NCBI GenBank assembly: GCA_964016885.1 | Contig: OZ024744.1 | Coordinates: 136,400,001 to 136,464,000 of the forward strand | Direction: 5' to 3' | Source of the DNA: Eledone cirrhosa | Taxonomy: Eukaryota | Length of the DNA: 64,000 nt | Shown here: positions 1 through 64,000 of the stretch, in pieces | How the letters are laid out: each line of letters starts with the position of its first letter | Numbering within the stretch: the stretch's first letter is position 1 | The notes under the pieces: generated by a model | Databases searched by the model: none | What the model was told of the DNA's origin: nothing | The model's input: only the letters and a program-made list of their open reading frames with translations | Position numbers and translations under genes: made by a program

Positions 1-139
1 ACTGTCTGAGAGGGATAGAATGTAGTGTGCGAGAGGGGAGACTGAGGTAGTATAGACATGTGATGAATTGAGAGAGAAACTGTGTCTGAGAGGGATAGAA
101 TGTAGTGTACGGGAGAGGAGACAGGTGGTATGAACATGT

Positions 140-223
140 GATGAGTTGAGAGAGAAACTGTGTCTGAGAGGGATAGAATGTAGTGTGCGAGAGAGGAGAC
201 TGAGGTGGTATGGACATGTGATG
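140..223 (+). mobile_element. Representative monomer: fragment of the C-terminal region (downstream of the RT domain) of an RTE-clade non-LTR retrotransposon ORF
   Basis: Translates as DELREKLCLRGIECSVRERRLRWYGHVM. This matches the typical RTE/BovB-like pattern 'N.ELR..LG...I...(V/I)R.RRLRW(F/Y)GHV.R', recognised from knowledge of the family and not from a search. Confidence 0.85.
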
Positions 224-3200
224 AGTTGAGAGAGAAACTGTGTCTGAGAGAGATAGAATGTAGTGTGTGAGAGAAGAGACTGAGGTGGTATGGACATGTG
301 ATGTGTTGAGAGAGAAACTGTGTCTGAGAGAGATAGAATGTAGTGTGTGAGAGGGGTGACTGAGGTGGTATGGACATGTGATGAGTTGAGAGAGAAACTG
401 TCTGAGAGGGATAGAATGTAGTGTGCGAGAGAGGAGACTGAGGTGGTATGGACATGTGAAGTGTTGAGAGAGAAACTGTGTCTGAGAGAGATAGAATGTA
501 GTGTGTGAGAGAGGAGACTGAGGTGGTATGGACATGTGATGTGTTGTGAGAGAAACTGTGTCTGAGAGAGATAGAATGTAGTGTGTGAGAGGGGAGACTG
601 AGGTGGTATAGACATGTGATGAGTTGAGAGAGAAACTGTGACTGAGAGGGATAGAATGTGGTGTGCGAGAGAGGAGACTGAGGTGGTATGGACATGTGAT
701 GTGTTGAGAGAGAAACCGTGTCTGTGAGGGATAGAATGTAGTGTGCGAGAGAGGAGACTGAGGTGCTATGGACATGTGATGTGTCGAGAGAGAGACTGTG
801 TTTGAGAGGGATATAATGTAGTGTGCGAGAGAGGAGACTGAGGTGGTATGGACATGTGATGTGTTGAGAGAGAAACTGTGTCTGAGAGGGATATAATGTA
901 GTGTGCGAGAGAGGAGACTGAGGTGGTATGGACATGTGATGTGTTGAGAGAGAAACTGTGTCTGAGAGGGATAGAATGTAGTGTGCGAGAGAGGAGACTG
1001 AGGTGGTATGGACATGTGATGAGTTGAGAGAGAAACTGTCTGAGAGGGATAGAATGTAGTGTGCGAGAGAGGAGACTGAGGTGGTATGGACATGTGATGT
1101 GTTGAGAGAGAAACTGTGTCTGAGAGGGATAGAATGTAGTGTGCGAGAGAGGAGACTGAGGTGGTATGGACATGTGATGACTTGAGAGAGAAACTGTCTG
1201 AGAGGGATAGAATGTAGTGTGCGAGAGGGGAGACTGAGGTAGTATAGACATGTGATGAATTGAGAGAGAAACTGTGTCTGAGAGGGATAGAATGTAGTGT
1301 ACGGGAGAGGAGACAGGTGGTATGAACATGTGATGAGTTGAGAGAGAAACTGTGTCTGAGAGGGATAGAATGTAGTGTGCGAGAGAGGAGACTGAGGTGG
1401 TATGGACATGTGATGAGTTGAGAGAGAAACTGTGTCTGAGAGAGATAGAATGTAGTGTGTGAGAGAGGAGACTGAGGTGGTATGGACATGTGATGTGTTG
1501 AGAGAGAAACTGTGTCTGAGAGGGATAGAATGTAGTGTGTGAGAGAAGAGACTGAGGTGGTATGGACATGTGATGTGTTGAGAGAGAAACTGTGTCTGAG
1601 AGAGATAGAATGTAGTGTGTGAGAGGGGAGACTGAGGTGGTATGGACATGTGATGAGTTGAGAGAGAAACTGTCTGAGAGGGATAGAATGTAGTGTGCGA
1701 GAGAGGAGACTGAGGTGGTATGGACATGTGAAGTGTTGAGAGAGAAACTGTGTCTGAGAGAGATAGAATGTAGTGTGTGAGAGAGGAGACTGAGGTGGTA
1801 TAGACATGTGATGAGTTGAGAGAGAAACTGTGACTGAGAGGGATAGAATGTGGTGTGCGAGAGAGGAGACTGAGGTGGTATGGACATGTGATGTGTTGAG
1901 AGAGAAACCGTGTCTGTGAGGGATAGAATGTAGTGTGCGAGAGAGGAGACTGAGGTGCTATGGACATGTGATGTGTCGAGAGAGAGACTGTGTCTGAGAG
2001 GGATATAATGTAGTGTGCGAGAGAGGAGACTGAGGTGGTATGGACATGTGATGTGTTGAGAGAGAAACTGTGTCTGAGAGGGATATAATGTAGTGTGCGA
2101 GAGAGGAGACTGAGGTGGTATGGACATGTGATGTGTTGAGAGAGAAACTGTGTCTGAGAGGGATAGAATGTAGTGTGCGAGAGAGGAGACTGAGGTGGTA
2201 TGGGCATGTGATGAGTTGAGAGAGAAACTGTCTGAGAGGGATAGAATGTAGTGTGCGAGAGAGGAGACTGAGGTGGTATGGACATGTGATGTGTTGAGAG
2301 AGAAACTGTGTCTGAGAGGGATAGAATGTAGTGTGCGAGAGAGGAGACTGAGGTGGTATGGACATGTGATGACTTGAGAGAGACACTGTCTGAGAGGGAT
2401 AGAATGTAGTGTGCGAGAGGGGAGACTGAGGTAGTATAGACATGTGATGAATTGAGAGAGAAACTGTGTCTGAGAGGGATAGAATGTAGTGTACGGGAGA
2501 GGAGACAGGTGGTATGAACATGTGATGAGTTGAGAGAGAAACTGTGTCTGAGAGGGATAGAATGTAGTGTGCGAGAGAGGAGACTGAGGTGGTATGGACA
2601 TGTGATGAGTTGAGAGAGAAACTGTGTCTGAGAGAGATAGAATGTAGTGTGTGAGAGAGGAGACTGAGGTGGTATGGACATGTGATGTGTTGAGAGAGAA
2701 ACTGTGTCTGAGAGTGATAGAATGTAGTGTACGGGAGAGGAGACTTAGGTAGTATGGACATGTGATGAGTTGAGAGAGAAACTGTGTCTGAGAGGGATAG
2801 AATGTAGTGTGCGAGAGAGGAGACTGAGGTGGTATGGACATGTGATGAGTTGAGAGAGAAACTGTGTCTGAGAGGGATAGAATGTAGTGTAAGAGAGAGG
2901 AGACTGAGGTAGTATGGACATGTGATGAGTTGAGAGAGAAACTGTGTCTGAGAGGGATAGAATGTAGTGTGCGGGAGAGGAGACTGAGGTGGTATGGACA
3001 TGTGATGTGTTGAGAGAGAAACTGTGTCTGAGAGGGATAGAATGTAGTGTGCGAGAGAGGAGACTGAGGTGGTATGGACATGTGATGACTTGAGAGAGAA
3101 ACTGTCTGACAGGGATAGAATGTAGTGTAAGAGAGAGGAGACTGAGGTAGTATGGACATGTGATGAGTTGAGAGAGAAACTGTGTCTGAGAGGGATAGAA

Positions 3201-6200
3201 TGTAGTGTGCGGGAGAGGAGACTGAGGTGGTATGGACATGTGATGTGTTGAGAGAGAAACTGTGTCTGAGAGGGATAGAATGTAGTGTGCGAGAGAGGAG
3301 ACTGAGGTGGTATGGACATGTGATGACTTGAGAGAGAAACTGTCTGACAGGGATAGAATGTAGTGTGCGAGAGGGGAGACTGAGGTAGTATAGACATGTG
3401 ATGAATTGAGAGAGAAACTGTGTCTGAGAGGGATAGAATGTAGTGTACGGGAGAGGAGACAGGTGGTATGGACATGTGATGAGTTGAAAGAGAAACTGTG
3501 TCTGAGAGGGATAGAATGTAGTGTGCGAGAGAGGAGACTGAGGTGGTATGAACATGTGATGAGTTGAAAGAGAAACTGTGTCTGAGAGGGATAGAATGTA
3601 GTGTGTGAGAGAGGAGACAGGTGGTATGGACATGTGATGAGTTGAGAGAGAAACTCTGTCTGAGAGGGATAGAATGTAGTGTGCGAGAGAGGAGACTGAG
3701 GTGGTATGAACATGTGATGAGTTGAAAGAGAAACTGTGTCTGAGAGGGATAGAATGTAGTGTGTGAGAGAGGAGACAGGTGGTATGGACATGTGATGAGT
3801 TGAGAGAGAAACTGTGTCTGAGAGGGATAGAATGTAGTGTGCGAGAGAGGAGACTGAGGTGGTATGGACATGTGATGAGTTGATAGAGAAACTGTGTCTG
3901 AGAGGGATAGAATGTAGTGTACGGGAGAGGAGACAGGTGGTATGAACATGTGATGAGTTGAGAAACTGTGTCTGAGAGGGATAGAATGTAGTGTGCGAGA
4001 GAGGAGACTGAGGTGGTATGGACATGTGATGACTTGAGAGAGAAACTGTGTCTGAGAGAGATAGAATGTAGTGTGTGAGAGAGGAGACTGAGGTGGTATG
4101 GACATGTGATGTGTTGTGAGAGAAACTGTGTCTGAGAGAGATAGAATGTAGTGTGTGAGAGGGGAGACTGAGGTGGTATAGACATGTGATGAGTTGAGAG
4201 AGAAACTGTGACTGAGAGGGATAGAATGTGGTGTGCGAGAGAGGAGACTGAGGTGGTATGGACATGTGATGTGTTGAGAGAGAAACCGTGTCTGAGAGGG
4301 ATAGAATGTAGTGTGCGAGAGAGGAGACTGAGGTGCTATGGACATGTGATGTGTCGAGAGAGAAACTGTGTCTGAGAGGGATATAATGTAGTGTGCGAGA
4401 GAGGAGACTGAGGTGGTATGGACATGTGATGTGTTGAGAGAGAAACTGTGTCTGAGAGGGATATAATGTAGTGTGCGAGAGAGGAGACTGAGGTGGTATG
4501 GACATGTGATGTGTTGAGAGAGAAACTGTGTCTGAGAGGGATAGAATGTAGTGTGCGAGAGAGGAAACTGAGGTGGTATGGACATGTGATGAGTTGAGAG
4601 AGAAACTGTCTGAGAGGGATAGAATGTAGTGTGCGAGAGAGGAGACTGAGGTGGTATGGACATGTGATGAGTTGAGAGAGAAACTGTGTCTGAGAGAGAT
4701 AGAATGTAGTGTGTGAGAGAAGAGACTGAGGTGGTATGGACATGTGATGTGTTGAGAGAGAAACTGTGTCTGAGAGAGATAGAATGTAGTGTGTGAGAGG
4801 GGAGACTGAGGTGGTATGGACATGTGATGAGTTGAGAGAGAAACTGTCTGAGAGGGATAGAATGTAGTGTGCGAGAGAGGAGACTGAGGTGGTATGGACA
4901 TGTGAAGTGTTGAGAGAGAAACTGTGTCTGAGAGAGATAGAATGTAGTGTGTGAGAGAGGAGACTGAGGTGGTATGGACATGTGATGACTTGAGAGAGAA
5001 ACTGTGTCTGAGAGGGATAGAATGTAGTGTGCGAGAGGGGAGACTGAGGTAGTATAGACATGTGATGAATTGAGAGAGAAACTGTGTCTGAGAGGGATAG
5101 AATGTAGTGTACGGGAGAGGAGACAGGTGGTATGAACATGTGATGAGTTGAGAGAGAAACTGTGTCTGAGAGGGATAGAATGTAGTGTGCGAGAGAGGAG
5201 ACTGAGGTGGTATGGACATGTGATGAGTTGAGAGAGAAACTGTGTCTGAGAGAGATAGAATGTAGTGTGTGAGAGAGGAGACTGAGGTGGTATGGACATG
5301 TGATGTGTTGAGAGAGAAACTGTGTCTGAGAGTGATAGAATGTAGTGTACGGGAGAGGAGACTTAGGTAGTATGGACATGTGATGAGTTGAGAGAGAAAC
5401 TGTGTCTGAGAGGGATAGAATGTAGTGTGAGAGAGAGGAGACTGAGGTGGTATGGACATGTGATGAGTTGAGAGAGAAACTGCTTCTGAGAGGGATAGAA
5501 TGTAGTGTGCGAGAGAGGAGACTGAGGTGGTATGGACATGTGATGTGTTGAGAGAGAAACTGTGTCTGAGAGGGATAGAATGTAGTGTGTGAGAGAGGAG
5601 ACTGAGGTGGTATGGACATGTGATGTGTTGAGAGAGAAACTGTGTCTGAGAGGGATAGAATGTAGTGTGCGAGAGGGGAGACTGAGGTGGTATGGACATG
5701 TGATGTGTTGAGAGAGAAACTGTGTCTGAGAGGGATAGAATGAAGTGTGCGAGAGAGGAGACTGAGGTGGTATGGACATGTGATGAGTTGAGAGAGAAAC
5801 TGTGTCTGAGAGGGATAGAATGTAGTGTAAGAGAGAGGAGACTGAGGTAGTATGGACATGTGATGAGTTGAGAGAGAAACTGTGTCTGAGAGGGATAGAA
5901 TGTAGTGTGCGAGAGAGGAGACTGAGGTGGTATGGACATGTGATGTGTTGAGAGAGAAACTGTGTCTGAGAGGGATAGAATGTAGTGTGCGAGAGAGGAG
6001 ACTGAGGTGGTATGGACATGTGATGAGTTGAGAGAGAAACTGTGTCTGAGAGGGATAGAATGTAGTGTAAGAGAGAGGAGACTGAGGTAGTATGGACATG
6101 TGATGAGTTGAGAGAGAAACTGTGTCTGAGAGGGATAGAATGTAGTGTGCGGGAGAGGAGACTGAGGTGGTATGGACATGTGATGTGTTGAGAGAGAAAC

Positions 6201-9200
6201 TGTGTCTGAGAGGGATAGAATGTAGTGTGCGAGAGAGGAGACTGAGGTGGTATGGACATGTGATGACTTGAGAGAGAAACTGTCTGACAGGGATAGAATG
6301 TAGTGTGCGAGAGGGGAGACTGAGGTAGTATAGACATGTGATGAATTGAGAGAGAAACTGTGTCTGAGAGGGATAGAATGTAGTGTACGGGAGAGGAGAC
6401 AGGTGGTATGGACATGTGATGAGTTGAAAGAGAAACTGTGTCTGAGAGGGATAGAATGTAGTGTGCGAGAGAGGAGACTGAGGTGGTATGAACATGTGAT
6501 GAGTTGAAAGAGAAACTGTGTCTGAGAGGGATAGAATGTAGTGTGTGAGAGAGGAGACAGGTGGTATGGACATGTGATGAGTTGAGAGAGAAACTCTGTC
6601 TGAGAGGGATAGAATGTAGTGTGCGAGAGAGGAGACTGAGGTGGTATGAACATGTGATGAGTTGAAAGAGAAACTGTGTCTGAGAGGGATAGAATGTAGT
6701 GTGTGAGAGAGGAGACAGGTGGTATGGACATGTGATGAGTTGAGAGAGAAACTGTGTCTGAGAGGGATAGAATGTAGTGTGCGAGAGAGGAGACTGAGGT
6801 GGTATGGACATGTGATGAGTTGAGAGAGAAACTGTGTCTGAGAGGGATAGAATGTAGTGTGCGAGAGAGGAGACGGAGGTGGTATGGACATGTGATGAGT
6901 TGAGAGAGAAACTGTGTCTGAGAGGGATAGAATGTAGTGTACGGGAGAGGAGACAGGTGGTATGAACATGTGATGAGTTGAGAAACTGTGTCTGAGAGGG
7001 ATAGAATGTAGTGTGCGAGAGAGGAGACTGAGGTGGTATGGACATGTGATGACTTGAGAGAGAAACTGTGTCTGAGAGGGATAGAATGTGGTGTGCGAGA
7101 GAGGAGACTGAGGTGGTATGGACATGTGATGTGTTGAGAGAGAAACCGTGTCTGAGAGGGATAGAATGTAGTGTGCGAGAGAGGAGACTGAGGTGCTATG
7201 GACATGTGATGTGTCGAGAGAGAAACTGTGTCTGAGAGGGATATAATGTAGTGTGCGAGAGAGGAGACTGAGGTGGTATGGACATGTGATGTGTTGAGAG
7301 AGAAACTGTGTCTGAGAGGGATATAATGTAGTGTGCGAGAGAGGAGACTGAGGTGGTATGGACATGTGATGTGTTGAGAGAGAAACTGTGTCTGAGAGGG
7401 ATAGAATGTAGTGTGCGAGAGAGGAAACTGAGGTGGTATGGACATGTGATGAGTTGAGAGAGAAACTGTCTGAGAGGGATAGAATGTAGTGTGCGAGAGA
7501 GGAGACTGAGGTGGTATGGACATGTGATGTGTTGAGAGAGAAACTGTGTCTGAGAGGGATAGAATGTAGTGTGCGAGAGAGGAGACTGAGGTGGTATGGA
7601 CATGTGATGACTTGAGAGAGAAACTGTCTGAGAGGGATAGAATGTAGTGTGCGAGAGGGGAGACTGAGGTAGTATAGACATGTGATGAATTGAGAGAGAA
7701 ACTGTGTCTGAGAGGGATAGAATGTAGTGTACGGGAGAGGAGACAGGTGGTATGAACATGTGATGAGTTGAGAGAGAAACTGTGTCTGAGAGGGATAGAA
7801 TGTAGTGTGCGAGAGAGGAGACTGAGGTGGTATGGACATGTGATGAGTTGAGAGAGAAACTGTGTCTGAGAGAGATAGAATGTAGTGTGTGAGAGAAGAG
7901 ACTGAGGTGGTATGGACATGTGATGTGTTGAGAGAGAAACTGTGTCTGAGAGAGATAGAATGTAGTGTGTGAGAGGGGAGACTGAGGTGGTATGGACATG
8001 TGATGAGTTGAGAGAGAAACTGTCTGAGAGGGATAGAATGTAGTGTGCGAGAGAGGAGACTGAGGTGGTATGGACATGTGAAGTGTTGAGAGAGAAACTG
8101 TGTCTGAGAGAGATAGAATGTAGTGTGTGAGAGAGGAGACTGAGGTGGTATGGACATGTGATGTGTTGTGAGAGAAACTGTGTCTGAGAGAGATAGAATG
8201 TAGTGTGTGAGAGGGGAGACTGAGGTGGTATAGACATGTGATGAGTTGAGAGAGAAACTGTGACTGAGAGGGATAGAATGTGGTGTGCGAGAGAGGAGAC
8301 TGAGGTGGTATGGACATGTGATGTGTTGAGAGAGAAACCGTGTCTGTGAGGGATAGAATGTAGTGTGCGAGAGAGGAGACTGAGGTGCTATGGACATGTG
8401 ATGTGTCGAGAGAGAGACTGTGTCTGAGAGGGATATAATGTAGTGTGCGAGAGAGGAGACTGAGGTGGTATGGACATGTGATGTGTTGAGAGAGAAACTG
8501 TGTCTGAGAGGGATAGAATGTAGTGTGCGAGAGAGGAGACTGAGGTGGTATGGACATGTGATGACTTGAGAGAGAAACTGTCTGAGAGGGATAGAATGTA
8601 GTGTGCGAGAGGGGAGACTGAGGTAGTATAGACATGTGATGAATTGAGAGAGAAACTGTGTCTGAGAGGGATAGAATGTAGTGTACGGGAGAGGAGACAG
8701 GTGGTATGAACATGTGATGAGTTGAGAGAGAAACTGTGTCTGAGAGGGATAGAATGTAGTGTGCGAGAGAGGAGACTGAGGTGGTATGGACATGTGATGA
8801 GTTGAGAGAGAAACTGTGTCTGAGAGAGATAGAATGTAGTGTGTGAGAGAAGAGACTGAGGTGGTATGGACATGTGATGTGTTGAGAGAGAAACTGTGTC
8901 TGAGAGAGATAGAATGTAGTGTGTGAGAGGGGAGACTCAGGTGGTATGGACATGTGATGAGTTGAGAGAGAAACTGTCTGAGAGGGATAGAATGTAGTGT
9001 GCGAGAGAGGAGACTGAGGTGGTATGGACATGTGAAGTGTTGAGAGAGAAACTGTGTCTGAGAGAGATAGAATGTAGTGTGTGAGAGAGGAGACTGAGGT
9101 GGTATGGACATGTGATGTGTTGTGAGAGAAACTGTGTCTGAGAGAGATAGAATGTAGTGTGTGAGAGGGGAGACTGAGGTGGTATAGACATGTGATGAGT

Positions 9201-12200
9201 TGAGAGAGAAACTGTGACTGAGAGGGATAGAATGTGGTGTGCGAGAGAGGAGACTGAGGTGGTATGGACATGTGATGTGTTGAGAGAGAAACCGTGTCTG
9301 TGAGGGATAGAATGTAGTGTGCGAGAGAGGAGACTGAGGTGCTATGGACATGTGATGTGTCGAGAGAGAGACTGTGTCTGAGAGGGATATAATGTAGTGT
9401 GCGAGAGAGGAGACTGAGGTGGTATGGACATGTGATGTGTTGAGAGAGAAACTGTGTCTGAGAGGGATATAATGTAGTGTGCGAGAGAGGAGACTGAGGT
9501 GGTATGGACATGTGATGTGTTGAGAGAGAAACTGTGTCTGAGAGGGATAGAATGTAGTGTGCGAGAGAGGAGACTGAGGTGGTATGGACATGTGATGAGT
9601 TGAGAGAGAAACTGTCTGAGAGGGATAGAATGTAGTGTGCGAGAGAGGAGACTGAGGTGGTATGGACATGTGATGTGTTGAGAGAGAAACTGTGTCTGAG
9701 AGGGATAGAATGTAGTGTGCGAGAGAGGAGACTGAGGTGGTATGGACATGTGATGACTTGAGAGAGAAACTGTCTGAGAGGGATAGAATGTAGTGTGCGA
9801 GAGGGGAGACTGAGGTAGTATAGACATGTGATGAATTGAGAGAGAAACTGTGTCTGAGAGGGATAGAATGTAGTGTACGGGAGAGGAGACAGGTGGTATG
9901 AACATGTGATGAGTTGAGAGAGAAACTGTGTCTGAGAGGGATAGAATGTAGTGTGCGAGAGAGGAGACTGAGGTGGTATGGACATGTGATGAGTTGAGAG
10001 AGAAACTGTGTCTGAGGGAGATAGAATGTAGTGTGTGAGAGAGGAGACTGAGGTGGTATGGACATGTGATGTGTTGAGAGAGAAACTGTGTCTGAGAGTG
10101 ATAGAATGTAGTGTACGGGAGAGGAGACTTAGGTAGTATGGACATGTGATGAGTTGAGAGAGAAACTGTGTCTGAGAGGGATAGAATGTAGTGTGAGAGA
10201 GAGGAGACTGAGGTGGTATGGACATGTGATGAGTTGAGAGAGAAACTGCTTCTGAGAGGGATAGAATGTAGTGTGCGAGAGAGGAGACTGAGGTGGTATG
10301 GACATGTGATGTGTTGAGAGAGAAACTGTGTCTGAGAGGGATAGAATGTAGTGTGTGAGAGAGGAGACTGAGGTGGTATGGACATGTGATGTGTTGAGAG
10401 AGAAACTGTGTCTGAGAGGGATAGAATGTAGTGTGCGAGAGGGGAGACTGAGGTGGTATGGACATGTGATGTGTTGAGAGAGAAACTGTGTCTGAGAGGG
10501 ATAGAATGAAGTGTGCGAGAGAGGAGACTGAGGTGGTATGGACATGTGATGAGTTGAGAGAGAAACTGTGTCTGAGAGGGATAGAATGTAGTGTAAGAGA
10601 GAGGAGACTGAGGTAGTATGGACATGTGATGAGTTGAGAGAGAAACTGTGTCTGAGAGGGATAGAATGTAGTGTGCGAGAGAGGAGACTGAGGTGGTATG
10701 GACATGTGATGTGTTGAGAGAGAAACTGTGTCTGAGAGGGATAGAATGTAGTGTGCGAGAGAGGAGACTGAGGTGGTATGGACATGTGATGAGTTGAGAG
10801 AGAAACTGTGTCTGAGAGGGATAGAATGTAGTGTAAGAGAGAGGAGACTGAGGTAGTATGGACATGTGATGAGTTGAGAGAGAAACTGTGTCTGAGAGGG
10901 ATAGAATGTAGTGTGCGGGAGAGGAGACTGAGGTGGTATGGACATGTGATGTGTTGAGAGAGAAACTGTGTCTGAGAGGGATAGAATGTAGTGTGCGAGA
11001 GAGGAGACTGAGGTGGTATGGACATGTGATGACTTGAGAGAGAAACTGTCTGACAAGGATAGAATGTAGTGTGCGAGAGGGGAGACTGAGGTAGTATAGA
11101 CATGTGATGAATTGAGAGAGAAACTGTGTCTGAGAGGGATAGAATGTAGTGTGCGAAAGAGGAGACTGAGGTGGTATGGACATGTGATGAGTTGAGAGAG
11201 AAACTGTGTCTGAGAGAGATAGAATGTAGTGTGTGAGAGAGGAGACTGAGGTGGTATGGACATGTGATGTGTTGAGAGAGAAACTGTGTCTGAGAGAGAT
11301 AGAATGTAGTGTGTGAGAGGGGAGACTGAGGTGGTATGGACATGTGATGAGTTGAGAGAGAAACTGTCTGAGAGGGATAGAATGTAGTGTGCGAGAGAGG
11401 AGACTGAGGTGGTATGGACATGTGAAGTGTTGAGAGAGAAACTGTGTCTGAGAGTGATAGAATGTAGTGTAAGAGAGAGGAGACTGAGGTGGTATGGACA
11501 TGTGATGAGTTGAGAGAGAAACTGTGTCTGAGAGGGATAGAATATAGTGTGCGAGAGGAGGAGACTGAGGTGGTATGGACATGTGATGTGTTGAGAGAGA
11601 AACTGTGTCCGAGAGTGATAGAATGTAGTGTAAGAGAGAGGAGACTGAGGTGGTATGGACATGTGATGAGTTGAGAGAGAAACTGTGTCTGATAGGGATA
11701 GAATATAGTGTGCGAGAGGAGGAGACTGAGGTGGTATGGACATGTGATGTGTTGAGAGAGAAACTGTCTGAGAGGGATAGAATGTAGTGTGTGAGAGAAG
11801 AGACTGAGGTGGTATGGACATGTGATGTGTTGAGAGAGAAACTGTGTCTGAGAGGGATAGAATGTAGTGTGCGAGAGAGGAGACTGGTGGTATGGACATG
11901 TGATGAGTTGAGAGAGAAACTGTGTCTGAGAGGGATAGAATGTAGTGTGCGAGAGAGGAGACTGAGGTGGTATGTACATGTGATGACTTGAGAGAGAAAC
12001 TGTCTGAGACGGATAGAATGTAGTGTGCGAGAGGGGAGACTGAGGTGGTATGGACATGTGATGAGTTGAGAGAGAAACTGTGTCTGAGAGGGATAGAATG
12101 TAGTGTACGAGAGAGGAGACTGAGGTGGTATGTACATGTGATGAATTGAGAGAGAAACTGTGTCTGAGAGAGATAGAATGTAGTGTGCGAGAGAGGAGAC

Positions 12201-15200
12201 TGAGGTGGTATGGACATGTGATGTGTTGAGAGAGAAACTGTGTCTGAGAGGGATAGAATGTAGTGTACGGGAGAGGAGACAGGTGGTATGGACATGTGAT
12301 GAGTTGAAAGAGAAACTGTGTCTGAGAGGGATAGAATGTAGTGTGCGAGAGAGGAGACTGAGGTGGTATGAACATGTGATGAGTTGAAAGAGAAACTGTG
12401 TCTGAGAGGGATAGAATGTAGTGTGTGAGAGAGGAGACAGGTGGTATGGACATGTGATGAGTTGAGAGAGAAACTCTGTCTGAGAGGGATAGAATGTAGT
12501 GTGCGAGAGAGGAGACTGAGGTGGTATGAACATGTGATGAGTTGAAAGAGAAACTGTGTCTGAGAGGGATAGAATGTAGTGTGTGAGAGAGGAGACAGGT
12601 GGTATGGACATGTGATGTGTTGAGAGAGAAACTGTGTCTGAGAGGGATAGAATGAAGTGTGCGAGAGAGGAGACTGAGGTGGTATGGACATGTGATGAGT
12701 TGAGAGAGAAACTGTGTCTGAGAGGGATAGAATGTAGTGTAAGAGAGAGGAGACTGAGGTAGTATGGACATGTGATGAGTTGAGAGAGAAACTGTGTCTG
12801 AGAGGGATAGAATGTAGTGTGCGAGAGAGGAGACTGAGGTGGTATGGACATGTGATGTGTTGAGAGAGAAACTGTGTCTGAGAGGGATAGAATGTAGTGT
12901 GCGAGAGAGGAGACTGAGGTGGTATGGACATGTGATGAGTTGAGAGAGAAACTGTGTCTGAGAGGGATAGAATGTAGTGTAAGAGAGAGGAGACTGAGGT
13001 AGTATGGACATGTGATGAGTTGAGAGAGAAACTGTGTCTGAGAGGGATAGAATGTAGTGTGCGGGAGAGGAGACTGAGGTGGTATGGACATGTGATGTGT
13101 TGAGAGAGAAACTGTGTCTGAGAGGGATAGAATGTAGTGTGCGAGAGAGGAGACTGAGGTGGTATGGACATGTGATGACTTGAGAGAGAAACTGTCTGAC
13201 AAGGATAGAATGTAGTGTGCGAGAGGGGAGACTGAGGTAGTATAGACATGTGATGAATTGAGAGAGAAACTGTGTCTGAGAGGGATAGAATGTAGTGTGC
13301 GAAAGAGGAGACTGAGGTGGTATGGACATGTGATGAGTTGAGAGAGAAACTGTGTCTGAGAGAGATAGAATGTAGTGTGTGAGAGAGGAGACTGAGGTGG
13401 TATGGACATGTGATGTGTTGAGAGAGAAACTGTGTCTGAGAGAGATAGAATGTAGTGTGTGAGAGGGGAGACTGAGGTGGTATGGACATGTGATGAGTTG
13501 AGAGAGAAACTGTCTGAGAGGGATAGAATGTAGTGTGCGAGAGAGGAGACTGAGGTGGTATGGACATGTGATGAATTGAGAGAGAAACTGTGTCTGAGAG
13601 GGATAGAATGTAGTGTGCGAAAGAGGAGACTGAGGTGGTATGGACATGTGATGAGTTGAGAGAGAAACTGTGTCTGAGAGAGATAGAATGTAGTGTGTGA
13701 GAGAGGAGACTGAGGTGGTATGGACATGTGATGTGTTGAGAGAGAAACTGTGTCTGAGAGAGATAGAATGTAGTGTGTGAGAGGGGAGACTGAGGTGGTA
13801 TGGACATGTGATGAGTTGAGAGAGAAACTGTCTGAGAGGGATAGAATGTAGTGTGCGAGAGAGGAGACTGAGGTGGTATGGACATGTGAAGTGTTGAGAG
13901 AGAAACTGTGTCTGAGAGTGATAGAATGTAGTGTAAGAGAGAGGAGACTGAGGTGGTATGGACATGTGATGAGTTGAGAGAGAAACTGTGTCTGAGAGGG
14001 ATAGAATATAGTGTGCGAGAGGAGGAGACTGAGGTGGTATGGACATGTGATGTGTTGAGAGAGAAACTGTGTCCGAGAGTGATAGAATGTAGTGTAAGAG
14101 AGAGGAGACTGAGGTGGTATGGACACGTGATGAGTTGAGAGAGAAACTGTCTGAGAGGGATAGAATGTAGTGTGTGAGAGAAGAGACTGAGGTGGTATGG
14201 ACATGTGATGTGTTGAGAGAGAAACTGTGTCTGAGAGGGATAGAATGTAGTGTGCGAGAGAGGAGACTGGTGGTATGGACATGTGATGAGTTGAGAGAGA
14301 AACTGTGTCTGAGAGGGATAGAATGTAGTGTGCGAGAGAGGAGACTGAGGTGGTATGTACATGTGATGACTTGAGAGAGAAACTGTCTGAGACGGATAGA
14401 ATGTAGTGTGCGAGAGGGGAGACTGAGGTGGTATGGACATGTGATGAGTTGAGAGAGAAACTGTGTCTGAGAGGGATAGAATGTAGTGTACGAGAGAGGA
14501 GACTGAGGTGGTATGTACATGTGATGAATTGAGAGAGAAACTGTGTCTGAGAGAGATAGAATGTAGTGTGCGAGAGAGGAGACTGAGGTGGTATGGACAT
14601 GTGATGTGTTGAGAGAGAAACTGTGTCTGAGAGGGATAGAATGTAGTGTACGGGAGAGGAGACAGGTGGTATGGACATGTGATGAGTTGAAAGAGAAACT
14701 GTGTCTGAGAGGGATAGAATGTAGTGTGCGAGAGAGGAGACTGAGGTGGTATGAACATGTGATGAGTTGAAAGAGAAACTGTGTCTGAGAGGGATAGAAT
14801 GTAGTGTGTGAGAGAGGAGACAGGTGGTATGGACATGTGATGAGTTGAGAGAGAAACTCTGTCTGAGAGGGATAGAATGTAGTGTGCGAGAGAGGAGACT
14901 GAGGTGGTATGAACATGTGATGAGTTGAAAGAGAAACTGTGTCTGAGAGGGATAGAATGTAGTGTGTGAGAGAGGAGACAGGTGGTATGGACATGTGATG
15001 AGTTGAGAGAGAAACTGTGTCTGAGAGGGATAGAATGTAGTGTGCGAGAGAGGAGACTGAGGTGGTATGGACATGTGATGAGTTGAGAGAGAAACTGTGT
15101 CTGAGAGGGATAGAATGTAGTGTGCGAGAGAGGAGACGGAGGTGGTATGGACATGTGATGAGTTGAGAGAGAAACTGTGTCTGAGAGGGATAGAATGTAG

Positions 15201-18200
15201 TGTACGGGAGAGGAGACAGGTGGTATGAACATGTGATGAGTTGAGAAACTGTGTCTGAGAGGGATAGAATGTAGTGTGCGAGAGAGGAGACTGAGGTGGT
15301 ATGGACATGTGATGACTTGAGAGAGAAACTGTGTCTGAGAGAGATAGAATGTAGTGTGTGAGAGAGGAGACTGAGGTGGTATGGACATGTGATGTGTTGT
15401 GAGAGAAACTGTGTCTGAGAGAGATAGAATGTAGTGTGTGAGAGGGGAGACTGAGGTGGTATAGACATGTGATGAGTTGAGAGAGAAACTGTGACTGAGA
15501 GGGATAGAATGTGGTGTGCGAGAGAGGAGACTGAGGTGGTATGGACATGTGATGTGTTGAGAGAGAAACCGTGTCTGAGAGGGATAGAATGTAGTGTGCG
15601 AGAGAGGAGACTGAGGTGCTATGGACATGTGATGTGTCGAGAGAGAAACTGTGTCTGAGAGGGATATAATGTAGTGTGCGAGAGAGGAGACTGAGGTGGT
15701 ATGGACATGTGATGTGTTGAGAGAGAAACTGTGTCTGAGAGGGATATAATGTAGTGTGCGAGAGAGGAGACTGAGGTGGTATGGACATGTGATGTGTTGA
15801 GAGAGAAACTGTGTCTGAGAGGGATAGAATGTAGTGTGCGAGAGAGGAGACTGAGGTGGTATGGACATGTGATGTGTTGAGAGAGAAACTGTGTCTGAGA
15901 GGGATAGAATGTAGTGTGCGAGAGAGGAGACTGAGGTGGTATGGACATGTGATGACTTGAGAGAGAAACTGTCTGAGAGGGATAGAATGTAGTGTGCGAG
16001 AGGGGAGACTGAGGTAGTATAGACATGTGATGAATTGAGAGAGAAACTGTGTCTGAGAGGGATAGAATGTAGTGTACGGGAGAGGAGACAGGTGGTATGA
16101 ACATGTGATGAGTTGAGAGAGAAACTGTGTCTGAGAGGGATAGAATGTAGTGTGCGAGAGAGGAGACTGAGGTGGTATGGACATGTGATGAGTTGAGAGA
16201 GAAACTGTGTCTGAGAGAGATAGAATGTAGTGTGTGAGAGAAGAGACTGAGGTGGTATGGACATGTGATGTGTTGAGAGAGAAACTGTGTCTGAGAGAGA
16301 TAGAATGTAGTGTGTGAGAGGGGAGACTGAGGTGGTATGGACATGTGATGAGTTGAGAGAGAAACTGTCTGAGAGGGATAGAATGTAGTGTGCGAGAGAG
16401 GAGACTGAGGTGGTATGGACATGTGAAGTGTTGAGAGAGAAACTGTGTCTGAGAGAGATAGAATGTAGTGTGTGAGAGAGGAGACTGAGGTGGTATGGAC
16501 ATGTGATGTGTTGTGAGAGAAACTGTGTCTGAGAGAGATAGAATGTAGTGTGTGAGAGGGGAGACTGAGGTGGTATAGACATGTGATGAGTTGAGAGAGA
16601 AACTGTGACTGAGAGGGATAGAATGTGGTGTGCGAGAGAGGAGACTGAGGTGGTATGGACATGTGATGTGTTGAGAGAGAAACCGTGTCTGTGAGGGATA
16701 GAATGTAGTGTGCGAGAGAGGAGACTGAGGTGCTATGGACATGTGATGTGTCGAGAGAGAGACTGTGTCTGAGAGGGATATAATGTAGTGTGCGAGAGAG
16801 GAGACTGAGGTGGTATGGACATGTGATGTGTTGAGAGAGAAACTGTGTCTGAGAGGGATATAATGTAGTGTGCGAGAGAGGAGACTGAGGTGGTATGGAC
16901 ATGTGATGTGTTGAGAGAGAAACTGTGTCTGAGAGGGATAGAATGTAGTGTGCGAGAGAGGAGACTGAGGTGGTATGGACATGTGATGAGTTGAGAGAGA
17001 AACTGTCTGAGAGGGATAGAATGTAGTGTGCGAGAGAGGAGACTGAGGTGGTATGGACATGTGATGTGTTGAGAGAGAAACTGTGCCTGAGAGGGATAGA
17101 ATGTAGTGTGCGAGAGAGGAGACTGAGGTGGTATGGACATGTGATGAGTTGAGAGAGAAACTGTCTGAGAGGGATAGAATGTAGTGTGCGAGAGAGGAGA
17201 CTGAGGTGGTATGGACATGTGAAGTGTTGAGAGAGAAACTGTGTCTGAGAGAGATAGAATGTAGTGTGTGAGAGAGGAGACTGAGGTGGTATGGACATGT
17301 GATGTGTTGTGAGAGAAACTGTGTCTGAGAGAGATAGAATGTAGTGTGTGAGAGGGGAGACTGAGGTGGTATAGACATGTGATGAGTTGAGAGAGAAACT
17401 GTGACTGAGAGGGATAGAATGTGGTGTGCGAGAGAGGAGACTGAGGTGGTATGGACATGTGATGTGTTGAGAGAGAAACCGTGTCTGTGAGGGATAGAAT
17501 GTAGTGTGCGAGAGAGGAGACTGAGGTGCTATGGACATGTGATGTGTCGAGAGAGAGACTGTGTCTGAGAGGGATATAATGTAGTGTGCGAGAGAGGAGA
17601 CTGAGGTGGTATGGACATGTGATGTGTTGAGAGAGAAACTGTGTCTGAGAGGGATATAATGTAGTGTGCGAGAGAGGAGACTGAGGTGGTATGGACATGT
17701 GATGTGTTGAGAGAGAAACTGTGTCTGAGAGGGATAGAATGTAGTGTGCGAGAGAGGAGACTGAGGTGGTATGGACATGTGATGAGTTGAGAGAGAAACT
17801 GTCTGAGAGGGATAGAATGTAGTGTGCGAGAGAGGAGACTGAGGTGGTATGGACATGTGATGTGTTGAGAGAGAAACTGTGTCTGAGAGGGATAGAATGT
17901 AGTGTGCGAGAGAGGAGACTGAGGTGGTATGGACATGTGATGACTTGAGAGAGAAACTGTCTGAGAGGGATAGAATGTAGTGTGCGAGAGGGGAGACTGA
18001 GGTAGTATAGACATGTGATGAATTGAGAGAGAAACTGTGTCTGAGAGGGATAGAATGTAGTGTACGGGAGAGGAGACAGGTGGTATGGACATGTGATGAG
18101 TTGAGAGAGAAACTGTGTCTGAGAGGGATAGAATGTAGTGTGCGAGAGAGGAGACTGAGGTGGTATGGACATGTGATGAGTTGAGAGAGAAACTGTGTCT

Positions 18201-21200
18201 GAGAGGGATAGAATGTAGTGTGCGAGAGAGGAGACTGAGGTGGTATGGACATGTGATGAGTTGAGAGAGAAACTGTGTCTGAGAGGGATAGAATGTAGTG
18301 TGCGAGAGAGGAGACGGAGGTGGTATGGACATGTGATGAGTTGAGAGAGAAACTGTGTCTGAGAGGGATAGAATGTAGTGTACGGGAGAGGAGACAGGTG
18401 GTATGAACATGTGATGAGTTGAGAAACTGTGTCTGAGAGGGATAGAATGTAGTGTGCGAGAGAGGAGACTGAGGTGGTATGGACATGTGATGACTTGAGA
18501 GAGAAACTGTGTCTGAGAGAGATAGAATGTAGTGTGTGAGAGAGGAGACTGAGGTGGTATGGACATGTGATGTGTTGTGAGAGAAACTGTGTCTGAGAGA
18601 GATAGAATGTAGTGTGTGAGAGGGGAGACTGAGGTGGTATAGACATGTGATGAGTTGAGAGAGAAACTGTGACTGAGAGGGATAGAATCTGGTGTGCGAG
18701 AGAGGAGACTGAGGTGGTATGGACATGTGATGTGTTGAGAGAGAAACCGTGTCTGAGAGGGATAGAATGTAGTGTGCGAGAGAGGAGACTGAGGTGCTAT
18801 GGACATGTGATGTGTCGAGAGAGAAACTGTGTCTGAGAGGGATATAATGTAGTGTGCGAGAGAGGAGACTGAGGTGGTATGGACATGTGATGTGTTGAGA
18901 GAGAAACTGTGTCTGAGAGAGATAGAATGTAGTGTGTGAGAGAGGAGACTGAGGTGGTATGGACATGTGATGTGTTGTGAGAGAAACTGTGTCTGAGAGA
19001 GATAGAATGTAGTGTGTGAGAGGGGAGACTGAGGTGGTATAGACATGTGATGAGTTGAGAGAGAAACTGTGACTGAGAGGGATAGAATGTGGTGTGCGAG
19101 AGAGGAGACTGAGGTGGTATGGACATGTGATGTGTTGAGAGAGAAACCGTGTCTGTGAGGGATAGAATGTAGTGTGCGAGAGAGGAGACTGAGGTGCTAT
19201 GGACATGTGATGTGTCGAGAGAGAGACTGTGTCTGAGAGGGATATAATGTAGTGTGCGAGAGAGGAGACTGAGGTGGTATGGACATGTGATGTGTTGAGA
19301 GAGAAACTGTGTCTGAGAGAGATAGAATGTAGTGTGTGAGAGGGGAGACTGAGGTGGTATGGACATGTGATGAGTTGAGAGAGAAACTGTCTGAGAGGGA
19401 TAGAATGTAGTGTGCGAGAGAGGAGACTGAGGTGGTATGGACATGTGAAGTGTTGAGAGAGAAACTGTGTCTGAGAGAGATAGAATGTAGTGTGTGAGAG
19501 AGGAGACTGAGGTGGTATGGACATGTGATGTGTTGTGAGAGAAACTGTGTCTGAGAGAGATAGAATGTAGTGTGTGAGAGGGGAGACTGAGGTGGTATAG
19601 ACATGTGATGAGTTGAGAGAGAAACTGTGACTGAGAGGGATAGAATGTGGTGTGCGAGAGAGGAGACTGAGGTGGTATGGACATGTGATGTGTTGAGAGA
19701 GAAACCGTGTCTGTGAGGGATAGAATGTAGTGTGCGAGAGAGGAGACTGAGGTGCTATGGACATGTGATGTGTCGAGAGAGAGACTGTGTCTGAGAGGGA
19801 TATAATGTAGTGTGCGAGAGAGGAGACTGAGGTGGTATGGACATGTGATGTGTTGAGAGAGAAACTGTGTCTGAGAGGGATATAATGTAGTGTGCGAGAG
19901 AGGAGACTGAGGTGGTATGGACATGTGATGTGTTGAGAGAGAAACTGTGTCTGAGAGGGATAGAATGTAGTGTGCGAGAGAGGAGACTGAGGTGGTATGG
20001 ACATGTGATGAGTTGAGAGAGAAACTGTCTGAGAGGGATAGAATGTAGTGTGCGAGAGAGGAGACTGAGGTGGTATGGACATGTGATGTGTTGAGAGAGA
20101 AACTGTGCCTGAGAGGGATAGAATGTAGTGTGCGAGAGAGGAGACTGAGGTGGTATGGACATGTGATGAGTTGAGAGAGAAACTGTCTGAGAGGGATAGA
20201 ATGTAGTGTGCGAGAGAGGAGACTGAGGTGGTATGGACATGTGATGAGTTGAGAGAGAAACTGTGTCTGAGAGGGATAGAATGTAGTGTGCGAGAGAGGA
20301 GACGGAGGTGGTATGGACATGTGATGAGTTGAGAGAGAAACTGTGTCTGAGAGGGATAGAATGTAGTGTACGGGAGAGGAGACAGGTGGTATGAACATGT
20401 GATGAGTTGAGAAACTGTGTCTGAGAGGGATAGAATGTAGTGTGCGAGAGAGGAGACTGAGGTGGTATGGACATGTGATGACTTGAGAGAGAAACTGTGT
20501 CTGAGAGAGATAGAATGTAGTGTGTGAGAGAGGAGACTGAGGTGGTATGGACATGTGATGTGTTGTGAGAGAAACTGTGTCTGAGAGAGATAGAATGTAG
20601 TGTGTGAGAGGGGAGACTGAGGTGGTATAGACATGTGATGAGTTGAGAGAGAAACTGTGACTGAGAGGGATAGAATCTGGTGTGCGAGAGAGGAGACTGA
20701 GGTGGTATGGACATGTGATGTGTTGAGAGAGAAACCGTGTCTGAGAGGGATAGAATGTAGTGTGCGAGAGAGGAGACTGAGGTGCTATGGACATGTGATG
20801 TGTCGAGAGAGAAACTGTGTCTGAGAGGGATATAATGTAGTGTGCGAGAGAGGAGACTGAGGTGGTATGGACATGTGATGTGTTGAGAGAGAAACTGTGT
20901 CTGAGAGAGATAGAATGTAGTGTGTGAGAGAGGAGACTGAGGTGGTATGGACATGTGATGTGTTGTGAGAGAAACTGTGTCTGAGAGAGATAGAATGTAG
21001 TGTGTGAGAGGGGAGACTGAGGTGGTATAGACATGTGATGAGTTGAGAGAGAAACTGTGACTGAGAGGGATAGAATGTGGTGTGCGAGAGAGGAGACTGA
21101 GGTGGTATGGACATGTGATGTGTTGAGAGAGAAACCGTGTCTGTGAGGGATAGAATGTAGTGTGCGAGAGAGGAGACTGAGGTGCTATGGACATGTGATG

Positions 21201-21902
21201 TGTCGAGAGAGAGACTGTGTCTGAGAGGGATATAATGTAGTGTGCGAGAGAGGAGACTGAGGTGGTATGGACATGTGATGTGTTGAGAGAGAAACTGTGT
21301 CTGAGAGAGATAGAATGTAGTGTGTGAGAGGGGAGACTGAGGTGGTATGGACATGTGATGAGTTGAGAGAGAAACTGTCTGAGAGGGATAGAATGTAGTG
21401 TGCGAGAGAGGAGACTGAGGTGGTATGGACATGTGAAGTGTTGAGAGAGAAACTGTGTCTGAGAGAGATAGAATGTAGTGTGTGAGAGAGGAGACTGAGG
21501 TGGTATGGACATGTGATGTGTTGTGAGAGAAACTGTGTCTGAGAGAGATAGAATGTAGTGTGTGAGAGGGGAGACTGAGGTGGTATAGACATGTGATGAG
21601 TTGAGAGAGAAACTGTGACTGAGAGGGATAGAATGTGGTGTGCGAGAGAGGAGACTGAGGTGGTATGGACATGTGATGAGTTGAGAGAGAAACTGTGTCT
21701 GAGAGGGATAGAATGTAGTGTGCGAGAGAGGAGACTGAGGTGGTATGGACATGTGATGAGTTGAGAGAGAAACTGTGTCTGAGAGGGATAGAATGTAGTG
21801 TGCGAGAGAGGAGACGGAGGTGGTATGGACATGTGATGAGTTGAGAGAGAAACTGTGTCTGAGAGGGATAGAATGTAGTGTACGGGAGAGGAGACTGAGG
21901 TG

Positions 21903-24900
21903 CTATGGACATGTGATGTGTCGAGAGAGAGACTGTGTCTGAGAGGGATATAATGTAGTGTGCGAGAGAGGAGACTGAGGTGGTATGGACATGTGATGTG
22001 TTGAGAGAGAAACTGTGTCTGAGAGGGATATAATGTAGTGTGCGAGAGAGGAGACTGAGGTGGTATGGACATGTGATGTGTTGAGAGAGAAACTGTGTCT
22101 GAGAGGGATAGAATGTAGTGTGCGAGAGAGGAGACTGAGGTGGTATGGACATGTGATGAGTTGAGAGAGAAACTGTCTGAGAGGGATAGAATGTAGTGTG
22201 CGAGAGAGGAGACTGAGGTGGTATGGACATGTGATGTGTTGAGAGAGAAACTGTGCCTGAGAGGGATAGAATGTAGTGTGCGAGAGAGGAGACTGAGGTG
22301 GTATGGACATGTGATGAGTTGAGAGAGAAACTGTCTGAGAGGGATAGAATGTAGTGTGCGAGAGAGGAGACTGAGGTGGTATGGACATGTGAAGTGTTGA
22401 GAGAGAAACTGTGTCTGAGAGAGATAGAATGTAGTGTGTGAGAGAGGAGACTGAGGTGGTATGGACATGTGATGTGTTGTGAGAGAAACTGTGTCTGAGA
22501 GAGATAGAATGTAGTGTGTGAGAGGGGAGACTGAGGTGGTATAGACATGTGATGAGTTGAGAGAGAAACTGTGACTGAGAGGGATAGAATGTGGTGTGCG
22601 AGAGAGGAGACTGAGGTGGTATGGACATGTGATGTGTTGAGAGAGAAACCGTGTCTGTGAGGGATAGAATGTAGTGTGCGAGAGAGGAGACTGAGGTGCT
22701 ATGGACATGTGATGTGTCGAGAGAGAGACTGTGTCTGAGAGGGATATAATGTAGTGTGCGAGAGAGGAGACTGAGGTGGTATGGACATGTGATGTGTTGA
22801 GAGAGAAACTGTGTCTGAGAGGGATATAATGTAGTGTGCGAGAGAGGAGACTGAGGTGGTATGGACATGTGATGTGTTGAGAGAGAAACTGTGTCTGAGA
22901 GGGATAGAATGTAGTGTGCGAGAGAGGAGACTGAGGTGGTATGGACATGTGATGAGTTGAGAGAGAAACTGTCTGAGAGGGATAGAATGTAGTGTGCGAG
23001 AGAGGAGACTGAGGTGGTATGGACATGTGATGTGTTGAGAGAGAAACTGTGTCTGAGAGGGATAGAATGTAGTGTGCGAGAGAGGAGACTGAGGTGGTAT
23101 GGACATGTGATGACTTGAGAGAGAAACTGTCTGAGAGGGATAGAATGTAGTGTGCGAGAGGGGAGACTGAGGTAGTATAGACATGTGATGAATTGAGAGA
23201 GAAACTGTGTCTGAGAGGGATAGAATGTAGTGTACGGGAGAGGAGACAGGTGGTATGGACATGTGATGAGTTGAGAGAGAAACTGTGTCTGAGAGGGATA
23301 GAATGTAGTGTGCGAGAGAGGAGACTGAGGTGGTATGGACATGTGATGAGTTGAGAGAGAAACTGTGTCTGAGAGGGATAGAATGTAGTGTGCGAGAGAG
23401 GAGACTGAGGTGGTATGGACATGTGATGAGTTGAGAGAGAAACTGTGTCTGAGAGGGATAGAATGTAGTGTGCGAGAGAGGAGACGGAGGTGGTATGGAC
23501 ATGTGATGAGTTGAGAGAGAAACTGTGTCTGAGAGGGATAGAATGTAGTGTACGGGAGAGGAGACAGGTGGTATGAACATGTGATGAGTTGAGAAACTGT
23601 GTCTGAGAGGGATAGAATGTAGTGTGCGAGAGAGGAGACTGAGGTGGTATGGACATGTGATGACTTGAGAGAGAAACTGTGTCTGAGAGAGATAGAATGT
23701 AGTGTGTGAGAGAGGAGACTGAGGTGGTATGGACATGTGATGTGTTGTGAGAGAAACTGTGTCTGAGAGAGATAGAATGTAGTGTGTGAGAGGGGAGACT
23801 GAGGTGGTATAGACATGTGATGAGTTGAGAGAGAAACTGTGACTGAGAGGGATAGAATCTGGTGTGCGAGAGAGGAGACTGAGGTGGTATGGACATGTGA
23901 TGTGTTGAGAGAGAAACCGTGTCTGAGAGGGATAGAATGTAGTGTGCGAGAGAGGAGACTGAGGTGCTATGGACATGTGATGTGTCGAGAGAGAAACTGT
24001 GTCTGAGAGGGATATAATGTAGTGTGCGAGAGAGGAGACTGAGGTGGTATGGACATGTGATGTGTTGAGAGAGAAACTGTGTCTGAGAGAGATAGAATGT
24101 AGTGTGTGAGAGAGGAGACTGAGGTGGTATGGACATGTGATGTGTTGTGAGAGAAACTGTGTCTGAGAGAGATAGAATGTAGTGTGTGAGAGGGGAGACT
24201 GAGGTGGTATAGACATGTGATGAGTTGAGAGAGAAACTGTGACTGAGAGGGATAGAATGTGGTGTGCGAGAGAGGAGACTGAGGTGGTATGGACATGTGA
24301 TGTGTTGAGAGAGAAACCGTGTCTGTGAGGGATAGAATGTAGTGTGCGAGAGAGGAGACTGAGGTGCTATGGACATGTGATGTGTCGAGAGAGAGACTGT
24401 GTCTGAGAGGGATATAATGTAGTGTGCGAGAGAGGAGACTGAGGTGGTATGGACATGTGATGTGTTGAGAGAGAAACTGTGTCTGAGAGGGATATAATGT
24501 AGTGTGCGAGAGAGGAGACTGAGGTGGTATGGACATGTGATGAGTTGAGAGAGAAACTGTCTGAGAGGGATAGAATGTAGTGTGCGAGAGAGGAGACTGA
24601 GGTGGTATGGACATGTGATGTGTTGAGAGAGAAACTGTGTCTGAGAGGGATAGAATGTAGTGTGCGAGAGAGGAGACTGAGGTGGTATGGACATGTGATG
24701 ACTTGAGAGAGAAACTGTCTGAGAGGGATAGAATGTAGTGTGCGAGAGGGGAGACTGAGGTAGTATAGACATGTGATGAATTGAGAGAGAAACTGTGTCT
24801 GAGAGGGATAGAATGTAGTGTACGGGAGAGGAGACAGGTGGTATGGACATGTGATGAGTTGAGAGAGAAACTGTGTCTGAGAGGGATAGAATGTAGTGTG

Positions 24901-27900
24901 CGAGAGAGGAGACTGAGGTGGTATGGACATGTGATGAGTTGAGAGAGAAACTGTGTCTGAGAGGGATAGAATGTAGTGTGCGAGAGAGGAGACTGAGGTG
25001 GTATGGACATGTGATGAGTTGAGAGAGAAACTGTGTCTGAGAGGGATAGAATGTAGTGTGCGAGAGAGGAGACGGAGGTGGTATGGACATGTGATGAGTT
25101 GAGAGAGAAACTGTGTCTGAGAGGGATAGAATGTAGTGTACGGGAGAGGAGACAGGTGGTATGAACATGTGATGAGTTGAGAAACTGTGTCTGAGAGGGA
25201 TAGAATGTAGTGTGCGAGAGAGGAGACTGAGGTGGTATGGACATGTGATGACTTGAGAGAGAAACTGTGTCTGAGAGAGATAGAATGTAGTGTGTGAGAG
25301 AGGAGACTGAGGTGGTATGGACATGTGATGTGTTGTGAGAGAAACTGTGTCTGAGAGAGATAGAATGTAGTGTGTGAGAGGGGAGACTGAGGTGGTATAG
25401 ACATGTGATGAGTTGAGAGAGAAACTGTGACTGAGAGGGATAGAATCTGGTGTGCGAGAGAGGAGACTGAGGTGGTATGGACATGTGATGTGTTGAGAGA
25501 GAAACCGTGTCTGAGAGGGATAGAATGTAGTGTGCGAGAGAGGAGACTGAGGTGCTATGGACATGTGATGTGTCGAGAGAGAAACTGTGTCTGAGAGAGA
25601 TAGAATGTAGTGTGTGAGAGGGGAGACTGAGGTGGTATAGACATGTGATGAGTTGAGAGAGAAACTGTGACTGAGAGGGATAGAATGTGGTGTGCGAGAG
25701 AGGAGACTGAGGTGGTATGCACATGTGATGTGTTGAGAGAGAAACCGTGTCTGTGAGGGATAGAATGTAGTGTGCGAGAGAGGAGACTGAGGTGCTATGG
25801 ACATGTGATGTGTCGAGAGAGAGACTGTGTCTGAGAGGGATATAATGTAGTGTGCGAGAGAGGAGACTGAGGTGGTATGGACATGTGATGTGTTGAGAGA
25901 GAAACTGTGTCTGAGAGGGATATAATGTAGTGTGCGAGAGAGGAGACTGAGGTGGTATGGACATGTGATGTGTTGAGAGAGAAACTGTGTCTGAGAGGGT
26001 TAGAATGTAGTGTGCGAGAGAGGAGACTGAGGTGGTATGGACATGTGATGAGTTGAGAGAGAAACTGTCTGAGAGGGATAGAATGTAGTGTGCGAGAGAG
26101 GAGACTGAGGTGGTATGGACATGTGATGTGTTGAGAGAGAAACTGTGCCTGAGAGGGATAGAATGTAGTGTGCGAGAGAGGAGACTGAGGTGGTATGGAC
26201 ATGTGATGAGTTGAGAGAGAAACTGTCTGAGAGGGATAGAATGTAGTGTGCGAGAGAGGAGACTGAGGTGGTATGGACATGTGAAGTGTTGAGAGAGAAA
26301 CTGTGTCTGAGAGAGATAGAATGTAGTGTGTGAGAGAGGAGACTGAGGTGGTATGGACATGTGATGTGTTGTGAGAGAAACTGTGTCTGAGAGAGATAGA
26401 ATGTAGTGTGTGAGAGGGGAGACTGAGGTGGTATAGACATGTGATGAGTTGAGAGAGAAACTGTGACTGAGAGGGATAGAATGTGGTGTGCGAGAGAGGA
26501 GACTGAGGTGGTATGGACATGTGATGTGTTGAGAGAGAAACCGTGTCTGTGAGGGATAGAATGTAGTGTGCGAGAGAGGAGACTGAGGTGCTATGGACAT
26601 GTGATGTGTCGAGAGAGAGACTGTGTCTGAGAGGGATATAATGTAGTGTGCGAGAGAGGAGACTGAGGTGGTATGGACATGTGATGTGTTGAGAGAGAAA
26701 CTGTGTCTGAGAGGGATATAATGTAGTGTGCGAGAGAGGAGACTGAGGTGGTATGGACATGTGATGTGTTGAGAGAGAAACTGTGTCTGAGAGGGATAGA
26801 ATGTAGTGTGCGAGAGAGGAGACTGAGGTGGTATGGACATGTGATGAGTTGAGAGAGAAACTGTCTGAGAGGGATAGAATGTAGTGTGCGAGAGAGGAGA
26901 CTGAGGTGGTATGGACATGTGATGTGTTGAGAGAGAAACTGTGTCTGAGAGGGATAGAATGTAGTGTGCGAGAGAGGAGACTGAGGTGGTATGGACATGT
27001 GATGACTTGAGAGAGAAACTGTCTGAGAGGGATAGAATGTAGTGTGCGAGAGGGGAGACTGAGGTAGTATAGACATGTGATGAATTGAGAGAGAAACTGT
27101 GTCTGAGAGGGATAGAATGTAGTGTACGGGAGAGGAGACAGGTGGTATGAACATGTGATGAGTTGAGAGAGAAACTGTGTCTGAGAGAGATAGAATGTAG
27201 TGTGTGAGAGAGGAGACTGAGGTGGTATGGACATGTGATGTGTTGAGAGAGAAACTGTGTCTGAGAGTGATAGAATGTAGTGTACGGGAGAGGAGACTTA
27301 GGTAGTATGGACATGTGATGAGTTGAGAGAGAAACTGTGTCTGAGAGGGATAGAATGTAGTGTGAGAGAGAGGAGACTGAGGTGGTATGGACATGTGATG
27401 AGTTGAGAGAGAAACTGCTTCTGAGAGGGATAGAATGTAGTGTGCGAGAGAGGAGACTGAGGTGGTATGGACATGTGATGTGTTGAGAGAGAAACTGTGT
27501 CTGAGAGGGATAGAATGTGGTGTACGGGACAGGAGACTGAGGTGGTATGGACATGTGATGAATCGAGAGAGAAACTGTGTCTGAGAGAGATAGAATGTAG
27601 TGTGCGAGAAAGGAGACAGGTGGTATTGACATGTGATGAGTTGAGAGAGAAACTGTCTGAGAGAGATATAATGTAGTGTGCGAGAGAGGAGACTGAGCTG
27701 GTATGGACATGTGATGTGTTGAGAGAGAAACCGTGTCTGAGAGGGATAGAATGTAGTATGCGAGAGAGGAGACTGAGGTGCTATGGACATGTGATGAGTT
27801 GAGAGAGAAACTGTGTCTGAGAGGGATAGAATGTAGTGTGTGAGAGAGGAGACTGAGGTGGTATGGACATGTGATGAGTTCAGAGAGAAACTGTGTCTGA

Positions 27901-30900
27901 GAGGGATAGAATGAAGTGTGCGAGAGAGGAGACTGAGGTGGTATGGACATGTGATGAGTTGAGAGAGAAACTGTGTCTGAGAGTGATAGAATGTAGTGTG
28001 TGAGAGAGGAGACTGAGGTGGTATAGACATGTGATGTGTTGAGAGAGAAACTGTGTCTGAGAGGGATAGAATGTAGTGTGCGAGAGAGGAGACAGGTGGT
28101 ATGGACATGTGATGAGTTGAGAGAGAAACCGTGTCTGAGAGGGATAGAATGTAGTGTGCGAGAGAGGAGACTGAGGTGGTATAGACATGTGATGTGTTGA
28201 GAGAGAAACTGTGTCTGAGAGGGATAGAATGTAGTGTGCGAGAGAGGAGACTGAGGTGGTATGGACATGTGATGAGTTGAGAGAGAAACTGTGTCTGAGA
28301 GAGATAGAATGTAGTGTGTGAGAGAGGAGACTGAGGTGGTATGGACATGTGATGTGTTGAGAGAGAAACTGTGTCTGAGAGTGATAGAATGTAGTGTACG
28401 GGAGAGGAGACTTAGGTAGTATGGACATGTGATGAGTTGAGAGAGAAACTGTGTCTGAGAGGGATAGAATGTAGTGTGAGAGAGAGGAGACTGAGGTGGT
28501 ATGGACATGTGATGAGTTGAGAGAGAAACTGCTTCTGAGAGGGATAGAATGTAGTGTGCGAGAGAGGAGACTGAGGTGGTATGGACATGTGATGTGTTGA
28601 GAGAGAAACTGTGTCTGAGAGGGATAGAATGTAGTGTGTGAGAGAGGAGACTGAGGTGGTATGGACATGTGATGTGTTGAGAGAGAAACTGTGTCTGAGA
28701 GGGATAGAATGTAGTGTGCGAGAGGGGAGACTGAGGTGGTATGGACATGTGATGTGTTGAGAGAGAAACTGTGTCTGAGAGGGATAGAATGTAGTGTGTG
28801 AGAGAGGAGACTGAGGTGGTATGGACATGTGATGTGTTGAGAGAGAAACTGTGTCTGAGAGGGATAGAATGAAGTGTGCGAGAGAGGAGACTGAGGTGGT
28901 ATGGACATGTGATGAGTTGAGAGAGAAACTGTGTCTGAGAGGGATAGAATGTAGTCTGTGAGAGAGGAGACTGAGGTGGTATGGACATGTGATGTGTTGA
29001 GAGAGAAACTGTGTCTGAGAGGGATAGAATGTAGTGTGCGAGAGAGGAGACTGAGGTGGTATGGACATGTGATGAGTTGAGAGAGAAACTGTGTCTGAGA
29101 GGGATAGAATGTAGTCTGTGAGAGAGGAGACTGAGCTGGTATAGACATGTGATGTGTTGAGAGAGAAACCGTGTCTGAGAGGGATAGAATGTAGTGTGCG
29201 AGAGAGGAGACTGAGGTGCTATGGACATGTGATGTGTCGAGAGAGAAACTGTGTCTGAGAGGGATATAATGTAGTGTGCGAGAGAGGAGACTGAGGTGGT
29301 ATGGACATGTGATGTGTTGAGAGAGAAACTGTGTCTGAGAGGGATAGAATGTGGTGTACGGGACAGGAGACTGAGGTGGTATGGACATGTGATGAATCGA
29401 GAGAGAAACTGTGTCTGAGAGAGATAGAATGTAGTGTGCGAGAAAGGAGACAGGTGGTATTGACATGTGATGAGTTGAGAGAGAAACTGTCTGAGAGAGA
29501 TATAATGTAGTGTGCGAGAGAGGAGACTGAGCTGGTATGGACATGTGATGTGTTGAGAGAGAAACCGTGTCTGAGAGGGATAGAATGTAGTATGCGAGAG
29601 AGGAGACTGAGGTGCTATGGACATGTGATGAGTTGAGAGAGAAACTGTGTCTGAGAGGGATAGAATGTAGTGTGTGAGAGAGGAGACTGAGGTGGTATGG
29701 ACATGTGATGAGTTCAGAGAGAAACTGTGTCTGAGAGGGATAGAATGAAGTGTGCGAGAGAGGAGACTGAGGTGGTATGGACATGTGATGAGTTGAGAGA
29801 GAAACTGTGTCTGAGAGTGATAGAATGTAGTGTGTGAGAGAGGAGACTGAGGTGGTATAGACATGTGATGTGTTGAGAGAGAAACTGTGTCTGAGAGGGA
29901 TAGAATGTAGTGTGCGAGAGAGGAGACAGGTGGTATGGACATGTGATGAGTTGAGAGAGAAACCGTGTCTGAGAGGGATAGAATGTAGTGTGCGAGAGAG
30001 GAGACTGAGGTGGTATAGACATGTGATGTGTTGAGAGAGAAACTGTGTCTGAGAGGGATAGAATGTAGTGTGCGAGAGAGGAGACTGGTGGTATGGACAT
30101 GTGATGAGTTGAGAGAAAAACTGTCTGAGAGGTATAGAATGTAGTGTGCGAGAGAGGAGACTGAGGTGGTATGGACATGTGATGAGTTGAGAGAGAAACT
30201 GTCTCTGAGAGTGATAGAATGTAGTGTGCGAGAGAGGAGACTGGTGGTATGGACATGTGATGAGTTGAGAGAGAAACTGTCTCTGAGAGGGATAGAATGT
30301 AGTGTGCGAGAGAGGAGACAGGTGGTATGGACATGTGATGAGTTGAGAGAGAAACCGTGTCTGAGAGGGATAGAATGTAGTGTGCGAGAGAGGAGACTGA
30401 GGTGGTATAGACATGTGATGTGTTGAGAGAGAAACTGTGTCTGAGAGGGATAGAATGTAGTGTACGGGAGAGGAGACAGGTGGTATGAACATGTGATGAG
30501 TTGAGAGAGAAACTGTGTCTGAGAGGGATAGAATGTAGTGTGCGAGAGAGGAGACTGAGGTGGTATGGACATGTGATGACTTGAGAGAGAAACTGTGTCT
30601 GAGAGAGATAGAATGTAGTTTGTGAGAGAGGAGACTGAGGTGGTATGGACATGTGATGTGTTGTGAGAGAAACTGTGTCTGAGAGGGATAGGATATAGTG
30701 TGCGAGAGGAGGAGACTGAGGTGGTATGGACATGTGATGTGTTGAGAGAGAAACTGTGTCCGAGAGTGATAGAATGTAGTGTAAGAGAGAGGAGACTGAG
30801 GTGGTATGGACATGTGATGAGTTGAGAGAGAAACTGTGTCTGATAGGGATAGAATATAGTGTGCGAGAGGAGGAGACTGAGGTGGTATGGACATGTGATG

Positions 30901-33900
30901 TGTTGAGAGAGAAACTGTCTGAGAGGGATAGAATGTAGTGTGTGAGAGAAGAGACTGAGGTGGTATGGACATGTGATGTGTTGAGAGAGAAACTGTGTCT
31001 GAGAGGGATAGAATGTAGTGTGCGAGAGAGGAGACTGGTGGTATGGACATGTGATGAGTTGAGAGAGAAACTGTGTCTGAGAGGGATAGAATGTAGTGTG
31101 CGAGAGAGGAGACTGAGGTGGTATGTACATGTGATGACTTGAGAGAGAAACTGTCTGAGACGGATAGAATGTAGTGTGCGAGAGGGGAGACTGAGGTGGT
31201 ATGGACATGTGATGAGTTGAGAGAGAAACTGTGTCTGAGAGGGATAGAATGTAGTGTACGAGAGAGGAGACTGAGGTGGTATGTACATGTGATGAATTGA
31301 GAGAGAAACTGTGTCTGAGAGAGATAGAATGTAGTGTGCGAGAGAGGAGACTGAGGTGGTATGGACATGTGATGTGTTGAGAGAGAAACTGTGTCTGAGA
31401 GGGATAGAATGTAGTGTACGGGAGAGGAGACAGGTGGTATGGACATGTGATGAGTTGAAAGAGAAACTGTGTCTGAGAGGGATAGAATGTAGTGTGCGAG
31501 AGAGGAGACTGAGGTGGTATGAACATGTGATGAGTTGAAAGAGAAACTGTGTCTGAGAGGGATAGAATGTAGTGTGTGAGAGAGGAGACAGGTGGTATGG
31601 ACATGTGATGAGTTGAGAGAGAAACTCTGTCTGAGAGGGATAGAATGTAGTGTGCGAGAGAGGAGACTGAGGTGGTATGAACATGTGATGAGTTGAAAGA
31701 GAAACTGTGTCTGAGAGGGATAGAATGTAGTGTGTGAGAGAGGAGACAGGTGGTATGGACATGTGATGAGTTGAGAGAGAAACTGTGTCTGAGAGGGATA
31801 GAATGTAGTGTACGGGAGAGGAGACAGGTGGTATGAACATGTGATGAGTTGAGAGAGAAACTGTGTCTGAGAGGGATAGAATGTAGTGTGCGAGAGAGGA
31901 GACTGAGGTGGTATGGACATGTGATGACTTGAGAGAGAAACTGTGTCTGAGAGAGATAGAATGTAGTGTGTGAGAGAGGAGACTGAGGTGGTATGGACAT
32001 GTGATGTGTTGTGAGAGAAACTGTGTCTGAGAGAGATAGAATGTAGTGTGTGAGAGGGGAGACTGAGGTGGTATAGACATGTGATGAGTTGAGAGGGATA
32101 GAATGTGGTGTGCGAGAGAGGAGACTGAGGTGGTATGGACATGTGATGTGTTGAGAGAGAAACTGTGTCTGAGAGGGATATAATGTAGTGTGCGAGAGAG
32201 GAGACTGAGGTGGTATGGACATGTGATGTGTTGAGAGAGAAACTGTGTCTGAGAGGGATATAATGTAGTGTGCGAGAGAGGAGACTGAGGTGGTATGGAC
32301 ATGTGATGTGTTGAGAGAGAAACTGTGTCTGAGAGGGATAGAATGTAGTGTACGGGAGAGGAGACAGGTGGTATGGACATGTGATGAGTTGAAAGAGAAA
32401 CTGTGTCTGAGAGGGATAGAATGTAGTGTGCGAGAGAGGAGACTGAGGTGGTATGAACATGTGATGAGTTGAAAGAGAAACTGTGTCTGAGAGGGATAGA
32501 ATGTAGTGTGTGAGAGAGGAGACAGGTGGTATGGACATGTGATGAGTTGAGAGAGAAACTCTGTCTGAGAGGGATAGAATGTAGTGTGCGAGAGAGGAGA
32601 CTGAGGTGGTATGAACATGTGATGAGTTGAAAGAGAAACTGTGTCTGAGAGGGATAGAATGTAGTGTGTGAGAGAGGAGACAGGTGGTATGGACATGTGA
32701 TGAGTTGAGAGAGAAACTGTGTCTGAGAGGGATAGAATGTAGTGTGCGAGAGAGGAGACTGAGGTGGTATGGACATGTGATGAGTTGAGAGAGAAACTGT
32801 GTCTGAGAGGGATAGAATGTAGTGTGCGAGAGAGGAGACGGAGGTGGTATGGACATGTGATGAGTTGAGAGAGAAACTGTGTCTGAGAGGGATAGAATGT
32901 AGTGTACGGGAGAGGAGACAGGTGGTATGAACATGTGATGAGTTGAGAAACTGTGTCTGAGAGGGATAGAATGTAGTGTGCGAGAGAGGAGACTGAGGTG
33001 GTATGGACATGTGATGACTTGAGAGAGAAACTGTGTCTGAGAGAGATAGAATGTAGTGTGTGAGAGAGGAGACTGAGGTGGTATGGACATGTGATGTGTT
33101 GTGAGAGAAACTGTGTCTGAGAGAGATAGAATGTAGTGTGTGAGAGGGGAGACTGAGGTGGTATAGACATGTGATGAGTTGAGAGAGAAACTGTGACTGA
33201 GAGGGATAGAATGTGGTGTGCGAGAGAGGAGACTGAGGTGGTATGGACATGTGATGTGTTGAGAGAGAAACCGTGTCTGAGAGGGATAGAATGTAGTGTG
33301 CGAGAGAGGAGACTGAGGTGCTATGGACATGTGATGTGTCGAGAGAGAAACTGTGTCTGAGAGGGATATAATGTAGTGTGCGAGAGAGGAGACTGAGGTG
33401 GTATGGACATGTGATGTGTTGAGAGAGAAACTGTGTCTGAGAGGGATATAATGTAGTGTGCGAGAGAGGAGACTGAGGTGGTATGGACATGTGATGTGTT
33501 GAGAGAGAAACTGTGTCTGAGAGGGATAGAATGTAGTGTGCGAGAGAGGAAACTGAGGTGGTATGGACATGTGATGAGTTGAGAGAGAAACTGTCTGAGA
33601 GGGATAGAATGTAGTGTGCGAGAGAGGAGACTGAGGTGGTATGGACATGTGATGTGTTGAGAGAGAAACTGTGTCTGAGAGGGATAGAATGTAGTGTGCG
33701 AGAGAGGAGACTGAGGTGGTATGGACATGTGATGACTTGAGAGAGAAACTGTCTGAGAGGGATAGAATGTAGTGTGCGAGAGGGGAGACTGAGGTAGTAT
33801 AGACATGTGATGAATTGAGAGAGAAACTGTGTCTGAGAGGGATAGAATGTAGTGTACGGGAGAGGAGACAGGTGGTATGAACATGTGATGAGTTGAGAGA

Positions 33901-36900
33901 GAAACTGTGTCTGAGAGGGATAGAATGTAGTGTGCGAGAGAGGAGACTGAGGTGGTATGGACATGTGATGAGTTGAGAGAGAAACTGTGTCTGAGAGAGA
34001 TAGAATGTAGTGTGTGAGAGAAGAGACTGAGGTGGTATGGACATGTGATGTGTTGAGAGAGAAACTGTGTCTGAGAGAGATAGAATGTAGTGTGTGAGAG
34101 GGGAGACTGAGGTGGTATGGACATGTGATGAGTTGAGAGAGAAACTGTCTGAGAGGGATAGAATGTAGTGTGCGAGAGAGGAGACTGAGGTGGTATGGAC
34201 ATGTGAAGTGTTGAGAGAGAAACTGTGTCTGAGAGAGATAGAATGTAGTGTGTGAGAGAGGAGACTGAGGTGGTATGGACATGTGATGTGTTGTGAGAGA
34301 AACTGTGTCTGAGAGAGATAGAATGTAGTGTGTGAGAGGGGAGACTGAGGTGGTATAGACATGTGATGAGTTGAGAGAGAAACTGTGACTGAGAGGGATA
34401 GAATGTGGTGTGCGAGAGAGGAGACTGAGGTGGTATGGACATGTGATGTGTTGAGAGAGAAACCGTGTCTGTGAGGGATAGAATGTAGTGTGCGAGAGAG
34501 GAGACTGAGGTGCTATGGACATGTGATGTGTCGAGAGAGAGACTGTGTCTGAGAGGGATATAATGTAGTGTGCGAGAGAGGAGACTGAGGTGGTATGGAC
34601 ATGTGATGTGTTGAGAGAGAAACTGTGTCTGAGAGGGATATAATGTAGTGTGCGAGAGAGGAGACTGAGGTGGTATGGACATGTGATGTGTTGAGAGAGA
34701 AACTGTGTCTGAGAGGGATAGAATGTAGTGTGCGAGAGAGGAGACTGAGGTGGTATGGACATGTGATGAGTTGAGAGAGAAACTGTCTGAGAGGGATAGA
34801 ATGTAGTGTGCGAGAGAGGAGACTGAGGTGGTATGGACATGTGATGTGTTGAGAGAGAAACTGTGCCTGAGAGGGATAGAATGTAGTGTGCGAGAGAGGA
34901 GACTGAGGTGGTATGGACATGTGATGAGTTGAGAGAGAAACTGTCTGAGAGGGATAGAATGTAGTGTGCGAGAGAGGAGACTGAGGTGGTATGGACATGT
35001 GAAGTGTTGAGAGAGAAACTGTGTCTGAGAGAGATAGAATGTAGTGTGTGAGAGAGGATACTGAGGTTGTATGGACATGTGATGTGTTGTGAGAGAAACT
35101 GTGTCTGAGAGAGATAGAATGTAGTGTGTGAGAGGGGAGGCTGAGGTGGTATAGACATGTGATGAGTTGAGAGAGAAACTGTGACTGAGAGGGATAGAAT
35201 GTGGTGTGCGAGAGAGGAGACTGAGGTGGTATGGACATGTGATGTGTTGAGAGAGAAACCGTGTCTGTGTGGGATAGAATGTAGTGTGCGAGAGAGGAGA
35301 CTGAGGTGCTATGGACATGTGATGTGTCGAGAGAGAGACTGTGTCTGAGAGGGATATAATGTAGTGTGCGAGAGAGGAGACTGAGGTGGTATGGACATGT
35401 GATGTGTTGAGAGAGAAACTGTGTCTGAGAGGGATATAATGTAGTGTGCGAGAGAGGAGACTGAGGTGGTATGGACATGTGATGTGTTGAGAGAGAAACT
35501 GTGTCTGAGAGGGATAGAATGTAGTGTGCGAGAGAGGAGACTGAGGTGGTATGGACATGTGATGAGTTGAGAGAGAAACTGTCTGAGAGGGATAGAATGT
35601 AGTGTGCGAGAGAGGAGACTGAGGTGGTATGGACATGTGATGTGTTGAGAGAGAAACTGTGTCTGAGAGGGATAGAATGTAGTGTGCGAGAGAGGAGACT
35701 GAGGTGGTATGGACATGTGATGACTTGAGAGAGAAACTGTCTGAGAGGGATAGAATGTAGTGTGCGAGAGGGGAGACTGAGGTAGTATAGACATGTGATG
35801 AATTGAGAGAGAAACTGTGTCTGAGAGGGATAGAATGTAGTGTACGGGAGAGGAGACAGGTGGTATGGACATGTGATGAGTTGAGAGAGAAACTGTGTCT
35901 GAGAGGGATAGAATGAAGTGTGCGAGAGAGGAGACTGAGCTGGTATGGACATGTGATGTGTTGAGAGAGAAACCGTGTCTGAGAGGGATAGAATGTAGTA
36001 TGCGAGAGAGGAGACTGAGGTGCTATGGACATGTGATGAGTTGAGAGAGAAACTGTGTCTGAGAGGGATAGAATGTAGTGTGTGAGAGAGGAGACTGAGG
36101 TGGTATGGACATGTGATGAGTTCAGAGAGAAACTGTGTCTGAGAGGGATAGAATGAAGTGTGCGAGAGAGGAGACTGAGGTGGTATGGACATGTGATGAG
36201 TTGAGAGAGAAACTGTGTCTGAGAGTGATAGAATGTAGTGTGTGAGAGAGGAGACTGAGGTGGTATAGACATGTGATGTGTTGAGAGAGAAACTGTGTCT
36301 GAGAGGGATAGAATGTAGTGTGCGAGAGAGGAGACAGGTGGTATGGACATGTGATGAGTTGAGAGAGAAACCGTGTCTGAGAGGGATAGAATGTAGTGTG
36401 CGAGAGAGGAGACTGAGGTGGTATAGACATGTGATGTGTTGAGAGAGAAACTGTGTCTGAGAGGGATAGAATGTAGTGTACGGGAGAGGAGACAGGTGGT
36501 ATGAACATGTGATGAGTTGAGAGAGAAACTGTGTCTGAGAGAGATAGAATGTAGTGTGTGAGAGAGGAGACTGAGGTGGTATGGACATGTGATGTGTTGA
36601 GAGAGAAACTGTGTCTGAGAGGGATAGAATGTAGTGTGCGAGAGAGGAGACTGAGGTGGTATGGACATGTGATGAGTTGAGAGAGAAACTGTGTCTGAGA
36701 GAGATAGAATGTAGTGTGTGAGAGAGGAGACTGAGGTGGTATGGACATGTGATGTGTTGAGAGAGAAACTGTGTCTGAGAGTGATAGAATGTAGTGTACG
36801 GGAGAGGAGACTTAGGTAGTATGGACATGTGATGAGTTGAGAGAGAAACTGTGTCTGAGAGGGATAGAATGTAGTGTGAGAGAGAGGAGACTGAGGTGGT

Positions 36901-39900
36901 ATGGACATGTGATGAGTTGAGAGAGAAACTGCTTCTGAGAGGGATAGAATGTAGTGTGCGAGAGAGGAGACTGAGGTGGTATGGACATGTGATGTGTTGA
37001 GAGAGAAACTGTGTCTGAGAGGGATAGAATGTAGTGTGTGAGAGAGGAGACTGAGGTGGTATGGACATGTGATGTGTTGAGAGAGAAACTGTGTCTGAGA
37101 GGGATAGAATGTAGTGTGCGAGAGGGGAGACTGAGGTGGTATGGACATGTGATGTGTTGAGAGAGAAACTGTGTCTGAGAGGGATAGAATGTAGTGTGTG
37201 AGAGAGGAGACTGAGGTGGTATGGACATGTGATGTGTTGAGAGAGAAACTGTGTCTGAGAGGGATAGAATGAAGTGTGCGAGAGAGGAGACTGAGGTGGT
37301 ATGGACATGTGATGAGTTGAGAGAGAAACTGTGTCTGAGAGGGATAGAATGTAGTCTGTGAGAGAGGAGACTGAGGTGGTATGGACATGTGATGTGTTGA
37401 GAGAGAAACTGTGTCTGAGAGGGATAGAATGTAGTGTGCGAGAGAGGAGACTGAGGTGGTATGGACATGTGATGAGTTGAGAGAGAAACTGTGTCTGAGA
37501 GGGATAGAATGTAGTCTGTGAGAGAGGAGACTGAGCTGGTATAGACATGTGATGTGTTGAGAGAGAAACCGTGTCTGAGAGGGATAGAATGTAGTGTGCG
37601 AGAGAGGAGACTGAGGTGCTATGGACATGTGATGTGTCGAGAGAGAAACTGTGTCTGAGAGGGATATAATGTAGTGTGCGAGAGAGGAGACTGAGGTGGT
37701 ATGGACATGTGATGTGTTGAGAGAGAAACTGTGTCTGAGAGGGATAGAATGTGGTGTACGGGACAGGAGACTGAGGTGGTATGGACATGTGATGAATCGA
37801 GAGAGAAACTGTGTCTGAGAGAGATAGAATGTAGTGTGCGAGAAAGGAGACAGGTGGTATTGATATGTGATGAGTTGAGAGAGAAACTGTCTGAGAGAGA
37901 TATAATGTAGTGTGCGAGAGAGGAGACTGAGCTGGTATGGACATGTGATGTGTTGAGAGAGAAACCGTGTCTGAGAGGGATAGAATGTAGTATGCGAGAG
38001 AGGAGACTGAGGTGCTATGGACATGTGATGAGTTGAGAGAGAAACTGTGTCTGAGAGGGATAGAATGTAGTGTGTGAGAGAGGAGACTGAGGTGGTATGG
38101 ACATGTGATGAGTTCAGAGAGAAACTGTGTCTGAGAGGGATAGAATGAAGTGTGCGAGAGAGGAGACTGAGGTGGTATGGACATGTGATGAGTTGAGAGA
38201 GAAACTGTGTCTGAGAGTGATAGAATGTAGTGTGTGAGAGAGGAGACTGAGGTGGTATAGACATGTGATGTGTTGAGAGAGAAACTGTGTCTGAGAGGGA
38301 TAGAATGTAGTGTGCGAGAGAGGAGACAGGTGGTATGGACATGTGATGAGTTGAGAGAGAAACCGTGTCTGAGAGGGATAGAATGTAGTGTGCGAGAGAG
38401 GAGACTGAGGTGGTATAGACATGTGATGTGTTGAGAGAGAAACTGTGTCTGAGAGGGATAGAATGTAGTGTGCGAGAGAGGAGACTGGTGGTATGGACAT
38501 GTGATGAGTTGAGAGAAAAACTGTCTGAGAGGTATAGAATGTAGTGTGCGAGAGAGGAGACTGAGGTGGTATGGACATGTGATGAGTTGAGAGAGAAACT
38601 GTCTCTGAGAGTGATAGAATGTAGTGTGCGAGAGAGGAGACTGGTGGTATGGACATGTGATGAGTTGAGAGAGAAACTGTCTCTGAGAGGGATAGAATGT
38701 AGTGTGCGAGAGAGGAGACAGGTGGTATGGACATGTGATGAGTTGAGAGAGAAACCGTGTCTGAGAGGGATAGAATGTAGTGTGCGAGAGAGGAGACTGA
38801 GGTGGTATAGACATGTGATGTGTTGAGAGAGAAACTGTGTCTGAGAGGGATAGAATGTAGTGTACGGGAGAGGAGACAGGTGGTATGAACATGTGATGAG
38901 TTGAGAGAGAAACTGTGTCTGAGAGGGATAGAATGTAGTGTGCGAGAGAGGAGACTGAGGTGGTATGGACATGTGATGACTTGAGAGAGAAACTGTGTCT
39001 GAGAGAGATAGAATGTAGTTTGTGAGAGAGGAGACTGAGGTGGTATGGACATGTGATGTGTTGTGAGAGAAACTGTGTCTGAGAGGGATAGGATATAGTG
39101 TGCGAGAGGAGGAGACTGAGGTGGTATGGACATGTGATGTGTTGAGAGAGAAACTGTGTCCGAGAGTGATAGAATGTAGTGTAAGAGAGAGGAGACTGAG
39201 GTGGTATGGACATGTGATGAGTTGAGAGAGAAACTGTGTCTGATAGGGATAGAATATAGTGTGCGAGAGGAGGAGACTGAGGTGGTATGGACATGTGATG
39301 TGTTGAGAGAGAAACTGTCTGAGAGGGATAGAATGTAGTGTGTGAGAGAAGAGACTGAGGTGGTATGGACATGTGATGTGTTGAGAGAGAAACTGTGTCT
39401 GAGAGGGATAGAATGTAGTGTGCGAGAGAGGAGACTGGTGGTATGGACATGTGATGAGTTGAGAGAGAAACTGTGTCTGAGAGGGGTAGAATGTAGTGTG
39501 CGAGAGAGGAGACTGAGGTGGTATGTACATGTGATGACTTGAGAGAGAAACTGTCTGAGACGGATAGAATGTAGTGTGCGAGAGGGGAGACTGAGGTGGT
39601 ATGGACATGTGATGAGTTGAGAGAGAAACTGTGTCTGAGAGGGATAGAATGTAGTGTACGAGAGAGGAGACTGAGGTGGTATGTACATGTGATGAATTGA
39701 GAGAGAAACTGTGTCTGAGAGAGATAGAATGTAGTGTGCGAGAGAGGAGACTGAGGTGGTATGGACATGTGATGTGTTGAGAGAGAAACTGTGTCTGAGA
39801 GGGATAGAATGTAGTGTACGGGAGAGGAGACAGGTGGTATGGACATGTGATGAGTTGAAAGAGAAACTGTGTCTGAGAGGGATAGAATGTAGTGTGCGAG

Positions 39901-42900
39901 AGAGGAGACTGAGGTGGTATGAACATGTGATGAGTTGAAAGAGAAACTGTGTCTGAGAGGGATAGAATGTAGTGTGTGAGAGAGGAGACAGGTGGTATGG
40001 ACATGTGATGAGTTGAGAGAGAAACTCTGTCTGAGAGGGATAGAATGTAGTGTGCGAGAGAGGAGACTGAGGTGGTATGAACATGTGATGAGTTGAAAGA
40101 GAAACTGTGTCTGAGAGGGATAGAATGTAGTGTGTGAGAGAGGAGACAGGTGGTATGGACATGTGATGAGTTGAGAGAGAAACTGTGTCTGAGAGGGATA
40201 GAATGTAGTGTACGGGAGAGGAGACAGGTGGTATGAACATGTGATGAGTTGAGAGAGAAACTGTGTCTGAGAGGGATAGAATGTAGTGTGCGAGAGAGGA
40301 GACTGAGGTGGTATGGACATGTGATGACTTGAGAGAGAAACTGTGTCTGAGAGAGATAGAATGTAGTGTGTGAGAGAGGAGACTGAGGTGGTATGGACAT
40401 GTGATGTGTTGTGAGAGAAACTGTGTCTGAGAGAGATAGAATGTAGTGTGTGAGAGGGGAGACTGAGGTGGTATAGACATGTGATGAGTTGAGAGGGATA
40501 GAATGTGGTGTGCGAGAGAGGAGACTGAGGTGGTATGGACATGTGATGTGTTGAGAGAGAAACTGTGTCTGAGAGGGATATAATGTAGTGTGCGAGAGAG
40601 GAGACTGAGGTGGTATGGACATGTGATGTGTTGAGAGAGAAACTGTGTCTGAGAGGGATATAATGTAGTGTGCGAGAGAGGAGACTGAGGTGGTATGGAC
40701 ATGTGATGTGTTGAGAGAGAAACTGTGTCTGAGAGGGATAGAATGTAGTGTACGGGAGAGGAGACAGGTGGTATGGACATGTGATGAGTTGAAAGAGAAA
40801 CTGTGTCTGAGAGGGATAGAATGTAGTGTGCGAGAGAGGAGACTGAGGTGGTATGAACATGTGATGAGTTGAAAGAGAAACTGTGTCTGAGAGGGATAGA
40901 ATGTAGTGTGTGAGAGAGGAGACAGGTGGTATGGACATGTGATGAGTTGAGAGAGAAACTCTGTCTGAGAGGGATAGAATGTAGTGTGCGAGAGAGGAGA
41001 CTGAGGTGGTATGAACATGTGATGAGTTGAAAGAGAAACTGTGTCTGAGAGGGATAGAATGTAGTGTGTGAGAGAGGAGACAGGTGGTATGGACATGTGA
41101 TGAGTTGAGAGAGAAACTGTGTCTGAGAGGGATAGAATGTAGTGTGCGAGAGAGGAGACTGAGGTGGTATGGACATGTGATGAGTTGAGAGAGAAACTGT
41201 GTCTGAGAGGGATAGAATGTAGTGTGCGAGAGAGGAGACGGAGGTGGTATGGACATGTGATGAGTTGAGAGAGAAACTGTGTCTGAGAGGGATAGAATGT
41301 AGTGTACGGGAGAGGAGACAGGTGGTATGAACATGTGATGAGTTGAGAAACTGTGTCTGAGAGGGATAGAATGTAGTGTGCGAGAGAGGAGACTGAGGTG
41401 GTATGGACATGTGATGACTTGAGAGAGAAACTGTGTCTGAGAGAGATAGAATGTAGTGTGTGAGAGAGGAGACTGAGGTGGTATGGACATGTGATGTGTT
41501 GTGAGAGAAACTGTGTCTGAGAGAGATAGAATGTAGTGTGTGAGAGGGGAGACTGAGGTGGTATAGACATGTGATGAGTTGAGAGAGAAACTGTGACTGA
41601 GAGGGATAGAATGTGGTGTGCGAGAGAGGAGACTGAGGTGGTATGGACATGTGATGTGTTGAGAGAGAAACCGTGTCTGAGAGGGATAGAATGTAGTGTG
41701 CGAGAGAGGAGACTGAGGTGCTATGGACATGTGATGTGTCGAGAGAGAAACTGTGTCTGAGAGGGATATAATGTAGTGTGCGAGAGAGGAGACTGAGGTG
41801 GTATGGACATGTGATGTGTTGAGAGAGAAACTGTGTCTGAGAGGGATATAATGTAGTGTGCGAGAGAGGAGACTGAGGTGGTATGGACATGTGATGTGTT
41901 GAGAGAGAAACTGTGTCTGAGAGGGATAGAATGTAGTGTGCGAGAGAGGAAACTGAGGTGGTATGGACATGTGATGAGTTGAGAGAGAAACTGTCTGAGA
42001 GGGATAGAATGTAGTGTGCGAGAGAGGAGACTGAGGTGGTATGGACATGTGATGTGTTGAGAGAGAAACTGTGTCTGAGAGGGATAGAATGTAGTGTGCG
42101 AGAGAGGAGACTGAGGTGGTATGGACATGTGATGACTTGAGAGAGAAACTGTCTGAGAGGGATAGAATGTAGTGTGCGAGAGGGGAGACTGAGGTAGTAT
42201 AGACATGTGATGAATTGAGAGAGAAACTGTGTCTGAGAGGGATAGAATGTAGTGTACGGGAGAGGAGACAGGTGGTATGAACATGTGATGAGTTGAGAGA
42301 GAAACTGTGTCTGAGAGGGATAGAATGTAGTGTGCGAGAGAGGAGACTGAGGTGGTATGGACATGTGATGAGTTGAGAGAGAAACTGTGTCTGAGAGAGA
42401 TAGAATGTAGTGTGTGAGAGAAGAGACTGAGGTGGTATGGACATGTGATGTGTTGAGAGAGAAACTGTGTCTGAGAGAGATAGAATGTAGTGTGTGAGAG
42501 GGGAGACTGAGGTGGTATGGACATGTGATGAGTTGAGAGAGAAACTGTCTGAGAGGGATAGAATGTAGTGTGCGAGAGAGGAGACTGAGGTGGTATGGAC
42601 ATGTGAAGTGTTGAGAGAGAAACTGTGTCTGAGAGAGATAGAATGTAGTGTGTGAGAGAGGAGACTGAGGTGGTATGGACATGTGATGTGTTGTGAGAGA
42701 AACTGTGTCTGAGAGAGATAGAATGTAGTGTGTGAGAGGGGAGACTGAGGTGGTATAGACATGTGATGAGTTGAGAGAGAAACTGTGACTGAGAGGGATA
42801 GAATGTGGTGTGCGAGAGAGGAGACTGAGGTGGTATGGACATGTGATGTGTTGAGAGAGAAACCGTGTCTGTGAGGGATAGAATGTAGTGTGCGAGAGAG

Positions 42901-45900
42901 GAGACTGAGGTGCTATGGACATGTGATGTGTCGAGAGAGAGACTGTGTCTGAGAGGGATATAATGTAGTGTGCGAGAGAGGAGACTGAGGTGGTATGGAC
43001 ATGTGATGTGTTGAGAGAGAAACTGTGTCTGAGAGGGATATAATGTAGTGTGCGAGAGAGGAGACTGAGGTGGTATGGACATGTGATGTGTTGAGAGAGA
43101 AACTGTGTCTGAGAGGGATAGAATGTAGTGTGCGAGAGAGGAGACTGAGGTGGTATGGACATGTGATGAGTTGAGAGAGAAACTGTCTGAGAGGGATAGA
43201 ATGTAGTGTGCGAGAGAGGAGACTGAGGTGGTATGGACATGTGATGTGTTGAGAGAGAAACTGTGCCTGAGAGGGATAGAATGTAGTGTGCGAGAGAGGA
43301 GACTGAGGTGGTATGGACATGTGATGAGTTGAGAGAGAAACTGTCTGAGAGGGATAGAATGTAGTGTGCGAGAGAGGAGACTGAGGTGGTATGGACATGT
43401 GAAGTGTTGAGAGAGAAACTGTGTCTGAGAGAGATAGAATGTAGTGTGTGAGAGAGGATACTGAGGTTGTATGGACATGTGATGTGTTGTGAGAGAAACT
43501 GTGTCTGAGAGAGATAGAATGTAGTGTGTGAGAGGGGAGACTGAGGTGGTATAGACATGTGATGAGTTGAGAGAGAAACTGTGACTGAGAGGGATAGAAT
43601 GTGGTGTGCGAGAGAGGAGACTGAGGTGGTATGGACATGTGATGTGTTGAGAGAGAAACCGTGTCTGTGTGGGATAGAATGTAGTGTGCGAGAGAGGAGA
43701 CTGAGGTGCTATGGACATGTGATGTGTCGAGAGAGAGACTGTGTCTGAGAGGGATATAATGTAGTGTGCGAGAGAGGAGACTGAGGTGGTATGGACATGT
43801 GATGTGTTGAGAGAGAAACTGTGTCTGAGAGGGATATAATGTAGTGTGCGAGAGAGGAGACTGAGGTGGTATGGACATGTGATGTGTTGAGAGAGAAACT
43901 GTGTCTGAGAGGGATAGAATGTAGTGTGCGAGAGAGGAGACTGAGGTGGTATGGACATGTGATGAGTTGAGAGAGAAACTGTCTGAGAGGGATAGAATGT
44001 AGTGTGCGAGAGAGGAGACTGAGGTGGTATGGACATGTGATGTGTTGAGAGAGAAACTGTGTCTGAGAGGGATAGAATGTAGTGTGCGAGAGAGGAGACT
44101 GAGGTGGTATGGACATGTGATGACTTGAGAGAGAAACTGTCTGAGAGGGATAGAATGTAGTGTGCGAGAGGGGAGACTGAGGTAGTATAGACATGTGATG
44201 AATTGAGAGAGAAACTGTGTCTGAGAGGGATAGAATGTAGTGTACGGGAGAGGAGACAGGTGGTATGGACATGTGATGAGTTGAGAGAGAAACTGTGTCT
44301 GAGAGGGATAGAATGTAGTGTGCGAGAGAGGAGACTGAGGTGGTATGGACATGTGATGAGTTGAGAGAGAAACTGTGTCTGAGAGGGATAGAATGTAGTG
44401 TGCGAGAGAGGAGACTGAGGTGGTATGGACATGTGATGAGTTGAGAGAGAAACTGTGTCTGAGAGGGATAGAATGTAGTGTGCGAGAGAGGAGACGGAGG
44501 TGGTATGGACATGTGATGAGTTGAGAGAGAAACTGTGTCTGAGAGGGATAGAATGTAGTGTACGGGAGAGGAGACAGGTGGTATGAACATGTGATGAGTT
44601 GAGAAACTGTGTCTGAGAGGGATAGAATGTAGTGTGCGAGAGAGGAGACTGAGGTGGTATGGACATGTGATGACTTGAGAGAGAAACTGTGTCTGAGAGA
44701 GATAGAATGTAGTGTGTGAGAGAGGAGACTGAGGTGGTATGGACATGTGATGTGTTGTGAGAGAAACTGTGTCTGAGAGAGATAGAATGTAGTGTGTGAG
44801 AGGGGAGACTGAGGTGGTATAGACATGTGATGAGTTGAGAGAGAAACTGTGACTGAGAGGGATAGAATCTGGTGTGCGAGAGAGGAGACTGAGGTGGTAT
44901 GGACATGTGATGTGTTGAGAGAGAAACCGTGTCTGAGAGGGATAGAATGTAGTGTGCGAGAGAGGAGACTGAGGTGCTATGGACATGTGATGTGTCGAGA
45001 GAGAAACTGTGTCTGAGAGGGATATAATGTAGTGTGCGAGAGAGGAGACTGAGGTGGTATGGACATGTGATGTGTTGAGAGAGAAACTGTGTCTGAGAGA
45101 GATAGAATGTAGTGTGTGAGAGAGGAGACTGAGGTGGTATGGACATGTGATGTGTTGTGAGAGAAACTGTGTCTGAGAGAGATAGAATGTAGTGTGTGAG
45201 AGGGGAGACTGAGGTGGTATAGACATGTGATGAGTTGAGAGAGAAACTGTGACTGAGAGGGATAGAATGTGGTGTGCGAGAGAGGAGACTGAGGTGGTAT
45301 GGACATGTGATGTGTTGAGAGAGAAACCGTGTCTGTGAGGGATAGAATGTAGTGTGCGAGAGAGGAGACTGAGGTGCTATGGACATGTGATGTGTCGAGA
45401 GAGAGACTGTGTCTGAGAGGGATATAATGTAGTGTGCGAGAGAGGAGACTGAGGTGGTATGGACATGTGATGTGTTGAGAGAGAAACTGTGTCTGAGAGG
45501 GATATAATGTAGTGTGCGAGAGAGGAGACTGAGGTGGTATGGACATGTGATGAGTTGAGAGAGAAACTGTCTGAGAGGGATAGAATGTAGTGTGCGAGAG
45601 AGGAGACTGAGGTGGTATGGACATGTGATGTGTTGAGAGAGAAACTGTGTCTGAGAGGGATAGAATGTAGTGTGCGAGAGAGGAGACTGAGGTGGTATGG
45701 ACATGTGATGACTTGAGAGAGAAACTGTCTGAGAGGGATAGAATGTAGTGTGCGAGAGGGGAGACTGAGGTAGTATAGACATGTGATGAATTGAGAGAGA
45801 AACTGTGTCTGAGAGGGATAGAATGTAGTGTACGGGAGAGGAGACAGGTGGTATGGACATGTGATGAGTTGAGAGAGAAACTGTGTCTGAGAGGGATAGA

Positions 45901-48900
45901 ATGTAGTGTGCGAGAGAGGAGACTGAGGTGGTATGGACATGTGATGAGTTGAGAGAGAAACTGTGTCTGAGAGGGATAGAATGTAGTGTGCGAGAGAGGA
46001 GACTGAGGTGGTATGGACATGTGATGAGTTGAGAGAGAAACTGTGTCTGAGAGGGATAGAATGTAGTGTGCGAGAGAGGAGACGGAGGTGGTATGGACAT
46101 GTGATGAGTTGAGAGAGAAACTGTGTCTGAGAGGGATAGAATGTAGTGTACGGGAGAGGAGACAGGTGGTATGAACATGTGATGAGTTGAGAAACTGTGT
46201 CTGAGAGGGATAGAATGTAGTGTGCGAGAGAGGAGACTGAGGTGGTATGGACATGTGATGACTTGAGAGAGAAACTGTGTCTGAGAGAGATAGAATGTAG
46301 TGTGTGAGAGAGGAGACTGAGGTGGTATGGACTTGTGATGTGTTGTGAGAGAAACTGTGTCTGAGAGAGATAGAATGTAGTGTGTGAGAGGGGAGACTGA
46401 GGTGGTATAGACATGTGATGAGTTGAGAGAGAAACTGTGACTGAGAGGGATAGAATCTGGTGTGCGAGAGAGGAGACTGAGGTGGTATGGACATGTGATG
46501 TGTTGAGAGAGAAACCGTGTCTGAGAGGGATAGAATGTAGTGTGCGAGAGAGGAGACTGAGGTGCTATGGACATGTGATGTGTCGAGAGAGAAACTGTGT
46601 CTGAGAGAGATAGAATGTAGTGTGTGAGAGGGGAGACTGAGGTGGTATAGACATGTGATGAGTTGAGAGAGAAACTGTGACTGAGAGGGATAGAATGTGG
46701 TGTGCGAGAGAGGAGACTGAGGTGGTATGCACATGTGATGTGTTGAGAGAGAAACCGTGTCTGTGAGGGATAGAATGTAGTGTGCGAGAGAGGAGACTGA
46801 GGTGCTATGGACATGTGATGTGTCGAGAGAGAGACTGTGTCTGAGAGGGATATAATGTAGTGTGCGAGAGAGGAGACTGAGGTGGTATGGACATGTGATG
46901 TGTTGAGAGAGAAACTGTGTCTGAGAGGGATATAATGTAGTGTGCGAGAGAGGAGACTGAGGTGGTATGGACATGTGATGTGTTGAGAGAGAAACTGTGT
47001 CTGAGAGGGTTAGAATGTAGTGTGCGAGAGAGGAGACTGAGGTGGTATGGACATGTGATGAGTTGAGAGAGAAACTGTCTGAGAGGGATAGAATGTAGTG
47101 TGCGAGAGAGGAGACTGAGGTGGTATGGACATGTGATGTGTTGAGAGAGAAACTGTGCCTGAGAGGGATAGAATGTAGTGTGCGAGAGAGGAGACTGAGG
47201 TGGTATGGACATGTGATGAGTTGAGAGAGAAACTGTCTGAGAGGGATAGAATGTAGTGTGCGAGAGAGGAGACTGAGGTGGTATGGACATGTGAAGTGTT
47301 GAGAGAGAAACTGTGTCTGAGAGAGATAGAATGTAGTGTGTGAGAGAGGAGACTGAGGTGGTATGGACATGTGATGTGTTGTGAGAGAAACTGTGTCTGA
47401 GAGAGATAGAATGTAGTGTGTGAGAGGGGAGACTGAGGTGGTATAGACATGTGATGAGTTGAGAGAGAAACTGTGACTGAGAGGGATAGAATGTGGTGTG
47501 CGAGAGAGGAGACTGAGGTGGTATGGACATGTGATGTGTTGAGAGAGAAACCGTGTCTGTGAGGGATAGAATGTAGTGTGCGAGAGAGGAGACTGAGGTG
47601 CTATGGACATGTGATGTGTCGAGAGAGAGACTGTGTCTGAGAGGGATATAATGTAGTGTGCGAGAGAGGAGACTGAGGTGGTATGGACATGTGATGTGTT
47701 GAGAGAGAAACTGTGTCTGAGAGGGATATAATGTAGTGTGCGAGAGAGGAGACTGAGGTGGTATGGACATGTGATGTGTTGAGAGAGAAACTGTGTCTGA
47801 GAGGGATAGAATGTAGTGTGCGAGAGAGGAGACTGAGGTGGTATGGACATGTGATGAGTTGAGAGAGAAACTGTCTGAGAGGGATAGAATGTAGTGTGCG
47901 AGAGAGGAGACTGAGGTGGTATGGACATGTGATGTGTTGAGAGAGAAACTGTGTCTGAGAGGGATAGAATGTAGTGTGCGAGAGAGGAGACTGAGGTGGT
48001 ATGGACATGTGATGACTTGAGAGAGAAACTGTCTGAGAGGGATAGAATGTAGTGTGCGAGAGGGGAGACTGAGGTAGTATAGACATGTGATGAATTGAGA
48101 GAGAAACTGTGTCTGAGAGGGATAGAATGTAGTGTACGGGAGAGGAGACAGGTGGTATGAACATGTGATGAGTTGAGAGAGAAACTGTGTCTGAGAGAGA
48201 TAGAATGTAGTGTGTGAGAGAGGAGACTGAGGTGGTATGGACATGTGATGTGTTGAGAGAGAAACTGTGTCTGAGAGTGATAGAATGTAGTGTACGGGAG
48301 AGGAGACTTAGGTAGTATGGACATGTGATGAGTTGAGAGAGAAACTGTGTCTGAGAGGGATAGAATGTAGTGTGAGAGAGAGGAGACTGAGGTGGTATGG
48401 ACATGTGATGAGTTGAGAGAGAAACTGCTTCTGAGAGGGATAGAATGTAGTGTGCGAGAGAGGAGACTGAGGTGGTATGGACATGTGATGTGTTGAGAGA
48501 GAAACTGTGTCTGAGAGGGATAGAATGTGGTGTACGGGACAGGAGACTGAGGTGGTATGGACATGTGATGAATCGAGAGAGAAACTGTGTCTGAGAGAGA
48601 TAGAATGTAGTGTGCGAGAAAGGAGACAGGTGGTATTGACATGTGATGAGTTGAGAGAGAAACTGTCTGAGAGAGATATAATGTAGTGTGCGAGAGAGGA
48701 GACTGAGCTGGTATGGACATGTGATGTGTTGAGAGAGAAACCGTGTCTGAGAGGGATAGAATGTAGTATGCGAGAGAGGAGACTGAGGTGCTATGGACAT
48801 GTGATGAGTTGAGAGAGAAACTGTGTCTGAGAGGGATAGAATGTAGTGTGTGAGAGAGGAGACTGAGGTGGTATGGACATGTGATGAGTTCAGAGAGAAA

Positions 48901-49245
48901 CTGTGTCTGAGAGGGATAGAATGAAGTGTGCGAGAGAGGAGACTGAGGTGGTATGGACATGTGATGAGTTGAGAGAGAAACTGTGTCTGAGAGTGATAGA
49001 ATGTAGTGTGTGAGAGAGGAGACTGAGGTGGTATAGACATGTGATGTGTTGAGAGAGAAACTGTGTCTGAGAGGGATAGAATGTAGTGTGCGAGAGAGGA
49101 GACAGGTGGTATGGACATGTGATGAGTTGAGAGAGAAACCGTGTCTGAGAGGGATAGAATGTAGTGTGCGAGAGAGGAGACTGAGGTGGTATAGACATGT
49201 GATGTGTTGAGAGAGAAACTGTGTCTGAGAGGGATAGAATGTAGT
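21903..49245 (+). repeat. Dispersed ~6.3-kb duplication within the array (about 21903-28235 vs 42913-49245, offset 21010)
   Basis: The same variant order recurs at offset 21010: 22699/43709, 24367/45377, 25795/46805, 26000/47010, 27880/48890. Confidence 0.88.
27680..44320 (+). repeat. Higher-order tandem duplication inside the satellite: two near-identical units of ~8.24 and ~8.40 kb (about 27680-35920 and 35920-44320)
   Basis: Rare monomer variants and ORF-track endpoints recur at offset 8400 (30166/38566, 30942/39342, 33321/41721, 35309/43709, SNP pair at ~35059/43459) and offset 8242 (27880/36122). Boundaries are approximate. Confidence 0.9.
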
Positions 49246-52200
49246 GTACGGGAGAGGAGACAGGTGGTATGAACATGTGATGAGTTGAGAGAGAAACTGT
49301 GTCTGAGAGAGATAGAATGTAGTGTGTGAGAGAGGAGACTGAGGTGGTATGGACATGTGATGTGTTGAGAGAGAAACTGTGTCTGAGAGGGATATAATGT
49401 AGTGTGCGAGAGAGGAGACTGAGGTGGTATGGACATGTGATGTGTTGAGAGAGAAACTGTGTCTGAGAGGGTTAGAATGTAGTGTGCGAGAGAGGAGACT
49501 GAGGTGGTATGGACATGTGATGAGTTGAGAGAGAAACTGTCTGAGAGGGATAGAATGTAGTGTGCGAGAGAGGAGACTGAGGTGGTATGGACATGTGATG
49601 TGTTGAGAGAGAAACTGTGCCTGAGAGGGATAGAATGTAGTGTGCGAGAGAGGAGACTGAGGTGGTATGGACATGTGATGAGTTGAGAGAGAAACTGTCT
49701 GAGAGGGATAGAATGTAGTGTGCGAGAGAGGAGACTGAGGTGGTATGGACATGTGAAGTGTTGAGAGAGAAACTGTGTCTGAGAGAGATAGAATGTAGTG
49801 TGTGAGAGAGGAGACTGAGGTGGTATGGACATGTGATGTGTTGTGAGAGAAACTGTGTCTGAGAGAGATAGAATGTAGTGTGTGAGAGGGGAGACTGAGG
49901 TGGTATAGACATGTGATGAGTTGAGAGAGAAACTGTGACTGAGAGGGATAGAATGTGGTGTGCGAGAGAGGAGACTGAGGTGGTATGGACATGTGATGTG
50001 TTGAGAGAGAAACCGTGTCTGTGAGGGATAGAATGTAGTGTGCGAGAGAGGAGACTGAGGTGCTATGGACATGTGATGTGTCGAGAGAGAGACTGTGTCT
50101 GAGAGGGATATAATGTAGTGTGCGAGAGAGGAGACTGAGGTGGTATGGACATGTGATGTGTTGAGAGAGAAACTGTGTCTGAGAGGGATATAATGTAGTG
50201 TGCGAGAGAGGAGACTGAGGTGGTATGGACATGTGATGTGTTGAGAGAGAAACTGTGTCTGAGAGGGATAGAATGTAGTGTGCGAGAGAGGAGACTGAGG
50301 TGGTATGGACATGTGATGAGTTGAGAGAGAAACTGTCTGAGAGGGATAGAATGTAGTGTGCGAGAGAGGAGACTGAGGTGGTATGGACATGTGATGTGTT
50401 GAGAGAGAAACTGTGTCTGAGAGGGATAGAATGTAGTGTGCGAGAGAGGAGACTGAGGTGGTATGGACATGTGATGACTTGAGAGAGAAACTGTCTGAGA
50501 GGGATAGAATGTAGTGTGCGAGAGGGGAGACTGAGGTAGTATAGACATGTGATGAATTGAGAGAGAAACTGTGTCTGAGAGGGATAGAATGTAGTGTACG
50601 GGAGAGGAGACAGGTGGTATGAACATGTGATGAGTTGAGAGAGAAACTGTGTCTGAGAGAGATAGAATGTAGTGTGTGAGAGAGGAGACTGAGGTGGTAT
50701 GGACATGTGATGTGTTGAGAGAGAAACTGTGTCTGAGAGTGATAGAATGTAGTGTACGGGAGAGGAGACTTAGGTAGTATGGACATGTGATGAGTTGAGA
50801 GAGAAACTGTGTCTGAGAGGGATAGAATGTAGTGTGAGAGAGAGGAGACTGAGGTGGTATGGACATGTGATGAGTTGAGAGAGAAACTGCTTCTGAGAGG
50901 GATAGAATGTAGTGTGCGAGAGAGGAGACTGAGGTGGTATGGACATGTGATGTGTTGAGAGAGAAACTGTGTCTGAGAGGGATAGAATGTGGTGTACGGG
51001 ACAGGAGACTGAGGTGGTATGGACATGTGATGAATCGAGAGAGAAACTGTGTCTGAGAGAGATAGAATGTAGTGTGCGAGAAAGGAGACAGGTGGTATTG
51101 ACATGTGATGAGTTGAGAGAGAAACTGTCTGAGAGAGATATAATGTAGTGTGCGAGAGAGGAGACTGAGCTGGTATGGACATGTGATGTGTTGAGAGAGA
51201 AACCGTGTCTGAGAGGGATAGAATGTAGTATGCGAGAGAGGAGACTGAGGTGCTATGGACATGTGATGAGTTGAGAGAGAAACTGTGTCTGAGAGGGATA
51301 GAATGTAGTGTGTGAGAGAGGAGACTGAGGTGGTATGGACATGTGATGAGTTCAGAGAGAAACTGTGTCTGAGAGGGATAGAATGAAGTGTGCGAGAGAG
51401 GAGACTGAGGTGGTATGGACATGTGATGAGTTGAGAGAGAAACTGTGTCTGAGAGTGATAGAATGTAGTGTGTGAGAGAGGAGACTGAGGTGGTATAGAC
51501 ATGTGATGTGTTGAGAGAGAAACTGTGTCTGAGAGGGATAGAATGTAGTGTGCGAGAGAGGAGACAGGTGGTATGGACATGTGATGAGTTGAGAGAGAAA
51601 CCGTGTCTGAGAGGGATAGAATGTAGTGTGCGAGAGAGGAGACTGAGGTGGTATAGACATGTGATGTGTTGAGAGAGAAACTGTGTCTGAGAGGGATAGA
51701 ATGTAGTGTACGGGAGAGGAGACAGGTGGTATGAACATGTGATGAGTTGAGAGAGAAACTGTGTCTGAGAGAGATAGAATGTAGTGTGTGAGAGAGGAGA
51801 CTGAGGTGGTATGGACATGTGATGTGTTGAGAGAGAAACTGTTTCTGAGAGGGATAGAATGTAGTGTGCGAGAGAGGAGACTGAGGTGGTATGGACATGT
51901 GATGAGTTGAGAGTGAAACTGTGTCTGAGAGAGATAGAATGTAGTGTGTGAGAGAGGAGACTGAGGTGGTATGGACATGTGATGTGTTGAGAGAGAAACT
52001 GTGTCTGAGAGTGATAGAATGTAGTGTACGGGAGAGGAGACTTAGGTAGTATGGACATGTGATGAGTTGAGAGAGAAACTGTGTCTGAGAGGGATAGAAT
52101 GTAGTGTGAGAGAGAGGAGACTGAGGTGGTATGGACATGTGATGAGTTGAGAGAGAAACTGCTTCTGAGAGGGATAGAATGTAGTGTGCGAGAGAGGAGA

Positions 52201-55200
52201 CTGAGGTGGTATGGACATGTGATGTGTTGAGAGAGAAACTGTGTCTGAGAGGGATAGAATGTAGTGTGTGAGAGAGGAGACTGAGGTGGTATGGACATGT
52301 GATGTGTTGAGAGAGAAACTGTGTCTGAGAGGGATAGAATGTAGTGTGCGAGAGGGGAGACTGAGGTGGTATGGACATGTGATGTGTTGAGAGAGAAACT
52401 GTGTCTGAGAGGGATAGAATGTAGTGTGTGAGAGAGGAGACTGAGGTGGTATGGACATGTGATGTGTTGAGAGAGAAACTGTGTCTGAGAGGGATAGAAT
52501 GAAGTGTGCGAGAGAGGAGACTGAGGTGGTATGGACATGTGATGAGTTGAGAGAGAAACTGTGTCTGAGAGGGATAGAATGTAGTCTGTGAGAGAGGAGA
52601 CTGAGGTGGTATGGACATGTGATGTGTTGAGAGAGAAACTGTGTCTGAGAGGGATAGAATGTAGTGTGCGAGAGAGGAGACTGAGGTGGTATGGACATGT
52701 GATGAGTTGAGAGAGAAACTGTGTCTGAGAGGGATAGAATGTAGTCTGTGAGAGAGGAGACTGAGCTGGTATAGACATGTGATGTGTTGAGAGAGAAACC
52801 GTGTCTGAGAGGGATAGAATGTAGTGTGCGAGAGAGGAGACTGAGGTGCTATGGACATGTGATGTGTCGAGAGAGAAACTGTGTCTGAGAGGGATATAAT
52901 GTAGTGTGCGAGAGAGGAGACTGAGGTGGTATGGACATGTGATGTGTTGAGAGAGAAACTGTGTCTGAGAGGGATAGAATGTGGTGTACGGGACAGGAGA
53001 CTGAGGTGGTATGGACATGTGATGAATCGAGAGAGAAACTGTGTCTGAGAGAGATAGAATGTAGTGTGCGAGAAAGGAGACAGGTGGTATTGACATGTGA
53101 TGAGTTGAGAGAGAAACTGTCTGAGAGAGATATAATGTAGTGTGCGAGAGAGGAGACTGAGCTGGTATGGACATGTGATGTGTTGAGAGAGAAACCGTGT
53201 CTGAGAGGGATAGAATGTAGTATGCGAGAGAGGAGACTGAGGTGCTATGGACATGTGATGAGTTGAGAGAGAAACTGTGTCTGAGAGGGATAGAATGTAG
53301 TGTGTGAGAGAGGAGACTGAGGTGGTATGGACATGTGATGAGTTCAGAGAGAAACTGTGTCTGAGAGGGATAGAATGAAGTGTGCGAGAGAGGAGACTGA
53401 GGTGGTATGGACATGTGATGAGTTGAGAGAGAAACTGTGTCTGAGAGTGATAGAATGTAGTGTGTGAGAGAGGAGACTGAGGTGGTATAGACATGTGATG
53501 TGTTGAGAGAGAAACTGTGTCTGAGAGGGATAGAATGTAGTGTGCGAGAGAGGAGACAGGTGGTATGGACATGTGATGAGTTGAGAGAGAAACCGTGTCT
53601 GAGAGGGATAGAATGTAGTGTGCGAGAGAGGAGACTGAGGTGGTATAGACATGTGATGTGTTGAGAGAGAAACTGTGTCTGAGAGGGATAGAATGTAGTG
53701 TGCGAGAGAGGAGACTGGTGGTATGGACATGTGATGAGTTGAGAGAAAAACTGTCTGAGAGGTATAGAATGTAGTGTGCGAGAGAGGAGACTGAGGTGGT
53801 ATGGACATGTGATGAGTTGAGAGAGAAACTGTCTCTGAGAGTGATAGAATGTAGTGTGCGAGAGAGGAGACTGGTGGTATGGACATGTGATGAGTTGAGA
53901 GAGAAACTGTCTCTGAGAGGGATAGAATGTAGTGTGCGAGAGAGGAGACAGGTGGTATGGACATGTGATGAGTTGAGAGAGAAACCGTGTCTGAGAGGGA
54001 TAGAATGTAGTGTGCGAGAGAGGAGACTGAGGTGGTATAGACATGTGATGTGTTGAGAGAGAAACTGTGTCTGAGAGGGATAGAATGTAGTGTACGGGAG
54101 AGGAGACAGGTGGTATGAACATGTGATGAGTTGAGAGAGAAACTGTGTCTGAGAGGGATAGAATGTAGTGTGCGAGAGAGGAGACTGAGGTGGTATGGAC
54201 ATGTGATGACTTGAGAGAGAAACTGTGTCTGAGAGAGATAGAATGTAGTTTGTGAGAGAGGAGACTGAGGTGGTATGGACATGTGATGTGTTGTGAGAGA
54301 AACTGTGTCTGAGAGGGATAGGATATAGTGTGCGAGAGGAGGAGACTGAGGTGGTATGGACATGTGATGTGTTGAGAGAGAAACTGTGTCCGAGAGTGAT
54401 AGAATGTAGTGTAAGAGAGAGGAGACTGAGGTGGTATGGACATGTGATGAGTTGAGAGAGAAACTGTGTCTGATAGGGATAGAATATAGTGTGCGAGAGG
54501 AGGAGACTGAGGTGGTATGGACATGTGATGTGTTGAGAGAGAAACTGTCTGAGAGGGATAGAATGTAGTGTGTGAGAGAAGAGACTGAGGTGGTATGGAC
54601 ATGTGATGTGTTGAGAGAGAAACTGTGTCTGAGAGGGATAGAATGTAGTGTGCGAGAGAGGAGACTGGTGGTATGGACATGTGATGAGTTGAGAGAGAAA
54701 CTGTGTCTGAGAGGGATAGAATGTAGTGTGCGAGAGAGGAGACTGAGGTGGTATGTACATGTGATGACTTGAGAGAGAAACTGTCTGAGACGGATAGAAT
54801 GTAGTGTGCGAGAGGGGAGACTGAGGTGGTATGGACATGTGATGAGTTGAGAGAGAAACTGTGTCTGAGAGGGATAGAATGTAGTGTACGAGAGAGGAGA
54901 CTGAGGTGGTATGTACATGTGATGAATTGAGAGAGAAACTGTGTCTGAGAGAGATAGAATGTAGTGTGCGAGAGAGGAGACTGAGGTGGTATGGACATGT
55001 GATGTGTTGAGAGAGAAACTGTGTCTGAGAGGGATAGAATGTAGTGTACGGGAGAGGAGACAGGTGGTATGGACATGTGATGAGTTGAAAGAGAAACTGT
55101 GTCTGAGAGGGATAGAATGTAGTGTGCGAGAGAGGAGACTGAGGTGGTATGAACATGTGATGAGTTGAAAGAGAAACTGTGTCTGAGAGGGATAGAATGT

Positions 55201-58200
55201 AGTGTGTGAGAGAGGAGACAGGTGGTATGGACATGTGATGAGTTGAGAGAGAAACTCTGTCTGAGAGGGATAGAATGTAGTGTGCGAGAGAGGAGACTGA
55301 GGTGGTATGAACATGTGATGAGTTGAAAGAGAAACTGTGTCTGAGAGGGATAGAATGTAGTGTGTGAGAGAGGAGACAGGTGGTATGGACATGTGATGAG
55401 TTGAGAGAGAAACTGTGTCTGAGAGGGATAGAATGTAGTGTACGGGAGAGGAGACAGGTGGTATGAACATGTGATGAGTTGAGAGAGAAACTGTGTCTGA
55501 GAGGGATAGAATGTAGTGTGCGAGAGAGGAGACTGAGGTGGTATGGACATGTGATGACTTGAGAGAGAAACTGTGTCTGAGAGAGATAGAATGTAGTGTG
55601 TGAGAGAGGAGACTGAGGTGGTATGGACATGTGATGTGTTGTGAGAGAAACTGTGTCTGAGAGAGATAGAATGTAGTGTGTGAGAGGGGAGACTGAGGTG
55701 GTATAGACATGTGATGAGTTGAGAGGGATAGAATGTGGTGTGCGAGAGAGGAGACTGAGGTGGTATGGACATGTGATGTGTTGAGAGAGAAACTGTGTCT
55801 GAGAGGGATATAATGTAGTGTGCGAGAGAGGAGACTGAGGTGGTATGGACATGTGATGTGTTGAGAGAGAAACTGTGTCTGAGAGGGATATAATGTAGTG
55901 TGCGAGAGAGGAGACTGAGGTGGTATGGACATGTGATGTGTTGAGAGAGAAACTGTGTCTGAGAGGGATAGAATGTAGTGTGCGAGAGAGGAGACTGAGG
56001 TGGTATGGACATGTGATGAGTTGAGAGAGAAACTGTCTGAGAGGGATAGAATGTAGTGTGCGAGAGAGGAGACTGAGGTGGTATGGACATGTGATGTGTT
56101 GAGAGAGAAACTGTGTCTGAGAGGGATAGAATGTAGTGTGCGAGAGAGGAGACTGAGGTGGTATGGACATGTGATGACTTGAGAGAGAAACTATCTGAGA
56201 AGGATAGAATGTAGTGTGCGAGAGGGGAGACTGAGGTAGTATAGACATGTGATGAATTGAGAGAGAAACTGTGTCTGAGAGGGATAGAATGTAGTGTACG
56301 GGAGAGGAGACAGGTGGTATGAACATGTGATGAGTTGAGAGAGAAACTGTGTCTGAGAGGGATAGAATGTAGTGTGCGAGAGAGGAGACTGAGATGGTAT
56401 GGACATGTGATGAGTTGAGAGAGAAACTGTGTCTGAGAGAGATAGAATGTAGTGTGTGAGAGAGGAGACTGAGGTGGTATGGACATGTGATGTGTTGAGA
56501 GAGAAACTGTGTCTGAGAGAGATAGAATGTAGTGTGTGAGAGGGGAGACTGAGGTGGTATGGACATGTGATGAGTTGAGAGAGAAACTGTCTGAGAGGGA
56601 TAGAATGTAGTGTGCGAGAGAGGAGACTGAGGTGGTATGGACATGTGAAGTGTTGAGAGAGAAACTGTGTCTGAGAGAGATAGAATGTAGTGTGTGTGAG
56701 AGGAGACTGAGGTGGTATGGACATGTGATGTGTTGTGAGAGAAACTGTGTCTGAGAGAGATAGAATGTAGTGTGTGAGAGGGGAGACTGAGGTGGTATAG
56801 ACATGTGATGAGTTGAGAGAGAAACTGTGACTGAGAGGGATAGAATGTGGTGTGCGAGAGAGGAGACTGAGGTGGTATGGACATGTGATGTGTTGAGAGA
56901 GAAACCGTGTCTGAGAGGGATAGAATGTAGTGTGCGAGAGAGGAGACTGAGGTGCTATGGACATGTGATGTGTCGAGAGAGAAACTGTGTCTGAGAGGGA
57001 TATAATGTAGTGTGCGAGAGAGGAGACTGAGGTGGTATGGACATGTGATGTGTTGAGAGAGAAACTGTGTCTGAGAGGGATATAATGTAGTGTGCGAGAG
57101 AGGAGACTGAGGTGGTATGGACATGTGATGTGTTGAGAGAGAAACTGTGTCTGAGAGGGATAGAATGTAGTGTGCGAGAGAGGAGACTGAGGTGGTATGG
57201 ACATGTGATGAGTTGAGAGAGAAACTGTCTGAGAGGGATAGAATGTAGTGTGCGAGAGAGGAGACTGAGGTGGTATGGACATGTGATGTGTTGAGAGAGA
57301 AACTGTGTCTGAGAGGGATAGAATGTAGTGTGCGAGAGAGGAGACTGAGGTGGTATGGACATGTGATGACTTGAGAGAGAAACTGTCTGAGAGGGATAGA
57401 ATGTAGTGTGCGAGAGGGGAGACTGAGGTAGTATAGACATGTGATGAATTGAGAGAGAAACTGTGTCTGAGAGGGATAGAATGTAGTGTACGGGAGAGGA
57501 GACAGGTGGTATGAACATGTGATGAGTTGAGAGAGAAACTGTGTCTGAGAGGGATAGAATGTAGTGTGCGAGAGAGGAGACTGAGGTGGTATGGACATGT
57601 GATGAGTTGAAAGAGAAACTGTGTCTGAGAGAGATAGAATGTAGTGTGTGAGAGAGGAGACTGAGGTGGTATGGACATGTGATGTGTTGAGAGAGAAACT
57701 GTGTCTGAGAGAGATAGAATGTAGTGTTCGAGAGAGGAGACTGAGGTGGTATGGACATGTGATGTGTTGAGAGAGAAACTGTGTCTGAGAGTGATAGAAT
57801 GTAGTGTGCGAGAGAGGAGACTGAGGTGGTATGGACATGTGATGTGTTGAGAGAGAAACTGTGTCTGAGAGGGATAGAATGTAGTGTGCGAGAGGGGAGA
57901 CTGAGGTGGTATGGACATGTGATGTGTTGAGAGAGAAACTGTGTCTGAGAGGGATAGAATGAAGTGTGCGAGAGAGGAGACTGAGGTGGTATGGACATGT
58001 GATGTGTTGAGAGAGAAACTGTGTCTGAGAGGGATAGAATGTAGTGTGCGAGAGGGGAGACTGAGGTGGTATGGACATGTGATGTGTTGAGAGAGAAACT
58101 GTGTCTGAGAGGGATAGAATGAAGTGTGCGAGAGAGGAGACAGGTGGTATGGACATGTGATGAGTTGAGAGAGAAACTGTGTCTGAGAGGGATATAATGT

Positions 58201-59312
58201 AGTCTGTGAGAGAGGAGACTGAGGTGGTATGGACATGTGATGTGTTGAGAGAGAAACTGTGTCTGAGAGGGATAGAATGTAGTGTGCGAGAGAGGAGACT
58301 GAGGTGGTATGGACATGTGATGAGTTGAGAGAGAAACTGTGTCTGAGAGGGATAGAATGTAGTCTGTGAGAGAGGAGACTGAGCTGGTATGGACATGTGA
58401 TGTGTTGAGAGAGAAACCGTGTCTGAGAGGGATAGAATGTAGTGTGCGAGAGAGGAGACTGAGGTGCTATGGACATGTGATGTGTCGAGAGAGAAACTGT
58501 GTCTGAGAGGGATATAATGTAGTGTGCGAGAGAGGAGACTGAGGTGGTATGGACATGTGATGTGTTGAGAGAGAAACTGTGTCTGAGAGGGATAGAATGT
58601 GGTGTACGGGTCAGGAGACTGAGGTGGTATGGACATGTGATGAATCGAGAGAGAAACTGTGTCTGAGAGAGATAGAATGTAGTGTGCGAGAAAGGAGACA
58701 GGTGGTATTGACATGTGATGAGTTGAGAGAGAAACTGTCTGAGAGAGATATAATGTAGTGTGCGAGAGAGGAGACTGAGCTGGTATGGACATGTGATGTG
58801 TTGAGAGAGAAACCGTGTCTGAGAGGGATAGAATGTAGTATGCGAGAGAGGAGACTGAGGTGCTATGGACATGTGATGAGTTGAGAGAGAAACTGTGTCT
58901 GAGAGGGATAGAATGTAGTGTGTGAGAGAGGAGACTGAGGTGGTATGGACATGTGATGAGTTCAGAGAGAAACTGTGTCTGAGAGGGATAGAATGAAGTG
59001 TGCGAGAGAGGAGACTGAGGTGGTATGGACATGTGATGAGTTGAGAGAGAAACTGTGTCTGAGAGTGATAGAATGTAGTGTGTGAGAGAGGAGACTGAGG
59101 TGGTATAGACATGTGATGTGTTGAGAGAGAAACTGTGTCTGAGAGGGATAGAATGTAGTGTGCGAGAGAGGAGACAGGTGGTATGGACATGTGATGAGTT
59201 GAGAGAGAAACTGTGTCTGAGAGGGATAGAATGTAGTGTGCGAGAGAGGAGACTGAGGTGGTATGGACATGTGATGTGTTGAGAGAGAAACTGTGTCTCA
59301 GAGGGATAGAAT

Positions 59313-60351
59313 ACCAGATAGAAAAATGCGTACAGCAAAAAAAAGTAATATCGTTGGAATATAAACCTTTAAAAATACAGGACAAGAAACTAAAATAAAA
59401 CTTTAAAAGAATAGGACAAGAAACTAAGATAAAACATTAAAGAATTGGACAAGAAATAAAAAATTTTACAATAATATTAGTGGCAAAATTTTTATTGGTA
59501 AAAAATCGAGTTCCACATTCAGAGGGCGTCGTCAGACCGGAGGGATCATTTGATCCTGGTTTGAACACCAATTGGGCCATAACCATACCCCTAGTTTATC
59601 AATCGGCGACACGCCTCATGTGTCATGCATAATGTGAATGGACCCATGGGCCCATGAGCACAGATCTTGAGCAGCAGCGGACGGTCTTGTCGTCCCGCTC
59701 ATCCTTGATCTTGACCAACCCGTCCATCTTCTCCTTGCATCTTGTCCTTGAGTTCAAGTCCGGCAGTCCAGATGAATGCGTGCCACAGCTTTCTGGTACA
59801 GGAAGGGGGAGCAGGAGGACTGGAGGGATGACGGGACAGAGGGAGGGAGGACCGGTGGTTGAGGGAGGTGCCGTAGTCGGTGGTCAGAGTCGACATCTTG
59901 TCCTGGTCGTCTTCTCCATCTTCGTCTGGTGTTGCGGGACCAGAAGTGCATTCTTGGAGGAGACCTGCAGCTGCATCGGCCAATTCTTCTTGCAATGGTC
60001 ATTCTGACAGAGCAGAACTGCTCAACCAACCAACCCCAACCAGAACCAACCGCTCAGGGGCAACGCACAATGAGAGCATGACAATTATTATGCACTAATC
60101 AAGAAGATACTGGGGCATAGCACAGGAAACGAATAAAAAAATTTTGCCACTAATATTAATGTAAAATTTTTTATTTCTTGTCCAATTCTTTAAAGTTTTA
60201 TCTTAGTTTCTTGTCCTATTCTTTTAAAGTTTTATCTTAGTTTCTTGTCCTATTCTTTTAAAGTTTTATTTTAGTTTCTTGTCCTGTATTTTTAAAGGTT
60301 TATATTCCAACAATATTACTTTTTTTTGCTGTACGCATCTTTCTATCTGGT
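59313..60351. mobile_element. Inverted-repeat cassette 1 (Foldback/Pack-MULE-like architecture), 1039 bp
   Basis: Left arm ~59313-59496 starts accagatagaaaaatgcgtacagc. Right arm ~60132-60351 ends gctgtacgcatctttctatctggt. The arms hold 33-34-bp subrepeats (taagataaaactttaaaagaataggacaagaaac), 3 on the left and 4 on the right. The interior is ~630 bp and GC-rich. No TSD is visible. Confidence 0.8.
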
Positions 60352-60352
60352 C

Positions 60353-61129
60353 TACTATTTTTTAAGGCAATGCAAGCAACAACTATCTAATAATTAAATG
60401 ATCATAGTGAATTACTGACAAGTGATTGACATTTTAAAGTTCTTTTGAGTATAATTGCAATCTAGTTGAGGCAACTGGCTTAATGACAAAGCTAGTAAAT
60501 CTTGAATGCATTTGAGATGATTAGTGCATAATAGTGAATTGGTGAAACTTGTGCATTTCAATTGTGTTACAATAGATGTAAGTTATATAGTAGTAATACT
60601 TTATCATTTTAACTTTTTAGAATGGACAAAAACCCATGCAAAGAAATGACTTTGACTGCAGTGATTCTCTCCAATTTACTTACAAAGCAAAACGTGGTCA
60701 AATACCTTATCATCTCTGATAAAATGCCCATTGAATCACTGAAAATCGGATGCATGGAATTCCTCATAAAATACACCTATGAATCGGAAGCCATCACATA
60801 TATCAATGGATATAGGGAGTTGTTCACACTGGAAGACCATCACTTCATTTGTGACTTCATCAGTTATCTCCACGATTATCTCAGACACACAATGCCATTG
60901 ATGAGAGGTGATCCAATGTGTGAGCATGTAACTAATCTTATAGAAGTTGTTATCGACCACCTGGCTTTTAGTGACATTTGACTGATTTGACTGATAATGA
61001 TGTATTTTTAAAAAGTATGTGTACATTCTTGTTACTATTTTAAGGCAATGCAAGCAACAACTATTTAATAAAATTTAAATTTAAAAATGACCATTGTGCA
61101 TTACTAGTATGATGACATTTTATTAAGTC
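60353..61129 (+). repeat. ~90-bp imperfect direct repeats (60353-60442 and 61033-61129) flanking the BACK-like ORF; a third, shorter copy at ~63288-63330
   Basis: tactatttt(tt)aaggcaatgcaagcaacaactat...aaatga..a.(a/t)gtg.attact...tgacatttta..aagt is present at both sites, and cctatttttcaaggcaatgcaaacaacaactac follows cassette 2. Confidence 0.85.
60622..60981 (+). CDS. 119-aa protein or terminal exon with a BACK-like helical domain (SPOP/BTB-protein C-terminus-like)
   Basis: LSNLLTKQNVVKYLIISDKMPIESLKIGCMEFL...AITYINGYRELF resembles the SPOP-type pattern 'L..NL..ENV..IL.LAD......LK.....FI......V....GW..M'. It is preceded by a polypyrimidine acceptor (ttttaactttttag, ends 60620) and followed by AATAAA at 61067-61072. 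Confidence 0.62.
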   Translation: MDKNPCKEMTLTAVILSNLLTKQNVVKYLIISDKMPIESLKIGCMEFLIKYTYESEAITYINGYRELFTLEDHHFICDFISYLHDYLRHTMPLMRGDPMCEHVTNLIEVVIDHLAFSDI

Positions 61130-61161
61130 ACAAAATTAGTCAGTCAGCCATAGAACAAGGA

Positions 61162-61957
61162 TCAGGTGGCAAAAACATTGGCAAAAATTTGTGTCAATTT
61201 AAGATTTCCAACATTGTTCAAATGTATATCTGGTTTGAAGTCAGATTTGTCAAATTTTGACCAATTTTCAATGTTGTGAAGATTGGGCAAGTTCAATTTT
61301 TGAATCATTTCTTTCATGCAGTAATTAAACTTTTCCAAACGAGAATTTCTCTTGCCCAAGTCATTTTTATTTTCAATTACACTTTGTGGACGTGGAATGA
61401 CACCACTGTAGAAAATGGGTGTACAGTGGTGCTTTTCCGCTATTTTCTGTAGCCTTGCAAAGAGACTCTTCCCCTGTTTTTCCGGTTTTGTGCCTCGAAT
61501 GGGCACTTTGTCCTTAATTTACAAATAAATGATTAATAAAAAATACTTGGGCAAAAATTATTGTATTACTTTGCACAGCTTTGTAGTGCCAACGGTGAGA
61601 CGAGGATACAGATCATTAGAGCCGACATGAACCACCAATACTTTCACAAAAGGACAACAGATAACAATGTTGGCGATTAACATTACCTGGCTCTGACGGG
61701 CCCCAGGTATACAAAATATCTAAGTATTTTTGTTGGTATGATAAGTAAATACATTTGAATTAATATTTTTATACCTTCTGGTCATTCGATTTCGCCACAT
61801 TTCTAATTATTGAATCACCCACAATATACTTGAATTGTGGGTAATTTTTATTCAAAAGTGCACAGACGACCATTAAACAACGGCCATGGAGATTTGTACC
61901 ATTCCCATTAAATCCTCGCCCCCAAATTGGATTAGGGGTGTCCTCGACCAATTGTTG
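61162..61957 (-). CDS. Spliced NADAR(C-terminal part)-SGNH/GDSL esterase fusion; exons 61957-61775, 61719-61570, 61512-61162; 5' exons not found in the window
   Basis: Exon A: QQLVEDTPNPIWGRGFNGNGTNLHGRCLMVVCALL (YbiA/NADAR C-terminal motif LVE....D..WG.G..G.G.N.LG..LM..R..L), then IVGDSIIRNV (SGNH block I). Exon B: IFCIPGA (block II) and VLVVHVGSND (block III). Exon C: IFYSGVIPR...FN...IENW...PDIHLNNVG (block V). Two phase-0 GT-AG introns (61774-61720, 55 nt; 61569-61513, 57 nt) join these in frame. AATAAA lies on the minus strand at 61124-61119. Confidence 0.85.
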
Positions 61958-61980
61958 CTACAAATATTCAAGAAATGAGC

Positions 61981-62157
61981 TAGATTCAAATGGGTTTTCC
62001 CTCAAAAAACATTTTTTTTTACCGTTTTTTACTGGTTTTTAATGGAAAAAAAACCGTTTGTAACTTTTTTTGGAAACTTTTTCAAGTCTGGTAAAAAACG
62101 TTTTTTTAACCGTTTTTTACTGGTTTTTTAATGGTAAAAAAACCGTTTGCAACCCTA
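61981..62157. mobile_element. Possible remnant of a small hAT-like non-autonomous element with an internal ~60-bp duplication
   Basis: The block aaaaac.tttttttt.accgttttttactggttttt(t)aatgg.aaaaaaaccgtttg.aac occurs twice (~62005-62064 and ~62093-62153). The region ends in tttgcaacccta (reverse complement TAGGGTTGCAAA, similar to hAT TIR starts). The opposite end is at best degenerate. Confidence 0.4.
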
Positions 62158-62168
62158 GTCACATATAC

Positions 62169-63285
62169 ACTAGCTAGAAAAATGCGTACAGCAAAAAAAA
62201 GTAATATTGTTGGAACAAACCTTTAAAAATACAGGACAAGGAAGTAAGATAAACCTTTAAAAATACAGGACAAAGAACTAAGATAAAACTTTAAAAGAAT
62301 AGGACAAGGAATATAAATTTTTACAATAATATTAGTGGCAAAATTCAATTGGTAAAAAATTGAGTTTCCATCATTACACCAATTACAACTATGATGTTCC
62401 GCATGCATCCACTCCAACCATGATCACTTGTCTGTCATCTTTCCCGGTCCAACTCCTCGCGAATGACCCGGCGCAACTCGGACTGGGTCGGAGCAGGAAC
62501 TGGAGGGGGAGAGGGAGGGGTACGGGTCTTGACTCTGGGACGATGACGGCGAGTGACCAAGGTGAATGGGCCCGTGTTCGACTCGGAATCCTGCTGGTCC
62601 TCGATGACACTTTGAGGCACGGTTGACGGTTCCGGACTGGCTTCATGGGCAGTGGTAGAAGGGCAGGTGGATAGGGCAGAGTGCTTCTTCCTGGGAGAGC
62701 ACTTGAAGCAGGTGAAGCCGGCGCCGGACTCGTTGAACCACTTCCAGACAGCACTGGGCATGTTGGCGCAGCAATGATGAAAGTTGAAGCAGGCGACGAG
62801 GGGGGAGGAGGTGGAGGCGTTGGTGCAGGAGCAACAGACTGCTGATTTGGGAGTCATTGTAGCTGGGGGATGCAGGCGCTGAGGGGGCTCGAGTAGAAGG
62901 GAAGAACAGAAATGAACCATGATGACTTTTCCTACATTTTTCCTGGCCCACTTCCTCATGAACCAATGAACCAGTTGGTACAACTCGGACTTGGAGGAGG
63001 AACACAAGACAGGGATCAATTTCATTGTATTGATATTTCTCATTAAGTAATTTCATGTTACTCAAATAAATCACTTTTATTTGATCAATTATCTATTTTT
63101 CCAATAAAATTTTTGCCACTAATATTATTGTAAAAATTTATATTCCTTGTCCTATTCTTTTAAAGTTTTATCTTAGTTCTTTGTCCTGTATTTTTAAAGG
63201 TTTATCTTACTTCCTTGTCCTGTATTTTTAAAGGTTTGTTCCAACAATATTACTTTTTTTTGCTGTACGCATTTTTCTAGCTAGT
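62169..63285. mobile_element. Inverted-repeat cassette 2, same arm family as cassette 1, 1117 bp
   Basis: By manual comparison 62169-62343 and 63111-63285 are perfect 175-bp reverse complements (actagctagaaaaatgcgtacagc...tagtggcaaaa), with 3 subrepeats per arm. The interior is unrelated to cassette 1. No TSD (left flank cacatatac, right flank ttcctattt). Confidence 0.82.
62389..62857 (-). pseudogene. Degenerate 5' fragment of a PHD-finger LINE ORF1-like gene (CR1/L2-type) carried inside cassette 2
   Basis: From the ATG at 62857: MTPKSAVCCSC...LVACFNFHHCCANMPSAVWKWFNESGAGFTCFKC (PHD-like C..C, C, H..C, F.C..C, with one ligand apparently deleted). A Pro/Ser linker follows, then ELRRVIREELDRER-stop and, after a frameshift, RQVIMVGVD, matching the ORF1 'E..DRERR..N(V/I)II.G(V/L).E' start of the RRM-like domain. 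Confidence 0.65.
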
Positions 63286-63751
63286 TTCCTATTTTTCAAG
63301 GCAATGCAAACAACAACTACTTAATTAAATAGTTATTACTTTAGTTACTTCTATCAAAAAATCCCAAAAATGATGTTAATGAAAACTATAGGTGAAAGTG
63401 AAGCTATTCTTTTGTGACCTCTTAGTTACTTGTACCAATTTTGAATTTAATTCAAGCTACAGTGTCAGCCTGTGCATTGGAGTCACAGAAATAAGTTGAG
63501 ATATTTTATCTAATTGGTACAAGCATCCACTCCACATGGCGGGGACATAGGTCAGATCGTGGAGCACTCACCTATCTTAAAAATATTAACTTATGATAAA
63601 TAAGAGTCATTTAAGAAAATACAATTTTTTTAAATTAGTAGGTGAGCATTAACAACTGAATCTAAATGGAGCAAATTTGCACCATTTGCATTTAGTTGAA
63701 AATAACATTTTAATTAAACATGACAAATTCTAATGCAATAGAAGGCAAATA

Positions 63752-64000
63752 TCAATTTTCACATGCAAATTTTTTTGGGATTTTTTTCACGCGCGCCATT
63801 TTTGGTCGATTTTTTGTCAATTTTTCACATGCAAATTTTTTTGGGTTTTTTTGATTTTTTTTTCACGCGCGCCACTTTTGTCGATTTTTTGTCAATTTTT
63901 CACATGATAATTTTTTTTTGGATTTTTGGATTTTCTTCACGCACGCCATTTTTGTCGATTTTTTTTGTCAATTTTTCACATGATAATTTTTTGGGGATTT
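63752..64000. repeat. Second tandem repeat, T-tract-rich, units of 65-76 bp, runs off the right edge
   Basis: tcaatttt(t)cacatg...ttcacgc(g/a)cgcca.ttttg(g)tcgatttttt recurs, with unit starts at 63752, 63817, 63892 and 63968. Confidence 0.93.

Follow-up and report, generated by a model that had tools for sequence, protein, structure and literature searches.

A predicted five-exon NADAR-SGNH esterase gene carried by a Helitron2-type element family in Eledone cirrhosa

The stretch of DNA analysed here, hereafter the window, comprises 64,000 nucleotides of Eledone cirrhosa (assembly GCA_964016885.1, contig OZ024744.1, forward-strand positions 136,400,001 to 136,464,000), and near its end it holds reading frames that look unrelated until two short introns are removed, whereupon the end of a NADAR domain is followed directly by an SGNH esterase. 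This raises the questions of whether such a fused gene exists, what carries it and what its two domains might do for their carrier. A sequence-only reading of the locus had proposed the fusion and had placed it in a DNA element, a virus or a domesticated gene. The explanation that we favour, with a probability of roughly 55%, is that of a five-exon accessory gene in one Helitron2-type family, of which the window contains a dead copy, and whose 335-residue NADAR-SGNH product was likely a dispensable helper of the element. The coordinates of the features are collected in Table 1.

Table 1. Features of the locus in window coordinates (Eledone cirrhosa, OZ024744.1).
Feature	Position	Strand	Description
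Host Helitron family 1, 3' part	59314..61161	-	Down to the element end CTGG, then T
Inverted repeat, outer arm	59314..59493		Holds the 13-nt subterminal inverted repeat 59356-59344
Inverted repeat, inner arm	60137..60358		Near the element 3' end; 34-bp subrepeats
Exon 5	61162..61512	-	SGNH C-terminal half with the Asp/His block; DxH in the window copy
Intron 4 (predicted)	61513..61569	-	57 nt, GT-AG, phase 0, 18% GC; acceptor least certain
Exon 4	61570..61719	-	SGNH block II (Gly) and block III (Asn)
Intron 3 (predicted)	61720..61774	-	55 nt, GT-AG, phase 0, 18% GC
Exon 3 (junction exon)	61775..61957	-	NADAR C-terminus, 8-residue linker, SGNH block I; stop-free
Rest of intron 2	61958..62169	-	213 nt in uninterrupted copies; an insertion at A|T, immediately behind the donor, separates it from exon 2
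Nested non-autonomous family-2 copy, 3' part	62170..64000	-	Ends CTAG, between A and T, no target duplication

The gene model first claimed for this stretch was reproduced, in that the coordinates of its two short GT-AG introns are right, the joined frame is free of stops and the GDS, PGA, GSND and DIH blocks lie where they had been placed. Exons 3, 4 and 5 (183, 150 and 351 nt, with 36-44% GC as against 18% in both introns) give 227 codons with a single terminal stop when joined on the minus strand, and just 15 of 2,229 two-intron models of the 61162-61957 stretch reach at least 200 codons. Among 20 copies the GT of intron 3 is present in all and its AG in 17. The acceptor of intron 4 at 61513 is the least certain boundary, because the frame is equally preserved by acceptors at 61474 and 61468 and profile support is absent from the first 14 residues of exon 5; one of these later acceptors may be used, since the product exceeds the LINE ORF1 esterase 4C1B by about 18 residues in the part after block III, and base composition favours 61513 over both. 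Joints of the predicted introns were absent from contigs of sequencing runs (four runs of one study, their kind not on record), which counts neither way.

The fusion is independent of the splice model, because the end of the NADAR domain and the GDS motif share one stop-free exon. Within this junction exon the NADAR catalytic Glu occupies 61945-61943 and the SGNH nucleophile Ser 61813-61811 on the minus strand, the NADAR end and the GDS motif stand 8 residues apart in one frame, the matched stretch is free of stops in seven of seven copies, and no ATG lies between the two domains. This arrangement argues against two neighbouring genes or gene fragments, from which NADAR and esterase would be made separately or by another splice pattern, a reading that we consider improbable even though an SGNH-only derivative of the element, described below, shows the esterase half travelling alone and alternative acceptors exist for intron 4.

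The window stretch corresponds to exons 3-5 of a predicted five-exon gene of 335 codons. In uninterrupted copies two further exons of 191 and 130 nt lie upstream, with introns of 54 and 213 nt, and an additional 5' exon is possible, an acceptor preceding the ATG in frame. It had been suggested that the missing NADAR exons of the window copy were displaced by upstream insertions, and they were indeed located beyond three such insertions on contig C28, past the end of the window and displaced by 4.8-9 kb: exon 2 and most of exon 1 occupy C28:136466743-136467070, with the beginning of exon 1 at 136470846-136470885. Each of the three nested insertions starts with TC, ends with CTAG and occupies an A|T site, and the innermost, a copy 99.5% identical to sister family 2, reaches C28:136466739. 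Since these insertions displace the NADAR exons, the window copy is dead and cannot make the protein; its exon 1 also has a 2-nt deletion. As a separate observation, in the stretch C28:136466739-136471755 (L021) a single small gene belonging to another Helitron has received three different Helitron-type elements, each at an A|T site, and the nested family-2 copy there has two 5' ends.

For the NADAR half, the Pfam NADAR profile (PF08719) matches the window's exon 3 at profile positions 118-159 with 13.6 bits and E 0.083. Exons 1 and 2 match positions 4-67 and 82-115 with 18.7 and 15.8 bits, so that the three pieces are collinear and non-overlapping, and their scores, obtained exon by exon, add up roughly to 48 bits against a cut-off of 35.1. 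Of the NCBIfam models only TIGR02464 matched, on exon 1 and at E 0.076. The whole-domain score rests on a profile built in-house from 14 seeds, namely one phage protein and 13 of 25 listed plasmid-collection matches (phage/bacterial), which gave 78.2 bits for spliced exons 1-3 over HMM positions 18-160 of 161, compared with 12.6-22.0 bits for the three unspliced frames and at most 4.7 bits for 1,000 shuffled sequences. When 33,964 two-intron GT-AG models of exons 1-3 were tried, 174 were open, and the chosen model ranked first at 78.2 bits, followed by one at 69.9.

Judged by its alignment, splicing thus rebuilds a complete YbiA-type NADAR in which the catalytic Glu, Lys and Glu are kept: in the alignment to YbiA, the catalytic Glu, Lys and Glu/Asp of NADARs correspond to E36, K43 and E112. 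The corresponding E43, K50 and E125 of the Phytophthora nicotianae protein have been described as catalytic or essential (PMC11543638), and a Glu in the last strand as a hallmark of the YbiA subfamily (PMC11125620). According to the former source, the phosphate is contacted by R79, W89, R93, D130 and W133 (PMC11543638); in the alignment both Trp are kept, an equivalent of D130 is absent, and Lys and Gln stand in the places of R79 and R93. The concern that loss of the Asp before the WG motif might impair catalysis is therefore correct as to the residue, which is absent, but not as to its consequence, because this Asp has been reported to make a water-mediated, non-catalytic phosphate contact (PMC11543638) and the three catalytic positions remain.

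For the esterase half, Lipase_GDSL_3 matches the window's exon 5 at E 0.0077; on this single exon GDSL_3 also gave 18 bits and E 0.0038, against a family cut-off of 27. The earlier proposal that the exons would match both families in Pfam was borne out by NADAR and Lipase_GDSL_3, with the reservation that each exon alone stays below the Pfam cut-offs. The Ser, Gly, Asn, Asp and His of blocks I, II, III and V are present in most copies. The DxH spacing, which had been seen as a second threat to catalysis, is real in the window copy, but it stems from a 3-nt deletion that is private to this copy, also against read contigs, and the family keeps DxxH in 16 of 20 copies. The resemblance of this half to LINE ORF1 esterases is the weaker of the two assignments: the 50-residue exon 4 of copy L007 had the LINE ORF1 esterase 4C1B as its single PDB match at E<=10 (E 0.35), and block I of the gene resembles that of 4C1B. 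Exon 5 found GDSL clusters in the ESM Atlas at 0.91-0.92, behind two unnamed eukaryotic clusters; folded alone, as a single-exon model, it reached a pLDDT of 47 without a fold match, and a PDB sequence search with exons 1, 3 and 5 returned chance matches only. The Pfam matches and catalytic blocks support the domain order first proposed, a NADAR C-terminus followed by an SGNH domain of the LINE ORF1 type.

It might be objected that the introns were picked to fit the motifs, and that every exon falls below the Pfam cut-offs when taken singly. Such an artefact is hardly credible, in view of the collinear and additive scores, the first rank of the model among 33,964, the AT-rich introns and the fact that the same model is open in another copy. 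This copy, on contig C2, has a fully open spliced frame of 335 codons, the sole one among the seven junction-bearing copies, with private changes that affect the triad Asp and the Gly of the WG motif. The remaining six are disrupted by frameshifts, 5' deletions or insertions; one of them, copy C4, has a 1-nt insertion earlier in the junction exon. The paralog search that had been proposed as a check was thereby positive.

The junction exon occurs in seven places of the genome (seven of eight candidates matched), 91-100% identical and all inside element sequence. These multiple copies within Helitron ends, together with their neutral decay, lend no support to the earlier labels 'viral' and 'domesticated'. 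An origin as a domesticated host gene or endogenous viral gene could draw on the frequency of NADARs in viruses and on the best ESM Atlas cluster for the junction exon, which is half viral, but it is very unlikely, given that the sequence is multicopy at 97-99% identity inside Helitron ends, that no capsid or other viral gene appears among the Pfam matches of the element's frames and that the sole viral-contig match, to an RNA-phage-like replicase contig, spanned 10 residues and was rejected as chance.

The host element, family 1, measures 12.6 kb from end to end (copy C28b) and carries the gene in its 3' part, downstream of RepHel; its main frame contains Helitron_like_N, DUF6570 and PIF1 domains and a C-terminal UCH domain. 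The 5' ends read A|TCC in 12 of 12 cases and are followed by a hairpin (z -4.4) and then by a 13-nt repeat that recurs inverted 31-43 nt from the 3' end, where CTGG|T was found in 25 of 30 loci and there is no hairpin (z -0.4). The target lies between A and T, and an empty versus a filled site could be shown for the nested family-2 copy. DUF6570 is described as a marker of the HLE2 group and UCH of its subgroups c/d, and a 5' stem-loop before the left repeat as the 'HLE2-reverse' layout (PMC11417382). Family 1 has the RepHel with DUF6570 and the short asymmetric terminal inverted repeats of HLE2, without its insertion into TT. Exo_endo_phos, the mark of Helentrons in the strict sense, is absent from the family 1, 2 and 4 frames scanned, which carry UCH. 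The TC/CTRR ends and A|T target would fit a canonical Helitron1, but the 5' hairpin, the lack of a 3' hairpin and DUF6570 do not. On these domain markers and ends the host is classed as a Helitron2-type element, in agreement with the first suggestion of a DNA element.

The element resembles HLE2 c/d and the 'HLE2-reverse' elements FoHeli3-5 in having DUF6570 with UCH, a 5' hairpin followed by the 13-nt repeat and no 3' hairpin (PMC11417382, PMC5148889), and, as described for FoHeli3-5, this repeat recurs in inverted form about 30-40 nt from the 3' end (PMC11417382, PMC5148889). Unlike HLE2 as described, its ends are TC...CTRR in A|T, like those of Helitron1, and a long inverted repeat closes the 3' end (PMC11417382). 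Such a repeat was observed at the 3' end in all four sister families, with arms of 110-220 bp and a spacer of 0.65-0.85 kb that differs between families (window 59314-60358 and 62170-63285; L055 1814-2930; L057 806-1913; L061 3511-4477). The family-1 spacer is flipped in 2 of 28 orientable loci and also in L006, a hint of recombination, or of replication of a hairpin type, at the 3' end.

The gene-bearing form is the rarer one. A DNA search of the 3.0-Gb genome gave 275 candidates, of which 40 were scored and found 97-100% identical; six of these cover the query in full, and the other 34 start near 61813. Depth of read contigs in run X1 was about 33 over the junction exon versus about 720 over exons 4-5, copies without the NADAR half outnumber those with it by about 20-fold, and 33 of 40 scored matches to the NADAR region retain just its first 105 nt. 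Deletion derivatives thus dominate family 1. Across 20 copies we counted 14 synonymous changes, 38 non-synonymous changes and 1 stop, where neutrality predicts proportions of 0.24 : 0.73 : 0.03; the copies change neutrally, as expected for dead copies, and give no indication of selection during the gene's residence in the element, and the selection test on these 20 copies, with one shared change, has no power. In the commonest derivative (L007 1360-1539; its junction corresponds to window 61813) the stretch from the RepHel leader to SGNH block I is deleted over a short microhomology, so that the RepHel start codon and the esterase share a frame and the nucleophile position is taken by a Ser (YKS for GDS). 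In 9 of 14 copies nothing interrupts this frame before the first donor, and one further copy has an in-frame deletion; the in-frame join may be chance.

A helicase-UCH search revealed three sister families, whose protein identities are about 86%, 54% and 50%. When the 335-residue model was compared with 20 stretches, 15 downstream of RepHel and 5 upstream, the family-1 locus alone gave a match at E<1, and the 14 loci that represent the three sister families, some with open RepHel frames of 2,230-2,245 codons, yielded no homologue downstream of RepHel. Family 2 shares both flanks of the cargo, not the cargo. Since sister families exist without it, the gene is dispensable for the element. Family 4 has several near-identical open RepHel-UCH frames of 2,230-2,245 codons (L070 2986-9675, L073 2957-9691) and was therefore probably active recently. 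A further frame of 122 codons (window 60613-60981, plus strand) lies inside the family-1 cargo, with a short GT-AG candidate intron before it and no credible Pfam match; it may represent a second cargo gene.

In families 1 and 2 the N-terminus of RepHel includes a 2A-like ribosome-skipping motif with Cys replacing the usual Asp (L071, L074 2450-2850; C2), and a Helitron with a 2A motif was not mentioned among the matches listed in a literature search. Degenerate PHD-like cysteine patterns, without a Pfam PHD match, occur in the family-2 spacer (window 62435-63052, minus strand), and in both families 1 and 2 such patterns also follow the RepHel stop, in two or three repeats (L055 280-600; L026 7450-7656). 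Both 2A-like motifs and PHD-like pieces are typical LINE features. An origin of the gene in a LINE ORF1 is plausible, because its lineage carries these pieces and Tx1 ORF1s of the oyster have been described with NADARs (PMC12477816).

According to the principal alternative, the gene was only ever a passenger: it would be real but shaped elsewhere, in a host gene or in a LINE ORF1 that later gained introns, and after a single capture by the family-1 founder it would have been of no help to the Helitron. Helitrons are known to pick up genes, the cargo occupies a single point in a 3' region that is otherwise shared, one of its flanks is duplicated (61074-61032 and 60399-60353), sister families do without it, most copies have deleted part of it, and both oyster Tx1 ORF1s with NADARs (PMC12477816) and LINE ORF1s with such an esterase (PMC3905857) have been reported as possible sources. 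This alternative is a serious one, short of even odds. What speaks against it is that no source gene was found in the genome: matches to the junction exon are all element copies, and the GDSL_2 match elsewhere is unrelated, the spliced SGNH domain scoring 2-4 bits against this only GDSL_2 match of the genome in a pairwise comparison in which shuffled sequences reached 7.9. A genome-wide NADAR search gave four candidates, of which only two, both element copies, were confirmed, and PF14606 had no match over the genome, such source-gene searches being loose enough to miss a diverged, intron-split host gene.

Homologues outside the genome were sought with exon 5, exon 1 and a phage NADAR, for which nothing scored in word-index searches among longer proteins, and with exon 5 by phmmer against 1.84 billion representatives, with no match at E<=0.001; these blanks are weak, because every query from the gene was a single exon. 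Among metagenomes, RepHel recovered one weak contig of 2.3 kb.

The Helitron2-type family has spread a NADAR-SGNH gene that its sister families lack, and under the favoured reading of an accessory gene it would, in the founder element, have been spliced, expressed and long under selection, as suggested by the combination of great distance from database proteins with the retention of eight catalytic positions and four clean introns. Phage NADARs counter DarT1. NADARs have been reported to act on guanine-ADP-ribose in single-stranded DNA (PMC11543638, PMC11125620), and, if the gene did help the element, its NADAR might have removed ADP-ribose or a similar N-glycosidic adduct from the single-stranded DNA or RNA intermediate of the element, and the esterase might have bound membranes, or bound or trimmed lipids, as has been proposed for LINE ORF1 esterases (PMC3905857). 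This pairing of adduct removal with lipid binding or trimming is tentative, and we regard it as rather unlikely in just this form. Considerably more doubtful is the specific case of counter-defence, modelled on the phage NADARs, in which an active NADAR, tethered to a membrane-binding esterase, would strip host-added ADP-ribose from the single-stranded DNA of the element; if it were true, animals would use nucleic-acid ADP-ribosylation against transposons.

The closest known parallel is texim, described as intron-containing SGNH genes related to CR1 esterases, multicopy and tied to fish Helitrons (PMC4021074). Both are intron-bearing multicopy SGNH genes associated with a Helitron, dispensable for Helitrons generally and of open function (PMC4021074). 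In contrast to texim as described there, the present esterase follows a NADAR in one predicted fusion, is located 3' of RepHel within both termini and belongs to a gene with five exons and introns of 54-57 nt; the likeness is one of description and does not imply orthology, and a NADAR is not mentioned for texim in the accessible part of this source (PMC4021074). NADARs of the YbiA family have been reported in the Pol of Gypsy elements of Ectocarpus and in the ORF1 of Tx1 LINEs of the Pacific oyster, with an unclear role (PMC12477816). Like the NADAR studied here they are YbiA-type and carried by a transposable element, but their carriers are retrotransposons, for which processing of an RNA intermediate was proposed, whereas ours is a rolling-circle DNA element in which the NADAR forms part of a separate, spliced and esterase-fused gene (PMC12477816).

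With regard to the individual domains, the whole NADAR aligns with E. coli YbiA and the P. nicotianae NADAR, keeping the Glu, the Lys (+7), the last-strand Glu and both Trp (PMC11543638, PMC11125620); it differs from these in the absent Asp before WG, in two changed basic phosphate contacts and in being eukaryotic, spliced and known from sequence alone. The esterase has the block order, motif style and S/G/N/D/H positions of the zebrafish ZfL2-1 ORF1 esterase (PDB 4C1B; PMC3905857), unlike which it lacks a coiled coil, has the extra residues after block III, lies outside a LINE and contains introns (PMC3905857).

Esterases in Helitrons (texim) and NADARs in retrotransposons were thus known before, and the NADAR-SGNH fusion appears to be new as Helitron cargo. 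The literature search found neither a NADAR in a Helitron nor a NADAR-SGNH fusion, within a scope outside of which lay Repbase and subscription journals. Table S11 of HELIANO names 20 captured domains, neither NADAR nor SGNH among them, from a survey that used unspliced ORFs (PMC11417382), and NADAR, GDSL and SGNH were not found in the accessible portion of its supplementary text (PMC11417382). ORF-based surveys miss cargo of this kind, because every exon remains below the Pfam cut-off until spliced. The fusion adds the NADAR domain and the NADAR-SGNH architecture to the known cargo of Helitrons, provides a second case, after fish texim, of a LINE-type esterase riding in a Helitron, and places NADARs in a third class of mobile element beside Gypsy and Tx1. 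The role of animal NADARs has been described as open (PMC11125620); the present domain is compact, retains its catalytic residues and is directly expressible and assayable.

Two minor observations concern LINE-like sequence elsewhere. On contig C18 (L079 1414-2814, minus strand) there is a single-copy, intronless frame of 466 codons that combines a zinc-finger-like region with a coiled coil and an SGNH domain resembling 4C1B (E 2.8e-6); it has the look of an orphan LINE ORF1 that may have been domesticated. In the window, positions 1-59312 consist of a 59-kb satellite with units of about 80 bp, as judged by a repeat scan of its last 1.3 kb and a composition that is uniform throughout. One frame of this satellite seems to resemble the motif that follows the reverse transcriptase in RTE LINEs, and the satellite may have grown from a LINE fragment.
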